NCBI GenBank assembly: GCA_964248365.1 | Contig: CAXTYC010000003.1 | Span: forward strand, 1 to 64,000 | Direction of reading: 5' to 3' | Source: an uncultured Chroococcidiopsis sp. | Lineage (GTDB): Bacteria > Cyanobacteriota > Cyanobacteriia > Cyanobacteriales > Chroococcidiopsidaceae | Length of the DNA stretch: 64,000 bases | In this document: in pieces, positions 1 through 64,000 of the stretch | Layout of the letters: the number at the start of each line of letters is the position of its first letter | Position numbering within the stretch: the first letter of the stretch is position 1 | Notes under the pieces: generated by a model | The model's input: the letters and a program-made list of their open reading frames with translations, nothing else | Told to the model about the DNA's origin: nothing | Database searches by the model: none | Program-made: the position numbers and the translations under genes

Positions 1-123
1 TCACCCCCACTTTCCGCTTGTTTACAAGTATGTTTGATAAACCCGCCCCTACCAACTACTAGTTACCAAGCCAGCTAAAAGCTAATCGCACTCTCGCTTT
101 TATTGACTACCAACTCTTCTACT

Positions 124-1095
124 ATGCCAACCTATACAGGAATTTCCAGTGAAGCTTTCAGGCATCCTCTCGATCGCCAAGCTGAGCAGACTTTACGTAG
201 TTTACCTGGATTTGAACTAGTTGCCCGTCAATTTGTGAAATTCATTTACGAGCGCCCACAGATGGTTTATCACATGGGTAACAGTATTCAAGTCGGACCA
301 CGCCAATACTCTAGTATTTACCAAATTTTTCGGGAATGTGTCAGGGATTTGGATATTTCCCCAGAGCCTGCTTTGTTTGTTTCCCAAGCACCCCTAGTTA
401 ACGCCTATGCTATGGGGCAAGAGGTTCCCTATGTTGTGTTAAATACTGGGTTGTTGGACTTAATGAATGAAGTAGAAATTCGGACAGTGCTGGCACATGA
501 GTTAGGACATCTCAAATGCGGTCACACATTGCTAATTCAAATGGCAATTTGGGCTATTACTACTGCTAGTTATATCGGCGAAATGACGTTTGGTTTAGGC
601 AATGTGCTTGGCAGTGGTTTGATTTATGCTTTTTATGAATGGCAGCGCAAAGCTGAATTATCAGCCGATCGCGCAGCACTGTTGGTAATTGATGAGCTAA
701 ACCCAGTCATGCAGACGATGATGAAACTTGCTGGTGGCAGTACGCGCTATGGTAACGAATGCAGTTTGGATGAGTTTATTCGTCAATCAGAAAAATATCA
801 AGAACTTGACCAAGACAGCCTCAACCAGGTGTATAAGTTTTTTCTCTACAATAATATTTCTCAAGGAGTGTTTCTCACTCATCCGTTTACAGTAGAACGC
901 TTGACATATTTGCGCTCGTGGGCTGTTTCAGAAGAATATCGCTCGATTCGCCAGGGAAATTATCAGCGATCGCCTTCTGAGGGAGCAGTTGATGTTGATG
1001 CCCAATCACAGCAAAATCATCAGCAGGTCGAATCATTACGGCAACAAATTGAAGAATTGCAACAAGAGATTGACAGAATTAAAAAGAATAAGTGA
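124..1095 (+). CDS. M48 family (HtpX/Ste24-like) zinc metallopeptidase with C-terminal coiled coil
   Basis: HELGH zinc motif, AELSADR and THP motifs; ATG at 124 preferred over TTG at 103. Confidence 0.85.
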   Translation: MPTYTGISSEAFRHPLDRQAEQTLRSLPGFELVARQFVKFIYERPQMVYHMGNSIQVGPRQYSSIYQIFRECVRDLDISPEPALFVSQAPLVNAYAMGQEVPYVVLNTGLLDLMNEVEIRTVLAHELGHLKCGHTLLIQMAIWAITTASYIGEMTFGLGNVLGSGLIYAFYEWQRKAELSADRAALLVIDELNPVMQTMMKLAGGSTRYGNECSLDEFIRQSEKYQELDQDSLNQVYKFFLYNNISQGVFLTHPFTVERLTYLRSWAVSEEYRSIRQGNYQRSPSEGAVDVDAQSQQNHQQVESLRQQIEELQQEIDRIKKNK

Positions 1096-1320
1096 GGGGC
1101 TAAGGGCTTGGGACTTGGGGCTAGAAAATGGGAGAGTGGGAGAGTGGGAGAGTGGGAATCAGGGGAATCAGGGGAGAAAGCAACCATTACGCCCCAGCGC
1201 CCCAGCGCCCCTTTCACCAATTACCAACTACCCCACACCCTTAAGATTTACAGCAGCGATATAATCAAAATTCCATCATTCGATAAATCCCAAGCGCCTT
1301 GCCTGTAGGAATTAGTAATC

Positions 1321-2826
1321 ATGTCCGAAGATGAAATCCGTGCCACACGGTTAGAGAAAGTTGAACAGCTAAAATCTCTGGGGATTAACCCCTATGCCTA
1401 TCGTTGGGAAATAACCCACCATGCGGCTCAATTGCAGGAGAAATTTGCCGATTTGCTGGCTGGGGAAGAAGTTGATCTAGAAGTAGCGATCGCTGGACGT
1501 ATTGTAGCTCGTCGTGTCTTTGGTAAACTTGCTTTTTTCGCTTTGCAAGACGAAACTGGTACGATTCAGCTATATCTAGACAAGAACAGAGTTGAAAAAG
1601 CTATGGCATCTGAGCTGCCTGATGCTTTCAATCACCTCAAGCAGCTGACAGATGTAGGAGATATCATAGGCGTTAGAGGGACAATCAAGCGGACTGAAAA
1701 GGGTGAATTATCTGTCTACGTTAACGAATATGCTATTCTCACCAAATCGCTTCTACCCTTACCCGATAAGTGGCACGGTCTAACTGATATTGCTAAACGC
1801 TATCGACAGCGCTATGTTGATTTAATTGTTAACCCCCAAGCACGGCAAACCTTCCGCCGCCGCGCTCAAATTACTGCCTCAATTCGTCGCTACCTGGAAC
1901 AGCAAGACTTTATTGAAATTGAAACGCCTGTTCTGCAAGCCGAGGCTGGGGGAGCAGATGCCCGACCCTTCATTACATACCACAACACTCTAGAGATAGA
2001 TTTATACCTGCGGATTGCTACAGAACTGCATCTGAAACGCTTAATTGTAGGTGGATTTGAAAAAGTATTTGAACTGGGAAGAATTTTCCGCAATGAGGGA
2101 ATTTCTACCCGACATAATCCTGAATTTACTACGATTGAAGTCTATCAGGCTTATGCTGACTACTACGACATGATGGCGCTGACGGAGAATCTGATTACGT
2201 CGGTAGCGCAAGAAGTATTAGGCACACTGCAAGTTACTTACCAGGGTGAGGCGATTGACTTAACACCGCCTTGGCGACGAGTGACAATGCACGAGTTGGT
2301 GCAGGAAAAGACTGGGCTAGATTTTAACTCTTTTCAAACTCTGGAATCAGCAAAAACAGCAGTTGGTGGGGCTGGAATCGAAGGTGTAGAGGAATGTGAT
2401 TCAATTGGCAAAGTCCTCAACGAAGCCTTTGAGCAAGCTTGTGAAGCCACTTTGATTCAGCCTACTTTTGTGATGGATTTTCCAGTAGAAATCTCTCCTC
2501 TGGCTAAACCTCACCGCTCAAAACCTGGCTTAGTCGAGCGATTTGAACTGTTTATTGTCGGGCGCGAAACGGCGAATAGTTTTTCAGAACTTACCGATCC
2601 GATTGATCAACGCCAGCGCCTAGAAGCACAATCCGCTCGTAAAGCGGCTGGGGATTTGGAAGCGCAAGGAGTGGATGAAGACTTTTTGACGGCGCTAGAG
2701 TATGGAATGCCGCCTACAGGTGGATTAGGAATTGGAATCGATCGCCTAGTGATGCTGTTGACAGACTGTGCTAGTATTCGAGATGCGATCGCCTTCCCCC
2801 TACTCAAACCCGAAACTAGTGACTAG
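1321..2826 (+). CDS. lysS: Lysine--tRNA ligase (class II)
   Basis: [33 protein letters not shown] and [15 protein letters not shown] motifs. Confidence 0.98.
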
Positions 2827-3012
2827 TGGAACCAGTGGAACCAGTGGCTAGAGAAAAGTTGGGGAAAGGGAAAAGGGGAAAGGGAAAGGGTAAAAGGCGA
2901 AAGGGTAAAGGTTGAAGGTTGAAGGCAAAAAGGTTGAAATTTCATACTTCATACTTCCCACTTCATACTTCATACTTTTCTAGTCACTAGTTCCACCGGT
3001 TCCACTGGTTCC
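2817..3012. repeat. Short tandem repeat block arranged as inverted arrays between convergent genes
   Basis: GTGGAACCA units on the left and TGGTTCCAC units on the right; AAGGTTG and TTCATAC heptamers inside. Confidence 0.8.
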
Positions 3013-3013
3013 A

Positions 3014-3616
3014 CTAATTTGACACTTCCGACATTTCAATAACTCGCCCTTCTATATCTTTAACCAAAAAATTCAGTGGTTTTTGGCTCAATATCTTGTG
3101 CTTCAAACCACGTAATTCGACTCGCATCAAGACTTGCTCTAAGCATTCTCGATCAAAAGAAACATGGCGTTGCTGATTTTTTTTGCCTATAGTAGCCCCA
3201 CTAATTATGTGTAGCTGAGTATTTTTCTTTAGCTGATACCAAAGCCCTTCAGGAGTATTAAATGATTTAGCGCCAGTGTAGCTGGGACTGGCGGACATAT
3301 ACAGCGGATCAATTCCTGCTGTTCCTAGAGTTTGCTCGTAGTTGTAGTAGTAGTGCAAAGGCACTTCAGCTGCTGACAAGCCTAGCAGCCCTTCATAAAA
3401 CTGTCGGGCAATTTCTAGATCCGACACCATAACGGTATGCACTTTTGGGGCGCTGGTGAGGAACATCCACATCGCACCAGCATAGGCTGCTAGTAGCATC
3501 ACCATAATGCCCTGAGTGGAAAATAAGCTATCGAGTGGCAAGGAAGGTAAAAAAGCACCTAAGAAGAAAGGTGGAAGCAAAACCGATGTCACACTAACTG
3601 CTAAAACCATGAACAA
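3014..3616 (-). CDS. Cyanobacterial glyoxalase/VOC-like protein with N-terminal membrane segments
   Basis: VHTVMVSDLEIARQFYEGLLGL, QLHII, HVSF and KDIEGRVIEM VOC-fold motifs. Confidence 0.75.
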   Translation of the reverse strand: MFMVLAVSVTSVLLPPFFLGAFLPSLPLDSLFSTQGIMVMLLAAYAGAMWMFLTSAPKVHTVMVSDLEIARQFYEGLLGLSAAEVPLHYYYNYEQTLGTAGIDPLYMSASPSYTGAKSFNTPEGLWYQLKKNTQLHIISGATIGKKNQQRHVSFDRECLEQVLMRVELRGLKHKILSQKPLNFLVKDIEGRVIEMSEVSN

Positions 3617-3886
3617 ATGTAGGGGGAATAAACTAGTCGCGCTTCTAGTTGAGTATTAAATACTCACCCATTGATACTAGTCTACCCTTGTTGAATTTGT
3701 TTCATCCAAGCTTCATATCTTTAACGAGTTCCACGTCACAAGACCCACGACCCACGTTGTGAAGTTGTGAAGTTGTGAAGTTGTGAAGACAGAAGACAAA
3801 AAAGTTAATTCTTCATCTCCCCCTCTCCCACTCTTCCCTGATTCCCCCTCCTCTTTCCCTAGTCTCCAGCCCCAAGCCCCCAGCCC

Positions 3887-4537
3887 CTAGTTAAGAAAGA
3901 CAGCACCCGTTTTTTGAATGTTCATTGTAGTTCTGTCTTGAGCAAGGTCGGTTGTTTGTGTCAATATAACTTCCAACATTCCTGGCTGGGAGGATGGTTG
4001 TGTAGTTACGCTTAATAGTCCGCCATCATCGCGTCTAAATGTGGCTGTCACTGGTGCTGGCAAATTTGCCAGCAACACATCAGACTTTCCTTTTAGCGAT
4101 CGCGCATTTGTATTACCAATTACTTGGTATGTTATATTTGCACCCGTTTGATTCACCAGTCTCACACTCACTTTCCCTTGTATGGGTGTAATCGTGGCGC
4201 TAGGGGGCTGTTGTTGTTCTGGTAGTGGCGGTTGAATTACAGGGCTGCTAGGGGAAGTTGGCTGACTAGGTACAATCCCAGGTGCGCTTTGTAACGTGGT
4301 GCGAGAACGGTTATAAGGCGCTTCTTTGAAAATACCAGGATTGCGGTTGCGGGACGAATTAGAAGCGCCCGAAGGGTTGTTTGGTGCTTCTTGTGATGTG
4401 GGATTGGGGTTCGCTTGAGATAGTTGCTTTTGATCCATGCCAGGTGTGGCAAATGCTGGTAAACTTATTAACAAACTTCCACAAATTGCCCCAAGTAAAC
4501 CAATAGGTTTTTGAATTTTTTGATAATTTCTATCCAT
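3887..4537 (-). CDS. Hypothetical exported protein with Pro/Gln-rich linker
   Basis: Signal-peptide-like N-terminus ending PAFA; GAGG-type SD upstream; 216-aa ORF. Confidence 0.65.
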   Translation of the reverse strand: MDRNYQKIQKPIGLLGAICGSLLISLPAFATPGMDQKQLSQANPNPTSQEAPNNPSGASNSSRNRNPGIFKEAPYNRSRTTLQSAPGIVPSQPTSPSSPVIQPPLPEQQQPPSATITPIQGKVSVRLVNQTGANITYQVIGNTNARSLKGKSDVLLANLPAPVTATFRRDDGGLLSVTTQPSSQPGMLEVILTQTTDLAQDRTTMNIQKTGAVFLN

Positions 4538-4957
4538 TTTTATTTTTACCTCTTAAATATATTTATTTTGTTTCGATTTGATATTTGTAGCCTATAAGAA
4601 TATTTATCTAAGTTAATTAAATGTTTTCAGGTAGCTTCACCTACTTCAACTTAGACAGCCTATTTTTCTCCCCCTACAGGTAGAGTTCTTTTTGCTATTT
4701 TCCTGCGTATTACCTAACTACAAAGTTATCAATTTATACCAAAGCTTCACCTCTAACTTTAGAGGTGAAAAAAAACTATTTCAATAATTTTTTTCTGTCT
4801 TAAGTATTAGTATTATTAATAACTAAGAATAGTTTATTTATGGGTTATAAATTTTTTTATTAATAACTTCTATAACAAGCATCTCTTGTAGTTTTCAGCA
4901 ACCCATTTCTGTCTTCTATTTACCAGGCTTCTTGCTCCCCTTCAGCCTAGTCTACTA

Positions 4958-4980
4958 GTTACCAGGCTGAGCCTGGTAAC
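4958..4980. repeat. REP-like palindrome GTTACCAGGC-TGA-GCCTGGTAAC
   Basis: Perfect 10-bp arms; degenerate relatives near 27615 and 52860. Confidence 0.65.
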
Positions 4981-5028
4981 TAAAGATAGGGCGCTTTGCG
5001 TCCTGTCGCCTTGACAGTCAAAATTTAA

Positions 5029-5916
5029 TCAAGCTTCTTGCCACAATTGTTTGACTCTTCCAGGCAAACATGAGGCAATTTCCTGAATTCGTTCCTCAGA
5101 TAATTCGTCTTTGGTGGCAGAAAACACAGCCTTAACCACTTGTTCTCGGTCTACATCATGCCCAGTTACTGCCATTGGAGCTTCATTTTTAACTCGGAAT
5201 AAAAAGCGCTCGTCATTAACGTTAGTGACATCGGAACTCTTTGCATCATGGAAGAAAGGCTGACGAATCTTGCTCAGGAAGTGAACAATGGGATTGGTAT
5301 CTTCCCAAAGCTCTGCAATTTCCTTGTTAAGAGCTTTATCTTCGGTGGGTAGTGCTTCTTTATGCAGTTCATCTTCTACTCGTTCAGCGGCTTCAGTAGT
5401 CATTAAATCCCGCATGGCACGAAATATTACTATTGTCACATCCCTAGCATCGAAAAGATCCTCAAGACCGCTCTTGAGCAAAATTTTCTCTAGGAACGGC
5501 ATATCTTTGGTAGCAATTGGAACTGATGGACCTTCTTTGAGTTCTTCGGGTGGTTTCGCGTCCATCTTTTGCAACATTTTGCGACCTTTGTCCGTCAGTT
5601 GTGCCGCTTTGAATGTAATCAAATGAGGCAGAGGACCATCGGGCGCGCCGAAGGAATTGGCAATTCTAAAGTCAACTTCTTTTGGATTAGCTGCGTCGGG
5701 AACATCTTCCTGGTTAGCGTAGGCATTACCAGTAAATTCAGCATTGATATACTGCTTTTGATTTAGAAAATCTAGATGTCCCAAAAGTTCGGCTTTGGTT
5801 GGTTCTCGACCGATAAAGTCGTCGGCATCAAAGTGAACTTCATGGATTCCTTGCCCACTTTCATTTATTTTTTTCAGGATAATGTATGCAACATCTTCTC
5901 TTATTGGAATTGGCAT
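5029..5916 (-). CDS. DUF2267 domain protein with N-terminal extension
   Basis: C-terminal half (DARDVTIVIFRAMRDLM...VVKAVFSATKDELSEERIQEIASCLPGRVKQLW) resembles cyanobacterial DUF2267 proteins. Confidence 0.7.
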   Translation of the reverse strand: MPIPIREDVAYIILKKINESGQGIHEVHFDADDFIGREPTKAELLGHLDFLNQKQYINAEFTGNAYANQEDVPDAANPKEVDFRIANSFGAPDGPLPHLITFKAAQLTDKGRKMLQKMDAKPPEELKEGPSVPIATKDMPFLEKILLKSGLEDLFDARDVTIVIFRAMRDLMTTEAAERVEDELHKEALPTEDKALNKEIAELWEDTNPIVHFLSKIRQPFFHDAKSSDVTNVNDERFLFRVKNEAPMAVTGHDVDREQVVKAVFSATKDELSEERIQEIASCLPGRVKQLWQEA

Positions 5917-6241
5917 TTAACCCTCTCTACCTTTTCATTTAAATTTGTTACAGTAGTTGTTATGAGTATTACTTTTTCACTTCTTGGCTGACTCAAGTTA
6001 ATCGCGTGCAGTAGAGCCATTAAACTGAATAAGCAGCAATTTTGTACCCATAACTACAGTCATTGGCATTTAAATTATTGGAACTCAACCCCCTGTTGCA
6101 TCTATCACAGGAAGCATTTTAGACAGTTACCAGTTACCAGTTACCAGGCGCGCGGTTGCGAGAACGCTGTTACCAACTACCAACTACCAATTACCAACTA
6201 CCAATTACCAGTTATCAGTTACTAGTGGATGTTATAATTTT

Positions 6242-7690
6242 CTAATCTTCAAGGCTGGTAGGTAGGGTGACAGTAAAGGTTGTGCCTTGACCGAGAGTGC
6301 TTTCGGTCTGGATTTGACCGTCGTGATGAGCGACAATGGCAGCAGCGATCGCCAAGCCTAAGCCAGATCCTGTTGATGTTTCTAATTTTATAGCAGTATG
6401 GGATCGAGCTGGATCTACTCGATAAAAGCGGTCAAATAAGTGGGGTAGTGCTGATGCGGGAATACCAATACCAGTATCTTTGACTTTAACTTGTAGGCGA
6501 GAGGCGAGAGGCGAGAGGCGAGAGGCGAGAGGCGAGAGAGAAAGTTCTTTGCTGGTAGGGATTCTTTTTAACTCTACAGTGACTTGACCACCATTGGGGG
6601 TGTATTGTATTGCGTTGCCAATCAGATTTGTAAACAAGCGCACTAGTTGGTTCCAGTCACCTTGAAGCGTAAACCAGTCTTCTAATGTTTCTGGAGTGGT
6701 TTTTGCCTCTGATGGATCAATTATATCCAGCGACAGTTTAATATTCTTTTCAGCTGCTACCAGTTGTTGTTCTTCAACCACTTCCATCAATAGGGCATCT
6801 AGGGGACACTGGGAAAATCCAGCCTGGACGATGCCGCTATCTTGCCGTGCTAGAAATAATAGATCATCAACTAGGCGACCTAGGCGCTTAGTTAAGCGTT
6901 CGACAACTTTTAACTGTTGCCTATATTTTGATGTATAATGTTGCCCTTCTACCGATTCAAGCTCAGCCAATGCAACTTGTACATTCGTTTGAATGAGAGT
7001 AATGGGGCTTCTGAGTTCGTGGGAAGCATCAGCAGTGAACTGTTTGAGGCGAGAGTAAGAATCGCGCACTGGTTCCATTGCTTTTCCCGACAAAAACCAT
7101 CCACTCATAGCGACGGAAAGCAGCATTAACCCTATCCCCAGGCTTAAATCAAAAACGAACTGTTGGCTGGGTTTTGTAACTTCAAACCAAGGATGACTGA
7201 CACGCAGATATCCTACTACTTGTCGCCCAGCTTGAACTCTTGCTGTTACCTGTCGCAGTTGGGTAGCCTGGGGTTTTAATCCTAGAAAGGAATCGTTATG
7301 CGGTTCTAAATCCTCTTTCCTGATTACTCGGACAGTTTCGCCAGTACGGTTAGGATGAATGGGAATATCTAGTGGTGCTGATAAAGTTGACCACAGTAAT
7401 TCACCAGTGGGGCTAAACCACTCTAGATCAATGTGGTCGTCTTCTACTGTGTCAGCATTATCTTGGAATGTGGCTTGTAAATTCAGGCGCAGTTGACCAG
7501 CATCTGGGTAAGCTGAATCAATCACTAGCGATCGCTCTACCACTTCCACCACATGATTGAGGGTATCATCAATTCGTTCAATTAAGGTACTACGTACATA
7601 CAAATATACTCCGCTGGCAAATAGTAGCAACAAGACGGCTGTTACCGCTGTGTACCAAATAGCTAAACGGCGACGAGTGGCTTGGAACAT
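6242..7690 (-). CDS. Membrane sensor histidine kinase
   Basis: Two TM segments; FTADASHELRSP H-box; NLIGNAIQY N-box; DTGIGI and GSGLGLAI G-boxes. Confidence 0.93.
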   Translation of the reverse strand: MFQATRRRLAIWYTAVTAVLLLLFASGVYLYVRSTLIERIDDTLNHVVEVVERSLVIDSAYPDAGQLRLNLQATFQDNADTVEDDHIDLEWFSPTGELLWSTLSAPLDIPIHPNRTGETVRVIRKEDLEPHNDSFLGLKPQATQLRQVTARVQAGRQVVGYLRVSHPWFEVTKPSQQFVFDLSLGIGLMLLSVAMSGWFLSGKAMEPVRDSYSRLKQFTADASHELRSPITLIQTNVQVALAELESVEGQHYTSKYRQQLKVVERLTKRLGRLVDDLLFLARQDSGIVQAGFSQCPLDALLMEVVEEQQLVAAEKNIKLSLDIIDPSEAKTTPETLEDWFTLQGDWNQLVRLFTNLIGNAIQYTPNGGQVTVELKRIPTSKELSLSPLASRLSPLASRLQVKVKDTGIGIPASALPHLFDRFYRVDPARSHTAIKLETSTGSGLGLAIAAAIVAHHDGQIQTESTLGQGTTFTVTLPTSLED

Positions 7691-8291
7691 AGCAAGTGAG
7701 GAATAGGCGTTACTTTGACAGACAGCGTATCTTGCACCTGTTGCAACAACCGCCCGAAAAGGGTTTTCTATGCAAAAAGTATAATTATCAATTATAACTA
7801 TGGATTAATAATTATTTAGCTGGATTTATGAACTAGTAAAAATATCTGAAATTTGCCACCAAATTGGAGACAATATTATTTATATAAGCGCCATTTGCCA
7901 AGTGCAAATATCTAGATTGTTCAAACCTGAACTGCAAGTGATTCTAATCACCTCTGGAATGTTGGGTTTATCTAGGCTGGACAGATTAATTCTCAAATTC
8001 CAGAAAAGAGTCAGCAACTTGAGCAAATGTCAGAAATAAATCTTATCAAAGTTAAGTATCACTATGGTAATTCTGAACAAGAGGCTAAGATTAAAGTTTT
8101 ACTCAAAAATCCAATTAATATCAATCTGCCTGGAAATGTTAAATATCCTCTCTTTTTGACAAATTGGTAAAAATGTTTCAGCAGTCAAATAGATGGAAAT
8201 AAAGTTTTTTAGTAAGGCTTGCTCTATCCCATTGTCACTGTCAACAACTTACACTACAAAAGTGTAGTTTGCACAGAAAGCTAAACTTGCC

Positions 8292-9455
8292 ATGACATCG
8301 TTTGAATATGGCACTATCTCTGATCCTGAAGACATCCAAAAGCTTAGAGATATCCTTGGGCAATGCTTTAATAGTTCATTGGAAGACTCAGAAGCTTACT
8401 CCCAGCGCATTGGCTTAGAAAACTTCCGCGTCATCCGCCAGGGAAGGCAGATTTTAGGCGGCTTGGCGATTTTACAGCTAGGACAGTGGTTTGCTGGTGA
8501 GTGCGTTTCAATGGCTGGAATTGCGGCTGTTGGCGTGGCTCCAGAGCATCGGGGTTCAGGTGCTGCGCTGGAACTGCTGCGCCAAAGTCACAGAGAAATT
8601 TATGAGTGGGGCTTGCCAATTTCAACACTTTATGCTGCTACACAACGCCTTTATCGCAAAGTGGGGTATGAACAAGGGGGAAGCCGTTGCTTTTGGGAGA
8701 TGGCTACTAATAGTATTGGAGCAAGCGATCGCTCACTCCCCATGCAGCCTATAATTCCTTTACGTCATGAAGTCTTCCATGAACTTTACCACCAACAAGC
8801 AAAAGTAACCAATGGGTATTTAGCACGAAATCAAGCTATTTGGGAGGAAGTGATTAAACCGCCTGTCTATGCTTATCTAATTGGCAAAGAAACTCAACCA
8901 GAGGGTTACATTATCTTCAGCCAAAGGCAAGAAAATAACACTAACCTAATTGAAATCGAGGATTGGGTATTACTCACAACTGCTGCTGTACGACGTTTTT
9001 GGACATTTATTTGCGATCATCGCTCCCAAATAGAAAAGGTACGATGGCGACATTCAACCGTTGATTTTTTGACATTATTGCTACCAGAACAAACAGCTAA
9101 AATTTACACCTCAAGACGCTGGATGTTGAGAGTTGTTGATGTGAGTCTCGCTTTAGAAAAACGAGGCTATCCCCTAGAATTGAAAGCCGAATTGCACTTG
9201 GAAATTCGAGACAATTTGATAGCTGAAAATAATGGTAAGTTTGTCTTAACTGTAGCGAATGGACGCGGTGAAGTCACTAAAGGTGGAAAAGGCGAATTAC
9301 AGCTAGAGATAAATTCATTATCACCACTATATACAGGATTTTTAACACCCTACCAATTGCAACTAACAGGTTATTTACAAGCCACAGAAAAAACCCTATC
9401 AGTAGCTACACAAATATTTGCAGCATCCTCACCTTGGATGGCAGATTTCTTTTGA
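8292..9455 (+). CDS. Eis-like GNAT acetyltransferase with C-terminal SCP2-like domain
   Basis: GIAAVGVAPEHRGSGAA acetyl-CoA motif, LYRKVGYE, WMLRVVDV, C-terminal PWMADFF. Confidence 0.85.
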   Translation: MTSFEYGTISDPEDIQKLRDILGQCFNSSLEDSEAYSQRIGLENFRVIRQGRQILGGLAILQLGQWFAGECVSMAGIAAVGVAPEHRGSGAALELLRQSHREIYEWGLPISTLYAATQRLYRKVGYEQGGSRCFWEMATNSIGASDRSLPMQPIIPLRHEVFHELYHQQAKVTNGYLARNQAIWEEVIKPPVYAYLIGKETQPEGYIIFSQRQENNTNLIEIEDWVLLTTAAVRRFWTFICDHRSQIEKVRWRHSTVDFLTLLLPEQTAKIYTSRRWMLRVVDVSLALEKRGYPLELKAELHLEIRDNLIAENNGKFVLTVANGRGEVTKGGKGELQLEINSLSPLYTGFLTPYQLQLTGYLQATEKTLSVATQIFAASSPWMADFF

Positions 9456-9484
9456 TAAAAGCTATTAGCTGTTAGCTATTAGTA

Positions 9485-9505
9485 GTAGGGTGGGCATTGC
9501 CCACC
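9485..9505. repeat. REP-like palindrome GTAG-GGTGGGCA-T-TGCCCACC
   Basis: Perfect 8-bp arms with GTAG foot; inverted copy at 19839-19859 and partial copy at 19758-19770. Confidence 0.7.
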
Positions 9506-9588
9506 ATCAATAATCTTGCATCGAGGGATTGCCCCACGCCTCTAGCCTCCTACGCCTCGTTCCCTAGCCCCGCCTTGGAACCAAAAGA

Positions 9589-9671
9589 TAATCGATTTGG
9601 TCGATAATTTCCGCGCTCGATTCGCCAAAAAACTTGGTTGTGCTGCTGGCTGCTAAGGCAATAGTAACTAT
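9589..9671 (-). pseudogene. Duplicated internal fragment of the DUF202 gene
   Basis: Near-identical to 13024-13107 in the same orientation. Confidence 0.85.
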
Positions 9672-9707
9672 GACGGAGCTACTAATTTAGAGCAGACTCA
9701 CTTACCA

Positions 9708-10964
9708 CTACTGTTTGTTTGTAGGAGCCGCATCTACATTTTGCAAAGAGGAGGAAGGTAAAGGAGCAGCACTATTTGTTGCACCCGATTGAGAAGGTGC
9801 TGGGTCTGGATCGGAGAAGCTAGCAGGCGCTCTTCTGGCTGGTGAGGTTGGGTTAACAGGTGTTGATTGTGGACCAAGAATGATCGTACTGGCTGCCGGA
9901 ATAACAGTCGGTGCAGGCGGGGTAGACACTGGAAGAGTGGGAGTTGGGAACTGCCCATTTGTTTGCAGTGGTGTCAAGATGATCCTCGACCTGTCATTAG
10001 ATAAGTCTGGTCTTTGGGTAATTGTAGGTCGTTTCTGCTGAAGGGTGGTTTGTGGTGTACCGCCAGAGTTAAAGGATGGTGGACGGCTATACACATCAGC
10101 AGCAGTATTACCACCTAAAGGAGAACCGTCGGTGTTATAAGCTCTAACGATCGCACTACCAACCGTATAACCCAACGCTTCTCCTGCCACCGAGTCAGAG
10201 TAGTAGTGTACGCCTCCTTGCCTGCGGGCGAGGGAAGCTTCTCTACCCAAGTTAACGAAGCTTTCCACTGGTTCATTGGGGAAACAAGCAGGACCAATCG
10301 CCATAAATACACCAGCAGATGTGGAGTGACCAGAGGGATATGATGGGTGGTAAGGAGTGGGTAGGGTAGGACCGTTTGCGACAGCAGGGTTAACTAGGGA
10401 TTGAAATGCGTAACCTGTAACTTGATCGGGACGGGGACGCAAATACGTGAATTTGTTGTACCACGCAGCCAAAAGACCAGAATAAACGCCCTCATTGAGC
10501 ATCGCTTCACAACGAGCCGCTAAGGGGGGACTATATTTATATTTCTGAATCAGATAATCAAAGTAGAGATTGTAGCTAGAAGCAGGTGGGTCAAAGTTCC
10601 AACGAGTAATTGTAGTAACGACATTCGGATTGCTTCGAGTAGCAGCCAGTTGGTTCAATTCCTCCAATTCTGACTTAGTTTGATTCGAGGTATTAGTAGG
10701 TGGTGGTGGAAGAATGAATTTATCAAATTGTCTGGCTGGGTTTACGGGAATCTTCCAATTAGGAGCAGAGGGAGCAACAATCCTAGAATCTGGCAGGACT
10801 GGTGGATTCTGTGGGTTCGCCTCTGTATCTCGTGGGTTGAACTTCACACTATCAGGCTGATTGGGAGCAGGAGGAGTGGCAACCTGAGCATAAGCATCTG
10901 GTATGGTGACACCCATTAGTAGAAATGCCACAGATGCGCTCTTAAAAATGAACGAAGTTCTCAT
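9708..10964 (-). CDS. Exported PAP2 / vanadium-dependent haloperoxidase superfamily protein with Pro/Thr-rich tail
   Basis: KFTYLRPRP, HPSYPSGH and RRQGGVHYYSD motifs; signal peptide ending AYA. Confidence 0.8.
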   Translation of the reverse strand: MRTSFIFKSASVAFLLMGVTIPDAYAQVATPPAPNQPDSVKFNPRDTEANPQNPPVLPDSRIVAPSAPNWKIPVNPARQFDKFILPPPPTNTSNQTKSELEELNQLAATRSNPNVVTTITRWNFDPPASSYNLYFDYLIQKYKYSPPLAARCEAMLNEGVYSGLLAAWYNKFTYLRPRPDQVTGYAFQSLVNPAVANGPTLPTPYHPSYPSGHSTSAGVFMAIGPACFPNEPVESFVNLGREASLARRQGGVHYYSDSVAGEALGYTVGSAIVRAYNTDGSPLGGNTAADVYSRPPSFNSGGTPQTTLQQKRPTITQRPDLSNDRSRIILTPLQTNGQFPTPTLPVSTPPAPTVIPAASTIILGPQSTPVNPTSPARRAPASFSDPDPAPSQSGATNSAAPLPSSSLQNVDAAPTNKQ

Positions 10965-11299
10965 TGATTCATCTCACTTTTTTTGAATCATCTTGCAGGA
11001 TATCTTGTAGCGATATCTTACAGAAATAAATACAATTTTGATTTGCAGCTTTCCGGTTTTTTATAAGAAAATACTGCAAAAATTTTAACCTCTTTGCATA
11101 CTAAGTTAGATTTGGTTCTAGGTGGCTAGAAATTAAAAACTGGTCTTAGTATGCTCGTTGCGCCTTTAATCGAAAAGCGCAAAATTAACAAAAAAACTCT
11201 CTACCCCTTAGAGATGTTTTAGCCAGTTGAGAAGAATCCTTTATTGTAAAATAACTTTAATTAGCTACAACTTTTGGATACTTCAACCTTTGCATCTAT

Positions 11300-12157
11300 C
11301 TATTTGCTCTGATAAAGATTTGATTGGGGAATAAAAGAGTAACGGGTCAATATATCATTAATAAACGTAAACCGAGTAGACGCATTTGTATTGAGTCTGG
11401 CGTAGACATAGTTTACGACCTTTTGATGTTCATACTCTAGAGGTTGAATGAAGTCAGGTTGACCGTAAATTGATGTAACCTGTTGCTGATTCATCCCAAT
11501 CCGAATCCGCTGATATGCAGGTTCGCCTGTTGGCATGGTTGGCGTTGCAGGTAATATGACTTTGAGAATTTGGGCTGGAGTTTCCAAGCCAATATTGACA
11601 CCTTCTACCCGATCATCTGCCAGAATGACGTTAACTGCACTTTCGCCTTTTTTTACATATATAAGTTGCTCAATTTTGTTGGAAGAAATGTCGTTGCGTC
11701 TTTCAGAGACAGGCTTGCCCATCAGCTTTAGTACGTCTTCCCGACTCATACCAACTCTAATGCCGCGAGCAAATCGAGGAATATTGTTACTAGTGACGCT
11801 TGTGAGTTCGCAAGTCACGCCGGAAAGGCGACCGTCAATCATTGAGACTTTGGTGATAATTGGCTCTTGACGGTAGTTCAGGATCTTGAGGTTCATATCC
11901 AAGTTTGGGAAAACCTTGATATCGGTTGGTTTTCCCATCACCTTTTCCACCTCAGCTAGAACCATACCTTGGTGTAACCGACTGGCTTTGATTGCCAGAC
12001 GTTCAATCGGAATACTGTTAGATTCGTTCTGGGGAAAGGACTTTGGGGATACGGTTTGTGTTTGAGACTGGCTAACAGCAGGATTAATAGCTATGAATGG
12101 AGTGACGCTAGCTGCAAGGCTCAATGTAAGCAGGCATACATAATTTGTTAATTTCAC
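11300..12157 (-). CDS. Exported protein with three BamE/SmpA-like repeats
   Basis: Signal peptide; three repeats GMVLAEVEKVMGKP, GMSREDVLKLMGKP, GMNQQQVTSIYGQP. Confidence 0.65.
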   Translation of the reverse strand: MKLTNYVCLLTLSLAASVTPFIAINPAVSQSQTQTVSPKSFPQNESNSIPIERLAIKASRLHQGMVLAEVEKVMGKPTDIKVFPNLDMNLKILNYRQEPIITKVSMIDGRLSGVTCELTSVTSNNIPRFARGIRVGMSREDVLKLMGKPVSERRNDISSNKIEQLIYVKKGESAVNVILADDRVEGVNIGLETPAQILKVILPATPTMPTGEPAYQRIRIGMNQQQVTSIYGQPDFIQPLEYEHQKVVNYVYARLNTNASTRFTFINDILTRYSFIPQSNLYQSK

Positions 12158-12413
12158 AATTTAAGCTCCACCATTACGCGATACTCGCCAAAAGGTCTTC
12201 GGTTAACAGATACAATTGCTGCTGTTTGGAATCCAAATTAAGTTAGTTAATTAATACAATTTGCAATAAAATGCAAAAAAACTATAGCTTTACATCTAGC
12301 CCTCTTTCAAAGATCCCTTGCACCTTCCGATAAACCCTCTTATAGGGCTAGATTAGCCAGTACTCAACGCTTAACCATCAACTGTCCGCGCTTGAGTGTA
12401 GATGTCTAACCAA

Positions 12414-12790
12414 CTACTTTTGACTACACCCAGAGCTTGCTGATAATAAGCGATCGCCTCTGTGAGGACAATTGAACTTGGTTGTAAGGTAAGTGCTTGC
12501 CTCCCGTGAGCGATCGCTTATTAAAAACAACTTTTCTTGCAGCACAAGTGCTAGATTGTTATGTACTTCTGCCCAGTTTGGCTCCAAGGTAAGTGCTTGC
12601 TGGTAATGAGCAATAGCTAACTCTAATTGACCTTCTGCTCGAAGTGCATTACCGTTGTTGTAATGCAAGCTTGCAATTGATGGATTTTCTTTCACTGCTT
12701 TGCTAAAACACTCAATTGCCAGGTCATAATTATTACTTTGTGCTGCAATCATCCCAAGCATTTGTAGAGCATCAGCTTGATTGGGTTGCC
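12414..12790 (-). pseudogene. Tetratricopeptide-repeat protein remnant
   Basis: About 2.5 TPRs (NNGNALRAEGQLELAIAHYQQALTLEP); further TPR pieces out of frame; no plausible N-terminus. Confidence 0.7.
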
Positions 12791-12891
12791 TAAAAATTTT
12801 TTGCTCCTCAAGGACTCACATCAAAAGTCTACCTGGTAAAACTAGCAAGCATACTTTACCCATTTGAACGGGTTTTGGCTATTGGTTCGAG

Positions 12892-13332
12892 TCACTTAAG
12901 CGATTGTTGATTGTTGCTTGTATCTGAAGATGGAGTAATTGGCATTTGGGGATTACGCCAAAGTACTAAAGGAATACTCAAAGTTCCCAAAATCATTACT
13001 ATCGCCGCCAGAAGCCAAACAATTAATCGATTTGGTCGATAATTTCCGCGCTCGATTTGCCAAAAAACTTGGTTGTAGCGCCCAGCTGCTAAGGCAATAG
13101 TAACTATACCAACAATTACTAGACTCACACCCAGGCTTTCCGAATTGAAAAGAGGATGATTTGTAGTTGGTTGTTGAGTAACGGCGGTTTGGAGTTGACG
13201 TAGAAATAAACCAAATCTTGCAATGGCAAATCCAAAGCCAATTAAGGCAATAGAAGTACGCAACCAAGCTAAAAAAGTGCGCTCGTTTGCTTGATGCTCC
13301 CGTTGACGGTCGATTTGAGGTTTTCTATTCAA
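12892..13332 (-). CDS. DUF202/YidH family inner membrane protein
   Basis: REHQANERTFLAWLRTSIALIGFGFAIARF signature; three TM segments. Confidence 0.9.
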   Translation of the reverse strand: MNRKPQIDRQREHQANERTFLAWLRTSIALIGFGFAIARFGLFLRQLQTAVTQQPTTNHPLFNSESLGVSLVIVGIVTIALAAGRYNQVFWQIERGNYRPNRLIVWLLAAIVMILGTLSIPLVLWRNPQMPITPSSDTSNNQQSLK

Positions 13333-13354
13333 AATTAATTACTAATGAACAAGC

Positions 13355-13403
13355 GGTAATTGGTAATTGGTAATTGGTAATTGGTAATTGGTAATTGATA
13401 ATT
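13355..13403. repeat. Heptamer tandem repeat (GGTAATT)x6 plus one variant
   Basis: Read directly from the sequence. Confidence 0.9.
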
Positions 13404-13412
13404 GAATAGTCA

Positions 13413-14426
13413 CTACTTGTTCTGTACTTGAACAGACCAAATTGGCAATTGATTGACTTTTTGAACTGTTAAATCTACAAATTTAGTGCCGTCTTTCCTT
13501 GCTACCGCTTCACCAAAATAGCCCTTAGAGCCATCATGCTCATGAGGACCACTAATATATGCTTGGTAACGACCTTGCTGACGAGCTTGATTAAAGGGAG
13601 AGCCAACAGACCAAAACCAGCGCGATGGAAACACTATACCGCCTATATCCTCCACCCAGTCCTTAGTGCCTCGCAGGTGGTAGACACGTTCAGCTGCATT
13701 GAAACCATCTGTACCAGCAAATACACCCCCAACGGAAACTACAAAAATTGGCTCATCTAGCCACTTTTCAAGATAGGGAGTCGCAGCAAGGGCAACTTGT
13801 CCGCCGCCACTAGTACCAATGAGAATAATTTTGAAGGGTTTACCAGAGGACACTGATAGTGGATTAGCTGCATTCATTCGGTCAATGATGGCACTAGCTA
13901 TTCCTTGGTTGTAAATCGGTCCATATCGTTCGTCTGCGGAGATGGCAAATCGCCAAAGATTGCGAATTTTGATTAATACGCTTGCTACACCATACCAACC
14001 CTTTGCATTATTGGCAAAGTTCCACAGGGGAGCGAGTAAGCGCTCTCCCCCTAAACTTTTGTTATCCGCTGAGTAAGGAAAAACATCTCGAACCGTGACG
14101 CAGTTGGGATGAGTTCGATCTAAACTGTTGAGAAATATTGCTTCCCCAGGAGTTAATTGATCGGTAGAAAAATCCCCCACTCCTGTGAGAAAAACAATAT
14201 AACAGTTAATTTGCGAGTTTTTAGCGATAGCTTTTGAGTTATTTCTCGGTGGCAGTTGCTTCGATTTCTTCAAACCCAAGCTTTCAGAACTCTGTTTGAG
14301 CCACCAGACTATAGTACCGACTGGGGAGAGTGTTCCCCAGACTAAAAGTATTATTCCAGCTAACGTCAGCAGCTTTAAGCTGCCACCCCTTAGCCAGACA
14401 AGTAAACGCCCAATTAAATTAAGCAT
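13413..14426 (-). CDS. Hypothetical membrane-anchored protein, possible alpha/beta-hydrolase fold
   Basis: N-terminal TM helix; IILIGTSGGGQV nucleophile-elbow-like motif; later D (KDWV) and H (GPHEH). Confidence 0.55.
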   Translation of the reverse strand: MLNLIGRLLVWLRGGSLKLLTLAGIILLVWGTLSPVGTIVWWLKQSSESLGLKKSKQLPPRNNSKAIAKNSQINCYIVFLTGVGDFSTDQLTPGEAIFLNSLDRTHPNCVTVRDVFPYSADNKSLGGERLLAPLWNFANNAKGWYGVASVLIKIRNLWRFAISADERYGPIYNQGIASAIIDRMNAANPLSVSSGKPFKIILIGTSGGGQVALAATPYLEKWLDEPIFVVSVGGVFAGTDGFNAAERVYHLRGTKDWVEDIGGIVFPSRWFWSVGSPFNQARQQGRYQAYISGPHEHDGSKGYFGEAVARKDGTKFVDLTVQKVNQLPIWSVQVQNK

Positions 14427-14517
14427 TCAAAGATTGCGATCGCACTCTTGCTATTTTTGCCCTAGTTTGCAGTAATCTATCAACGTTGTCATCAATCCCA
14501 AGCAGCAGGTATTCAAC

Positions 14518-15081
14518 GTGAGTGGCAATTCAAAAAGGAGCTTGCGCTCTACCCTGTGGAAGGCACTATCTTTGGATGCAAATTTTTACGAAAATACTCG
14601 TAGCACCTTCATAACACGGCGCTTAGCTCGAACAATTGTGATTTTAGCGGCAGTGTCTCATGCTCTAGGCAGTGCTGTCATTTTATTGATTAATCGGGCT
14701 GATCTCCCCAGCTTGGTTATAGCACTGCTGCTTGACGGCATCAGCGTTGTCGGCGGTTACTATTTCTGGACTTTAACAATATCTAAAATCGGGCAGTGGT
14801 TTAAACCCAATCATGTCACTTATAGAGAATTGCTGATTCCGATTGGCTTTGCCTATGCTCCTCAAGTGCTGAACTTTTTAACGCTGATTCCCTTGCTAGG
14901 GCGACCAATTGAACGAGTGTTAGCAGTTTGGAGTTTGTTAAGTATTATTGTGGCTGTGCGTCAAGGTTTAGATATTAACACTACTTGGGCTGCATTGATT
15001 TGTCTAGTCGGTTGGACTCTAATTCAATTAGCGATCGCTTTAGTACAAGTCTATGAACAAGTACTTGTCAGGTACATCTAG
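14518..15081 (+). CDS. YIP1-family membrane protein
   Basis: Five hydrophobic segments; IGFAYAPQVL and AVRQGLD motifs. Confidence 0.65.
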   Translation: MSGNSKRSLRSTLWKALSLDANFYENTRSTFITRRLARTIVILAAVSHALGSAVILLINRADLPSLVIALLLDGISVVGGYYFWTLTISKIGQWFKPNHVTYRELLIPIGFAYAPQVLNFLTLIPLLGRPIERVLAVWSLLSIIVAVRQGLDINTTWAALICLVGWTLIQLAIALVQVYEQVLVRYI

Positions 15082-15298
15082 ATTTGGATGTTCGTTTTGA
15101 TCTGTAGTTTTTAGGAGTTACGCAGTAGGGCGATGACAAAGCTTACCCTTTACTTGTAATCCATAAGAGAGAAGTCAGTAATCGCTTTGAGCGTTCAATA
15201 TAAGTTTACACAAAGGTGGCGAAGGAAGGCGATCGCTCCAACGAATAGCCGGATTGTACCAAACAGCAATCGACCTGGGAAGGAAATCAAATCTACAG

Positions 15299-16930
15299 AT
15301 GGCTAAGAAGCGCAAGCAAGAACAAATCGAAAAAACTGCTCAAGAAACATTTGGCTACGATCACCTGCGTCCAGGGCAAGCCGAGGTAATCCAAGCCGTC
15401 CTTGATGGACATGATGCCCTAGCCGTAATGCCCACTGGTTCAGGCAAATCAGCAATTTACCAACTTGCCGCGTTGCAACTGCCTGGTGCAACAGTTGTGA
15501 TCTCGCCTCTAATTGCCCTACAGCGGGATCAATTGGAAGCGATCGAAGAGCATCACATAGCTGGGGCAGCTGTAATTAACTCAACTGTACCAGAAAATGA
15601 ACGCGGGGAAGCATTTGAGAAATTGCAAGGCAAAAAGCTGGAGTTTCTATTTCTTGCCCCTGAGCAATTTAGCCATCAGGAAGTACTGGCAAAGATTAAA
15701 GCAGCTAAACCGTCCTTGTTTGTTGTTGACGAAGCCCATTGTGTCAGCGAATGGGGACACGATTTCCGTCCCGACTACCTGCGACTGGGTACTGTAATTG
15801 AAGCGCTTGGTCATCCTACCGTACTTGCCCTTACCGCCACTGCTTCGCCCTTGGTACGAGATGAGATTATCAAACGGCTAAAGATGCGAGATGCGCGTGT
15901 AATCGTGCGCGGATTTGACCGCCCCAATATTTGGTTGGGTGTGGAGACATTCTACGAACAAGCAGAAAAACATAATGCATTAATTGAGCGCGTTGTCAAC
16001 ATCCAAAAACCTGGAATTGTTTATGTTGCTACTCGCAAGCGGGCAGAGGAAATTGCCGCCGCCCTGGGCAACAAGGGGATCAAAGCCGTTTATTATCATG
16101 CTGGTATGAAGGCGAGCGATCGCCAACAAGTCCAAACCGAATTTATGCAAGATCAAGCAGAGGTGATTGTCGCTACTACGGCTTTTGGTATGGGTGTAGA
16201 TAAACCAAATGTCCGCTTTGTCTTTCACTACGACATCAGCGATTCGGTTGACTCATATTATCAGGAAATTGGTAGGGCTGGACGAGACGGCGAGAAGGCA
16301 GTAGCAACTTTATTCTATTGCCCAGATGACCTGAAAATTCGCCGCTTCTTCTCCTCCAGCGGGAAGGTAGACTTTGAGCAGATGCTAGAAGTCGCTGAAG
16401 CCGTCCAGTCAGCCTCGGAGCCAGTCGAACCGGAAGAGTTACAGGAATTAACAAATTTATCTCAAACAAAACTGACAAAAGCTCTGTCCCGTTTAGAAGA
16501 AGTCGATGCCCTCGAAATTTTGCCCACTGGTCAGGTAATTGCCAATAGTAAAGCTAAAATTAACTGCGAGTCAGCCGCCGCCGCCGCAGTTGTTGCTGGT
16601 GAACGACGGCAACAATTTGAGCATTCGCGTCTAGAAATGATGCGCGGCTACGCCGAGGTGCAAAACTGTCGTCGTCAGTACGTGCTTAGCTATTTTGGCG
16701 AAAATCTAGATGACGATTGTGGCTTTTGCGACAACTGCGAAGCTGGACTAGTCATAGAGTCAGACAGCAACCACCCCTTTCCCATCAATAGCACTGTCAT
16801 ACACACCAACTTTGGCAAAGGGCGTGTCTTGCGTTACGAAAGCGACAAAATCCTGATCCTATTTGATACAGTAGGCTACAAAACCTTCGCCCTTGATCTG
16901 GTGCAGAAGCTACTTAAGCTAGTGGAGTAG
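15299..16930 (+). CDS. recQ: RecQ family ATP-dependent DNA helicase
   Basis: [37 protein letters not shown]; Zn site CRRQY...CGFCDNC. Confidence 0.92.
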
Positions 16931-17079
16931 GGGCTAGAAAAAAGGGTAAAGGGGAAAGGGAAAAGGGAATCAATTATCAATTATCAATTGTTTATTGTTC
17001 ATTGTTAATTGCTTCATACTTCTAACTTCATACTTCACACTTCTAACTTCATCCTTCCTACTTCATACTTAATCCTTTT

Positions 17080-18270
17080 CTAGCTCCTAGTTCCTATCCA
17101 CTCTAAGACTCGATTCCATGCCCACCAGGGATCGGGATCGCCCATTCGATCCTGGCACGCTTTACTTGCTAGATAGCCCACATGACCGCCGTAACCAGTC
17201 AAAATTAAGTCGATGTTGGGGTTGCGATCGCTTGCACTTTGCAAATCAGGTACAATCGTCGGGTCAAATAAAGGATCGTCAGCTGCATAGATAATTAGCG
17301 TCGGTTTTTCTAAATTAGGCAGTAGATGTAAACCACTGCTAGCTTCGTAGTACGCCTCTACCGAGTCAAAGCCCAACCGTCCGATAACTAATTCTTGATC
17401 AAAACCCCAAATACTATTAGCTCGTTCAATTGCGGCTGGATCAATTGCCCCTGGATGAGCTTCATAGATTTGCCTAGCTAGTTGTTTCAACCCTCTGGCG
17501 ATCGCCTGTTCGAGATACTTACCCCAGGGATCTCTAACTAAATAAGATAGCGATCGAATCGAATCTAAACTCGGACAAATCACCGCCGCACCGCCGATCT
17601 CGTCAGGGGTGAGGGGTGAGGGGTGAGGGGCGAGGGATGGGGGAATGGGATTTGGAGGTGATGGGGGAATTTCTCCCCATCTCCTTATCTCCCCATCTCC
17701 CCTGCCCCTCTGCTCCTCTGCCCCTTGCGCCCCTTGCCCCTGGGCAACTCTGCTAATTACATCCTGGGAGGCTTTGACTGCCCACAGTGCCAATTGTCCA
17801 CCGAGAGAAAACCCTGTGAACCAATATTTCCCAGGACAACCCATTGTTTTAGCCTGTGCCGCAATGCGAACAAAATCTTCACCCTCGTATAAACCATCAG
17901 AAGTTAATGTTGGTGATAACTGAGCTGTTTTGCCGTGCGCCCGCCAGTCAAATAAAACTACTGCATAGCCTTGGGCAAATGCTTTACGTCCTAGCAACCT
18001 CAAAAACCATTGGTTATCCAGTGAGCCTGTAATCCCATAAGTTCCAATAATCGTGCTTTTTGGGTTATGGGGAATAGCAACCCAACCATAAATTGGTACT
18101 CCGCCAGCCCCTGTAAAGATGGTTTCAAGGTAAGGCGGCTCCAGCTCCCTCGTGGTTGCTGACCAGTTTTTACTACCCCAAGTAGCTGTGTAAACAGTCA
18201 TCGTTATCCCATTTTTCAGCCACCTTGGTGGCGTAAATGCAGTATTAAGCAATGCAGTATGGATTGACAC
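17080..18270 (-). CDS. YheT-like alpha/beta hydrolase with internal repeat-derived insertion
   Basis: GFSLGG nucleophile, AADDP acid, GGHVG histidine. Confidence 0.85.
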   Translation of the reverse strand: MSIHTALLNTAFTPPRWLKNGITMTVYTATWGSKNWSATTRELEPPYLETIFTGAGGVPIYGWVAIPHNPKSTIIGTYGITGSLDNQWFLRLLGRKAFAQGYAVVLFDWRAHGKTAQLSPTLTSDGLYEGEDFVRIAAQAKTMGCPGKYWFTGFSLGGQLALWAVKASQDVISRVAQGQGAQGAEEQRGRGDGEIRRWGEIPPSPPNPIPPSLAPHPSPLTPDEIGGAAVICPSLDSIRSLSYLVRDPWGKYLEQAIARGLKQLARQIYEAHPGAIDPAAIERANSIWGFDQELVIGRLGFDSVEAYYEASSGLHLLPNLEKPTLIIYAADDPLFDPTIVPDLQSASDRNPNIDLILTGYGGHVGYLASKACQDRMGDPDPWWAWNRVLEWIGTRS

Positions 18271-18631
18271 TATACAATTTCAATCTTATATTTCGTGAGC
18301 TTCTCAAGATTAAGTAGGGGCTAGGGGCTAGGGGCTAGAGGCTAGGGAGAGGGGGAGAGGGGGAGCAAAAGGGAGTAATCATTGATTACGAATTACGAAT
18401 TACCTTTTCCCTTTCCCCTTTTCTCTTTTTTCTAGCCACTGGTTCCAGTGGTTCCACTAGCCTCCAGCCTTCACTCTTTCTAACGAAACTGAATATTTTT
18501 CGATGATGTGACTATACTCGGACTGGAAGACTTAGATAATCTCTGAAATCCTTCATATAATCAGTACAGCAATCTTTGTATTTCCCAAAGGTTCTTATTT
18601 ATCCTTAATAAGTTGTCAATTTTTTTAACTA

Positions 18632-19390
18632 ATGGCGCGAATACTTGTAATTGACGATGATCCCGCAATCTCAGAACTAGTTGCAGTCAACTTAGAAATG
18701 GCTGGATACGATGTCAGCCAAGCCGAAGACGGGATTAAAGGACAAGCGCTGGCTCTACAGCTACAGCCAGATCTGATTATGCTAGATCTCATGCTGCCTA
18801 GAGTGGATGGATTTACTATCTGCCAACGCCTGCGTCGGGATGAGCGCACTGCTGAAATTCCTGTATTAATGTTGACGGCTTTAAGCCAAACTCAAGATAA
18901 AGTTGAAGGTTTCAATGCTGGTGCAGATGATTATCTCACCAAACCGTTTGAGGTCGAAGAAATGCTTGCTCGTGTCAGAGCTTTGCTTCGACGGACTGAT
19001 CGCATTCCCCAGGCTGCTAAACATAGCGAAATTCTCAACTATGGTTCACTTACACTGGTTCCAGAACGCTTTGAGGCAATTTGGTTCACCGAAACGGTTA
19101 AGCTAACTCATCTCGAATTTGAGCTGTTGCACTGCCTACTCCAGCGACACGGACAAACAGTTTCTCCCAGTGACATCCTCAAGGAAGTCTGGGGCTACGA
19201 TCCTGATGATGATATTGAAACGATTCGAGTGCATATACGCCACTTACGAACAAAGCTCGAACCCGATCCTCGCCATCCTCGCTATATCAAAACTGTTTAC
19301 GGTGCTGGTTACTGTTTGGAGTTGCCTAGTATTGAACAGTCAGAATCGGATCTTTCTGCCAGCCCTGCAAGTGTTGCCAGTCAAGATTAA
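18632..19390 (+). CDS. rpaA: OmpR-family response regulator RpaA
   Basis: [18 protein letters not shown] linker and [20 protein letters not shown] are characteristic of cyanobacterial RpaA. Confidence 0.92.
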
Positions 19391-19886
19391 AAATTTCTTA
19401 TAGAAGTCTGAATATTCTTTAAATTATTCAATCTTCTGCACTTGTCGCTTCTTTCGGCTGTGGATTCATCTATAAAATTTGTTTTAACTGCTAGACATGA
19501 GGAAATTTTATGGTATTCTTGCTTTGTAATGGAAATATTAACTTTAATTCTTAAAAGCAACATATTACCATTATAAATAATACTATAGCGAAAAAAGTGA
19601 GAAGAATCAATAGTAGATTTTAGAGGGGCGATCGCAAACAAAAAACCATCCTGAGCCAATGGAAATAGGCGATCGTTTTAATTGTGTATGTATCACGATG
19701 CCAATTGCAGTGTACATAAACTTTACAATGTCAAGGTTGCTCAATAAACGTAGTTTCGGCAATGCCCACCGTTTCAAGCTGTTAAGAACCGTGACGTAGG
19801 ATATAAACGCTAGCCTTCTAGAAATACAAACAAATATAGGTGGGCAATGCCCACCCTACGAAATGATATTTAATTGAAAGCTTTGA

Positions 19887-21107
19887 TTAGGGAGCCAGAG
19901 CATTACCTCGAATCAGACTACCAATCGTTTTAGCAGTAATCTTCAATTGGGTAATTGGGTTAGCAGGCACAACTGTCTTGTAGAGGTAGCTATCAAACGT
20001 TAGCTTTTGTACGTCCAAATCGGCACACATCTCTACAAACGCTTCACGGGTAGCATCAGAGCGATAAAACACAGTTTGCAGCAAGTCTAGCACCTTGTAG
20101 GTAAGCCCGTACTTTCTATCCCAGCGCTTGAGGTAAACCTTAAGGTCATCAGAGGTAGGAATGCGCGAACCACCATTAGCGAATTCGACAATTGTCTCGG
20201 CACACATCCGACCAGACTTAGCAGCAAAGTAAATTCCCTCACCAGAGGATTTGGTAACGTAACCAGCAGCATCGCCCACTAAGGCAACTCTACCGACGAC
20301 ACGGCGGGGTCTGGGGTGTTCGGGAATTGGGTGTGCTTCGACTTTGATGATTTGACCACCAATTAATTTTTTCGCAGCACGGGCGCGGATACCTGCTTGC
20401 AATTGTTTAATGCTAGCTTTATTAACCTGCATCGTGCCAGTACCAACAGCTACGTGGTCATATTTGGGGAATACCCAGGCGTAGAAATCGGTAGAAACGT
20501 CATCACCGACATACATTTCTGCCAGGTTGTTGTAATATGCCATTTTATCTTCAGGCAGACGGATACGCTCTTGGAAAGCGATCGCATAGTTGTAATCCCC
20601 AGCATCAATTTCTTTGGCAATGCGGGAATTTGCCCCATCTGCACCGATAATTACATCTACCTTCAGAGTTTTGGCTATCCCTGTCGCAACACCGGACGAG
20701 TGATCGACATAGTGGATAGTGTAAGGGTCCGTATTGTTTGTGGGAATATCTAGTTTATGAACTGTGGCATTAATTAAAGAAGCACCCAGCGAAGCTGCGC
20801 GATCGCGTAAGTACCCATCTAGTACCTCACGACGACACATACCAATATATTCATCTTCTTTTACTAAATTGATATCCACCTCTCGATTCGAGGGTGAAAT
20901 CATCTTCATTTTTCGCACTTGACGGTCAATAATATGCGGTGGGAGGTCAAACTCACTCACCATACACAGAGGAATCGCACCGCCACAAGGCTTAGCATTG
21001 TCTAGCTTGCGTTCAAATAGATAAGTCTCGATTCCAGCTTTGGCAAGGATCTCTGCGGCAGAGGAACCAGCAGGACCCGACCCAACAACAGCAACCCGTA
21101 GAGTCAA
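19887..21107 (-). CDS. chlP: Geranylgeranyl reductase
   Basis: LRVAVVGSGPAG, AKPCGGAIP, SGEGIYFAAKSGR; probable TTG start at 21107. Confidence 0.96.
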   Translation of the reverse strand: MTLRVAVVGSGPAGSSAAEILAKAGIETYLFERKLDNAKPCGGAIPLCMVSEFDLPPHIIDRQVRKMKMISPSNREVDINLVKEDEYIGMCRREVLDGYLRDRAASLGASLINATVHKLDIPTNNTDPYTIHYVDHSSGVATGIAKTLKVDVIIGADGANSRIAKEIDAGDYNYAIAFQERIRLPEDKMAYYNNLAEMYVGDDVSTDFYAWVFPKYDHVAVGTGTMQVNKASIKQLQAGIRARAAKKLIGGQIIKVEAHPIPEHPRPRRVVGRVALVGDAAGYVTKSSGEGIYFAAKSGRMCAETIVEFANGGSRIPTSDDLKVYLKRWDRKYGLTYKVLDLLQTVFYRSDATREAFVEMCADLDVQKLTFDSYLYKTVVPANPITQLKITAKTIGSLIRGNALAP

Positions 21108-21438
21108 AGGTCTTCTCCCAATCTTCAATCGCTAGAAATGCATAGTATCACGGTCTTTTCGCTGATTTGACCAAGTAAGCTCTAGAATCGGGAATTTGCA
21201 ATAGAGCTTAACAAGCGAGGCAAAAATAATTAATATCTTTTGAGTTAAATACGTGCTTGTTAACTCGTTCCCTGTTGAACAGCAGGATACACAATTACTA
21301 ATCACACAGCAGGGAAGTTATTGCTCAACCTTCGTCTATATAAAGCAAAACTCACTCTGAAGAAAGACATTAGCAGAATTTTGTTAAACTATATTTAATC
21401 AATTGATAACCTAAGAACTAGATTTAACAACTGTTTAA

Positions 21439-22524
21439 ATGACAAACACCATTGGTAGTGGGGAAGAGTTAAACCTTCAGCAGATTGCCAGCAGCTTTCA
21501 GGTTGTACACGCAACTCCTGGTCGTCTCCGGCTCCGTACTAATGATAGAAGCCTGAAACCAGCATTAAAGACTTTCGCAAAAATTTTACAGGAGCAAGAA
21601 GGAGTGAGCGAAGTCCAAATCCATCAGCAAACGGGTAGTTTGGTAGTCAAATTTGATGAAAACAAACTGTCTCAAATGCAGATGGGTAACTGGCTAGAGC
21701 AATTGAGTGTATCCCAAGCACCAGCACCAGAAGAGAAAAACACAGATGCCTTTGCTGCTTGGAAGTCAGTGGATTTTTGGAAAGAACAAGGACTCGATTT
21801 TATCCCCTTGGTTACAGGTTTAGCGGTGACAAGCGGGTTAGGAATTAGTGGCTTAGCAGCAATTCCCGTGTATATGATCGCAGCTGGGGTGGCGAGGGGG
21901 GCGATCGATCTAACTAAAGACGCATGGCTTGAGGTAAAAGGCGAGAGGGAGGAGGAGAAAAAAGACAAGGAAGACAGGGAGAAAATGCCTTCTTCCCCCA
22001 CTCACACAGTCACTCCGTCACCTGTTGATAATTCCACACCCTACAAGATCGTTCATGCAGTTCCAGGACGAATTAGATTCAATGTACCTTGGCTGGCTCA
22101 GGATTCGGTATATGCCGAGCGAGTACAAAAATTGCTGAAAGCAGATGGTGCGATCGCAAGTTTCCGCATGAATCGAGATGCAGCATCGATTGTAATTAAT
22201 TATAAGCTCTGTGAAGGAATTTCAGTTTCCCATTGGCTCGATTTGTTGCAGGCGGCACAAAAAGAAAGCGTACAGCAAAATAGCCCCGCTACAGTAGCAA
22301 CACAAACAACACAGATTAGTCAACCGCAAGCGGCGGTAGAATCGCTCGCCACAACAGCGAATTTAGAGCCAGAATCAGACTCAATTAGCGTCACATTGCT
22401 ACCACAGCCAGATAGGCAAATAATTTTAGAAGCAGCTAATTTATGGGCAGTAATGAAATCGCCTGCCCTGAATTTATCTTTAGCTTTTATGGCGAACTTT
22501 CCCTTGCAGACAGTTCCAGAGTGA
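21439..22524 (+). CDS. Protein with two HMA2-type domains and a central glycine-rich membrane segment
   Basis: VVHATPGRLRLR and IVHAVPGRIRF motifs; GLAVTSGLGISGLAAIPV segment. Confidence 0.75.
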   Translation: MTNTIGSGEELNLQQIASSFQVVHATPGRLRLRTNDRSLKPALKTFAKILQEQEGVSEVQIHQQTGSLVVKFDENKLSQMQMGNWLEQLSVSQAPAPEEKNTDAFAAWKSVDFWKEQGLDFIPLVTGLAVTSGLGISGLAAIPVYMIAAGVARGAIDLTKDAWLEVKGEREEEKKDKEDREKMPSSPTHTVTPSPVDNSTPYKIVHAVPGRIRFNVPWLAQDSVYAERVQKLLKADGAIASFRMNRDAASIVINYKLCEGISVSHWLDLLQAAQKESVQQNSPATVATQTTQISQPQAAVESLATTANLEPESDSISVTLLPQPDRQIILEAANLWAVMKSPALNLSLAFMANFPLQTVPE

Positions 22525-22543
22525 GGGAAACAGGAGCAAAGCA

Positions 22544-23017
22544 ATGGTTGGTGTCATCTCGCAGCTACCATCACACCAAGGCAAAAAACAGGAGTTTGTC
22601 AAACAAAGGGCAAAACTGGCTCTAGATAACGATCGCAATAGAGTTGAGGAGCAAACAAACACAGCTTGTAGCGTGGTTCATGTTATCCCAGGTAGGATAC
22701 GCTTGCAAGTGCCGCCAGCCGAAGATTCAGAATACTTAGAACGTCAGGAAGTAGTACACACAGATGTACTAGTTAAAAGCGATCGCATCAACAGCATTGC
22801 AGCATCGATTGTAATTCAATCCGAGCAAAGTGAGATTTCAGATGAACAGATGCGATCGCATTTATTGAGTTTAATTAACTCGAAAGCAGATGCATCACTG
22901 GCTGTGTCACTCACTAAAATCGCGTCTTCACCTGAGCCTGCTAACGAGTCAATCCTCACTTATTCGCTAGAAATACGCGCCAGTGATAGTCGCTTCAGAT
23001 TAAAGGTGGGGCATTAA
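22544..23017 (+). CDS. HMA2-type domain protein, possibly degenerate
   Basis: SVVHVIPGRIRL and RINSIAASIVI motifs. Confidence 0.55.
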   Translation: MVGVISQLPSHQGKKQEFVKQRAKLALDNDRNRVEEQTNTACSVVHVIPGRIRLQVPPAEDSEYLERQEVVHTDVLVKSDRINSIAASIVIQSEQSEISDEQMRSHLLSLINSKADASLAVSLTKIASSPEPANESILTYSLEIRASDSRFRLKVGH

Positions 23018-23168
23018 AAGCAAGATGACTAAGCTTCACTGTCTAGGCATTTTGATTTAATTCATAATTCGTTTTTATTTCCCCTTTTGCAATCTACAGG
23101 TCTTGCGTTCGCCCAAGAGCCTGTCATTGAAAATCCAAATTAAAAAAACTCTACCAAATAAACAAGTA

Positions 23169-25559
23169 ATGGCAAAAGCACCTTTACAACTTTCATCACC
23201 ACCAGCTCAAATTTCTCAAAAGAAAGTAGTAGATCTCAAAGAGAAATTTGTCTTAGCACAGCATCAGGACAACGAGCAGCCGCAAGGAGAAGTATATTAC
23301 AGCATTGTTCACAAACTTTCAGGACGAGTGCGGTTTCGGATACCAAGGCTGCTGCATGATGAGGACTATAGCGAACGGCTGGGGATGTTGCTGGAAGCAG
23401 ATCCCGCAGTGACGAGTTTCCGAATCAATCGTGCAGCTGCTTCAGTTGTTGTGACTTATCAACCCAATACAGTTGCAGATGCTAAAATGCGTGAGCGTCT
23501 GATTTGTCTAATTGGGACAGCCAGTAAAGCAATCTTTCTCACGCCCACCGCACAGCCACCAGCAACGGATGCAAATGATGAAAATGAGTTGAGTTGGCAA
23601 CTTCCTGCTTTGGCGACAACCTTAGCCGTCCTAGGGGGACCGATAGGATTGCCAATACCACCGCTTATAGTTGCAGGAACGATCGCAGCTGCTACTATAC
23701 CCGTAGCCCAAAGAGCGTTAGAAGGAATTACCACCGAGCAAAAACTGAATATTGACTTTTTGGACTTGATGGCGATCGCAATTACCACCTTCCAAGGTCA
23801 ATTTCTCACGCCATCGCTGATGCTAAGCTTAATCGAAATTGGCGAACAGATACGCGATCGCACGGCTCGTTCTTCCCAATTGCAAACCCTAGATTTGCTC
23901 AATTCACTGGGACAATTCGTCTGGGTGGAACGCAATGGCGAAAAGCAACAAATTCCGATCCAAGAGGTGCTGCGAGGCGATACTGTTATCGTTTATCCTG
24001 GGGAACAAGTCCCCGTTGATGGCATCATTCAACGCGGTAAAGCACTGATTGACGAGCAAAAATTGACTGGCGAGTCCATGCCAGTATTGAAACATAAAGG
24101 ACAGCCCGTATATGCCTCAACTCTGGTACGGGAGGGAAGAATCTATCTTTTAGCAGAAAGAGTAGGTAACGATACCCGTGCGGGACAAAGTATTAAGTTG
24201 ATGCAAGAGGCTCCCGTTCACGATACTCGGATGGAAAACTATGCCGCGAAAATTGCCGAAAAAGCTGTATTACCAACTTTACTATTAGGTGGTGCAGTAT
24301 TTGCAGTAACACGCAACCCAGCTAGAGCCGCCTCTGTCCTCACCCTTGATTTTGCTACAGGAATTCGAGTTTCAGTACCAACGACAGTTCTAGCAGCACT
24401 GACTTATGCAGCCAAGAACGGTATTTTGATTCGCAGCGGACGAGCCTTAGAACAACTAGCAGAGATTGACACGATTGTCTTTGACAAAACAGGTACTCTA
24501 ACCAGAGGTGAAGTAGCCATTGTCAATGTCGAAAGCTTGAATTCAAATACGTCGCCAAAGCGAGTACTGCAACTAGCGGCGGCGGCTGAGCAACGCCTGA
24601 CTCACCCAGTAGCAGAAGCTGTGATCCGTCATGCACAAGCACAAAACATTGAAATTCTGCCACGCAGTAAGTGGAATTATCAACTCGGTCTGGGTGTAGA
24701 AGCAGAAATTGAGGGCGAGACAGTTTTAGTAGGTAGCGATCGCTTTTTGCGTCAGTCAGGAGTCACAATTCAGGAGTCAGTAGGGGCGGGTTTGTCTAAG
24801 TTATCCCAAGAGCCAAATTATTGCATAACCCGCTCGTACCCACGTCAGGAGTCCCACATCAGTTCTGTTTCCCCATCACCCCATCACCCTATCATCCCTA
24901 ACAAGAAAGATGGGATCTCAGCTATATACGTAGCCAGCAACGGAGAGCTTCAGGGTAAAATTGAATTTAGCGATCTTCTTCGTCCAGAAAGTCGGGATGT
25001 AATTACCGCCCTGGCAACGGTTGAAGGTGTAGAAATTCATATGCTCACCGGAGACAATCGCCGCACTGCCAGCGCTGTAGCTGCTCAGTTGGGAATTATA
25101 CCACAAAATACTCACGCTGAGGCTTTTCCCGAACAGAAAGCCAGCATTGTGCGTCAATTGCACGAACAAGGTAAGACAGTTGCTTTTGTTGGTGATGGAC
25201 TGAATGATTCGCCTGCTTTAGCATATGCTGATGTTTCAGTTTCCTTTGCCAATGGTTCCGACATTGCCCGCGAGACAGCAGATATAGTGCTGATGCAAAA
25301 CGATTTGCGAGGCTTGTTGGAGGGGATCGCGATCGCGCGTCAAGCAAAGGAATTGATCGAGCAAAACACGGCTATTGTTGCCATCCCTAACTTAGCTGCG
25401 ATCGTCTTTGCTGTCTTAGTTGGCATCAACCCCCTAGCAGCAACCCTCGTCAACAATGGCTCAACAGTAGTCGCGGGAGTAAATGGCTTACGTCCCATTC
25501 TCAAAAGTAAAAAGGAATACAATCGTATTGAGGGATACAACCCATCTATTGACAGATGA
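23169..25559 (+). CDS. Heavy-metal P1B-type ATPase (P1B-6/FezB-like) with N-terminal HMA2 domain
   Basis: LTGES, DKTGTLT, HP, MLTGD and GDGLND motifs; TM motif DFATG instead of CPx; N-terminal HKLSGRVRFR. Confidence 0.9.
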   Translation: MAKAPLQLSSPPAQISQKKVVDLKEKFVLAQHQDNEQPQGEVYYSIVHKLSGRVRFRIPRLLHDEDYSERLGMLLEADPAVTSFRINRAAASVVVTYQPNTVADAKMRERLICLIGTASKAIFLTPTAQPPATDANDENELSWQLPALATTLAVLGGPIGLPIPPLIVAGTIAAATIPVAQRALEGITTEQKLNIDFLDLMAIAITTFQGQFLTPSLMLSLIEIGEQIRDRTARSSQLQTLDLLNSLGQFVWVERNGEKQQIPIQEVLRGDTVIVYPGEQVPVDGIIQRGKALIDEQKLTGESMPVLKHKGQPVYASTLVREGRIYLLAERVGNDTRAGQSIKLMQEAPVHDTRMENYAAKIAEKAVLPTLLLGGAVFAVTRNPARAASVLTLDFATGIRVSVPTTVLAALTYAAKNGILIRSGRALEQLAEIDTIVFDKTGTLTRGEVAIVNVESLNSNTSPKRVLQLAAAAEQRLTHPVAEAVIRHAQAQNIEILPRSKWNYQLGLGVEAEIEGETVLVGSDRFLRQSGVTIQESVGAGLSKLSQEPNYCITRSYPRQESHISSVSPSPHHPIIPNKKDGISAIYVASNGELQGKIEFSDLLRPESRDVITALATVEGVEIHMLTGDNRRTASAVAAQLGIIPQNTHAEAFPEQKASIVRQLHEQGKTVAFVGDGLNDSPALAYADVSVSFANGSDIARETADIVLMQNDLRGLLEGIAIARQAKELIEQNTAIVAIPNLAAIVFAVLVGINPLAATLVNNGSTVVAGVNGLRPILKSKKEYNRIEGYNPSIDR
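24780..24839. mobile_element. 60-bp palindromic element inserted in frame in the ATPase
   Basis: Ends GTAGGGGCGGGTTT and TAACCCGCTCGTAC; same ends as the recF insertion. Confidence 0.65.
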
Positions 25560-25628
25560 GGTATTTGTGTGCATTGCACTAAGCTTGAAAACTTGTCAGA
25601 TTTTCCACATCAATTGAGGTAATCAATC

Positions 25629-25943
25629 ATGGCTCCTAAAATTGGCGATTTCGTTGAAGATGCTGGCGCACCTGGTTTGATCGCAGGTATCGGTGCAGTA
25701 ATCCTCGCACCCATTGTGCTTCCATTTGTGGCTGGAGTTGGCAAACCCGTAGTCAAGTCATTGATCAAAGGTGGACTCGTTGCCTACGAAAAGAGTAAGG
25801 GAGCATTGGCAGAAGCTGGTGAAACCTGGGAAGACATGGTAGCCGAGGCTAGAGCAGAACTAGCTGAAGAAAAACAGCCAGCTTATGAAACTACTGTCAC
25901 CCATAGCGAGACAGTGCCTAACAATGGCGAATTACAAGCATAA
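25629..25943 (+). CDS. DUF5132-like small GxxxG membrane protein
   Basis: GLIAGIGAVILAP, KSLIKGG and EDMVAEARAE motifs. Confidence 0.75.
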   Translation: MAPKIGDFVEDAGAPGLIAGIGAVILAPIVLPFVAGVGKPVVKSLIKGGLVAYEKSKGALAEAGETWEDMVAEARAELAEEKQPAYETTVTHSETVPNNGELQA

Positions 25944-25992
25944 ACAGCAAACAGTTATCCTCTGACAGTAATAACTGATAACTAACCAAGCA

Positions 25993-26186
25993 ATTTTAGA
26001 TTTTAGATTTTGAATTAAAGTAAATATCTAAAATCTAAAAAAGTTCGGGTTGCCCGTCTGATTTTAGATTTTAGATTTTGGATTACCATGAAAATCCTCT
26101 TTAATTCAAAATCGTAAATCGTAAATCTAAAATCGCCAGATGCATGGAGTCAATCCAAAATCATAAATCCGCTCATCCAAAATCGT
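25993..26186. repeat. ATTTTAG / CTAAAAT heptamer arrays in inverted arrangement
   Basis: Read directly from the sequence. Confidence 0.75.
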
Positions 26187-26195
26187 TTGACCGCG

Positions 26196-26738
26196 ATGTT
26201 GACAACTACGCACAAATTAACTCAAAATTCAGCCAAACCAATATCTACAAGGGTTGTCAGTTCTACTCCAGGACGGCTACGGGTGAGAGTCGCGCCGCAG
26301 CACCGTAGTTCTGGGGAAATGCAACGTATTGCCAATGCTTTGGAGGCACAACCTAACATTAATCAAGTGCAGATTAATAGCGAAAGTGGCAGTATTACTA
26401 TCAATCACAATAGTAACAATAGCAGTCTCAAAAATGTTTTCGCCACGCTAAAAGATTTAGGCATTATTTTCGCTAATGTCACAGAAGGTAACACAGAGGC
26501 AGCATCGCAAGTATCAAATGCAGTTGTTGACTTAAACAATCGAGTCCGACAAGCAACAGGCGGTGCGGTTGACCTGCGGTTTCTTTTCCCTTTGGGACTT
26601 AGTACTCTAGCCGTGCGGCAGTTAATTGCCAAGGGGTTAGAATTCGAGACAATACCCTGGTATGTTTTAGCATGGTATGCCTTTGATAGCTTTATTAAAT
26701 TGCATGGTTCCAGCCAAACTGAATCATCCAGAGAGTAA
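26196..26738 (+). CDS. HMA2-type domain membrane protein
   Basis: VVSSTPGRLRVR; C-terminal DLRFLFPLGL and PWYVLAWYAFDSFIKLH. Confidence 0.75.
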   Translation: MLTTTHKLTQNSAKPISTRVVSSTPGRLRVRVAPQHRSSGEMQRIANALEAQPNINQVQINSESGSITINHNSNNSSLKNVFATLKDLGIIFANVTEGNTEAASQVSNAVVDLNNRVRQATGGAVDLRFLFPLGLSTLAVRQLIAKGLEFETIPWYVLAWYAFDSFIKLHGSSQTESSRE

Positions 26739-26762
26739 CAAGCACAACCCAGTCAAAGCCAA

Positions 26763-27596
26763 GTGACGATCGCCTACCATCTCAACTGCGGCACACAATG
26801 CACTATTGGCGGATGTCTCGTCAGTGGTACGGGTTCCCTATTTCAAAGAGCATCGCTTGTTAGTCATTGTCTGTTGGTGGAAACGAATTCTGGTTTAGTG
26901 CTAATAGATACAGGCTTGGGTCTACAAGACATCGAAAATCCACGTAGGCGATTAGGTGAAGGGTTCATGTTTTTGGCTCGACCGCGCCTCGATCGGGAAG
27001 AAACAGCAGTGCGGCAGGTCGAACGCTTGGGCTTTTCCTCTTTAGACGTGCGACACATTATTGTTACTCACCTCGATCTAGACCACGCAGGCGGGATAGC
27101 AGACTTTCCCGCCGCACAAGTTCACATCCTCGACTCAGAATACACAGCGGCAACTGCTCCAAATACATTTACAGATAAATATCGCTACCGCCCTTGTCAG
27201 TGGGAACACCAACCTCGCTGGGTACGCCACAAAGTCGAAGGAGAGCAATGGTTTGGCTTTGAATGCGTCAGACAGATCGAGGGACTTCCCCCCGAAATTC
27301 TGCTAGTGCCACTGCTAGGGCATACACGCGGTCACACAGGTGTAGCAGTTTATACCCAAGGAAGTTGGTTACTTCATGCAGGCGACGCTTACTACTTTCG
27401 CCATGAGATGGACTATCAACAGCCCAAATGTCCCTTTGGTTTGAAACTAGTTCAGCGCATTGGTGCAGTTGATAATCAGGCGCGGCTGCGAAATCAAGAG
27501 CGTCTTCGTCAGCTAGCGCACGATCGCCCCAATGTTGTCCACATTTTCTCGGCACACGATCCGGTTGAGTTTGAAAATTGTAGACACCTACGCTAG
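26763..27596 (+). CDS. MBL-fold metallo-hydrolase (AHL-lactonase-like)
   Basis: THLDLDHAGG (HxDxDH), GHTRGH, GDAY and AHD motifs. Confidence 0.88.
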   Translation: MTIAYHLNCGTQCTIGGCLVSGTGSLFQRASLVSHCLLVETNSGLVLIDTGLGLQDIENPRRRLGEGFMFLARPRLDREETAVRQVERLGFSSLDVRHIIVTHLDLDHAGGIADFPAAQVHILDSEYTAATAPNTFTDKYRYRPCQWEHQPRWVRHKVEGEQWFGFECVRQIEGLPPEILLVPLLGHTRGHTGVAVYTQGSWLLHAGDAYYFRHEMDYQQPKCPFGLKLVQRIGAVDNQARLRNQERLRQLAHDRPNVVHIFSAHDPVEFENCRHLR

Positions 27597-28062
27597 CAAA
27601 GCCTTTATTTTCTTGTTCCCAGGCTGAGCCTAGAAACGTGGAAGGGAAATCTTAATTCAATTGTCAAAAATTATCCCTCTTGAATTAGGGACTTTTTTAG
27701 CTCGTTAGGGGCATATCCTGCCAGTCCTATCTTGTATCTTTTTGGAAAACTTACCAAGTACAGGCAAAGAACTACCTAGTGAAAGTCAGTTACAACTTAC
27801 TAAAAAGCTTAATTTATCTTTTAACTCTTTTCAACGAGTTTAAGCTTTCAGCCCAAACTTTAGTTTAGTTCCTGGTGCATAATCCAAGTCTACATACTTG
27901 GCATCCGTTTGGGTTTTAAGAATTATCACAATTAATTGCCTCTGGGCTAAATTTGAGGCACTAATAAAAAAATTATTAAAAATATTGCATAGCATTTAGA
28001 AATATAATTAGTAAGCAAGAGAGAGCTTAGTAACGTCAGCAACACAAGAGTGGGCAGCTCAA

Positions 28063-30018
28063 ATGAATACGAATTCATCTGAGTCAACCTCAGAGTTGAC
28101 AAAACCATTGTTTCCTCACACTCAGGTAGGTAAAGACGTAGATTCTGAAAATAGCAAGCAGTTCCTAGACAGCATTAACGATTGTGCGTGTGCAACTATT
28201 TTTGTAGCTGGGGAAAAACTGCTAGGCGCGATCGCCCCTAGAAGTGGGCATTTGGATTTGGATACAATTCTTAATCGCACAGTCACGCAAGTGCGGCAGT
28301 TTCTCCATTGCGATCGCGTACTGATTTACCGCTTCCAAACAGATTGGAGTGGGGACATAATTGTAGAATCTGTTGTCAAATCCAGCCGTTCTGTTCTGGG
28401 AATAAACATCAAAGACCCCTGCTTTAAACAACAACATATCGAACGCTACAGACGAGGGCATATCCAAGTTGTAAAAGATATATTTGCTGCTGGACTACAA
28501 CCTTGCCACGTAGCTTTACTTGCCTCTTTTCAGGTAAGAGCTAATCTGGTAGTTCCCATTTTTTCCTCACAGGATTTGTGGGGGCTGCTGATTGCCCACC
28601 ATTGCCAAGGAACCCGTGAATGGCTGCAAACGGAAATCGACTTATTGGAGCAATTGGCAACTCAAGTAGGAATCGCTATCGAACAGACACAACTGCTGAC
28701 TCAAGTCAAGTGTATTAATGCTCAGCTTTCGTCACAAGTGCAAAAGCAAACAGCCGAATTGCAAAAGGCGCTTAAATTTGAAGCCCTAGTGCGACTGATA
28801 ACCGAAAAAATCCGTGACAGCTTGGATGAAACTCAAGTACTGCAAACAGCTACCCAGGAATTAGCACAAGTACTGAAGGTTGAACGTTGCAAAATTGAAC
28901 TTTATAACGCCTGCCAAACCGTAGGAACGATTGCTTACGAGTACACCACTAGCTTACCCCTATGCCAAGGATTGACAAGACTTGTTGCAGACTTTCCAGA
29001 AGTATATCAGACACTGTTACAAAAACAACCCCTGCAATACGGGGACATTATGCCAGCGTGGAACACGAGGTTATCTCAGGTAACACGGCTAGCCCACCCA
29101 ATTTTTGACAACGAAGGGGTTTTAGGAAATCTCTGGCTCACCAGACCACCAGAACAGGTGTTTGATGAGTTTGAGATGAGGTTAGTGCAGCAGGTAGCGA
29201 ATGAATGCGCGATCGCTATTCGGGGAGCTAGACTATACCAAGCGTCTCAGGCACAAGTTAGAGAACTAGAAAAACTCGAACGCCTGAAAAACGAATTTCT
29301 CAGAACTATTTCCCACGAACTGCGCACACCCATAACTAGCATTAGCCTTGCTGTCGAAACTCTAGAAGCTCTTCTCAAACAAGAAGGTGTATTAGATAAA
29401 TCCAAATTTGGGCAACTGTTGCAAATTCTCCATCAGGAGTGTCGGCGAGAGAAGAAGTTGATTAACGATTTGCTGACGCTTTCTACTCTCGAAGCCGAAA
29501 CCGAGTCTCTGATTTTGGGAGTGGTTGACTTACAAACCTGGATTCCTCCCATTATTGAATCTTTTAGAGAACGCACCACTCGCCAGCAGCAGCAGTTAAA
29601 CCTAACCGTTGCCACTGACATTCCTCCTTTGCAGACAAACATCAGTGATTTAAAGCGTATCCTAATTGAACTGCTCAATAATGCCTGCAAATATACACCT
29701 GCAAACGAATTAATTACAGTTTCAGCAAGCGCTACAGCCGACACTGTGCTTTTGTGTGTCAGCAATTCTGGAGTCGAGATTTCTGGTGATGAGATGTCAC
29801 GGATTTTCGACCCATTCTATCGCATTCCCAACAATGACCCCTGGAAGTACAGTGGAACTGGACTAGGACTTGCCTTAGTACGCAAACTAGTGCGAAATTT
29901 AGGCGGCGAAATTTATGTCAAAAGTGCAGCTGCTTCTACCACCTTTACCCTACAATTCAATAGGCAAAACTATTCAACAGCAATAAAAAACCTCGGTTAT
30001 CAAGCCGAGGCTGAGTAG
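28063..30018 (+). CDS. Cyanobacteriochrome GAF-GAF histidine kinase (DXCF type)
   Basis: GAF1 has DPCF and PCH...QVRANLVVPI; second GAF lacks the bilin motif; SHELRTP, NNACKY and GTGLGL boxes. Confidence 0.85.
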   Translation: MNTNSSESTSELTKPLFPHTQVGKDVDSENSKQFLDSINDCACATIFVAGEKLLGAIAPRSGHLDLDTILNRTVTQVRQFLHCDRVLIYRFQTDWSGDIIVESVVKSSRSVLGINIKDPCFKQQHIERYRRGHIQVVKDIFAAGLQPCHVALLASFQVRANLVVPIFSSQDLWGLLIAHHCQGTREWLQTEIDLLEQLATQVGIAIEQTQLLTQVKCINAQLSSQVQKQTAELQKALKFEALVRLITEKIRDSLDETQVLQTATQELAQVLKVERCKIELYNACQTVGTIAYEYTTSLPLCQGLTRLVADFPEVYQTLLQKQPLQYGDIMPAWNTRLSQVTRLAHPIFDNEGVLGNLWLTRPPEQVFDEFEMRLVQQVANECAIAIRGARLYQASQAQVRELEKLERLKNEFLRTISHELRTPITSISLAVETLEALLKQEGVLDKSKFGQLLQILHQECRREKKLINDLLTLSTLEAETESLILGVVDLQTWIPPIIESFRERTTRQQQQLNLTVATDIPPLQTNISDLKRILIELLNNACKYTPANELITVSASATADTVLLCVSNSGVEISGDEMSRIFDPFYRIPNNDPWKYSGTGLGLALVRKLVRNLGGEIYVKSAAASTTFTLQFNRQNYSTAIKNLGYQAEAE

Positions 30019-30293
30019 GAGAAACCAAAAAATCAATTATCAATTATCAATGAATTGATACTGGCTAGGACGAGGGTAAGCAAAACCTCTGCGCTATACA
30101 AATAAACTAGCGTAAACGCGCTGTATTTGTTAAATTATGTAACTATATTAACTTTTTTATTACAAAAATTCAAGATACCTTGACCAAAAAGAACAAATAG
30201 TACTAATAAGATATAGTTATTAAAGCTGGCTGTTCCCAGGATGAGGAATTGCTTTTTTAATTCCAAATTGCCTATCATTTTGTGGTATAAATC

Positions 30294-30320
30294 TACTGTA
30301 ATCCCATCGATATACTGGAA
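30294..30320 (+). promoter_or_regulatory. Candidate sulfur-regulon (CysR) operator upstream of cysA
   Basis: 27-nt motif aligns with two copies upstream of cysR; 12 of 27 positions invariant. Confidence 0.45.
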
Positions 30321-30325
30321 ATTAA

Positions 30326-30505
30326 AAGGGTAAAGGTTGAAGGAGAAAGGTTGAAGGTTGAAGGATAAAGGATAAAGGTTGAAATTTCATACTACCCTTC
30401 GGGAACGCTTTGCGTACACACTTCACACTTCACACTTCTAATTTCATACTTCACACTTCACACTTCTAATTTCACACTTCACCCTTAACACTTCACACTT
30501 CACGC
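30326..30505. repeat. AAGGTTG/AAGGATA and TTCACAC heptamer arrays
   Basis: Read directly from the sequence. Confidence 0.8.
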
Positions 30506-30525
30506 TTTATGGAAGGGGTCTTGCC

Positions 30526-31542
30526 GTGGGCATTGTCGTAGAGAACGTATCCAAGCAATTTGGCAGTTTCAGAGCCGTCGAAGAAGTGAGTCTAAAAATC
30601 GAAAGCGGCTCACTGGTAGCTTTGTTGGGACCATCTGGTTCTGGTAAGTCCACCCTACTGCGGCTAATTGCTGGGTTGGAGATGCCAGATAGCGGCAAAA
30701 TTTGGCTAACTGGTAAAGATGCTACTAATAAAAGTGTGCAAGATCGTAATATTGGCTTTGTGTTTCAGCACTATGCTTTATTCAAGCACTTAACTGTACG
30801 GAAAAATATTGCTTTTGGTTTGGAAATTCATAAAGTACCAAAGGCGAAAGTCAAGGCACGGGTAGAAGAGTTGCTGGATTTAGTGCAACTTTCGGGACTA
30901 GGCGATCGCTATCCCTCCCAACTTTCTGGCGGACAACGGCAACGGGTAGCCTTAGCCAGGGCGCTTGCCGTTCAACCCCAGGTTTTGCTACTCGATGAAC
31001 CCTTCGGCGCATTAGATGCCAAAGTTAGGAAAGACTTACGGGCATGGTTACGCCGCCTCCATGATGAAGTTCATGTTACCACAGTATTTGTCACCCACGA
31101 CCAAGAAGAAGCGATGGAAGTTGCCGATGAAATCGTCGTGATGAATAAAGGCAAAGTCGAACAGGTAGGAACCCCAGCCGAAATTTATGACCATCCCGCT
31201 AGTGCCTTTGTGATGAGCTTCATTGGTCCAGTGAATGTTTTACCCAGCAGTTCTAAGATATTCCAGAGCAATGGGTTTGATAGTGCTAACCCAGAAATGT
31301 TTTTGCGTCCTCAAGATGTGATTGTAGAAACTTCTCCTAACGGTACGACTGTACCAGCTAGAGTAAGTCGGCTAATTCATCTAGGATGGGAAATTCAAGC
31401 GGAATTAAGCCTAGACGATGGACAAGTAGTGACAGCGCATCTAACACGCGATCGCTTTGACCAGTTAAAACTCGAACCAGAGCAAAAGGTTTATGTCAAA
31501 CCCAAGGATGCTAAATCTTTTCCGCTATACTATTCGATTTAG
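30526..31542 (+). CDS. cysA: Sulfate/thiosulfate ABC transporter ATP-binding protein
   Basis: [50 protein letters not shown]-like C-terminus. Confidence 0.92.
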
Positions 31543-31619
31543 CTATGAGCGGTTAGCAGTTAGCAGTTAGCTATCAGCTTTAACCCAGATAGCTGATAAG
31601 TTAACCCAATCGAAAAAAC

Positions 31620-33257
31620 ATGAAAGATTTTAGACGCTGGTCGTCAATTGGCAAATTCTTGGGTTTATTTTGTCTGTGTTGCCTAATGGTTATTAGCTGT
31701 AACCGTCCAACCACACAACAAACAGCAACCACGCCCAACACTGAGGGAAATAATCGGATTACCGTAGGTACAACGCTCAAGCCAAGGACTATCGATCCAG
31801 CAGATAACTATGAGTTAGCAGGATCTAATGTTAATACAAGCCTTGGCGATACCCTTTATAGTTACAAGGTAGGCACGGGTGAACTAATACCTCAACTGGC
31901 TACAGCCATGCCGAAAGTTAGTCCCGATGGTCTAACTTACACTATTCCCCTACGCCAAAAAGTTGTATTTCACGACGGCACACCCTTCAACGCCGAAGCG
32001 ATGGCATTTTCCCTAAATCGCTTTATTCAAAACGGGGGTAAACCGAGTGCGCTACTATCAGATATCGTCGAATCTGTCAAAGCATCAGGGGATTATGAGA
32101 TTAGCATCAAGCTGAAAACGCCGTTTGCTGCATTTCCCTCGGTTTTGGCTTTCTCCGGTATGTGTGCCGTTTCCCCCAAAGCTTACGAAATTGGGACAGG
32201 GAAATTCCTGCCTACTAAGTTTGTGGGAACTGGTCCTTACAAATTGGTACAGTTTACGCCGAATTTGGTCAGGATGGATGTTTTTGACAAGTATTGGGGG
32301 GAAAAACCGCCAAATGGGGGCGTTGACTTTCAGATTGTCTCCAATGCCGCCAATCTTTATAATTCCTTCCGTACAGGGGCAGTGGATATTGCTTATCTTA
32401 CATTCGATCCAGAGCAAGTTGAAAGTCTAAAACAGCAAGCCGCCTCGAATGGGTGGCAAGCAATTGAAGAAAAAAGCAATACAGTTACACATTTGATCCT
32501 AAATGTCAAGCAACAGCCTTTGGATAATATAGCTGTTAGAGCTGCGATCGCATCGATGATAGATCGTCCACTTTTAACGGATCGGGTTTACAAAAAACAA
32601 GCACAACCACTCTACAGCATGATACCCGATACGTTTTCGAGTTATAAACCAGTCTTTTTAACAAGTTTTGGTGACGGTAACGTAGATAAAGCAAAAGAAC
32701 TCTTAGCAAAAGCAGGATATACCAAAGACAATCCTTTGAAACTACAGATAGCTTATCCGGCGTATTCACTCATTCGAGAGCAGATAGCCAGCACTTTAAG
32801 AGAATATGCACTACAAAAACTCGAAGGAATAATTCAGATTCAACCGCAACCAGAAGAATCAGCCACCTTCTTTGCCAACCAATCAAAAGGAATTTATCAA
32901 GCCATCTTGCAAGATTGGTATCCTGACTTCGGAGACGCTGACAACTATATTCAACCATTCTTGAGTTGTGCCAAAGGTAGTGATGCCAATGGCTGTGAGA
33001 AAGGAGCAAGTCAAAGCTTGGGATCGTATTACTATAGCGATCGCATGAACAAACTAATCTCTCAACAACGGTCTGAACAAAACCCCGCCAACCGTGAAAA
33101 AATCTTTACCCAAATCCAAGAACTCATAGCTCAAGATGTCCCTGCTGTTCCCATAGTTCAGAACAAAGACTACGCCTTTGCCCAAAAAAGTATCCAAAAC
33201 CTACAAATCGATCCAATCCTTAAATTACCTTTGTGGCAAGTTAAGAAAAGGGCTTAG
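31620..33257 (+). CDS. Peptide/nickel ABC transporter substrate-binding lipoprotein (family 5)
   Basis: Lipobox-like VISC; FHDGTPFNAEA and GTGPYKL motifs. Confidence 0.9.
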   Translation: MKDFRRWSSIGKFLGLFCLCCLMVISCNRPTTQQTATTPNTEGNNRITVGTTLKPRTIDPADNYELAGSNVNTSLGDTLYSYKVGTGELIPQLATAMPKVSPDGLTYTIPLRQKVVFHDGTPFNAEAMAFSLNRFIQNGGKPSALLSDIVESVKASGDYEISIKLKTPFAAFPSVLAFSGMCAVSPKAYEIGTGKFLPTKFVGTGPYKLVQFTPNLVRMDVFDKYWGEKPPNGGVDFQIVSNAANLYNSFRTGAVDIAYLTFDPEQVESLKQQAASNGWQAIEEKSNTVTHLILNVKQQPLDNIAVRAAIASMIDRPLLTDRVYKKQAQPLYSMIPDTFSSYKPVFLTSFGDGNVDKAKELLAKAGYTKDNPLKLQIAYPAYSLIREQIASTLREYALQKLEGIIQIQPQPEESATFFANQSKGIYQAILQDWYPDFGDADNYIQPFLSCAKGSDANGCEKGASQSLGSYYYSDRMNKLISQQRSEQNPANREKIFTQIQELIAQDVPAVPIVQNKDYAFAQKSIQNLQIDPILKLPLWQVKKRA

Positions 33258-33325
33258 GGAGAGTGGGAATCAGTGGGAATCAGGGGAGAGTGGGAATCAG
33301 GGGAGAGGGCAAGTTTAACTCTATC

Positions 33326-33698
33326 TCACTGATGGAAGTAACCAATCATGTTTACTAGTGTGCCTATTATTTGGTTGTACGTTCGATATAGTTCTCTACC
33401 TACCTCAACATCTAAATAGTTGCATTTAACAGCAAATTCCACCCAAGTCTGTGTTTCTGCCGCTTCTGCTTCACAATCACTCAACGAATGCTACAAAAGC
33501 TCCTTCATACCGACGCTTTCGCCATGCTTCAGCCAAATTTGCACAAACAGAACGCGAAGATATACGCATCTGATCGGTCAATGAATACCGCTCGTCAACA
33601 GGAAACTGCTTGGATAGCTCAAAAATCTGCATGGCAGAATCAAATGCCAATCGCTACACCTCCAAATCACGGTGACATTGAATTTGCTGGCGACTCAT
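33326..33698 (-). pseudogene. Four-helix-bundle (23S rRNA IVS / S23-like) protein pseudogene
   Basis: Manual translation: MSRQQIQCHRDLEV*RLAFDSAMQIFELSKQFPVDERYSLTDQMRISSRSVCANLAEAWRKRRYEGAFVA, then a frameshift, then LSDCEAEAAETQTWVEFAVKCNYL. Confidence 0.85.
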
Positions 33699-33781
33699 TT
33701 CAATTATTTAATCCAACACTTCTATTGTCCCACTCTCCCCCTCTCCCCTGATTCCCCCTCTCCCCCTCCCCCATCACTCAT

Positions 33782-34807
33782 ATGTCCCGCTCAAAATCCC
33801 TGCAATACTACATCCTCGCTCGTCTGCTGTTAGCACCACTGATGCTATTGACAATCGTCACCCTCGTGTTTTTGCTGCTACGGGCGACTCCAGGCGATCC
33901 CGTAGATGCTGTATTAGGTGGTCGCGCCCCTGATAGCGTTAAGCAAGAGTACCGAGAAAGATTAGGGCTATTAGATCCGTTGCCAATACAGTACATTCGT
34001 TATCTGGGAAGCTTACTGCGGCTTGACTTAGGATCTTCTATCACAAGCCAGGGTGAAGCCGTTTGGGATGTGATTGGGCAATATTTCCCAGCGACAGTCG
34101 AATTAGCAGTGTTTAGTATGGCGATCGCTCTATTTGTAGGTATCGGTGTGGGAATGCTTTCTGCTTCTCGCCCTAACTCCTGGCTAGATGTAGCAGGACG
34201 GCTATTTGGCATTATTACTTACGCCCTACCGTTGTTCTGGGTGGGGATGCTGGTACAATTGATCTTTGCTGTCCAGTTGCGGTTGTTTCCCATCGGTACA
34301 CGCTTTCCCACCTCCCTACCTGTACCACAAGGACCAACGGGACTATACACAGTCGATAGCCTTTTGAGTGGGAACTTAGCGCAGTTTTTTACAGCTTTGT
34401 ACTATTTATTTCTTCCTAGCCTGACGCTGGGAGTGCTGCTGAGTGGGATTTTTGAGCGAATTGTCCGTGTTAATCTCAGGCAAACTCTGCGATCTGATTA
34501 TGTCGAAGCAGCCCGTGCTAGAGGTATACCAGAAAGGCGGATTCTGTTTAACCACGCCCTGAAAAATGCCTTGATTCCAGTAATTACGATTTTGGGTTTG
34601 ACCTTTGCTTCCTTGCTAGGTGGAGCGATTTTGACTGAGGTAACATTTTCTTGGCCTGGGTTAGCAAATCGGCTATATGAAGCAATTTCGTTACGAGATT
34701 ACCCAACAGTGCAAGGAATCTTAATATTTTTTGGCGCGATCGTCGTGTTTGCCAGTATTATTATTGACATTCTCAATGCCTACATCGATCCGAGAATTCG
34801 GTATTAG
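33782..34807 (+). CDS. Peptide/nickel ABC transporter permease (DppB-like)
   Basis: PGDP, DYVEAARARG, HALKNALIPVIT, EVTFSWPG and RDYPTVQG motifs. Confidence 0.92.
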   Translation: MSRSKSLQYYILARLLLAPLMLLTIVTLVFLLLRATPGDPVDAVLGGRAPDSVKQEYRERLGLLDPLPIQYIRYLGSLLRLDLGSSITSQGEAVWDVIGQYFPATVELAVFSMAIALFVGIGVGMLSASRPNSWLDVAGRLFGIITYALPLFWVGMLVQLIFAVQLRLFPIGTRFPTSLPVPQGPTGLYTVDSLLSGNLAQFFTALYYLFLPSLTLGVLLSGIFERIVRVNLRQTLRSDYVEAARARGIPERRILFNHALKNALIPVITILGLTFASLLGGAILTEVTFSWPGLANRLYEAISLRDYPTVQGILIFFGAIVVFASIIIDILNAYIDPRIRY

Positions 34808-34910
34808 CTATCAGCTATTAGCTTTTAGCAACAGAAATGCAAATGCAAAAGTTATCATACATACGGATATTCACAAAGCTAACCGTGTTCTCGCAACCGC
34901 TAATTGCTAA

Positions 34911-36332
34911 TTGATAAGTAAATTACAGCCTAGAAAAGAAAAAACAAAACGGCATCCGAACCTTTGGATTGAACGAGTAATGGCGCTCGTAGCCACTGTA
35001 AACTTAGGTTTGGTGCTGTTTGACTTGAGTTATGTTCCCTGGCGCAATTTCTATCTGAAATATTTTCCCTCCCTTACCCACGTATACGATCCAGTTAAGG
35101 GTATTGAACCTCATCGGGAAACCCAAAACTATTTAAACACGGTTCAGGCGCTAGAGCAGCAGGTAAAGCAGACGGGTTTACAGTCGCCTCAAACAGATGC
35201 CTTGCTTGACCAACTGCGCCGTCTGAGTGCGGAAATGATTGATACTAATCCATTTGCAGCGGCAAATAAAACTGGGACGCTGGAGAAAATCAAAAACCGA
35301 ATGCGCGATCGCATTGGTCAAGAATCTTCTCGTCAAGCATTTACTGTTTTTTGGAGTCAACCGCATCTATCAAACGGCAGATATCAACAAGAAATTGAGT
35401 TTTTCAAGCAAAATATTCAGCCTTTGATGGCAACCAATTACTACCGTAAGATCGGAGAAAATGGGGAATTTATTGACAATTTCTGGCTGATTGACTTGCC
35501 GTTCACCGTTATATTTGGTTTAGATTACTTAGCTCGGATCTGGACAATCAAACGCCGCCATACCTCTTTCAGTTGGCTAGATGCAATGATATGGCGCTGG
35601 TACGACATTTTCCTGCTCCTACCTTTTTGGCGGTGGCTGCGGATTATACCCGTGCTGATTCGACTGGACGAAGCTAAATTATTACATCTATATCCGCTCA
35701 GGCAACAACTTCATCGAGGCATTGTAGCGAATTTTGCCTCGGAATTGACCGAAGTAGTATTGATTAGAGTTATTAATCAATTGCAACAGTCAATTGTGCA
35801 AGGTGAGTTAATCCGCTGGCTGTTTCAAAGTGGCAGGCGACCGTATATAGATATAAATAATATTAATGAAGTGGAAGCGATCGCCACAATACTAGTAAAT
35901 TTGATCGTCTATCAAGTACTACCCCAAATTCAGCCTGATTTAGAAGCTATCCTACGCCACAACATTGCAACCACCCTCAATCAATCCCCACTGTATCGCG
36001 GTGTACAGAATATACCAGGAATAGGAAATGTGCCTCAAGAACTGAGTGAGCAATTAGCCCACTCGATTGCCCAAAATATTTACTCTGCCATCGTCGCAGC
36101 TGTAGAAGATCCAGTAGGAGCAAAAATATCCAGTCAGCTAGTGCAACACTTTAGCGAAGCTTTGGGCGCGCAAGTGCAAAAGCAACAAACTCTAGAGCGA
36201 ATTCAAGTACTGCTTTGTGACTTTTTAGAGGAAGTCAAAATTAATTACGTAAAACGGCTGGCGCAGGAGGATGTCGAAAAAGTGCTGGAACAAACCAGAC
36301 ACTTACGCCAGCAAGCAATCAACAGAGGCTAG
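34911..36332 (+). CDS. Hypothetical membrane protein
   Basis: 473-aa ORF with TM segments and a WRWLRIIPVLIRL motif; start uncertain. Confidence 0.65.
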   Translation: MISKLQPRKEKTKRHPNLWIERVMALVATVNLGLVLFDLSYVPWRNFYLKYFPSLTHVYDPVKGIEPHRETQNYLNTVQALEQQVKQTGLQSPQTDALLDQLRRLSAEMIDTNPFAAANKTGTLEKIKNRMRDRIGQESSRQAFTVFWSQPHLSNGRYQQEIEFFKQNIQPLMATNYYRKIGENGEFIDNFWLIDLPFTVIFGLDYLARIWTIKRRHTSFSWLDAMIWRWYDIFLLLPFWRWLRIIPVLIRLDEAKLLHLYPLRQQLHRGIVANFASELTEVVLIRVINQLQQSIVQGELIRWLFQSGRRPYIDINNINEVEAIATILVNLIVYQVLPQIQPDLEAILRHNIATTLNQSPLYRGVQNIPGIGNVPQELSEQLAHSIAQNIYSAIVAAVEDPVGAKISSQLVQHFSEALGAQVQKQQTLERIQVLLCDFLEEVKINYVKRLAQEDVEKVLEQTRHLRQQAINRG

Positions 36333-36549
36333 GGACTAGGGGCTAGGGGCTAGGGAAAGGACAAGGGGAGGGGGTGACAGGGAGAGGGGGGAAGCCCAGA
36401 GTAATTATCACCTTGTCGGGTTGTCCTAACTTCACCCCTAGTCCCTAGTCCCTAGCCCCTAGTCCCTCCTGATGCGTTACACTCAAAATTAGCGGCGAAG
36501 CAAAACTGTTTCGTCTGTGGGCTTCTTGAAAAAAATAGTTTTTCTCAGG

Positions 36550-36574
36550 AAGTGGGTAACGACCCGCTTTTTTT
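36550..36574 (+). terminator. rimP-leader hairpin (terminator/attenuator-like)
   Basis: AAGTGGGT-AACG-ACCCGCTT followed by a T-run, ending 10 nt before the rimP ATG. Confidence 0.7.
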
Positions 36575-36584
36575 GTGTCTTACA

Positions 36585-37046
36585 ATGGCTCATCCTTTAA
36601 TTCCACAAATTATTGACTTGGCGACACCTGTAGCAGAAAGCCTGGGGTTGGAAATCGTTGGAGCGGTTTTTCATACTAACCAACGTCCGCCAGTTCTGCG
36701 CGTCGATATTCGCAATCCCTCTCAAGACACGGGGTTAGATGATTGTGAGCGGATGAGCCGTGCTTTAGAACCAGCTTTAGATGCAGCGGACATCATTCCC
36801 GACGCTTACGTTTTAGAGATTTCTAGTCCTGGGATATCGCGGCAGTTAATTACTGACCGAGAGTTTATCTCCTTCAAAGGATTTACCGTAGTAGTTAATA
36901 CTTCACAACCCTACGAAGGTCAGCCCCAGTGGACAGGACAGCTGATCAAACGGGATGAAAACGCAGTTTACTTAAACCAAAAAGGTCGAGCAGTTGCCAT
37001 TCCCCGCTCTCTCATCACCAGGGTGCAACTCGAAGAACGCCGCTAA
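36585..37046 (+). CDS. rimP: Ribosome maturation factor RimP
   Basis: LDDCERMSR and YVLEISSPG motifs; first gene of the rimP-nusA-ylxR-infB cluster. Confidence 0.95.
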
Positions 37047-37231
37047 CTAGGGGCTAGGGGCTAGGGGCTAGAGGAACTAGAAGAGGACAAGGGGGCAAGG
37101 GGACAAGGGGACAAGGGGACAATTACCTTTTACCTTTTCCCTTTTCCCTTTTCCCTTTTCCCCTTTCCCCTTCCTAGTCCCTAGTCCCTAGCCCCTAGTC
37201 CGTAGCCCCTAATTAATAAAGAGGTTTATTT

Positions 37232-38509
37232 ATGTCAATGGTTAGTTTGCCAGGTCTGAAAGACTTAATTGAAAATATTAGTCGTGAGCGTAATTTACCT
37301 CGTCTTGCCGTGCAATCAGCGCTCCGAGAAGCTCTAATCAAAGGTTATGAGCGTTTTCGGCGGGCGCAAAATATGGAGAAAAAGCATTTTGATGAAGAAT
37401 ACTTTGACAACTTTGAAGTCGAGCTAGACGTAGAAGAAGAAGGCTTTCGCGTCCTTGCCACCAAAAATATTGTGCAAGAAGTAACCAACTCCGACCATCA
37501 AATTTCTCTGGATGAAGTTCAGGAATTTGCAGGTGATGCAGCCCAGCTTGGTGACTCGGTAGTTGTGGATGTTACCCCAGACCAAGGGGAATTTGGTCGC
37601 ATGGCAGCAATGCAAACCAAGCAGGTACTGGCGCAAAAGCTCCGTGACCAGCAGCGGCAAATGGTTCAAGAAGAATTCCAAGATTTAGAAGGAACTGTAC
37701 TGCAAGCTAGAGTCTTGCGGTTTGAACGCCAATCAGTTATAATGGCAGTAAGTAGCGGTTTTGGTCAGCCGGAGGTAGAAGCCGAGTTACCCAAGCGGGA
37801 ACAACTGCCCAACGACAACTACCGAGCTAATGCTACTTTTAAGGTTTATCTAAAAAAAGTTTCCCAAGGTCAGCAACGCGGTCCACAATTATTAGTTTCC
37901 AGGGCTGACGCTGGTTTAGTAGTTTATCTATTCGCCAACGAAGTACCAGAAATAGAAGATGAAGTTGTGCGAATTGTTGCCGTAGCGCGGGAAGCTAATC
38001 CGCCCTCTCGTCATGTTGGTCCTCGGACTAAAATCGCAGTTGATACCTTAGATCGAGATGTAGACCCAGTGGGAGCCTGTATCGGGGCGAGAGGATCGCG
38101 CATTCAAGTAGTGGTCAACGAATTGCGCGGTGAAAAGATTGACGTGATTCGATGGTCTCCTGACCCAGCTACATATATTGCTAATGCTTTGAGTCCCGCT
38201 AGAGTTGATGAAGTGCGTTTGATGGAGCCAGAAACTCGTCAAACTCATGTATTAGTTGCTGAAGATCAGTTAAGTTTGGCAATTGGTAAAGAAGGACAAA
38301 ATGTTCGTCTAGCTGCTCGCTTGACTGGTTGGAAAATTGACATCAAAGACCGAGCCAAGTATGACTATGAAGGTGAAACGGCTAAGTTTGCAGCACTAGC
38401 AGCTCAATATCAGGCACAAGCAGCCCTTGAGGAGCAAGAACAACCGGAGGATGAAGAGGATCAAGATCAAGAGCCTCAATTCGAGGAAGTGCTTGAAGCA
38501 ACAGAATAA
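37232..38509 (+). CDS. nusA: Transcription termination/antitermination factor NusA
   Basis: [26 protein letters not shown] and [22 protein letters not shown]. Confidence 0.97.
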
Positions 38510-38661
38510 AACGCACAGCGCGTAATTTTGAGGGGTGAGGGGTGAAGGTTGAAGGTTGAAGGATAAAGGTTGAAGGTTGAAATTTCATACTTCTAACTTC
38601 ATACTTCTAACTTCTTTTGCCCCTAGCCCCTGCGCCTTTGCCTCTAGCCCCTAAATTCTGT

Positions 38662-38934
38662 ATGAAACCTAACTATCGGCGCTGTATAAGTTGCACTCAG
38701 GTAGCATTGAAAACAGAGTTTTGGCGAATTGTCCGCATCAATTCGTCGGGACAGTTACAATTAGATCAGGGGATGGGGCGTTCTGCCTATATTTGTCCCC
38801 AAGCTAGTTGTTTGCAACTGGCTCAGAAAAAAAATCGCCTTGGGCGATCGCTGCGGGTAAAGGCAATACCAGAAACAATATATCAAACTTTATGGCAGCG
38901 CCTATCCACACCACCCAACAGCGAAGCAACATAA
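38662..38934 (+). CDS. ylxR: YlxR/DUF448 family RNA-binding protein
   Basis: RRCISC and GRSAYIC motifs; located between nusA and infB. Confidence 0.88.
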   Translation: MKPNYRRCISCTQVALKTEFWRIVRINSSGQLQLDQGMGRSAYICPQASCLQLAQKKNRLGRSLRVKAIPETIYQTLWQRLSTPPNSEAT

Positions 38935-39353
38935 ACTGTGTACTATGCCCAAGCTTCAACGCCTTAGACAACGCCATTTCATGAAGAATTTAAGAAATTT
39001 TGGCATTTAGGCAACTCTAAACGTTATCAGCAGATGATAATTACTGCTGTAATAGAGTTAGTGTCAAAATAGTAAATGGGTAAAAATAACCCCCATAACC
39101 AAGCGCGCTCATCAAAGCATTTTTCTGTAGGTTGGTGCAAGATCAAAAAAACTGGGCAAATAATCGTAATCCGGCTTATTGGGCGCCCAGACTCCAAGCG
39201 CGTGACTATTTCACTAAAAAAACATCTTTTTTTCTGATTCGGAGGTAAGACAAGCAACTATAACGGTAACTCATCATACAGAACTCGGAGGATGGAGATG
39301 TAGTAAATCAGTCAACCATCCAGTTATTGCTGGTAGGTAAAGGGGAAGAGTGG

Positions 39354-42300
39354 ATGAACAACGGCAAAGTAAGAATTTACGATCTATCAAAGGAATTGAA
39401 TTTGGATAACAAAGAGCTTTTAGCCATTTGCGACCAGCTCGATATTGCAGTGAAAAGCCATAGCAGCACAATCACCGAAGGTGAGGCAGAGCGAATCCGC
39501 AAAGCAGCAGAAAAACAAATTGCTACCATGCCAGCCTCTAATAAAGAATCAACTGCCAACAACAATAAACCAAACTCACAACAAGTAACAACCAAAGCGA
39601 AACCAAGACCACAAATCGTGCCAAACAAACAACAAATCTTGGAAATTCGTAAACCTAAAAATTTAGACCGCTCCAATCCAAATTTCCCAGAAGCTCCAGC
39701 TGCCGTAGCGCCCCCACCAGTCCGCCCCGTAGCTACTACACCTCCGGCGGCGCGGACGGCAGTACCAAATGAATCAGACCGTCCTCCCATTGAGGCACAA
39801 ACAAATTTAGCAGGTGCTAAAACAGATACTGCTAATGGTAATCGAAACGAACCACCAGCAGTTTCATCTGGGGCTAAGCAGCCAGAACGCCCGCGACTAT
39901 CTTCGCCGCCAAGTAGACCTGCCCCTGTTGGAGCTTCAATTGGGGGCGTAACTAGAGCAGAGCGACCGATTCTCAAGCGCGAGCAAGTCACTCCTCAACC
40001 TAGCCAGCCGACAGAAACACCTACGGTGGCTAAAGGAGAAAAGCCAGCTCGTCGCTCACCAACAGCCCCAAGCTCGGAGCCAGTAGCGAGCAAGCCCAAA
40101 CCTGTTGTAGAACTACAACGCCCCAAACCAGTGAGGACAAACGAACCAGTCACTGCCATTGCGCCCGTTCGCTCAAAAGCAGGTGTAGGGGTTCAACCAG
40201 GCGCAGTTGATGAAGACGAAGTAGTAGATGGTGCAGTAGAAATATCTGATGCACAACCCCTACTAAAACGTCCATCGCTGCCTCGCCTAGTGGGTAAAGG
40301 CGGCAAAAAATGGCAAGAAGAAGAAATTGACGAAGGACAAGATTCAGTCAAGGCGGGTAAGGCAGGCACTAAGGCAAAACGCCTGAAGCCAATGATCGAT
40401 CTAGAAGATGAAGAAGAATTGAATGATGATGAGCTAGATATATACGCTCCCATCCAAGTCAGCTTGTCTGTAGCTCGTCCGCCCAAACAAAAGGCTGTAG
40501 GTCGTCCAGGGCAAACAGCCCCAGCAGCAGCGGCTGTCTTACCAGGAACTGCGGTTAGAAGTAAAAAGTTTGGGAGTTCCAAGGAAAACCGACGAGGGCG
40601 CGAACCAGAACAGAAGCGCGAACGCCCAGAAAAGCTGGTAGTAACGGGCAACATGACCCTGCAAGAACTAGCTGAAGCTTTGGCAACGCCGGATACAGAA
40701 ATCGTCAAAATCCTGTTCCTCAAAGGCATGGCGGTAAGTATCACCCAAAACTTGGATATTCCCACAATTACCTTGGTAGCCAACGAGTTGGGAGTCGAAG
40801 TTGAAACCGCTGAGCCAGAAGCGGAAGCGCGGAAAGTTACAGAAATGGTGGATGCAGCAGACCTGGAAAGTCTCCAACCTCGTCCGCCAGTGGTGACAAT
40901 CATGGGTCACGTAGATCACGGTAAAACTACCCTGCTCGATGCGATTCGCAAAACAAAAGTCGCTCAAGGCGAAGCAGGCGGTATTACCCAGCATATTGGA
41001 GCTTACCACGTTGATGTAGAAAACGATGGTCAAATCCAACAGGTGGTATTCCTAGATACTCCAGGTCACGAAGCCTTCACAGCTATGCGGGCGCGGGGAG
41101 CGCGAGTTACAGACATCGCAATACTTGTGGTAGCAGCTGATGATGGTGTACGTCCCCAAACTGTAGAAGCGATTAGCCATGCCCAAGCTGCCCAAGTGCC
41201 AATTATTGTGGCAATCAACAAAATTGATAAAGAAGGCGCTCAGCCGGATCGGGTGAAACAAGAGCTAACGCAGTATAACTTGACTCCAGAAGAATGGGGT
41301 GGAGATACGATTATGGTTCCCGTCAGCGCGCTCAAGGGAGAAAACCTAGACTCGCTGCTGGAGATGATTCTGCTGGTGGCAGAGGTAGAAGACCTGTATG
41401 CTAACCCAGATCGTCTAGCAAAAGGAACGGTAATCGAAGCTCATCTGGATAAGGCAAAAGGACCAGTTGCTACGCTGTTAATTCAGAATGGTACGCTCAG
41501 AGTGGGTGATACCCTCGTGGCAGGCTCTGCCTTTGGTAAGGTAAGGGCAATGGTTGACGACCGAGGGCAGAGAGTCGAAGCCGCTAGTCCATCCTTTGCC
41601 GTAGAAGTACTCGGCTTGAGTGATGTGCCAGCAGCTGGGGATGAGTTCGAGGTCTACCAAAACGAAAAAGAAGCCAGGGCGATCGCCAGCGACAGAGCAG
41701 ACAAACAACGTCAATCTCGTCTGTTGCACGGACGCGCTACCCTCACCACCTTGTCCGCTCAAGCTCAAGAAGGCGAGTTGAAAGAACTCAACTTGATCCT
41801 CAAGGCAGACGTACAAGGTTCATTAGAAGCCATCATTGGAGCGCTCAAACAACTGCCACAAAACGAAGTACAAATTCGGATGTTGTTAGCTGCACCTGGG
41901 GAAATCACCGAAACAGATATCGACCTAGCAGCCGCCAGTAACGCAGTGATCATCGGATTCAACACCACCCTTGCCAGCGGAGCTAGACAAGCCGCTGATG
42001 AAGCTGGGGTAGATGTACGCGAATACGATATCATCTACAAGCTGCTAGAAGACATCCAAGGCGCGCTAGAAGGTCTTCTAGAGCCAGAATTGGTGGAAGA
42101 ACCACTAGGTCAAGTCGAAGTGCGTCAAGTCTTCCCCGTCGGAAGGGGCAAAATTGCTGGCTGTTACGTCCTGTCTGGCAAAGTAGTGCGTAACTGTAAA
42201 GTGCGGATCAAACGAGGCAGTAAGGTGATCTATGAAGGTACACTCGACTCGCTCAAACGCATGAAAGAGGATGCCCGCGAAGTCAACGCCGGATATGAGT

Positions 42301-42401
42301 GCGGTATCGGCATTGATAAATTCAATGACTGGGTAGAGGGCGACATCATCGAAGCCTACCAAATGGTAACGAAGCGCCGCACCCTCTCAGCTACCAAGTA
42401 G
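39354..42401 (+). CDS. infB: Translation initiation factor IF-2
   Basis: [25 protein letters not shown] and NKID motifs; N-terminal [11 protein letters not shown]. Confidence 0.98.
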
Positions 42402-42487
42402 TGATTAGTGGAACCAGTGACTAGTGACTAGAAAAACCAGCCACTGGTTCCACTGGTTCCACTGGTTCCACTGGTTCCACTACCTAT

Positions 42488-43087
42488 ATGCGCTCATTTT
42501 GGTCTGAACCAATCTTGTGGATTCATTTAGCTGGGCTAGCAACGCTGCCCATTTTTTTAGAAATCTGCTTGTTAGGATTGGCTGTAGGCGATCCCGTCTT
42601 ACCAGTGTGGTTAGAATTTTCTCTGGTTGCTGCTATTGGTGTTGTACCAGTGTTGTGGGTACAACTGCGGCGACCTTTTTCCATCTTCGCTATCATTGGG
42701 CTAGCCCAAAAGCCAGAACAGCTAAGTGAGCAGCAAAGAAAAATTCTTAGCCGAATTAATACTGGGGCAAATCGGCTGCTAGCAGTAGGGGCAGCTATAT
42801 TTTTAATGGTAGTATTATGGCAGCTCTATAGAGTTGCCCCAGTTGGCACAACTGTTACCCCATTTCCACCCACATGGCGATGGGCAGGATTACTGATAGC
42901 AGGATTAGCTTTTTTAGCTAGCAATATATTTTTACAAATTCCTGTCAGTGTGGCACGAGTTTTCGTTACCAGCGAAACAGAATTTGCCGCTACAAAACCT
43001 TATCCTTTAGAAAGAATACCTGAAGATTTTACTATTGTAGGATTGCAGGTAGATCAAATATTGCCCCCACTACAATCAGACGGTTAA
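42488..43087 (+). CDS. Cyanobacterial membrane protein (low-complexity-tail family)
   Basis: SFWSEPILWIHLAGLA N-terminus; four TM segments; directly after infB. Confidence 0.7.
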   Translation: MRSFWSEPILWIHLAGLATLPIFLEICLLGLAVGDPVLPVWLEFSLVAAIGVVPVLWVQLRRPFSIFAIIGLAQKPEQLSEQQRKILSRINTGANRLLAVGAAIFLMVVLWQLYRVAPVGTTVTPFPPTWRWAGLLIAGLAFLASNIFLQIPVSVARVFVTSETEFAATKPYPLERIPEDFTIVGLQVDQILPPLQSDG

Positions 43088-43107
43088 ACCGCAAGCAATG
43101 AGGAATT

Positions 43108-43311
43108 ATGGCTCATCCGGCTACTGACACTTGCCAATTCTCTGAAGATAGCCAAATTTGGCACGAACTCAAATCTGCGATCGCCGCAAGTTCCGGCTTC
43201 CAACGCTGGCGGCTAGAGCAAATGTCATTTAACTGTCAAATCCAAAATTTGAGCCTCGACAACCAAGTACGCCGTTATTTACGTGAAACCTTGGAAACAC
43301 TAGCTTACTAG
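43108..43311 (+). CDS. Small hypothetical protein
   Basis: GAGG SD; WHELKSAIAASSGFQRW and VRRYLRETLETLAY motifs. Confidence 0.7.
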   Translation: MAHPATDTCQFSEDSQIWHELKSAIAASSGFQRWRLEQMSFNCQIQNLSLDNQVRRYLRETLETLAY

Positions 43312-43999
43312 ATTTTGAGTGTAGGGGCGTTGAGGGGCTGTAATGACTGGTTTTTCCGTATATCTGTTGAAATAGAAATATTTTGGTCAAACTCCTTTGC
43401 CAGGGAGGGTTGTTTGGGGTAGTGTGTGTTTTGCTAGAAGTATTTGGTGTTATCGCCCCTACTATGAAGCCAAGCTCTTCTTGAATAAATCCTTGCAAGC
43501 GCAGGAGTAGACGATATGTATCCTCTAGGCGATCGCCTTCTATTTGCACATCCGCTGTAGGGTAGTTTTGAAGTACTTCGATTAGACTCAAAGAGTGATC
43601 GCGATTGGCAGAAAGAATCAAAGCAGATCGCAAAGCTTGTCGATCCGCCCGACGGGATCGAGTGTGAATCGTTTGACTGATTTCATCTAATATTAAATTA
43701 CCAGCAGGATTATTTAATACACGGTCTAGTAAAACTGGATTAACTTTCACTGGTGTGGTTAAAAACTGGCGAAGTAGTTGAGGATTTTGTCGTGCTAGGG
43801 CGAAGTTAACCCGCAACGAAGAAGACAAATCACCTGTTTCGGCAAAATTGGTCAATTCTTCAACCTCAAGCGATTGGCGAAAGACACGGTACTTCAGCAC
43901 TACTCGTTCGGCTGCGATCGCACTGCTGCTAGAAAACAAAATACAAACACTGGTCACGAAAATTAAAGCCAGACGCAGTGACCAAAAATGTAGGCGCAT
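43229..43999 (-). CDS. DUF1400 (alpha/beta-hydrolase-associated) exported protein
   Basis: Signal peptide then AAERVVLKY; ALRSALILSA and LIEVLQNYPT motifs; the last ~80 codons look non-conserved. Confidence 0.75.
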   Translation of the reverse strand: MRLHFWSLRLALIFVTSVCILFSSSSAIAAERVVLKYRVFRQSLEVEELTNFAETGDLSSSLRVNFALARQNPQLLRQFLTTPVKVNPVLLDRVLNNPAGNLILDEISQTIHTRSRRADRQALRSALILSANRDHSLSLIEVLQNYPTADVQIEGDRLEDTYRLLLRLQGFIQEELGFIVGAITPNTSSKTHTTPNNPPWQRSLTKIFLFQQIYGKTSHYSPSTPLHSKSSKLVFPRFHVNNGVLGCRGSNFGFDS

Positions 44000-44289
44000 T
44001 TTCTACCTTTGTCAACCTCTATTTTAATAACGTTACGTAAGCATACTTAGTTGCACCACCAAAAGTTAGTAATTCGTATTTTGGTAATGGGTAATTATTA
44101 GGGTAAGGGTAAGAGGTATTGCGGTAAAAGCGAATTGCTTACCTAAGCCCTCTACCCCTACCCTTTTTTCTACCAATTACCAATTACAGCTACTCGCTAA
44201 TCGCTTTTTGTAAAGAAAAGTAACAAGTTTTTGCATTTTGGCGCAGCGATTGCCTTACTGTAATTGCTGATCATGACCAATGCCAACGT

Positions 44290-46038
44290 ATGAAATGCTC
44301 GGATTCTCAAACTTACCAGTCCACAATTTTTAACGCCCTGCAAACAAAAATTTCATCTACTCAGGCTTGGCGGACAGGATTAACAGCTTTGTTAGTTGTT
44401 GCTAGTGGGATAGTGTCGGAAGATGCGATCGCATCCTCAGTACAGCCTAATGAAACCTTCTTCGCTCAAACCCCTACACCCCAAGTTCCAGCAAGTCCAA
44501 CCCAAAACCAAACACTACCCGATACTCGTACAAACAACCCAACTCAAACCCCGCCAACGACCGCACCAGCTCCCACTGGTGCTAATGTAGTTTACGTCAA
44601 CCCACAGACTGGTTCAGACAGCGCCGGATCTGGCACAAGTCAAGCAACCCCCTTCAAGACAATTACCGCCGCCCTGAATCAAGCGCAACCAGGTACAGTG
44701 ATTCAACTGGCTCCTGGTAACTATACCAGTGAAACTGGCGAAGTCTTTCCACTGGCTATCAAACCAGGTGTGACGCTGCGAGGCGATGAATCTACCAAAG
44801 GTCAAAACGTTGTCATTAATGGCGGTGGTAACTATGTCAGTCCCACCTTTGCCCGTCAGAGCGTGGCAGTACTAGCTGGGAAAGATAGTACTATTAGCGG
44901 TGTCACGGTCACTAACACAAATACACGAGGTACAGGGCTGTGGATTGAATCAACAAATCCCACAGTTACGAACAACACATTTACCAACAATAATCGAGAT
45001 GGCGTTTTTGTCACTGGTACAGCTACGCCCAGAATTGAGGCAAACGTTTTTACCAAAAACGGTGGGAATGGCATTTCAGTAGCCAGAGCAGCAGCAGGAG
45101 AAATTCGTAACAACTTGTTTCAAGAAACAGGCTTTGGACTGGCGATTGGTGGCACATCATCGCCCTTAGTGACAGACAACCAAATTAGACAAAACAAACA
45201 GGGTATATACGTTTCAGAATCTGCTCGTCCCATCCTGCGTAATAACGTGATTGAAAAGAACAGCCAGGACGGAATTGTAGCCACCATTAATGCTCAGCCG
45301 GATCTCGGCACGGCAGAAAGTCCAGGTCAAAATAGCATTCGGGGCAATAAGCGCTATGACGTTTATAACTCCACTCGTGGTAATACCTTGCTGGCTGTTG
45401 GTAATGATATCGATCCCAAAAAGATTTCCGGCAAAGTTGATTTTGTTGCTGCTCAAATTGCCCTACGAGATATCAAGGGTTTGTGGGCGCAACCTTATAT
45501 TGAAGCCCTAGCAGCCCAAAAAATTATCGCTGGGTTTCCCGATGGCACGTTTAGACCAGATGAGCCAGTGACACGCGCCCAGTTCGCTACCATTGTCAGC
45601 AAAGCCTTTTCGCCACAACCACAGCGTCCGGCAGTTAATTTCAAAGATGTCAGCCCCAAGTTTTGGGCTAATCAGGCAATTCAAACCGCTTACAGAGGTG
45701 GTTTCGTAGCTGGGTATCCTGGTGGTTTGTTTCAACCACAGCAGCCAATTCCTAGGGTACAGGCGCTAGTTTCTTTAGCCAGTGGTTTGAAATTAAGCGC
45801 TAATAATCCGAATGCTATTTCTGTTTATGCTGACGCTGCTCAGATTCCTGATTATGCCACTGGAGCAGTTGCGGCAGCAACCCAACGGCAATTGGTTGTG
45901 AATTACCCGACACCCAAACAATTAAATCCCAACCGAGAAGCTACGAGGGCTGAAATCGCCGCTTTTGTCTATCAGGCATTGGTGAATGCTGGACGCGCTA
46001 AACCGATCGCTTCTCCGTATTTGGTAAGCCTTCCTTAA
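44290..46038 (+). CDS. DUF1565 / beta-helix protein with three SLH domains
   Basis: YVNPQTGSD...PFKTITAAL; parallel beta-helix repeats; GFPDGTFRPDEPVTRAQFA-type SLH repeats. Confidence 0.88.
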   Translation: MKCSDSQTYQSTIFNALQTKISSTQAWRTGLTALLVVASGIVSEDAIASSVQPNETFFAQTPTPQVPASPTQNQTLPDTRTNNPTQTPPTTAPAPTGANVVYVNPQTGSDSAGSGTSQATPFKTITAALNQAQPGTVIQLAPGNYTSETGEVFPLAIKPGVTLRGDESTKGQNVVINGGGNYVSPTFARQSVAVLAGKDSTISGVTVTNTNTRGTGLWIESTNPTVTNNTFTNNNRDGVFVTGTATPRIEANVFTKNGGNGISVARAAAGEIRNNLFQETGFGLAIGGTSSPLVTDNQIRQNKQGIYVSESARPILRNNVIEKNSQDGIVATINAQPDLGTAESPGQNSIRGNKRYDVYNSTRGNTLLAVGNDIDPKKISGKVDFVAAQIALRDIKGLWAQPYIEALAAQKIIAGFPDGTFRPDEPVTRAQFATIVSKAFSPQPQRPAVNFKDVSPKFWANQAIQTAYRGGFVAGYPGGLFQPQQPIPRVQALVSLASGLKLSANNPNAISVYADAAQIPDYATGAVAAATQRQLVVNYPTPKQLNPNREATRAEIAAFVYQALVNAGRAKPIASPYLVSLP

Positions 46039-46131
46039 GAGAGTGGCTTAGTAGTTAGACAATAAATTATGAATGATGAATGCAGCAATTTTAAATACAT
46101 AATTCATCATTCATAATTGATCATTTAAATT

Positions 46132-47313
46132 ATGTATTTAAAAAGTCTACATCTGAGGCATTTTCGTAACTACCAAGATCAGCAAGTTGATTTTATTGCG
46201 CCAAAAACAATTTTGGTAGGTAATAATGCTCAAGGAAAATCGAATTTGTTGGAAGCGGTGGAATTGCTGGCGACGTTGCGATCGCACCGAATGGCGCGCG
46301 ATCGTGATCTAGTGCGGGAAGGAGAAGCCGCAGGACAAATTACTGCCACTCTAGAGCGTCAAACTGGCATTGTTGACCTCGCTCTTACATTACGCCGTCA
46401 AGGTCGTCGTAGTGTTGCGCTCAATAGCGAGTACTTGCGGCGACATCTGGATTTTTTGGGTGTTTTGAACGCTGTACAGTTTTCCAGCCTAGATTTAGAA
46501 CTGGTGCGAGGGGGACCAGAACAACGCCGCCACTGGATAGATACGCTGTTAATTCAACTTGAACCTGTTTACGCCTATATATTACAGCAATATAACCAGG
46601 TGTTGCGACAGCGAAATGCTTTGCTCAGAAGGAGTCAGGAGTCAGGTAGGGGCGGGTTTAACCAGGATATTAGTGGGACGACAAGCAGGCTAACAAACCC
46701 GCCCATACAGGAAGAGTTGGAGGTGTGGAATGCTCAACTTGCAGCTGTGGGTTCAAGGGTGATTAGAAGGCGATCGCGTGCTATAGAAAGATTAGCTCCA
46801 ATTGCCACTGCTTGGCATACCAGTATTAGTGATAGTACAGAAATATTGCAAGTAAAATACGCGCCGAATGTTCCTTTCACCCAAAATCATCCCGAACAAG
46901 TGCAACAGGCTTTTTTAGAGAAAATTGCCACAAGAGCGATCGCGGAACAGCATCAAGGTACAACTCTGGTAGGTCCCCATCGAGATGAAATTGAGCTAAC
47001 GATCAACCAAACTCCAGCACGTCAATATGGTTCGCAAGGTCAACAGCGTACCTTAGTCTTAGCACTCAAGCTAGCAGAACTCAAACTAATCGAAGAAGTC
47101 ATCGGAGAACCACCGCTTTTACTTCTAGATGACGTACTAGCTGAACTCGACCTTAACCGCCAAAACCAACTTTTAGAAGCAATTCAAGACCGCTTTCAAA
47201 CCCTGATTACCACCACTCATTTAGGTTCATTCGACTCTCAGTGGCTCAAAGCATCGCAAATTCTAACAGTTGAGGCGGGACACCTATCACCTCATTCCAT
47301 GCCCAGATTGTAG
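46132..47313 (+). CDS. recF: DNA replication/repair protein RecF
   Basis: [24 protein letters not shown] and [11 protein letters not shown] motifs. Confidence 0.97.
46646..46708. mobile_element. 63-bp palindromic element inserted in frame in recF
   Basis: Ends GTAGGGGCGGGTTT and AAACCCGCCCATAC (13 of 14 complementary). Confidence 0.7.
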
Positions 47314-47359
47314 CCACCCATGCCCACCACATAGAACCCACCACATAGAAATAATAAAA

Positions 47360-47623
47360 AATCATGCGCAGAAGAGACGTAATATATTACGTCTCTTCTA
47401 TGTTGGTTGCCCCTTCGTAAATTCCCTAGGACTAGATCGATCAACTCCAGCGGTCACGGCTAGGGTCGCTCATGTACTTCACGGAAGTCCCCCTGAAATA
47501 GCGACCCTAGCCGTAAGACCGCACAGTCAAGATCGGGCTAGTGATTGCATGATCGAGCTAAACGCAAGGACAGCGATCCACCGTCCAAATTGCAAGGCTG
47601 TTTCCCAACATTAGCGCGTGATT
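47360..47623 (-). ncRNA. Retron-like msr/msd non-coding RNA
   Basis: Terminal inverted repeat; G-U-containing stem at 47568-47586; long hairpin 47431-47542 with a perfect 15-bp core; starts 2 nt after the SWIM stop codon. Confidence 0.7.
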
Positions 47624-47625
47624 CG

Positions 47626-49263
47626 TCAGTATTGACGAGCGTGTTGCATTCGCAACGCGAGAATGTGTTCGCAAGGACCCTTATACAGCTTATTCTGTAT
47701 GTGCCAATTGCAACTACATTCTGCGTTTATTATACGCTCATCTGCATCAACTGTCAAGGCTGGGTTGTAGGTTTTTTCCCGCTCTTTGACACTGCCTTGC
47801 AGGGTAAACGCGCCTGTTGCATCACTGGTTACAGATTTTACCTCTACATTGTTGTAAACCAAGAAACGAGTTGCTTTTTCTTCTCGTTCATTGGCAAAAC
47901 GCAGCCTTTCCATTGGTAAAGGTTTGCGGCTGAGTTCTCGCACTCGATAAACTTGCTTATTCAAGTCATAAATGGCACGTCCGGCTTGGGTATATGCCCC
48001 TAAAGCACCAAGAATTACAACTCGGTTTAAACCTAGCCTTTGTGCCAGACTATCAGGGCTTTCTACCCAATTCTTCTTCAGTTGGTCAAAAATGTGCTGC
48101 TGTGTCCATTTATCTACATCAGCACGAGGAGCCATTAAGTCAAAGTTACCAGATTGTGACCAATCGTTTGCCGTCCAGCCTGATAAACCGAGGGTAAAGG
48201 ACATATCGCCTAAGTCGGCGACATAAAAAGAAGGCATACCCGTACCCAGCAGGTGAACAGTAAACTTTTTGGCGATGGGGATGAGACGTTCTAAAATATT
48301 TATACGACGACGACCCCAAACGCGAATTTCTTGTTCTTGTGTACCAGTGTAAGGCGATCGCGGACACACTACTTCAATTCCCCAAGGATCGAATATCACC
48401 CGCACTGGTTGCCCTGGTGTAAGATGATAGCGCATACTGCGTGGTCCTTTCTTTTCTTTGTGACGACGCAAGACAAAGCAGATATTGTGAATATCCATCG
48501 GATGCAAATCAAACCGCGTCGCTGGTAAAGACATGGCGGAACTAACTTGCAAAAAGCCTCTTACCCAACTATCAGGTAAATCGATTTTGACTTCTTTAAA
48601 ATCCTCTTCATTGGTAGTTTGAACTTCAAAGCCTGATGGATCAATTTCAAATTTGGTAGTCTTATAACTGCGGATTTTTTGAAACTCATCATACAGGGCG
48701 GCTGAGTAGTCGATATTGGTAGTACCGCAGGCAAATTCGTTGATATTTTTAAATACTTCGTAACTAGCACTCAGTCGCCCATAACTTGATTCATCTTGAC
48801 TGAAACATTCAAAAAAGACTTCATCAGGATGAACTGTAATTACTGGATCTAGGACAAACCAAGCATCTCGATCTTTTTGATAAAGATAATCAAAGTAGCG
48901 GCGTTGTGCTTTGTAGAAAGGTTCTCTGCGTTGGTAACTATTTTGATTTAGATGATTGAGTTCTGATTGTAATGATTTGATGCGATCGCTTACTTCTTTG
49001 CGTTGGGCTGCTACTAATTGCCAGTCTATTTCTTGTTGCTTAGCTGCCCATTCTTTGTACGCTGTTTTGTCTTTTGGTTTGAATCGTAAGTCTGAGACTA
49101 CGACGTTATGTAAGGCGCTAATTGCTTCACGAAATGCTACGTTTTGGCGTAATTCTCCGATAAAATATGTTGGTGGGCGCTTGGTGTCTGGGGAGAATGT
49201 CATCTGGGTATTAGCGCCGTCGTTAATTGAGGTATTTCCTTTGTAGGTGTAGTTGAATTCCAT
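47626..49263 (-). CDS. SWIM zinc-finger protein (type XIII retron-associated family)
   Basis: C-terminal CSC...GPCEH SWIM motif; LDPVITVHPD, FECFSQDESSY, GTTNID and WVRGFLQV blocks. Confidence 0.85.
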   Translation of the reverse strand: MEFNYTYKGNTSINDGANTQMTFSPDTKRPPTYFIGELRQNVAFREAISALHNVVVSDLRFKPKDKTAYKEWAAKQQEIDWQLVAAQRKEVSDRIKSLQSELNHLNQNSYQRREPFYKAQRRYFDYLYQKDRDAWFVLDPVITVHPDEVFFECFSQDESSYGRLSASYEVFKNINEFACGTTNIDYSAALYDEFQKIRSYKTTKFEIDPSGFEVQTTNEEDFKEVKIDLPDSWVRGFLQVSSAMSLPATRFDLHPMDIHNICFVLRRHKEKKGPRSMRYHLTPGQPVRVIFDPWGIEVVCPRSPYTGTQEQEIRVWGRRRINILERLIPIAKKFTVHLLGTGMPSFYVADLGDMSFTLGLSGWTANDWSQSGNFDLMAPRADVDKWTQQHIFDQLKKNWVESPDSLAQRLGLNRVVILGALGAYTQAGRAIYDLNKQVYRVRELSRKPLPMERLRFANEREEKATRFLVYNNVEVKSVTSDATGAFTLQGSVKEREKTYNPALTVDADERIINAECSCNWHIQNKLYKGPCEHILALRMQHARQY

Positions 49264-49363
49264 ATTTTAGATGGGATTGGTTGGGGGGAAAGATTAATTT
49301 TGACGAACCGCAGAGGCACAGAGAACGCAGAGGTAAGAATAGAGAGGAGATAGGAAGTGTATT

Positions 49364-52300
49364 TTAGTTTCTGAGTTGGGCTACTGGTTTTAGGTGGAGG
49401 GGTAGGGATATTTGAGGATAGGTTTTGCGAATTTTTAGCATGATCTGTATGGCTGCTGCTTTGTCTCCAATTGCTATAGTTGCAGATTGTCTGGTGAGAA
49501 TTTCTGCAACGAAGGAGGCGGCTTGCTCGTTTTTTTGGGCTTCGGTTTCCAGAAAGGCAAGAATTCTCTGTTTGGCGACTCTGCCGCGATTGACGCTAGA
49601 CAATACGCTGATGAAATAAGGTGTTAGTTGTTGTAGGCGTTCGGGGTTATCTATGGCGTAGTTTTCTAGATAGTTAGTAGCAAACATCTGCATATCGGCT
49701 GAGGGATGTTCGCTGAATTTGAGTAGGTATTCTTGTCCATAATTTTGTTGAAAGTTGTGAATGACTAAATCGCGCCCAAAAGAGCGGACATCTTCACGTA
49801 TACTGTCACAAATGCTAACTATTACTTCTGGTGTCCAATCTTGGGCTGTGAAGTCGTTACTAAAAATTCTGGTTGCAAATTCGCGGGAGTCATCCCATTT
49901 TGACTCTAGTAATCGCACGGCAGATAACATTTGTTCTGAGTTTGTGCGAATATGATTTAAATTTCGCACAAACATTTGTCGTGCTGCTTCACGTATGGCT
50001 ATAATTTCGTGATTTGCAAGTTTGACTATTTCGCTGATTTGGAATTCGGGTAGGAAGCGCTCGCTATTTTCTTGCAATACTAAACCACCCAATTCTTGGG
50101 CAGAGGAAGATTTAGCATGAAGTAGCAACATGGCTTTGTCTTTACTTATATTAGACATCCAATTCGGTATGTCTTCTCGTAGCAATTGCACTACATATTT
50201 ATGAATGCCTTCGTGTCTTTCTGGTGCGATTAATACATCGATTAAATCAGAGGCGATCGCACTGGCAAAGTCTGTATTATTATTTGCTAAGCGTCGAATA
50301 ACTGGACGAATGGCATGACGAATATCAGTGACGGCGTTAATTGCCATTGCTGTTATTAGTGTGCGATCGTTTAACAATTTCTCATCAGGTAATTGTCCAA
50401 AAATTCTCACACCAATACCACGTACTGATTCATAAGGAGAAGCAAGCAGTGATTCAATTAAATTAGGTGGTAAATCAACTGCCCTCGTTTCGTGGTTAAG
50501 TAAAATACGAGCGCCTAATTCTTGAATTTTTGGCATTGGGTGTCGCAGTAAGTCTAAGATGACACCAAATCCTAAGTTACGCAGTTGGGGTGTAAAGCTA
50601 ATTAGCAAAGTCTCGCCAATTTCTTTCGCCATATAGGTTTGAGTGGGTTCAAGTGCTAATACAGCAGCGATTATGCGTCCAATTAGTACCCTGGCTGTGG
50701 CATCATCTAAAATTGAGGAACTTAACAACCTACGGGCAAAAGCACGAGTATCAGCTTGTTTACTGGTGACTAAGCTGGCGATAAACTCGCTGGATGTAAA
50801 AAAGTATTCGCGTTGCGCTTCAATCCAATGGTAAGCTTGTGTACGAGCGTTTTGTGATATGCAATTGGCAGCAGCTAAAACTAATGTTTGATTAGGTTGG
50901 GCTGGGTTGTAGCGAGTAACTGCCAGCGAAAAGGCAAATTCGACTGTAACTTCGTAGGGTTTATTTAGTAGTAGGATGATGGTGTTGATGTCGAGGCGAT
51001 CGCAAAATTCTGTACTTGTCCGTATCGCTTTAGCGGCAAAATGATGTACAGGGCGACAGTCACTTTCTAATAATAGTTGTAATAGTGCTTCTGGGTGTTG
51101 TTGCCAAAGTTCAGGAAACGCTTCTTCTCTTACATTCGGTTCTGGATATCCTGGTTTGTAAGTTTCTTTGCAACGCCATGCTTTGGGATGGGAAATATAG
51201 CGCGGGCTGTTTTCGTACAGAATATGATTAAATGTTAAGTATGGCGCATAATTATCCCAAGATATGGTAATGCGATCATAGGAACGGCGTTGCTGATTCC
51301 ATCTTGTAAAGCTTGTTTGTCTAACTGGTTGAGCATCCCGATCAGAATACTGAAGCAAAACGCCTACAGCCATTTTTACATATTCAGGATCGCCCTCTTC
51401 GCCCAACTGCTTAAGAGTACGCCACACCCGCCGCCGCAAATATTCACGAGTTTGTTTACTGTAAGCTAGTCTTGCATTAGGGCGCTGCATTTCTGCTTCA
51501 AACTCGCTGATTCCGAGAGTTTCCCATTGGCGTGTTGTAGAGTTGTATCTATTATTTTGTGTTCTTAAGTACTCACCGCCTGGGAGATAGACGTAATACC
51601 CATCACTGTCATAATTTCCCGATTCTTTCTCAAACGTATAAGCAAGAATGCCAAAAATTTCTGCATCGTGGCGATATTCAGCGATTTTGAAAATGTGGCG
51701 AATTTGCTTGAAATAGTTAGGTTTAAGTGGCGCTTCGCATAAAATATCTAGTAGTGCTGGACGTACATATTCGTTATCGATTTGATAGATAGTATCGAGA
51801 ACGGCAAAACGTTTGTAATCACTGCTGTCTAAATAAGTTTTTAGTGCTGCGGCGAATGCGTCTGCTGATCCATTCTGAGCTAATTTTGATAGAGATGAGG
51901 GTAGGCGATTTATGCATTCTGAACGCGCTGCTTTAGCATTTTGATTTGATAATTTTAGTAATGCTTCAAAAGCAATCCGACGAACAAATGCAGGGTGAGA
52001 AGCATTAGACAGGCGTTCGAGGCTAGCGATCGCATATTCATCCCCACACCAACCCAACGCCCAAGCAATACAATAATCTCTCAGGGGTTCGCCAGTGCCA
52101 ATTAGCTCAATTAATAACGGTGTGGCTTCCTTAATTTTCAGTTCTCCAGCCCGCCAAATCACTCGATCTAAAGACCATTTTCTTTCGTCTCGATTCGCAA
52201 GCCGATTTAGAATAGCCTGATGGCGTGGATCACTACTGGTGAGTGTTACATCTGTGCGAGTTGTGACTAGTGCGGGAGTATTACTAATTGGTTGATTGGT

Positions 52301-52537
52301 AGTATCTTGGTAGCCTTTTTTAACTTTTTCTCTAACTAGCTGCTCGAAAACTCGCTCTGCTTCGGCTAGTGGTACAGGCTGGGTTGTCTTCGTTCCTTCT
52401 TTGAGGTTAGTACCGCGTCGTCCATAGCGAAAGTTTACCACATAGCGGTTTTGCCCCGTCTGGCATAAATCAACTTCGTAGACTTTATCTGAACTTCCTT
52501 CTTGATAGCACAGCGTAGTCCGTTTGATTAGTTGCAT
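49364..52537 (-). CDS. WGR-domain protein with HEAT/ARM repeats
   Basis: N-terminal EGSSDKVYEV...FRYGRRG WGR domain, then ~900 aa of helical repeats; GGAG SD before the ATG at 52537. Confidence 0.85.
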   Translation of the reverse strand: MQLIKRTTLCYQEGSSDKVYEVDLCQTGQNRYVVNFRYGRRGTNLKEGTKTTQPVPLAEAERVFEQLVREKVKKGYQDTTNQPISNTPALVTTRTDVTLTSSDPRHQAILNRLANRDERKWSLDRVIWRAGELKIKEATPLLIELIGTGEPLRDYCIAWALGWCGDEYAIASLERLSNASHPAFVRRIAFEALLKLSNQNAKAARSECINRLPSSLSKLAQNGSADAFAAALKTYLDSSDYKRFAVLDTIYQIDNEYVRPALLDILCEAPLKPNYFKQIRHIFKIAEYRHDAEIFGILAYTFEKESGNYDSDGYYVYLPGGEYLRTQNNRYNSTTRQWETLGISEFEAEMQRPNARLAYSKQTREYLRRRVWRTLKQLGEEGDPEYVKMAVGVLLQYSDRDAQPVRQTSFTRWNQQRRSYDRITISWDNYAPYLTFNHILYENSPRYISHPKAWRCKETYKPGYPEPNVREEAFPELWQQHPEALLQLLLESDCRPVHHFAAKAIRTSTEFCDRLDINTIILLLNKPYEVTVEFAFSLAVTRYNPAQPNQTLVLAAANCISQNARTQAYHWIEAQREYFFTSSEFIASLVTSKQADTRAFARRLLSSSILDDATARVLIGRIIAAVLALEPTQTYMAKEIGETLLISFTPQLRNLGFGVILDLLRHPMPKIQELGARILLNHETRAVDLPPNLIESLLASPYESVRGIGVRIFGQLPDEKLLNDRTLITAMAINAVTDIRHAIRPVIRRLANNNTDFASAIASDLIDVLIAPERHEGIHKYVVQLLREDIPNWMSNISKDKAMLLLHAKSSSAQELGGLVLQENSERFLPEFQISEIVKLANHEIIAIREAARQMFVRNLNHIRTNSEQMLSAVRLLESKWDDSREFATRIFSNDFTAQDWTPEVIVSICDSIREDVRSFGRDLVIHNFQQNYGQEYLLKFSEHPSADMQMFATNYLENYAIDNPERLQQLTPYFISVLSSVNRGRVAKQRILAFLETEAQKNEQAASFVAEILTRQSATIAIGDKAAAIQIMLKIRKTYPQISLPLHLKPVAQLRN

Positions 52538-52608
52538 CCGGTTGTCTCCACTATTGGTATTTAATAGTATATGTGTACTAATGTGCAAAGGGTAGGGGTG
52601 GGTATAAC

Positions 52609-52774
52609 TTAGATCTTGCATCTTTCCCATAGTCCGCCTGCTAATTAATTAGCAGGCTCACAGCCAAAGTCTTCTTAAGAAGACTACATTGGGTTGCAGT
52701 CCATTGAAATGGACTTGAGCTATTAGCCCAAAAAAGAAGTAAGGGGCGGTGATTGAAACTGGCGCAATATGTAA
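52609..52774. mobile_element. MITE/REP-like element with three internal palindromes
   Basis: Palindromes at 52636-52657 (22 bp, perfect), 52668-52685 (18 bp, perfect) and 52698-52715; imperfect terminal inverted repeats (10 of 14). Confidence 0.5.
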
Positions 52775-52902
52775 ATATAATCAAATCCAGTTATAGCAAA
52801 TGATGTATAACCTCGTAACTAGGCTCACTTCATACTAGGCTTGAGCTTAGTTACGAGCGTTACCCAACTTACGCCTGGTAACGAGTAACCCGTCACTACA
52901 GG

Positions 52903-53559
52903 CTAAGGATTGATTTGACTCAAAATCACTTTCAAGCGATCGTAATCGTCTTTAAGTAGTACGCTCAGAGTACGTCCTGCTTTAACTAACCACTCTCTTT
53001 CTGCTTTGCGTAGCTGATAGACTTGTCGAATTGCAGCTGCTATTAAGGCTTCTATGGGCGCACCTTTCACTTCTAACAAAGTTCTTAAAAAATCTAGCTG
53101 TTCGCTGAAGAAAATAATATCTTCTGGTTGGCAACGGTAAACAGCCTGATGAATTTGAGGCGGACGAGGTGGAAGATATTGATAAATCTGGCGCCCCGCG
53201 CGTTTTGAAGCTTTTTCCGGCTCAAATCCGACAATAGCAGCTCGAAACTCGGTTTTGAGCATAGCGAAGATCTGGGGTTGTTGCTCTCGCAAGTCTTGTA
53301 AAGACAACCCTAAAGCCCTGGCTCGATGAATTGAGTCGATGGGCATGGTGGTAGCATAGTATACTACGGCGTATATTTGATTACCTGACTCTTCATCCCT
53401 GGACTTTACCCAGCTACCAAATGGGGGCATAACTGGGAAACTCAATTCATCTGGTTCTAAGCATTGAGCTAAAAATTCAGTCGTGGCGGTTTCGATCACC
53501 TCAGCTAGGTAGTCTGGGTGGCGATCGCCTGTGGCAAATTGGGGTAGGGGAAGGCGCAT
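52903..53559 (-). CDS. HAS-barrel domain protein
   Basis: AEVIETATTEFLAQC, PPFGSWV and YQYLPPRPPQIH motifs. Confidence 0.75.
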   Translation of the reverse strand: MRLPLPQFATGDRHPDYLAEVIETATTEFLAQCLEPDELSFPVMPPFGSWVKSRDEESGNQIYAVVYYATTMPIDSIHRARALGLSLQDLREQQPQIFAMLKTEFRAAIVGFEPEKASKRAGRQIYQYLPPRPPQIHQAVYRCQPEDIIFFSEQLDFLRTLLEVKGAPIEALIAAAIRQVYQLRKAEREWLVKAGRTLSVLLKDDYDRLKVILSQINP

Positions 53560-53773
53560 TATTAGGGGCTAGGGGCTAGAGGCTGGGGGCTAGGGAGAGG
53601 GGGAACTCGATCTTCCCCTTTGGGGATAAGGGGGCAAGGGGGAGAGTGGGAGACAATTATCAATGTACAAGGGAGAGAAGCCGCAAGGCTACAATGAACA
53701 ATTATCAATGAACAAGTGGTAGTTGATAGTTGTTCATTGTTTCTCTAGCCTCTAGCCCCTAGCCTCCAGCCTC

Positions 53774-53971
53774 CTATTTTGCTTTTTTGCCTCTGGCTGT
53801 GACTTCTACCGCTTCTAATTCTGATAGGTTAAATGTGATTAATTTGTCCCAGTTACCGCCTTCAAATAGCACAGCTGCTTTGCCATCTGTTATCCGTTGA
53901 ACTAGTCCTTGATAACCGTAGTATATATCGTTGGGGTTTTTCACTTGCACAGCAGATCCAGGCAGAATCAT
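53774..53971 (-). CDS. ndhS: NAD(P)H dehydrogenase subunit NdhS
   Basis: [47 protein letters not shown]. Confidence 0.93.
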
Positions 53972-54104
53972 AACTTTTCCTCTTGACTACTATTAAATAA
54001 ATTTGGACTTATATTAAATTATTCCTTAACCTCTTGCCAGTACGGGCAACGCAATGCCCCTACCTATTCCCTAGTCCCTAGCCCCTAGCCCCTAGCCCCT
54101 ATCT

Positions 54105-55355
54105 TTAGCCCCTTTTCAGCCGATAATTTGCTACTGATTGTACAATGCCGATCCCAATGAAATTAGTCAACAAAGCTGATCGACCGTAACTAATCCAGGG
54201 CAAAGGAATACCTGTTACAGGTGCAAGCCCAATCGTCATGCTAATGTTAATAATCACCTGAAACACTATCATCGACAATACACCAATTGTGAGTAATGAG
54301 CCAAAGTTGTCTTTAGCACTTTGGGCGATCAATACTAAGCGTAGGCAAATTAGCCAAAAGACAAACAGCAGTAATAGGCTACCAACAAAACCCAATTCTT
54401 CACCTACAGAGGAGAAAATGAAGTCGGTATGCTGTTCAGGAATGAAATTGAGTTGGGTTTGTGTTCCGTGATATAATCCTCGTCCCCACAGTTCGCCTGC
54501 ACCGATGGCAATGCGAGATTGAATCAGGTGGTATCCTCCGCCAAGGGGATCTTTTTCGGGATTGAGGAATAAAACTAGGCGGTCTTTTTGATAGTCTTTG
54601 AGTAATCCCCAGAGGATATGTCCTAATTCTCCTGCCAGGAAGTTGACAGCGATCGCCCCGATTGTTCCCAACCACTTACTCGGTAGAGTTAGCCACGCGA
54701 TCGCACCCATAGCCGCCGCCCAAGCTATCCATGCGGGTAAATACACGTTAAACAAAATTATGGAAACAATCGGAGAAACAAGCAGTACTAACCAACCTGG
54801 ATGAGCATTACCCCAGTAAAGCATTCCCAAGGTAATTGCACCAAATACTAGTGAAGTGCCTAAATCTGGCTGTAAAAATACTAACGCCCAAGGGACAGCA
54901 GTTATCAATAAGGCTCGCACCACGTTGGGAATCTTCGCTGCTGTTTTACTATGTAATAGTGCGGCTAGGGTGATAATTACTCCTAGCTTGGCAAACTCAG
55001 AGGGTTGCAGGTTAAAGCCAGCAATACTAATCCATCTTTGTGCGCCCTTGGCACTTGTACCTGTCACCATCACAGCAATCAAGGATAAATTCGTGATGGC
55101 GTAAATTATCCAGTGCCACTTAATCAGGTACTCATAACGACAACGAGAAATCAACAGTGCGATCGCCAAGCCAATACCACCAAACAGCCAGTGCTGGAAC
55201 CAGTCGGTGATTCCCTGGTTTAATTGGGTACTGCGGATCATTACTCCCCCAAACAGGGTGACACCAGCACTTAAGGCAAATAGCAACCAATCGACTTGAT
55301 GCCAGGATGCAAGTAGAGATTTCCAGCGAAAGGGGATTATTACACTTCGTAACAT
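54105..55355 (-). CDS. rodA: Rod shape-determining peptidoglycan polymerase RodA
   Basis: GAQRWI, QPSEFAK, QPDLGT, PEQHTDFIF and ISYGRS SEDS motifs. Confidence 0.92.
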   Translation of the reverse strand: MLRSVIIPFRWKSLLASWHQVDWLLFALSAGVTLFGGVMIRSTQLNQGITDWFQHWLFGGIGLAIALLISRCRYEYLIKWHWIIYAITNLSLIAVMVTGTSAKGAQRWISIAGFNLQPSEFAKLGVIITLAALLHSKTAAKIPNVVRALLITAVPWALVFLQPDLGTSLVFGAITLGMLYWGNAHPGWLVLLVSPIVSIILFNVYLPAWIAWAAAMGAIAWLTLPSKWLGTIGAIAVNFLAGELGHILWGLLKDYQKDRLVLFLNPEKDPLGGGYHLIQSRIAIGAGELWGRGLYHGTQTQLNFIPEQHTDFIFSSVGEELGFVGSLLLLFVFWLICLRLVLIAQSAKDNFGSLLTIGVLSMIVFQVIINISMTIGLAPVTGIPLPWISYGRSALLTNFIGIGIVQSVANYRLKRG

Positions 55356-55523
55356 TTGAGAGGGGCTAGGGGCTAGGGGCTAGGGGCTAGGGAGAGTGGG
55401 AGAGTGGGAGAGGGGGAAGACTTGCGAGAGAGGGGGAAGCTTAAAGTAATTCTCACCTTGTCCCCTTGTCCCCTTGTCCCCTTGTCCTTTTTCTAGTCCC
55501 TAGCCCCCAGCCCCTAGCCCCTA

Positions 55524-56594
55524 CTAGATTAATGCAGCAACGGAAACTTTGCCAGCGATCGCTTTGGCAACTTGGGTGAGTGCCTTAGCTGAGGCGGAAT
55601 CGGGATCGGCGACGACAATGGGAACACCGCGATCGCCTCCTTGTCGCAAGGAAATTTCTAGGGGTATGCATCCCAGCAATGGTACACCTAGTTCAGAGGC
55701 TGTCTTTTCCCCACCACCAGAACCAAAAATGTCATATTGCTTATCTGGCATATCTGGGGGAATGAAATAGCTCATGTTTTCTACTATTCCCAAGACAGGC
55801 ACTTGCATTTGTTGGAACATTCGCAAACCCTTGCGAGAATCCAATAAGGCAACATTCTGAGGTGTGGTAACAATTACTGCCCCTGCCATTGGTACTGCTT
55901 GCGTCAGGGTTAGCTGGGCATCTCCTGTTCCTGGGGGCATATCTACAATTAGATAATCTAGATCGCCCCACTGCACTTGATAGAGAAACTGGCGAATTAC
56001 CCCATTGAGCATTGGTCCGCGCCAAATTACTGGCTGGTCGCGGTCAATCAAAAAACCCATTGAAACGAGCTTAACGCCGTGATTAAAGGCTGGTTGCAGT
56101 ATTTCACCTTTCTCCCCTGGCTGGACGGTAATTTGAGCTTGTTCCAATCCCAGCATGGTGGGGGCGTTGGGACCATAGATATCCGCATCTAATAGCCCAA
56201 CCTTCGCCCCTGAAGAAGCCAAGGCAACAGCAACATTTACGGCTACTGTACTTTTACCCACACCGCCTTTGCCACTGGATATTGCCAAGATATTTTTAAC
56301 ACCTGAAATTCCTGTGCGATCGGGTAAGCCTTTTTGTTGGGGTGTTTCGGCTGTTACATCTACCGATACATCTGTTACACCTGGTAACTGCTTAACAGCT
56401 TTTTGACAGTCTTGAACAATAAATTCCCGTAACGGACAAGCTGGGGTTGTCAGCACCAAGGTGAAGCTGACGAAGCCGTCGTCAATTTTGACATTGCGAA
56501 TCATGTTCAGTTCTACCAGACTCTTGCGAAGTTCTGGGTCTTGCACTGGGCGCAACACTTCTAATACAGAACTGGTATTAAGGATGTCAGACAT
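55524..56594 (-). CDS. mrp: Mrp/ApbC/NBP35 Fe-S cluster carrier ATPase
   Basis: DUF59 N-domain (TTPACP); SGKGGVGKST, DADIYGP, WRGPM and DMPPGTGD motifs. Confidence 0.93.
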   Translation of the reverse strand: MSDILNTSSVLEVLRPVQDPELRKSLVELNMIRNVKIDDGFVSFTLVLTTPACPLREFIVQDCQKAVKQLPGVTDVSVDVTAETPQQKGLPDRTGISGVKNILAISSGKGGVGKSTVAVNVAVALASSGAKVGLLDADIYGPNAPTMLGLEQAQITVQPGEKGEILQPAFNHGVKLVSMGFLIDRDQPVIWRGPMLNGVIRQFLYQVQWGDLDYLIVDMPPGTGDAQLTLTQAVPMAGAVIVTTPQNVALLDSRKGLRMFQQMQVPVLGIVENMSYFIPPDMPDKQYDIFGSGGGEKTASELGVPLLGCIPLEISLRQGGDRGVPIVVADPDSASAKALTQVAKAIAGKVSVAALI

Positions 56595-56848
56595 GGCATT
56601 CTTCACTCTTGAGCGGGGCAACTAAGGACGCTGGAATTTCTATCTAATTGCATCTTAGCGGTCAAGCGCTTCTTGTCGGTTGTGTTGCAAAAATCTCTGT
56701 TGAGTTAGTAACCTATCTCAACACAGTTAATCACTTTGGCGACCCTCAATTTAAAATCTGAGTTCCAGTGATGTCATAAATCCTCTAAGAGGACAGTTCC
56801 AGATCTATGCGATCAGGTAAACATTAAATTTCTTGTAATACTCTTGTG

Positions 56849-56869
56849 GTGCAGGCAAGATGCCTGCAC
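56849..56869. repeat. REP-like palindrome GTGCAGGCA-AGA-TGCCTGCAC
   Basis: Perfect 9-bp arms. Confidence 0.6.
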
Positions 56870-56912
56870 AGGGGTGAATGTATAAACTTTTGCCAGAAGT
56901 CTATTTATTATA

Positions 56913-57024
56913 CTACGGTTAATCAATAGGATAATGGTACTTTAATACCTTGTACTTATGGTCTAGTTATGGCATACTCACTCTTATCAATATTAATTAC
57001 GGTATTCCTACCGGATTAATGTAG
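56913..57024. promoter_or_regulatory. Two inverted copies of the candidate CysR operator upstream of cysR
   Basis: 56913-56939 (minus) and 56998-57024 (plus) align with 30294-30320. Confidence 0.45.
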
Positions 57025-57253
57025 TTTATAGGTATCCGGCTGTTATCTGCACAACCATGATAGACAGGCAAGCCGTGCTGAACACTTTAAGCGTTGATTT
57101 TCGGGAACGTTTGAAAGTCAAAAAGGTTTAAATTGTACCATAAACTAGCAAAAATTGAATACTACTGACTCGATAATTGAAAATTTTCTCGGAGGAGCAG
57201 GTATTTAGCCAAAATTGCCCCCGACAAGACAAACGCCCTCACACTTTTAGATT

Positions 57254-57841
57254 ATGACCATTTTTCCTGTTTTACCCAATCGATTTGCACAGCAAACAGT
57301 ATCTAAATTTGCTCGCCGCGAGTTTTTACCGACGAGGGATGCTCTGTGGCAAATTGAAACTGGCGTGGTTCGCACCCAAACTATTTTAGAGGACGGAAAC
57401 TCGATCACTTTAGGATTATGGGGAGCGGGGGATGTTGTCGGTAAAGTTTTATGCAACGCTAACCCTTTTCAAATTGAATGTATTACGACCTGCGAGGCAA
57501 CTTTAATACCTGCACACAGATGGCACGAATTGACCCAGGCGATGATTTTGCATATTCAGCGATCGGTAGAGTTAATGGAGATTGTGCATTACCGACAGGC
57601 TGAAACCTCTGTCTTGAAGTTGTTTGCTTGGTTAGCCAAAAGGTTTGGTCAAGAAGTAGACCAAGGACGACTGATTGATCTACGCTTAACTCATCAAGAC
57701 ATTGCAGATTTGCTTGGATTAACTCGCGTGACAGTATCACGGATAATCGGCAACCTGGAAAAGCAAGGAATGATTCAGCGCCAACAACGTTATTTCATCG
57801 TTTCCCACGATCAACCCCCCTTCTGGCATTATGAAATTTAG
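57254..57841 (+). CDS. cysR: Crp/Fnr-family transcriptional regulator, CysR-like
   Basis: LWQIETGVVRT, TLGLWGAGDVVG and LTHQDIADLLGLTRVTVSR HTH; short Crp form typical of cyanobacterial CysR. Confidence 0.7.
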   Translation: MTIFPVLPNRFAQQTVSKFARREFLPTRDALWQIETGVVRTQTILEDGNSITLGLWGAGDVVGKVLCNANPFQIECITTCEATLIPAHRWHELTQAMILHIQRSVELMEIVHYRQAETSVLKLFAWLAKRFGQEVDQGRLIDLRLTHQDIADLLGLTRVTVSRIIGNLEKQGMIQRQQRYFIVSHDQPPFWHYEI

Positions 57842-57991
57842 GGGCTAGGGGAAAGAGGAGGGGGAGAGGGGGAGAGTGGGAGAGGGGGAGAATCATTAAT
57901 TCCGTATTCACAACTCCTGACTTCTCAACTGCTGACTCCTGACTCCTGACTACTGACTCCTGACTTCCTTACGAATTACGAATTAATTATC

Positions 57992-59368
57992 ATGTCTACA
58001 AAAGAAACTAGTCATCAAAATCATGCTTGTTGCAGCCCTGGCTATGCAACGCCAGCAGATGCGATGCAAGCAGAAAAAGAAAAGTTACTTTACGCGATCG
58101 CTCTCTACACAGGTACAGGAATTGAACAGCCAGATTACCTAGCAACCGTAGATGTCGATCCCAACTCCCCGACTTACTCGCAGGTAATTCACCGTCTACC
58201 TATGCCCTATATTGGGGATGAATTACATCATTTTGGCTGGAATGCTTGTAGTTCTTGTCATGGCGATGCAAGTAAATCCCGACGCTTCTGTGTAATTCCA
58301 GGTCAACGGTCTAGCCGAATTTATATTGTCGATACCCAAGAAGAGAAAGCGCCTAAAATCCACAAAGTCATCGAACCAGAAGAAATCAAAGCAAAGACAC
58401 ACCTTAGCGCACCTCATACCGTACACTGTCTGGCAGATGGTCATATAATGATTTCCATGCTGGGTGACAGTGAAGGTAATGCCCCTGGTGGATTCTTGTT
58501 ACTCGATGAGAATTTTGATATTGTTGGTCGCTGGGAACGTCAAGCGACTGCAATGAAATTTAACTATGATTTCTGGTATCAGCCACGTCATAACGTCATG
58601 GTAAGTAGTGAGTGGGGCGCACCCAAGACTTATTATCCTGGCTTTGACCTCAAAGATGTGGCAGCTGGGAATTATGGTCGTCAGTTACATTTTTGGGATT
58701 GGTCAAAACATGAAATTATTCAAAGTTTTGATTTGGGTGAGGATGGGTTAATTCCTCTGGAAGTGCGCTTTCACCACGATCCTGATAGTACTCACGGTTT
58801 TGTCGGTGCAGCACTGGGTAGTAATGTTTGGCATTGGCACAAATTTAATGATGGTTGGGAAGTTGAGAAAGTGATTGATGTGCCATCAGTGGAGGTGGAA
58901 GGCTGGCAAATCCCCGTCCCGTCGTTGATTACTGATATTCTGATTTCAATGTGCGATCGCTATATCTACTTCTCGAACTGGCTACACGGTGATATCCGCC
59001 AGTACGATATCAGCGATCCATCCCATCCTAAACTTACTGGTCAAGTTTGGTGTGGTGGCTTGTTAGGTAAAGGTGGTGAAATCCAAGGACACCCGCTTCA
59101 GGGTGGACCACAAATGTTGCAATTGAGTCTGGATGGCAAGCGCCTGTATGTAACTAATTCGCTGTTTAGTACCTGGGATAATCAATTTTACCCACAACTA
59201 GCTAAAAGCGGCTCTTATTTATTACAAATTGACTGCGATACCCAGAACGGTGGCTTGAAGATCAACCAAGACTTTTATGTTGACTTTGGTAAAGAGCCAG
59301 CCGGAGCATCACGCGCTCATGAAATGCGTTACCCAGGCGGAGATTGCACCTCTGATATTTGGATTTAA
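57992..59368 (+). CDS. Selenium-binding protein SBP56 / methanethiol oxidase family
   Basis: [38 protein letters not shown] and [15 protein letters not shown] motifs. Confidence 0.92.
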
Positions 59369-59502
59369 GAGACTTCTTGCTCCAAGTCGGGGAAAGGGTA
59401 AAGGGACTCGGGGAAAGGGAAAAGGAAATTCGCGCATTCGCGCATTGATGATTTTCCCCTTATTCCCCTGCCCCCCTGCCCCCCTGCGCTAATGATCGCC
59501 TC

Positions 59503-60027
59503 TCAAAAATCAAAACAACTGTCTTTGAGTGGTTTGTGCTTTGCTGATAAAGCAGTACTAGCTGCTTGTTCAGCTGCTTGGGCTAGTGCCTCTGCTACCC
59601 GTGCCGCATGGGGTCGAATCAGTGACCAAATTAGCGGTGATAACCAACCGTTTAATGTTACAGAGTAAGATACACAAGTACCACAAACTGTTGATTCTAC
59701 CTGATAAGTTATTCTTTCTTCCACGCCTGGAATTGCTAAAATCCGCACGCTGAGCAACTCACGAGGCAGCACACGCTCGACAAAAATGCGAATTGGAATT
59801 GGACCTAGACGGGTTACTGCCTGAAACATTAGTCCAGGTTCTGGCACTAGTCCATTGGGAACGTTGGTACTTGTTAGCAGTGGATGCCAGGAAACATCCG
59901 CCAAATTAGCTACTTTTTGCCAAAGCTCATCGACAGAGGCAGAACTAATCTGCCTATAAGTTCGCACCAAAGAACACCTCACGCGGCGACCTTTGCGGTG
60001 TATAAATTTGGATAAGCAGCTTAGCAT
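59503..60027 (-). CDS. SRPBCC/START-fold protein
   Basis: SSASVDELWQKVANLADVSWHP N-terminal pattern; C-terminal helix. Confidence 0.7.
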   Translation of the reverse strand: MLSCLSKFIHRKGRRVRCSLVRTYRQISSASVDELWQKVANLADVSWHPLLTSTNVPNGLVPEPGLMFQAVTRLGPIPIRIFVERVLPRELLSVRILAIPGVEERITYQVESTVCGTCVSYSVTLNGWLSPLIWSLIRPHAARVAEALAQAAEQAASTALSAKHKPLKDSCFDF

Positions 60028-60424
60028 CTTCCTAATCCTCCTTTTGCCTGCCTCCGCCTGGAAAATATGACTTTGTTGGCAAACGTGGTAAGTAAATATA
60101 ATTACTTAAGACAAATTTTTTCTAGATTACTCCTCTAAAATTTAGTATCTTACCTGGCATATTCTCAACCAACCGTTAGGTCAGGTGACGATTTGAGAGA
60201 AAATAAGTTCAGTGCTGTCTAGTCTTATTTACTAAACATTGCACCCAGACTCCTCTTGGGCTAACGCAATTACTGTCTCATCGAATACTAAAAGATGTAA
60301 ATAATTATTAAATGTTACCAGTTAGTACGATCGCCACTTTTAAAGGTTGACGAACGACTGCCAAAGGGTAGAGACTTACACCAGATTATAGATCTTTTAC
60401 TTTTAACAACATTAAGTTGAGAAA

Positions 60425-61462
60425 ATGACAACTGCTTCAACTCCTCAAACAAGTTCCTCCCAGCTACCTCCAGCAGATGCCAAAGCACAAGTGAGGCAGC
60501 TGATGCAACAGTTGCAAGATAAAATTTGTCAGGAATTAGAACAAATCGATGGCGTGGGTAAGTTTCGGCAAGATGAGTGGGATAGAGTTGAAGGGGGTGG
60601 AGGGCGATCGCGCGTTATGCGTGAAGGCGCTGTATTTGAACAAGGCGGAGTCGGCTTTTCGGAAGTGTGGGGTGAGCATCTACCGCCCTCAATTTTGGCA
60701 CAACGTCCAGACGCAACCGGACATAAGTGGATGGCTACAGGCACTTCAATGGTGTTGCATCCCCGTAATCCATATATTCCAACTGTTCACCTAAATTACC
60801 GCTACTTTGAAGCAGGACCAGTTTGGTGGTTTGGTGGAGGTCTGGATCTAACTCCTTATTACCCCTTTGCTGAAGATGCAGCCCACGTACATAAGACTTT
60901 AAAGTCTGCTTGTGATGCTCATCATCCAGAGTATTACCCAGTCTTTAAACGATGGTGCGATGAATACTTTTACCTGAAGCATCGCCAGGAAACTCGTGGT
61001 GTGGGTGGGATATTCTTTGACTATCAAGATGGTCAAGGACAACTGTATCGTGGACCCGATCCAGAAGGTGCAGCAGCTGCTTATAGTAACTCTTTGGGAA
61101 CACCAGCCCCACGTAGTTGGGAAGATACATTTGCCTTTGTGCGCGATTGTGGAGATGCTTTCTTACCTGCCTACTTGCCAATTGTAGAACGGCGGCGAAA
61201 TATGGAGTATGGCGATCGCGAACGCAATTTCCAACTGTATCGTCGGGGACGATATGTGGAATTCAACTTAGTTTATGACCGAGGGACAATCTTCGGACTC
61301 CAAACCAATGGTCGCACCGAATCAATTTTGATGTCTCTACCACCCCTGGTGCGCTGGGAATACGGTTATCAGCCTGAACCCAACACCCCAGAAGCCGAGT
61401 TGTATGAAACTTTCCTCAAGCCACAAGATTGGGCGAATTGGAAGCCTACAGTGCAAAAGTAG
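60425..61462 (+). CDS. hemF: Oxygen-dependent coproporphyrinogen III oxidase
   Basis: [28 protein letters not shown] and [20 protein letters not shown]. Confidence 0.97.
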
Positions 61463-61619
61463 GATAAATCTAGGATGAAGCAGGAAAAAGGAGAAAGGGT
61501 AAAGGGTAAAGATAGAAAAGTTAACCTTTCACCTCTAACTTTTTCTTGCCTTGCTGCAATATATCTTTCCATATTTATCTGAGTTACTATTAGCACAAGT
61601 CAAACTCACCAAACAACAT

Positions 61620-61958
61620 ATGTCTGAATCAGTGCAATACATCACGAATCAACAAGGAGAAAGAGTCGGCGTACTATTGGATTTAGACACATACCACAGG
61701 TTGGTTTCTTTGCCGTCTGATGATGAAATGTCAGGATTAAGTCTGGATGAACTGCAAGCCTTAGCAGATAGTATGCTGGCTCCTACTGCTCAAACTCAAC
61801 TGAATGAGTTGCTAGCTCGGAATGCGGATAACCAACTTTCTGCTGATGAAACGGAAGTTCTAGATCGGCTGTTGACACAGGTTGACCAACTCAACATCCT
61901 TAAAACGAGAGCTAGGTATACCCTAAATCTCCAGCGTCGCATATCGGGCGTAGCGTGA
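61620..61958 (+). CDS. Hypothetical protein, putative antitoxin-like partner of the HNH gene
   Basis: VQYITNQQGERVGVLL N-terminus; stop overlaps the next start (GTGA). Confidence 0.6.
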   Translation: MSESVQYITNQQGERVGVLLDLDTYHRLVSLPSDDEMSGLSLDELQALADSMLAPTAQTQLNELLARNADNQLSADETEVLDRLLTQVDQLNILKTRARYTLNLQRRISGVA

Positions 61959-62408
61959 GTATTTATATTCCAGTTGAGTTGCACAAGCAAATTCGTAACC
62001 GTTTTGCAAATTGCTGTGCTTACTGTCTTACAGATGAATCCTTAACTGTTACAACGTTTGAATTTGAACATATTACTCCTCGAAGGGCTGGTGGAGAGAC
62101 TGTTTTTGAAAATCTTTGCCGCTTGTCCTTCCTGCAATCGCTACAAGGCTGCTCGACAAACAGCAATCAATCCAACTACTGGGCAAGAAGTCCCGTTATT
62201 TCATCCTCATCTTCAGGCGTGGACGGAACATTTTCGTTGGAATGAGGACGCAACAGAAATTATCGGACTCACACCCACTGGTCGAGCAACTATTACTGCT
62301 TTAAAGATGAATCGTCCTCAAATAAGTCGCGTACGCCGATGTGGGGAAAAATGGGTGAACATCCCCCAAAAACTGAGTAATGGTGTAATTCAGAATTTAG
62401 GCAATTAA
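61955..62408 (+). pseudogene. HNH endonuclease, frameshifted
   Basis: CAYC...EHITPRRAGG...ENLC in one frame, ACPSCNRYK...LFHP...GLTPTGRAT in another; second shift near 62340. Confidence 0.85.
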
Positions 62409-62497
62409 CTAAACTTCATATCAATCTCTTGTATTTTTGTAATGTTACTCGCCATTGGAGTTAGGGCATCCTAGATAAAAGATAGTTCAAGTATCAT

Positions 62498-62731
62498 ATG
62501 CCCTTACTCCTAGTTGCCTTACTGCTGATTGGCTTGCTAATTATTGCTTCAAAATTTAGTCGAAAACGCAAGAACATAAAAAAACTAACTTGCATAGCAG
62601 TTTTAGGTAGACCTTGGCGTGGTAAGTTGCTTAGAGATTTAGCAGCAAAAGCTAGAAGTGAGTATCCAGGTCAGTCAGAACAATGGTACTGGCGCAAGGC
62701 ACAAAGTGATTTAAAGCGTTACCGAGACTGA
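62498..62731 (+). CDS. Small membrane-anchored basic protein
   Basis: N-terminal TM helix; YPGQSEQWYWRKA motif. Confidence 0.55.
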   Translation: MPLLLVALLLIGLLIIASKFSRKRKNIKKLTCIAVLGRPWRGKLLRDLAAKARSEYPGQSEQWYWRKAQSDLKRYRD

Positions 62732-62772
62732 TTTCCTGCTTTGGGGTTCAACGTAGTTTTCATAGCAAAGTT

Positions 62773-63360
62773 TTACCGCTTTTGAAAGCGATACGGGTCT
62801 AAAATAGCTCCCCACAAAGCTTTACCCGTAGTGGGATCAATTCCCTTGTCGTAGCTCAAAAATTCCGCTTCGGTTGCCTCAAAACCAAGCGAAACTTGTA
62901 TTGTATTTTCACCATAGTTAAAACAGCATTTTTCCCCTGGTGGCGGGGCGGCAGTAAAGTGGTAGCTGTTAGCATTCGGTTGTTGCACTTTCACCAGCAG
63001 CATACAGCCAGGTAGCAGTTCAAATTGTTCTGGGGTGAATGACTTGAGTAAAGTTGGATTTGCCCCAGCACCGCGTACAGCCGCCGGATCTTTGGGCATA
63101 TAGTACTGTACTTGTATGGATGTATCCGCGTCAGAGCGTTCCTGTAACCGCATTAGCCGAGGGCGATAAGGTTGATCGAGTTTGACTATATTAGCTTGTT
63201 CGGCAAATAGAGTAATGCTGTCTGAGGCAAATAGAGGGACTGGTTTTTGCCATAGGTGGAGGTGGACGTACCAAGCAGGATCGGCGATCGCTTGTTCTCG
63301 ATTATCAAATTCACCTGCCATATAATTAGCAAGGGCAACCAGTTGAGGCGAGAAATTCAT
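62773..63360 (-). CDS. cpcT: CpcT/CpeT phycobiliprotein chromophore lyase
   Basis: AGEFDNREQA, EQA...PYRPR, LPGC and SYDKGID...LWG motifs. Confidence 0.85.
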   Translation of the reverse strand: MNFSPQLVALANYMAGEFDNREQAIADPAWYVHLHLWQKPVPLFASDSITLFAEQANIVKLDQPYRPRLMRLQERSDADTSIQVQYYMPKDPAAVRGAGANPTLLKSFTPEQFELLPGCMLLVKVQQPNANSYHFTAAPPPGEKCCFNYGENTIQVSLGFEATEAEFLSYDKGIDPTTGKALWGAILDPYRFQKR

Positions 63361-63573
63361 AATATGAAGTTAGAAGTATAAAGTATGAAGTTAGAAGTTA
63401 GAAGTGGGAAGTGGGAAGTGACCAAGTGGGAAGTCAGGAGTCAGGAGTTGTGAAGCTGGAATTCACAAATTAATGATTCTCCCCCTCTCCCCCTCTCCCT
63501 TCTTTCGGTTGCTTGGCAAAAGACCCTTTTAAGCGAGACAATAAATTAATAAGTACTCCCGTTGTGTCTCATT

Positions 63574-64000
63574 GTGAATAATCTGCGTACTGTATCCGAT
63601 ACCAAGCGAAACTTCTACACTTTGCACACCCGTCCAATTAACACCATCTATCGCAGGGTGGTAGAAGAATTGATGGTAGAAATGCATCTGCTGTCAGTCA
63701 ATGCTGATTTTCACTACGACCCAATTTATGCTTTGGGTGTAGTCACCGCTTTTGAGCGGTTTATGCAGGGCTACCAGCCAGAACGGGATAAAGAACCAAT
63801 TTTTGAAGCTCTGTGTCAGTCTATAGAAGACAACCCGCAAAGATTTCGACAAGATGCCCTCCGCTTGCGAAACATAGCGAAGAACTTATCAGCCAAAGAA
63901 TTGCTTGACTGGTTAAGTGGGGAAAATCGCCTGAATGGAGCAGAGGAGTTACAAGCACAGATCAGGGCGATCGCTCACAATCCTACCTTTAAATACAGCC
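63574..64000 (+). CDS. psb29: Photosystem II biogenesis protein Psb29/Thf1 (truncated by the window edge)
   Basis: Manual translation from GTG: MNNLRTVSDTKRNFYTLHTRPINTIYRRVVEELMVEMHLLSVN. Confidence 0.93.
   Translation, partial: MNNLRTVSDTKRNFYTLHTRPINTIYRRVVEELMVEMHLLSVNADFHYDPIYALGVVTAFERFMQGYQPERDKEPIFEALCQSIEDNPQRFRQDALRLRNIAKNLSAKELLDWLSGENRLNGAEELQAQIRAIAHNPTFKYS

Follow-up and report, generated by a model that had tools for sequence, protein, structure and literature searches.

A type XIII retron in Chroococcidiopsis whose operon has probably come apart, leaving a reverse transcriptase to act in trans

The Mx162 family is the first-discovered and oldest known retron family, and the question of its function is 40 years old. 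It corresponds to retron type XIII, with reverse transcriptases (RTs) of clade 10, and includes Retron-Mxa1 (Mx162), Mxa2 (Mx65), Sau1 (Sa163) and Nex2 (Ne144) (PMC7736814). As described there, a type XIII retron is a contiguous msr-msd-RT cassette with its partners within 30 kb of the RT. The RT carries an N-terminal extension, the partners are a SWIM protein (cluster 114) and a WGR-HEAT protein (cluster 216), the msr-msd RNA has a1/a2 arms and a long msd stem, and Mestre et al. remarked on the vertical inheritance of the type. Clade 10 RTs are among the top RT-DNA producers in a census (bioRxiv 2024.01.25.577267). Three retron surveys searched the surroundings of the RT over 30 kb (PMC7736814), 10 kb and 500 bp, respectively. 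Some looser arrangements have been described. According to PMC6868368, the RT-less msr/msd repeats of Retron-Nex1 (Ne160) in Nannocystis have no RT within a kilobase, and a distant RT was suggested; those are duplicated repeats, whereas the system described here has one RNA, one RT, intact partners and a layout that recurs within a phylum. Retrons called "orphan", the Ec107 branch for example, prompted the suggestion that effectors might act in trans (PMC7736814); they keep a whole cassette and lack effectors, whereas in the present system the split runs through the cassette and all parts are present. Cyanobacterial diversity-generating retroelements (PMC8867640, PMC8632793) likewise have a domesticated RT acting on distant loci; they belong, however, to another RT class, and although their targets are remote, template and RT stay together.

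The window analysed here is a stretch of 64,000 nucleotides from an uncultured Chroococcidiopsis sp., whose genome is a 102-contig draft. A sequence-only reading had picked out two uninterrupted ORFs on its minus strand, and both hold up: an intact WGR-HEAT gene (49364..52537, 1057 aa), with an ATG common to its homologs, and an intact SWIM gene (47626..49263, 545 aa). They match the PADLOC models WGR_XIII (E 0) and SWIM_XIII (E 7e-248); the former protein also matches Pfam WGR and HEAT_2, and NCBIfam gave no match to either. A retron msr-msd ncRNA (47356..47624, minus strand) starts 2 nt past the SWIM stop. Two genes outside the system flank the module: recF (46132..47313, plus strand), which is convergent and stops, as had been noted, about 45 nt past the closing stem of the ncRNA, and a HAS-barrel gene upstream (52903..53559, minus strand). 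In a congener, recF and the HAS-barrel gene are direct neighbours and the module is absent, and a contig from run X7 joins 47292 to 52932, which corresponds to an empty site. The assembly is not broken at the recF junction, a concern of the sequence-only reading, since a 5066-nt contig from the independent run X2, about 95% identical, spans 46735-51241 unbroken, that junction included.

The module had been described as having no reverse transcriptase. This is correct for its surroundings: an RVT_1 profile search of the genome gave 16 matches, none of them on the module contig, and tblastn with the cognate RT detected no remnant there. It is incorrect for the genome, in which the search for a clade-matched RT that had been proposed yielded an intact gene of 467 aa, mid-contig on the plus strand of another contig (G000:C24:41805-43208 = L106:5806-7209). 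The protein matches PADLOC RT_XIII (E 9.7e-201, 665.8 bits over residues 1-465; next model 332.5), has the N-terminal extension, and displays NAxxH, LPQG, YADD and VTG motifs at residues 201, 304, 340 and 390. It is the only clade-matched intact retron RT of the genome, and each part of the system is single-copy. Other RT matches were considered as partners and rejected: the two that were scanned are group II intron-like and not retron RTs, and the remainder are intron-like pieces by sequence or fall below threshold. The RT is not on the contig of the window module, and the distance between the two is at least 84 kb. The flanks of the RT contig match the congener at 74-84%, much as those of the window do (81-86%), and the RT contig is therefore assigned to the same organism. 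No ncRNA match was found at the RT locus, and only 1 of the 30 RT loci searched bears one. A promoter search for the RT returned a TATAAT element only and no full sigma-70 promoter. Together with the msr-msd RNA, the RT_XIII, SWIM_XIII and WGR_XIII matches bear out the earlier assignment to type XIII. Judged by sequence, the components are thus those of type XIII, and the layout departs from the classical contiguous ncRNA-RT cassette: it is the same system, non-canonical by layout.

That the RNA is structured, as first proposed, is indicated by its folding (z -6.3, 0/100 shuffles) and by covariation over 90 distinct homologs, in which 96.4% of cells are paired, against 35-44% in slid controls, and 44 of 59 pairs have changed on both sides. 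This alignment was fitted to the structure; in an unfitted alignment, double changes affect 27 of 48 pairs. The RNA has no match in Rfam and is homologous to the RNA found between SWIM and RT in contiguous type XIII loci. It consists of a1 arms (47619-47614 and 47609-47605), an msr stem-loop (47593-47564), a long msd stem (47542-47431) and a2 arms (47406-47402 and about 47369-47362) followed by a 6-U tract; a U-rich tract past a2 occurs in 79/88 loci. Inserted within the a2 arm is a 30-nt perfect palindrome (47370..47399), to which no strand applies. It belongs to a repeat family of this genome, with 23 matches to the arm pattern genome-wide, is missing from most homologs, and leaves the priming stem intact. 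Split loci have retained as many pairs as linked ones (57.1 versus 56.2 of 59), in agreement with the preserved pairing claimed earlier.

The predicted priming (branch) guanosine is at 47593 (minus strand), directly after CCUU (47597-47594), which pairs with AAGG (47415-47412). CCUU and the priming-stem position that follows are invariant in 53/53 homologs; the predicted priming position is a G in 18/18 split and 37/37 linked loci, and its placement agrees with the rule given in PMC6868368. CAGC at 47600-47597, which would resemble the priming site in Mx162, was also considered. Its G is not conserved, and the invariant G47593 is therefore preferred. The predicted RT-DNA (msDNA) would then be about 130 nt long (47416..47545, plus strand), its 5' end placed from the priming stem and its 3' end a guess; folded as ssDNA, the region 47415-47550 gives z -6.9 (0/200 shuffles).

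About 105 nt 5' of the ncRNA, the SWIM coding sequence contains a consensus sigma-70 promoter (47729..47757, minus strand; 12/12, 17-nt spacer), which is predicted to be the RNA's own. It scores at least 10/12 in 55 of the 57 loci where the ncRNA is next to SWIM, compared with 4/19 where the RNA has moved away. Where the ncRNA follows SWIM, the promoter is retained at synonymous sites, the codons chosen being TTG (54/56), CGT (53/57) and ATA (49/50), against frequencies of 0.15-0.22 elsewhere in the gene. On independent pairs the association of promoter and adjacency is not significant (about 3/7 the same way, 0 opposite, p 0.25). I propose that the RNA usually remains beside SWIM because its promoter lies in SWIM codons.

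The split recurs across cyanobacteria. Among 401 evenly sampled genomes, 13 carry SWIM, and a full-length RT is present in all 13, unlinked in 6. In 32 of the 34 genomes without an RT at the SWIM locus the RT is elsewhere; counted entry by entry, it was located elsewhere for 40/42. Three genomes with two SWIM modules each have two RTs. Two drafts (G445, G462) have SWIM, WGR and RNA and no RT match, and a 500-contig genome, G034, has RT and RNA with no SWIM or WGR found; at two other loci the RT is reduced to fragments (L073) or carries a stop (L053). The distance from SWIM to the RT is graded, from 0.3 kb through 1-5 kb, where unrelated genes intervene, and 10-30 kb to megabases; on long contigs and closed chromosomes it is 0.6-2.8 Mb, and three- or four-way dispersal is also seen. 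Complete or single-contig chromosomes display the split, and split loci have differing neighbours from genome to genome. In most splits the ncRNA stays beside SWIM rather than the RT. In Myxococcota, the RT lies within 3 kb of SWIM for 27 of 32 SWIM genes.

In quick trees with SH-aLRT support, the SWIM and the RT each group with the same two sister loci (97 and 98), both likewise split, the SWIM dS being 1.1 to one of them. SWIM and RT distances correlate in 26 firm splits (r 0.81) as in 39 linked loci (r 0.90), and both trees follow host families. Since joint vertical descent gives the same trees, the congruence of these sequences indicates co-retention, not contact. Values of dN/dS are 0.06-0.12 (SWIM) and 0.08-0.23 (RT) for split pairs, 0.05-0.20 and 0.07-0.18 for linked pairs; by this measure there is no relaxed selection in split systems. 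For the window genes they are 0.07-0.09 (SWIM) and 0.14-0.16 (WGR-HEAT, against 3 relatives), consistent with the intact effectors of the sequence-only reading. In the genus, 6/6 congeners lack SWIM, WGR, ncRNA and full-length RT together.

In its predicted structure (pLDDT 73.2), the SWIM protein comprises a PCNA/sliding-clamp-like double domain (residues 31-364) with a long helical insertion within it, a winged helix (residues 382-448; fold-search Z about 10) and a C-terminal CxC-x12-CxH SWIM finger. The best fit to PCNA has Z 20.9, with an rmsd of 2.8 over 233 aligned residues, and clamp matches over residues 31-364 have Z 15-21 at 7-14% identity. Mestre et al. 2020 (PMC7736814) proposed a DEDE transposase-like origin for this protein. 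In contrast, the modelled core has a PCNA-like fold. The invariant acidic residues (139-224) fall in the part that aligns with PCNA, and no RNase H-like match is among the 50 fold matches listed; the protein may nonetheless be of DEDE-like origin. The two-domain clamp fold is common to PCNA, 9-1-1 and beta sliding clamps. To this fold SWIM adds a winged helix and a zinc finger as well as the long insertion of helices, and no clamp loader is encoded near it; a shared fold establishes neither a ring nor a function. When SWIM was modelled in complex with residues 1-440 of the RT, the score was 0.31 against a mark of 0.32 (controls 0.00). The WGR-HEAT protein (model pLDDT 85.9) has an N-terminal WGR domain (residues 13-81) and then a long alpha-solenoid into which two small beta elements are inserted. 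The fold search gave generic HEAT-repeat/solenoid matches only (TM about 0.2), and no catalytic domain was recognised with PADLOC, Pfam, NCBIfam or the fold search.

Both protein transcription units have candidate LexA boxes, assessed with the consensus RGTACNNNDGTWCB (PMC3091678). The box before the WGR gene (52566..52579, minus strand) has one mismatch and is 28 nt upstream of the start codon; that of the remote RT is perfect and touches the -10 element. Perfect boxes occur upstream of just 5 of the 2765 ORFs of the genome, lexA among them (0 mismatches), ssb also having 0, and recA bears the 14-mer that PMC13416735 lists for this gene; boxes with one mismatch precede 2.0-2.5% of ORFs. The two boxes fit the cyanobacterial LexA-regulon motif and are predicted sites; in cyanobacteria, LexA does not always act as a repressor of the SOS response (PMC13416735). 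Across loci, boxes precede 11/81 RT, 3/82 SWIM and 7/72 WGR genes. In 72 genomes, RT and WGR are both boxed in 6, RT alone in 5, WGR alone in 1 and neither in 60, and 8/36 split genomes have an RT box. The genomes with boxes are relatives, grouped in about three clades. A literature search returned no report of LexA control, of a split or trans-acting retron or of an internal ncRNA promoter.

I consider it highly probable that this is a complete type XIII retron whose operon has come apart into a trans-acting architecture, the split retron with a remote RT that the sequence-only reading listed among its options and that the clade-matched RT, the shared sister loci and the 13/13 co-occurrence favour. 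The remote RT very probably acts in trans on the window RNA. Transcription of the RNA would be driven by its promoter within the SWIM gene and stop at the U tract; the RT, expressed from a separate promoter, would prime at G47593 and copy the msd into branched msDNA. As the RNA and the RT would already be separate transcription units, rearrangements could, I propose, separate them repeatedly. An artefact or decay, with the assembly broken at recF or a recent split leaving dying parts, is scarcely tenable: the draft state of the genome, the repeat in the a2 arm and the loss from congeners would fit, but module and RT are both mid-contig, the X2 contig is unbroken, and the sister loci and complete chromosomes are split too. 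A recent RT deletion, another of the original options, is at odds with dN/dS of 0.07-0.16. It is very improbable that the RNA partners WGR and SWIM in an RT-independent system, with the remote RT a bystander, an option the sequence-only reading had favoured equally. The embedded promoter accounts for the RNA staying beside SWIM, and against the two drafts with no RT match stand the RT kept in 13/13 and 32/34 genomes, its purifying selection with no other template in the genome, and the invariant priming stem and G of split loci.

What the system does is less firmly indicated. In this clade the WGR-SWIM operon and the RT may well be under joint LexA control, a regulon, as I propose, replacing the operon. 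More tentatively, and with slightly less than even confidence, the RNA would be constitutive, DNA stress would induce the proteins, and RT-msDNA, the clamp-fold SWIM and the WGR-HEAT scaffold would form a complex that monitors abnormal DNA (ends, stalled forks) and responds by helping repair or arresting growth, with no catalytic toxin. A doubtful but serious alternative assigns the same architecture to anti-phage abortive infection: RT-msDNA would restrain SWIM/WGR, its disturbance by a phage protein would lift the restraint, and the sole role of the LexA boxes would be to tune expression in some clades. Tested retrons mostly act in this way (bioRxiv 2020.06.21.156273), and patchy presence (13/401), together with the fact that congeners have lost the unlinked parts jointly, fits a costly or toxic set. 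However, neither protein has a recognised toxin-like catalytic domain, the flanks are housekeeping genes (recF, rodA-like and infB at the module, znuA at the RT) and not a defence island, the trees follow host families in line with the vertical inheritance of type XIII (PMC7736814), and the literature search found no defence test of the type. It is rather unlikely that the split is neutral, genome shuffling and intergenic insertions dispersing operons with their own promoters and the boxes being an incidental local feature, irrelevant to what the family does. This would be compatible with the trans-acting architecture; the graded gaps, the differing neighbours, the compact Myxococcota loci and the minority of boxed genomes fit it. 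Against it, genomes of separate clades each carry boxes at two or three of their unlinked parts, and the RT box keeps a fixed distance of 31-51 nt to the start of the RT.

RT-RNA separation of at least 84 kb, a predicted RNA promoter in the SWIM gene and candidate LexA boxes thus distinguish this system from published type XIII retrons. Since retrons are sought as contiguous RT-ncRNA cassettes, such pipelines cannot see a layout dispersed over up to megabases, which is that of roughly half (6/13) of the cyanobacterial carriers in the sample; type XIII RTs that stand alone and "RT-less" modules may each be one half of a functioning system. Overprinted on SWIM codons, the promoter would be a clean case of a regulatory signal fixing which operon parts stay together. 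LexA boxes at unlinked parts and the predicted clamp fold possibly point to DNA damage as a clue to Mx162-family function. The most far-reaching reading, a speculative one to which I give little weight, is that several cyanobacterial lineages have domesticated a type XIII retron into the LexA regulon, with scattered genes, constitutive RNA from the promoter in SWIM codons, and a remote RT and WGR scaffold that are induced by damage and, with msDNA, load or gate a PCNA-like clamp at damaged DNA. If true, the first-discovered retron family would have a host DNA-maintenance role, not one in phage defence.

The WGR-HEAT gene (49364-52537, minus strand, 1057 aa) and the SWIM gene (47626-49263, minus strand, 545 aa) match the PADLOC models WGR_XIII and SWIM_XIII end to end. 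A structured RNA (folding z -6.3) starts 2 nt past the SWIM stop, and recF, convergent with this module, lies about 45 nt beyond the RNA. Neither an RVT_1 search of the genome nor a search for a remnant found a reverse transcriptase (RT) on the contig carrying the window, C3, and the sequence-only reading of a WGR-HEAT, SWIM and RNA module with no RT beside it stands. A break at the recF junction of this draft assembly (5.58 Mb in 102 contigs), envisaged as a possible artefact, can be dismissed: a 5066-nt contig from an independent sequencing run (X2), about 95% identical, links recF, the RNA, SWIM and WGR in one continuous stretch. The empty site, in which recF adjoins a HAS-barrel gene, is present in a contig of another run (X7) and in the congener G005. 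Upstream of WGR lie three inverted repeats (52636-52685 and 52812-52857), where a 16-nt inverted-repeat pair may mark the end of the HAS-barrel transcript, and a sigma-70-like site (11/12; 52753-52781, plus strand) directed away from WGR.

The genome contains 16 RVT_1 matches, one of which (C24:41805-43208) is an open frame of 467 aa with intact retron RT motifs that aligns to RT_XIII along its entire length at 665.8 bits, double the score of the next model. The proposal of an RT-less system is refuted by this clade-matched, full-length RT. The RT and module loci are both mid-contig, separated by at least 84 kb, and G005 matches the genes flanking the RT as closely as those flanking the module. 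A covariance model built from 53 homologs of the RNA has its only match in the genome within the window, the RT locus giving no hit; four intact parts (WGR, SWIM, RNA and RT) are distributed over two loci. Very probably the remote RT works in trans to produce msDNA. Contigs C8, C7, C68, C37, C15 and C18 also carry several RTs of the group II intron-like kind, many of them fragmented.

Among 401 evenly drawn cyanobacterial genomes, SWIM and full-length RT occur in the same 13, linked (within 3 kb) in seven and not linked in six; six further genomes hold only a shorter, different RT. When an RT was sought in the fetched flank of the best 80 of 355 SWIM loci, 46 had a match and 34 had none. A full-length RT lies elsewhere in the genome for 32 of these 34 and for 8/8 further handles (two of the 42 handles checked being one genome); G445 and G462, both drafts, gave no RT match, profile search included. 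These counts do not support an RT-independent RNA-protein system. SWIM and RT are 1.56 Mb apart on the complete chromosome of Chlorogloeopsis fritschii PCC 6912 and, on one sequence each, 1.19 Mb apart in Calothrix parasitica NIES-267, 0.64 Mb in G012 and at least 2.7 Mb in G028. Three-way splits (G272, Moorena bouillonii PNG) and four-way splits (Lusitaniella coriacea LEGE 07167, ESFC-1) also occur, and in three genomes two SWIM modules are accompanied by two RTs. Two different type XIII systems, each paired with an RT of its own, coexist in Dulcicalothrix and Calothrix genomes (locus pairs L049/L095, L050/L100 and L094/L103). SWIM, WGR, RNA and full-length RT are all absent from the six congeners searched. 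Exceptions are G034 (500 contigs), with RT and RNA and no match to SWIM or WGR, and two RT loci, L073 (fragments only) and L053 (internal stop). In a comparison set of 201 genomes of the phylum Myxococcota, 27 of 32 SWIM genes have an RT within 3 kb, two have it on another contig and three have no match at threshold.

Trees were built quickly from 83 SWIM-RT pairs, dropping L053 for its stop and leaving out partial-gene loci. The same two split sister loci group with the window SWIM (support 97) and with the remote RT (98), and contiguous operons adjoin this clade, for example in Coleofasciculus sp. H7-2 (SWIM 87%, RT 81% identity). With 12 doubtful splits on short contigs left out, the concatenated tree implies 10 changes between linked and split, 8 of them forced by strong branches, counts that do not tell gain from loss. 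SWIM and RT distances correlate in 26 split (r 0.81) and 39 linked loci (r 0.90), six non-cyanobacterial rows being left out. The dN/dS is equally low in the two classes (window WGR 0.14-0.16; recF control 0.105), and RNA pairing does not differ between 18 split and 37 linked loci. These results show that the parts have long been retained together, not that they are in physical contact. L091, labelled Actinomycetota, nests among cyanobacteria in both trees and is probably mis-binned.

Covariation supports the outer a1/a2 stems of the RNA, an invariant CCUU/AAGG stem, a single msr hairpin and a long branched msd stem. An invariant G (47593) directly 3' of CCUU agrees in position with the priming rule as stated in PMC6868368. 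Reverse transcription would begin at 47416 and yield a predicted ssDNA of about 130 nt, which folds well. The a2 arm contains an inserted 30-nt palindrome that recurs in this genome; the priming stem is left untouched by it. L041, L064, L069, L074, L076, L079, L086, L088, L089, L094, L097, L101, L105, G027 and G039 carry the ncRNA twice in the locus or genome, often with one copy after SWIM and the other before RT or WGR.

A sigma-70 promoter matching the consensus at 12/12 positions (47757-47729, minus strand) lies within the last 45 SWIM codons. Across 76 cyanobacterial rows, an embedded promoter of at least 10/12 is found in 55/57 loci whose RNA starts less than 100 nt from SWIM and in only 4/19 where the RNA has moved away, a trend that among independent pairs is one-way and not significant (p 0.25). 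The synonymous codons spelling it are near fixed (54/56, 53/57 and 49/50, versus 0.15-0.22 elsewhere in the gene), and 11-26 nt ahead of several moved RNAs, not all, there is a new promoter-like site. In 79/88 cases a2 is followed by a U-rich tract, and the RT is preceded by its own TATAAT element, as in the contiguous relatives L058 and L059. RNA and RT were therefore probably separate transcription units already before the split, judging from consensus matches rather than mapped starts, while the RNA remains beside SWIM because its promoter sits there.

A perfect match (C24:41752-41765) to the cyanobacterial LexA box consensus RGTACNNNDGTWCB (PMC3091678) abuts the RT -10 element. Such a box lies at most 100 nt before only 5 of 2765 ORFs of at least 200 aa, lexA included; ssb is also boxed, and recA bears a 14-mer identical to that of a damage-responsive recA promoter described in PMC13416735. 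The WGR gene has a box with one mismatch 28 nt upstream (background 2.0-2.5%). Among 72 genomes with both upstream regions, boxes occur at RT and WGR in 6, RT only in 5, WGR only in 1 and neither in 60, an association (Fisher 2e-5) inflated by kinship, the boxed genomes forming about three clades; a box is also present at the stand-alone SWIM gene of two genomes. Since most carriers lack it, the box is a trait of certain clades, and cyanobacteria are described as differing in what LexA does (PMC13416735). I consider it rather likely that LexA co-regulates RT and WGR-SWIM in this genome. Other perfect boxes precede genes at C17:43053, C25:18072 and on C15 (plus strand, gene start MYKTAAS), and lie in the window at 31342-31355 and 62677-62690, the latter just before an ORF at 62773.

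In the SWIM structure model, residues 31-364 form a double domain resembling PCNA (Z 20.9, rmsd 2.8, 233 aligned), after which come a winged helix and a zinc finger. WGR-HEAT, from its structure model and domain searches, consists of a WGR domain joined to a solenoid. WGR domains, such as that of PARP1, bind nucleic acid. Domain, profile and fold searches recognised no toxin domain in either protein. A DNA-stress-induced complex watching abnormal DNA is the favoured, though tentative, reading of the function; its main rival, classic anti-phage abortive infection, is a more doubtful possibility, and the two may coexist.

In several clades, at 16 of 83 loci that include linked and split ones, the RT is closely preceded by an RNase III gene in the same orientation (L027:12397-13080, L031:11470-12183, L060:11130-11843, L077:11435-12112, L030:13269-13955 and others), but not in this genome; the encoded enzyme might act on the a1/a2 stem of the retron RNA. 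Some genomes without SWIM and WGR carry a related RT that lacks the N-terminal extension and shares 55-67% identity over the core (L171:4279-5982 in G030, TPR-fused; G321, G091, G118, G369, G087; congeners G001, G002, G004, G006), with a weak RNA-model match within about 1 kb in five; it is possibly a separate retron subtype. A divergent operon of large ORF, SWIM and RT, with SWIM and RT matches 44-65 nt apart, is found in genomes of just 1.7-1.8 Mb (L170:2901-8756 in G186; G261:C1:1065751-1068769), neither of which has an RNA-model match.

The components are those of retron type XIII as set out in PMC7736814, but the layout departs from the contiguous-cassette definition given there, the RT being remote from the RNA. 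Retron surveys, among them PMC7736814 and bioRxiv 2024.01.25.577267, describe examining RT neighbourhoods of 30 kb, 10 kb or 500 bp, so that a split layout would go unseen. Partial precedents are the RT-less Ne160 repeats (PMC6868368) and effectors acting in trans, raised as an open question in PMC7736814. In searches of open-licence PMC and bioRxiv papers, no account of a split type XIII retron, of the embedded promoter or of LexA control turned up; subscription papers and supplements, notably Tables S1 and S3 of Mestre et al., may list these RTs. The picture of a retron that has been dispersed repeatedly, works in trans and has a promoter within codons as well as LexA boxes is well supported, if less strange than an RT-less system, and opens the role of the Mx162 family to experimental test.

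Follow-up and report, generated by a model that had tools for sequence, protein, structure and literature searches.

The DNA considered here, a window of 64,000 nucleotides that is cyanobacterial by its genes and by its relatives, raises the question of what kind of RNA is encoded by a strongly folding segment lying between two converging genes, and of how such an RNA could serve a retron with no reverse transcriptase (RT) gene beside it. Mx162, a type XIII retron, supplied the first msDNA to be found. Type XIII corresponds to RT clade 10 as defined in Mestre 2020 (PMC7736814), where retrons are defined as contiguous cassettes. Cyanobacterial RTs were placed with those of Mx162, Mx65, Sa163, and Ne144 by Simon 2019 (PMC6868368), and published type XIII covariance models comprise A (firmicutes), B (Ne144), and C (Mx162/Mx65; PMC13712802; see also PMC8867640 among what is known on retrons).

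Two protein-coding genes on the minus strand precede the RNA and carry the marks of type XIII partners:
49364..52630, minus strand: WGR and HEAT/ARM-repeat gene, type XIII accessory (PADLOC WGR_XIII, 1301 bits; Pfam WGR and HEAT_2).
47626..49263, minus strand: SWIM zinc-finger gene, type XIII primary partner (PADLOC SWIM_XIII, 821 bits).

The WGR/HEAT gene stands 100 nt upstream of the SWIM gene on the same strand, as in type XIII, and its likelier start is the ATG at 52537, most homologues aligning from residue 32. The SWIM product has the make-up of the type XIII SWIM protein (cluster 114), with acidic residues D139, D147, E152, D185, and E224 invariant in 43 sequences, a clamp-like domain at about 241-364, a winged helix at 382-446, and a CxCx12CxH motif from residue 516; the strict pattern Dx7Dx4Ex30-32Dx37E gave no match, the last gap being 38 and not 37. 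NCBIfam holds no family for the SWIM or WGR protein, and the RT described below scored under its every cut-off. A sequence search of the PDB returned no real relative of SWIM, and for the RT none of 20 matches was of type XIII. The predicted SWIM model is of low confidence (pLDDT 65). Foldseek ranked PCNA-type clamps at the top with a weak whole-model TM of 0.17, and VIA-align matched residues 241-364 to 9-1-1, PCNA, and beta clamps with Z of 9-10 and an rmsd near 3 A across 110-120 residues, a score that a designed protein equalled; as far as the model goes, the clamp likeness is a resemblance of fold only. Prediction of an RT-SWIM complex gave scores of 0.19 and 0.25 against a mark of 0.32.

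The RNA begins 2 nt past the SWIM stop codon and faces recF, so that it is flanked by converging SWIM and recF genes. Its parts are as follows:
47360..47623, minus strand: msr-msd non-coding RNA gene of a type XIII retron, assigned by fold, profile, alignment, and covariation.
47605..47623, minus strand: outer 5' arm (a2), variable in sequence with pairing kept (five tested pairs all compensatory, 80% of cells paired).
47594..47597, minus strand: inner 5' arm CCTT, pairing with AAGG at 47415-47412 (98% of cells paired).
47593..47593, minus strand: candidate branching guanosine, the G of an invariant CTTGC (G in 76/76 rows).
47568..47586, minus strand: msr short stem-loop (99% of cells paired, three of eight pairs compensatory).
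47417..47560, minus strand: predicted msd template, starting at the invariant C47417 or at G47416 and ending somewhere within 47545-47560.
47431..47542, minus strand: long msd hairpin, from alignment conservation and fold.
47400..47406, minus strand: first part of the outer 3' arm (a1), CCAACAT, from the fold.
47370..47399, no strand assigned: dispersed-repeat palindrome of 30 nt inside the 3' arm, from the genome repeat count and the alignment.
47356..47369, minus strand: second part of the outer 3' arm, GCGCATGATT, with a run of six T, the probable transcript end judging by its sequence.

The minus-strand fold has an energy of -124.7 kcal/mol and a z-score of -9.2, inflated because the 30-nt palindrome is included; none of 200 shuffles was as good. 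The plus strand folds at -112.4 kcal/mol (z -8.3), and the sense strand gave the better fold in 66 of 76 homologues. Much of this architecture had been described in a first-pass annotation, and letter by letter the 5' arm AATCACGCGCTAATGTTGG at 47623-47605 followed by G47604, the short stem at 47586-47568 with its two G-U pairs, and the long hairpin, with a perfect 15-bp core (47514-47500 with 47470-47456), outer pairing to 47542/47431, and an inner ACTTC/GAAGT stem, are all as it described them. The pairing 3' arm is likewise present, with the qualification that the ellipsis in its description conceals the perfect palindrome at 47399-47370. An enclosure of the short stem by TTGCA/TGCAA does not hold, as it needs an additional A that two of the 76 rows have; in the consensus fold TGCA pairs with TGCG at 47566-47563. 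The msd range proposed at about 47410-47545 is about right, except that it should start near 47417. The description of the RNA as unannotated stands for Rfam, which gave no match at E<=1 over 46500-53500, and fails otherwise, since type XIII covariance models exist and cyanobacterial members have already been synthesised.

Homologues were collected around SWIM genes, the best 80 of 355 loci from the SWIM scan being retained. A profile seeded on the regions downstream of SWIM matches 71 of these 80 (best 80 of 355), always on the SWIM strand, a count that is partly circular because those same regions seeded the profile. The resulting alignment has 76 rows, the window and 75 of 80 distinct near-full-length matches, and omits four weak second copies, the window's duplicate, and matches with long insertions, which were prefiltered. 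Covariation, assessed by profile HMM and pair counts, is strong. The RNAalifold consensus has 46 pairs, 28 of them with compensatory change; in a 49-pair structure that includes the terminal helices, 93.0% of cells are paired, compared with 80.0% in shuffled and at most 48.2% in slid alignments, the covariation score reaches 0.373, slid alignments giving no more than 0.095, and 31 of the 49 pairs show change on both sides. Four pairs of the msr short stem have changes on one side, including an exchange of G-U for A-U. The base of the msd hairpin is conserved (column conservation 0.92-0.93), its middle is hypervariable yet paired (0.56-0.59), and its apex is semi-conserved (0.76); an invariant CGAxG motif marks the msd start side in the 76-row alignment. 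The 200-nt core is kept from cyanobacteria to Planctomycetota, Acidobacteriota, and Myxococcota. Terminal arms, an msr hairpin, and a long msd hairpin with covariation are the features expected of a type XIII ncRNA, and the element is almost certainly a type XIII retron msr-msd RNA. The same reading had been reached in the first-pass annotation, and it is borne out by the partner-gene models, by the covariation, and by an RT within the fetched flanks at 46 of the 80 SWIM loci (best 80 of 355).

Variants of the RNA occur among the homologues. Two diverged copies lie downstream of SWIM at 12 loci (L026, L049, L054, L059, L073, L074, L078, L079, L082, L086, L090, and L101), often with one copy behind SWIM and the other before the RT. 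At L026, L034, L035, L049, L088, and L101 the msr loop or the msd arm is enlarged by insertions of about 25-45 nt, which suggests that inserts are tolerated. At L061, L064, and L071 a second, partial WGR gene and a weaker RNA copy lie upstream of the main WGR-SWIM-RNA unit.

The branch site is the point at which the earlier description is probably wrong. G47604, proposed there, is a G in 11 of the 76 rows, the others having T (48), C (12), A (3), or a gap (2), and was dropped for lack of conservation, as was G47598 (G in 40 of 76), although the latter sits in CAGC and thereby matches the branch context of Mx162 and Sa163 (that of Mx65 is GAGC, per Simon 2019, PMC6868368). G47593 is invariant in all 76 rows, directly follows the inner CCTT/AAGG helix, and stands opposite the invariant C47417 and G47416. 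Simon 2019 (PMC6868368) describes terminal stems that include or end just before the priming G, and a start of copying at a C in Ec86. The CCTT/AAGG helix is without covariation support because it is nearly invariant; its predicted probability is 0.035 here (mean 0.23), and thermodynamic folding favours G47593 paired in an msr helix (probability 0.86 here). Judged by conservation and position, branching would probably take place at G47593. The predicted msd DNA folds with a z-score of -5.8 and would be about 130-145 nt long, depending on where its ends fall.

The 30-nt palindrome has relatives at 12 places in the genome within two mismatches and at 32 within four, and is missing at this position of the 3' arm in the other 75 rows. 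Presumably the insert at 47370-47399 belongs with the small dispersed palindromic repeats of cyanobacteria, which it resembles in its 12 to 32 relatives and which account for the insert only, not for the RNA. Leaving aside the palindrome and short repeats, the genome has one copy of the element, including the core of about 200 nt. The inserted palindrome may serve as a terminator hairpin, and it could impair this copy of the RNA. Runs of at least five T follow 65 of 80 homologous RNA copies, and the six-T run reaching 47356 is the probable transcript end here. At L011 and L095, where the RNA lies behind SWIM and the fetched flank holds no RT, a palindrome of the same repeat family with a T-run is located just past the 3' arm, in a different place, and is possibly a recruited terminator. 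A 16-nt dispersed repeat with 91 genome copies occupies 47313-47328 of the window, at the recF end of the cassette.

A candidate start for the transcript is found within the neighbouring gene:
47729..47757, minus strand: sigma-70-type promoter, a perfect TTGACA-17-TATAAT inside the SWIM coding sequence, from a sequence scan.

This site likely drives the RNA, which would then start near 47722. Perfect TTGACA-17-TATAAT sites number eight in the 5.58-Mb genome. A homologous site with at least 9/12 matches is present in 61 of 68 loci with the RNA at most 120 nt from SWIM, and in 3 of 14 with the RNA more than 300 nt away or missing, a count that leaves out eight rows with an intermediate distance or a short flank. 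At the promoter, ATA encodes the Ile in 60 of 75 cases, compared with 388 of 2475 Ile codons over the SWIM genes as a whole. A promoter internal to SWIM would explain why the RNA tends to remain with SWIM. Among four RNAs that stand alone, three have a 9-10/12 site ending 37-41 nt before the invariant G, so that transcription would begin at the 5' arm.

The RT is encoded elsewhere. The WGR-SWIM-RNA locus contains none, which is its most notable feature and one that the first-pass annotation does not mention. The contiguous cassette of msr-msd and RT by which retrons are generally defined is not what is found here. The genome's sole match to a type XIII RT lies on another contig (G000:C24:41805-43208); it is 467 aa long, scores 666 bits with RT_XIII (next model 333), and has the N-terminal extension, YADD, NAxxH, and VTG of a clade 10 RT, with no stops. 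Its contig is 79.9 kb long and extends 41.8 kb on one side of the RT and about 36.7 kb on the other, with ordinary genes around it. Judging by the ORFs, the neighbour of the RT is a metal ABC-transporter operon, and no copy of the RNA is nearby. The RT-family matches in the genome number 14; those at L001 and L002 did not score as type XIII in the model scan, that at L003 is not so by reading, and the remaining 10 are partial. The match at L001:1174-2883 looks like the RT of a group II intron, includes an HNH part, and is split over two ORFs.

Whether this separation is peculiar to one genome was addressed in a survey of 221 genomes of the order, for which at least 95% completeness was asked. 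SWIM is present in 50, a full-length RT in 50, both in 48, and WGR in 51, including all 50 with SWIM; the RNA is present in 45 of the 48 with SWIM and RT (omitting one weak partial match in G033), counts that overstate significance because relatives are not independent. The RNA core moves independently of SWIM and is nearly confined to genomes with the RT. In 18 of the 48 genomes SWIM and RT lie within 10 kb of each other. Five have both genes on a single contig at a distance of 27 kb to 3.4 Mb, and in 25 the two genes are on different contigs. For 16 of these 25 the known room is at least 10 kb, and the other 9 could be assembly breaks; the two are thus unlinked in at least 21 of 48. The distance exceeds 1 Mb in records L030, L025, and L064 (contig C1 being taken as the named record), and these three named assemblies are single-scaffold or complete. 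Among the 30 non-adjacent cases the RNA is by SWIM in 22, by the RT in none, alone in 7, and not found in 1. Four lone RNAs that were fetched sit amid unrelated genes. These lone genes (L128:5197-5400, L129:5096-5299, L130:4820-5008, and L131:4719-4921) have housekeeping genes around them, and WGR is elsewhere too.

Separation has arisen repeatedly and been maintained. A quick RT tree of 57 rows needs seven changes between linked and split states, at least four of them forced by well-supported branches. The RT of this genome clusters with those of two split family members (SH-aLRT 96), with synonymous sites near saturation, and the two rows closest to it among the 57 are also the two closest to this genome's SWIM. 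All 14 detached RTs examined are intact (YADD, NAxxH, VTG, no stops). Three close pairs with both RTs detached have dN/dS values of 0.13, 0.08, and 0.16; by these substitution ratios the detached RTs are under purifying selection. RT and SWIM identities correlate less closely among split systems (Spearman 0.54 over 14 rows) than among linked ones (0.96 over 43 rows). In a related strain, an independent contig (run X1, 46735-51241) carries recF, the RNA, SWIM, and part of WGR, with no RT. A search of sequencing runs gave 23, each available as contigs and each sharing less than half of the query words; among four of them compared with the window, the two labelled as RNA had no listed piece across the RNA core, which has no bearing on expression. 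Six genus-mates have neither SWIM nor a full-length RT, and the RNA is missing too in the five tested; in one, G005, the genes that flank the cassette stand 240 nt apart. Five of the six (L115-L119; G001-G004 and G006) have a shorter retron-type RT, 54-57% identical, without the N-terminal extension, and no SWIM match. Single broken genes also occur in the survey (SWIM in G210, RT in G046 and G117). Taken together, the RNA very probably belongs to a split type XIII retron with its parts spread over the chromosome and its RT distant, and there is similarly high confidence that this RT uses the RNA in trans.

Possible control signals precede protein-coding parts as well. A scan found no sigma-70 pair before the detached RT, only a TATAAT beside a LexA box. 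This box is perfect and lies 39 nt before the RT. The genome has 47 such boxes, some of them in front of genes that look like lexA and ssb by their sequences; the cyanobacterial consensus is RGTACNNNDGTWCB (PMC3091678). A related site precedes the WGR gene:
52566..52579, minus strand: LexA-box-like site with a single mismatch to RGTACNNNDGTWCB, 28 nt upstream of the likelier WGR start at 52537.

Among relatives, a box with at most one mismatch stands in front of 11 of 57 RT genes, against a background of 3.1%, and in front of 2 of 56 WGR genes; on the latter figure the WGR box is lineage-specific at best. The LexA-like sites are candidate control sites before RT and WGR.

The following course of events is proposed. 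The RNA would be transcribed from the promoter inside SWIM, ending at the U-run, and the RT, made from its own gene, would bind it in trans. Priming from the 2'-OH of G47593, the RT would copy from about C47417 through the long hairpin, yielding a branched RNA-DNA with about 130-145 nt of DNA. By analogy with other retrons, the RT-msDNA may join the WGR/HEAT and SWIM proteins and keep them inactive, and disturbance of the DNA hairpin or of the complex may release them. As to output, a guard-type sensor of stress or phage is favoured over a housekeeping role in DNA damage; the sensor is held at about even confidence, and the housekeeping role is viewed as possible though doubtful.

Several other readings fit poorly. 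That the structure is a mere terminator or dispersed repeat between convergent genes would suit its place between SWIM and recF and the multi-copy palindrome it contains, but only those 30 nt are repeated, and a widely conserved single-copy core that moves independently of SWIM, nearly only in RT-bearing genomes, makes this scarcely credible. Fragmented or mis-binned assembly as the source of the split deserves equally little credence: the genome is in 102 contigs and some survey cases lie near contig ends, yet the RT is 41.8 and about 36.7 kb from its contig ends among ordinary genes, the related strain's independent contig runs from recF through the RNA and SWIM into WGR without an RT, and five survey genomes show the split on one contig. 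A decaying remnant, in which rearrangement cut the RNA and its partners off from the RT and msDNA is no longer made, the parts being not yet lost, is improbable. The repeat inserted in the 3' arm, the lower RT-SWIM correlation of split systems, and the broken single genes of G210, G046, and G117 speak for decay; they are met by 14 of 14 intact detached RTs, dN/dS of 0.08-0.16 in pairs with both RTs detached, a perfect promoter, a fully paired hairpin core, and a split common to three family members, which have synonymous sites near saturation and RTs that group as a single clade (SH-aLRT 96).

A more serious rival concerns the output only. It regards the system as a domesticated, LexA-controlled module without a role in phage defence, in which msDNA loads or regulates the clamp-like SWIM protein and the DNA-binding WGR protein. 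The single copy scattered among housekeeping genes, the perfect LexA box before RT and the one-mismatch box before WGR, the clamp-like SWIM domain (Z 9-10 over 110-120 residues), and the absence of any match to the RNA in plasmid and phage collections are in its favour, as are the vertical inheritance of type XIII in Mestre 2020 (PMC7736814) and the finding, in what was available of Millman 2020 (10.1101/2020.06.21.156273), that two retron clades, not named there, are rarely near defence systems. Against it, just 11 RTs out of 57 and two WGR genes out of 56 are preceded by boxes with at most one mismatch, the system is dispensable, being in only 50 of 221 genomes and missing from genus-mates, the SWIM model is of low confidence and a shared fold proves no function, and SOS control fits defence too. 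It is a minority possibility. Its fullest form, a cyanobacterial type XIII retron domesticated into a dispersed, partly SOS-controlled regulon that acts in DNA-damage or replication stress and not in abortive phage defence, is unlikely, if less so than decay. On that account RT, RNA, SWIM, and WGR can each stand alone, a strong promoter hidden in SWIM makes the RNA while the proteins of this lineage are under LexA control, and the msDNA hairpin would load or gate a sliding-clamp-like protein. The guard-type sensor stays the favoured output.

The RNA family itself is known; what is new is the repeated and maintained separation of RT and RNA, together with the hidden promoter. Literature searches found no published split or trans-acting type XIII retron and no description of a promoter inside a SWIM gene, of LexA or SOS control of retrons, or of a functional study of a complete type XIII system, although unread supplements and subscription papers could contain one. 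The SPIRE survey (PMC13712802) sought RNAs only within 10 kb of the RT. With SWIM and RT unlinked in at least 21 of 48 genomes, and the RNA apart from both in seven, tools that depend on neighbourhood would call such RTs orphans and miss or mispair the RNA. Repeated splitting under selection, the hidden promoter, and the LexA-like boxes offer direct handles on type XIII function, since deletion or induction can be aimed at each of the split parts on its own, in its natural setting. For retron-based editing it is of use that the alignment narrows down the branch site and reveals where in the hairpin any sequence is tolerated.

Five cyanobacterial type XIII retrons, of the same type and from the same host group as the present one, are included in the census preprint of Khan et al. 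(PMC10849725), among them Mestre-1731 (Calothrix NIES-4105), 1732 (Tolypothrix NIES-4075), 1739 (Moorea bouillonii PNG), and 1746 (Nostoc NIES-4103). They were tested there as synthetic operons of RT and RNA without partner proteins, and Mestre-1732 entered bacterial and phage editing vectors, in a set drawn from high producers of RT-DNA (PMC10849725). This RNA family is present in records of two census organisms among the loci (L086 and L025). The record of Moorena bouillonii PNG (L025, L124) has the RNA next to SWIM and megabases away from the RT, with no copy within 1.5 kb of the RT. The donor site given in the census for the Moorea bouillonii PNG retron is 215-221, against 89-189 and 115-178 for two others (PMC10849725), so that a different RNA may have been used there.

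Set beside the type XIII systems in general (PMC7736814) and Mx162, Mx65, Sa163, and Ne144 in particular, the present one shares the RT with its N-terminal extension and NAxxH, YADD, and VTG motifs, the SWIM protein with its acidic motif, winged helix, and CxCx12CxH, the WGR/HEAT gene in front, and an RNA with terminal inverted repeats, a short msr stem, and one long msd hairpin. Without the insert the RNA is about 235 nt, near the 241 nt of the Mx162 transcript (PMC6868368). As far as the published descriptions of those RNAs allow comparison, the invariant G lies in TTGC here and the branching G in CAGC or GAGC in Mx162, Sa163, and Mx65. Here, unlike in those retrons, RT and RNA are not contiguous; the RNA remains next to SWIM, and its likely promoter lies within that gene. 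A retron usually seen as one compact cassette appears here, as in many cyanobacteria, to work as scattered and separately controlled genes.
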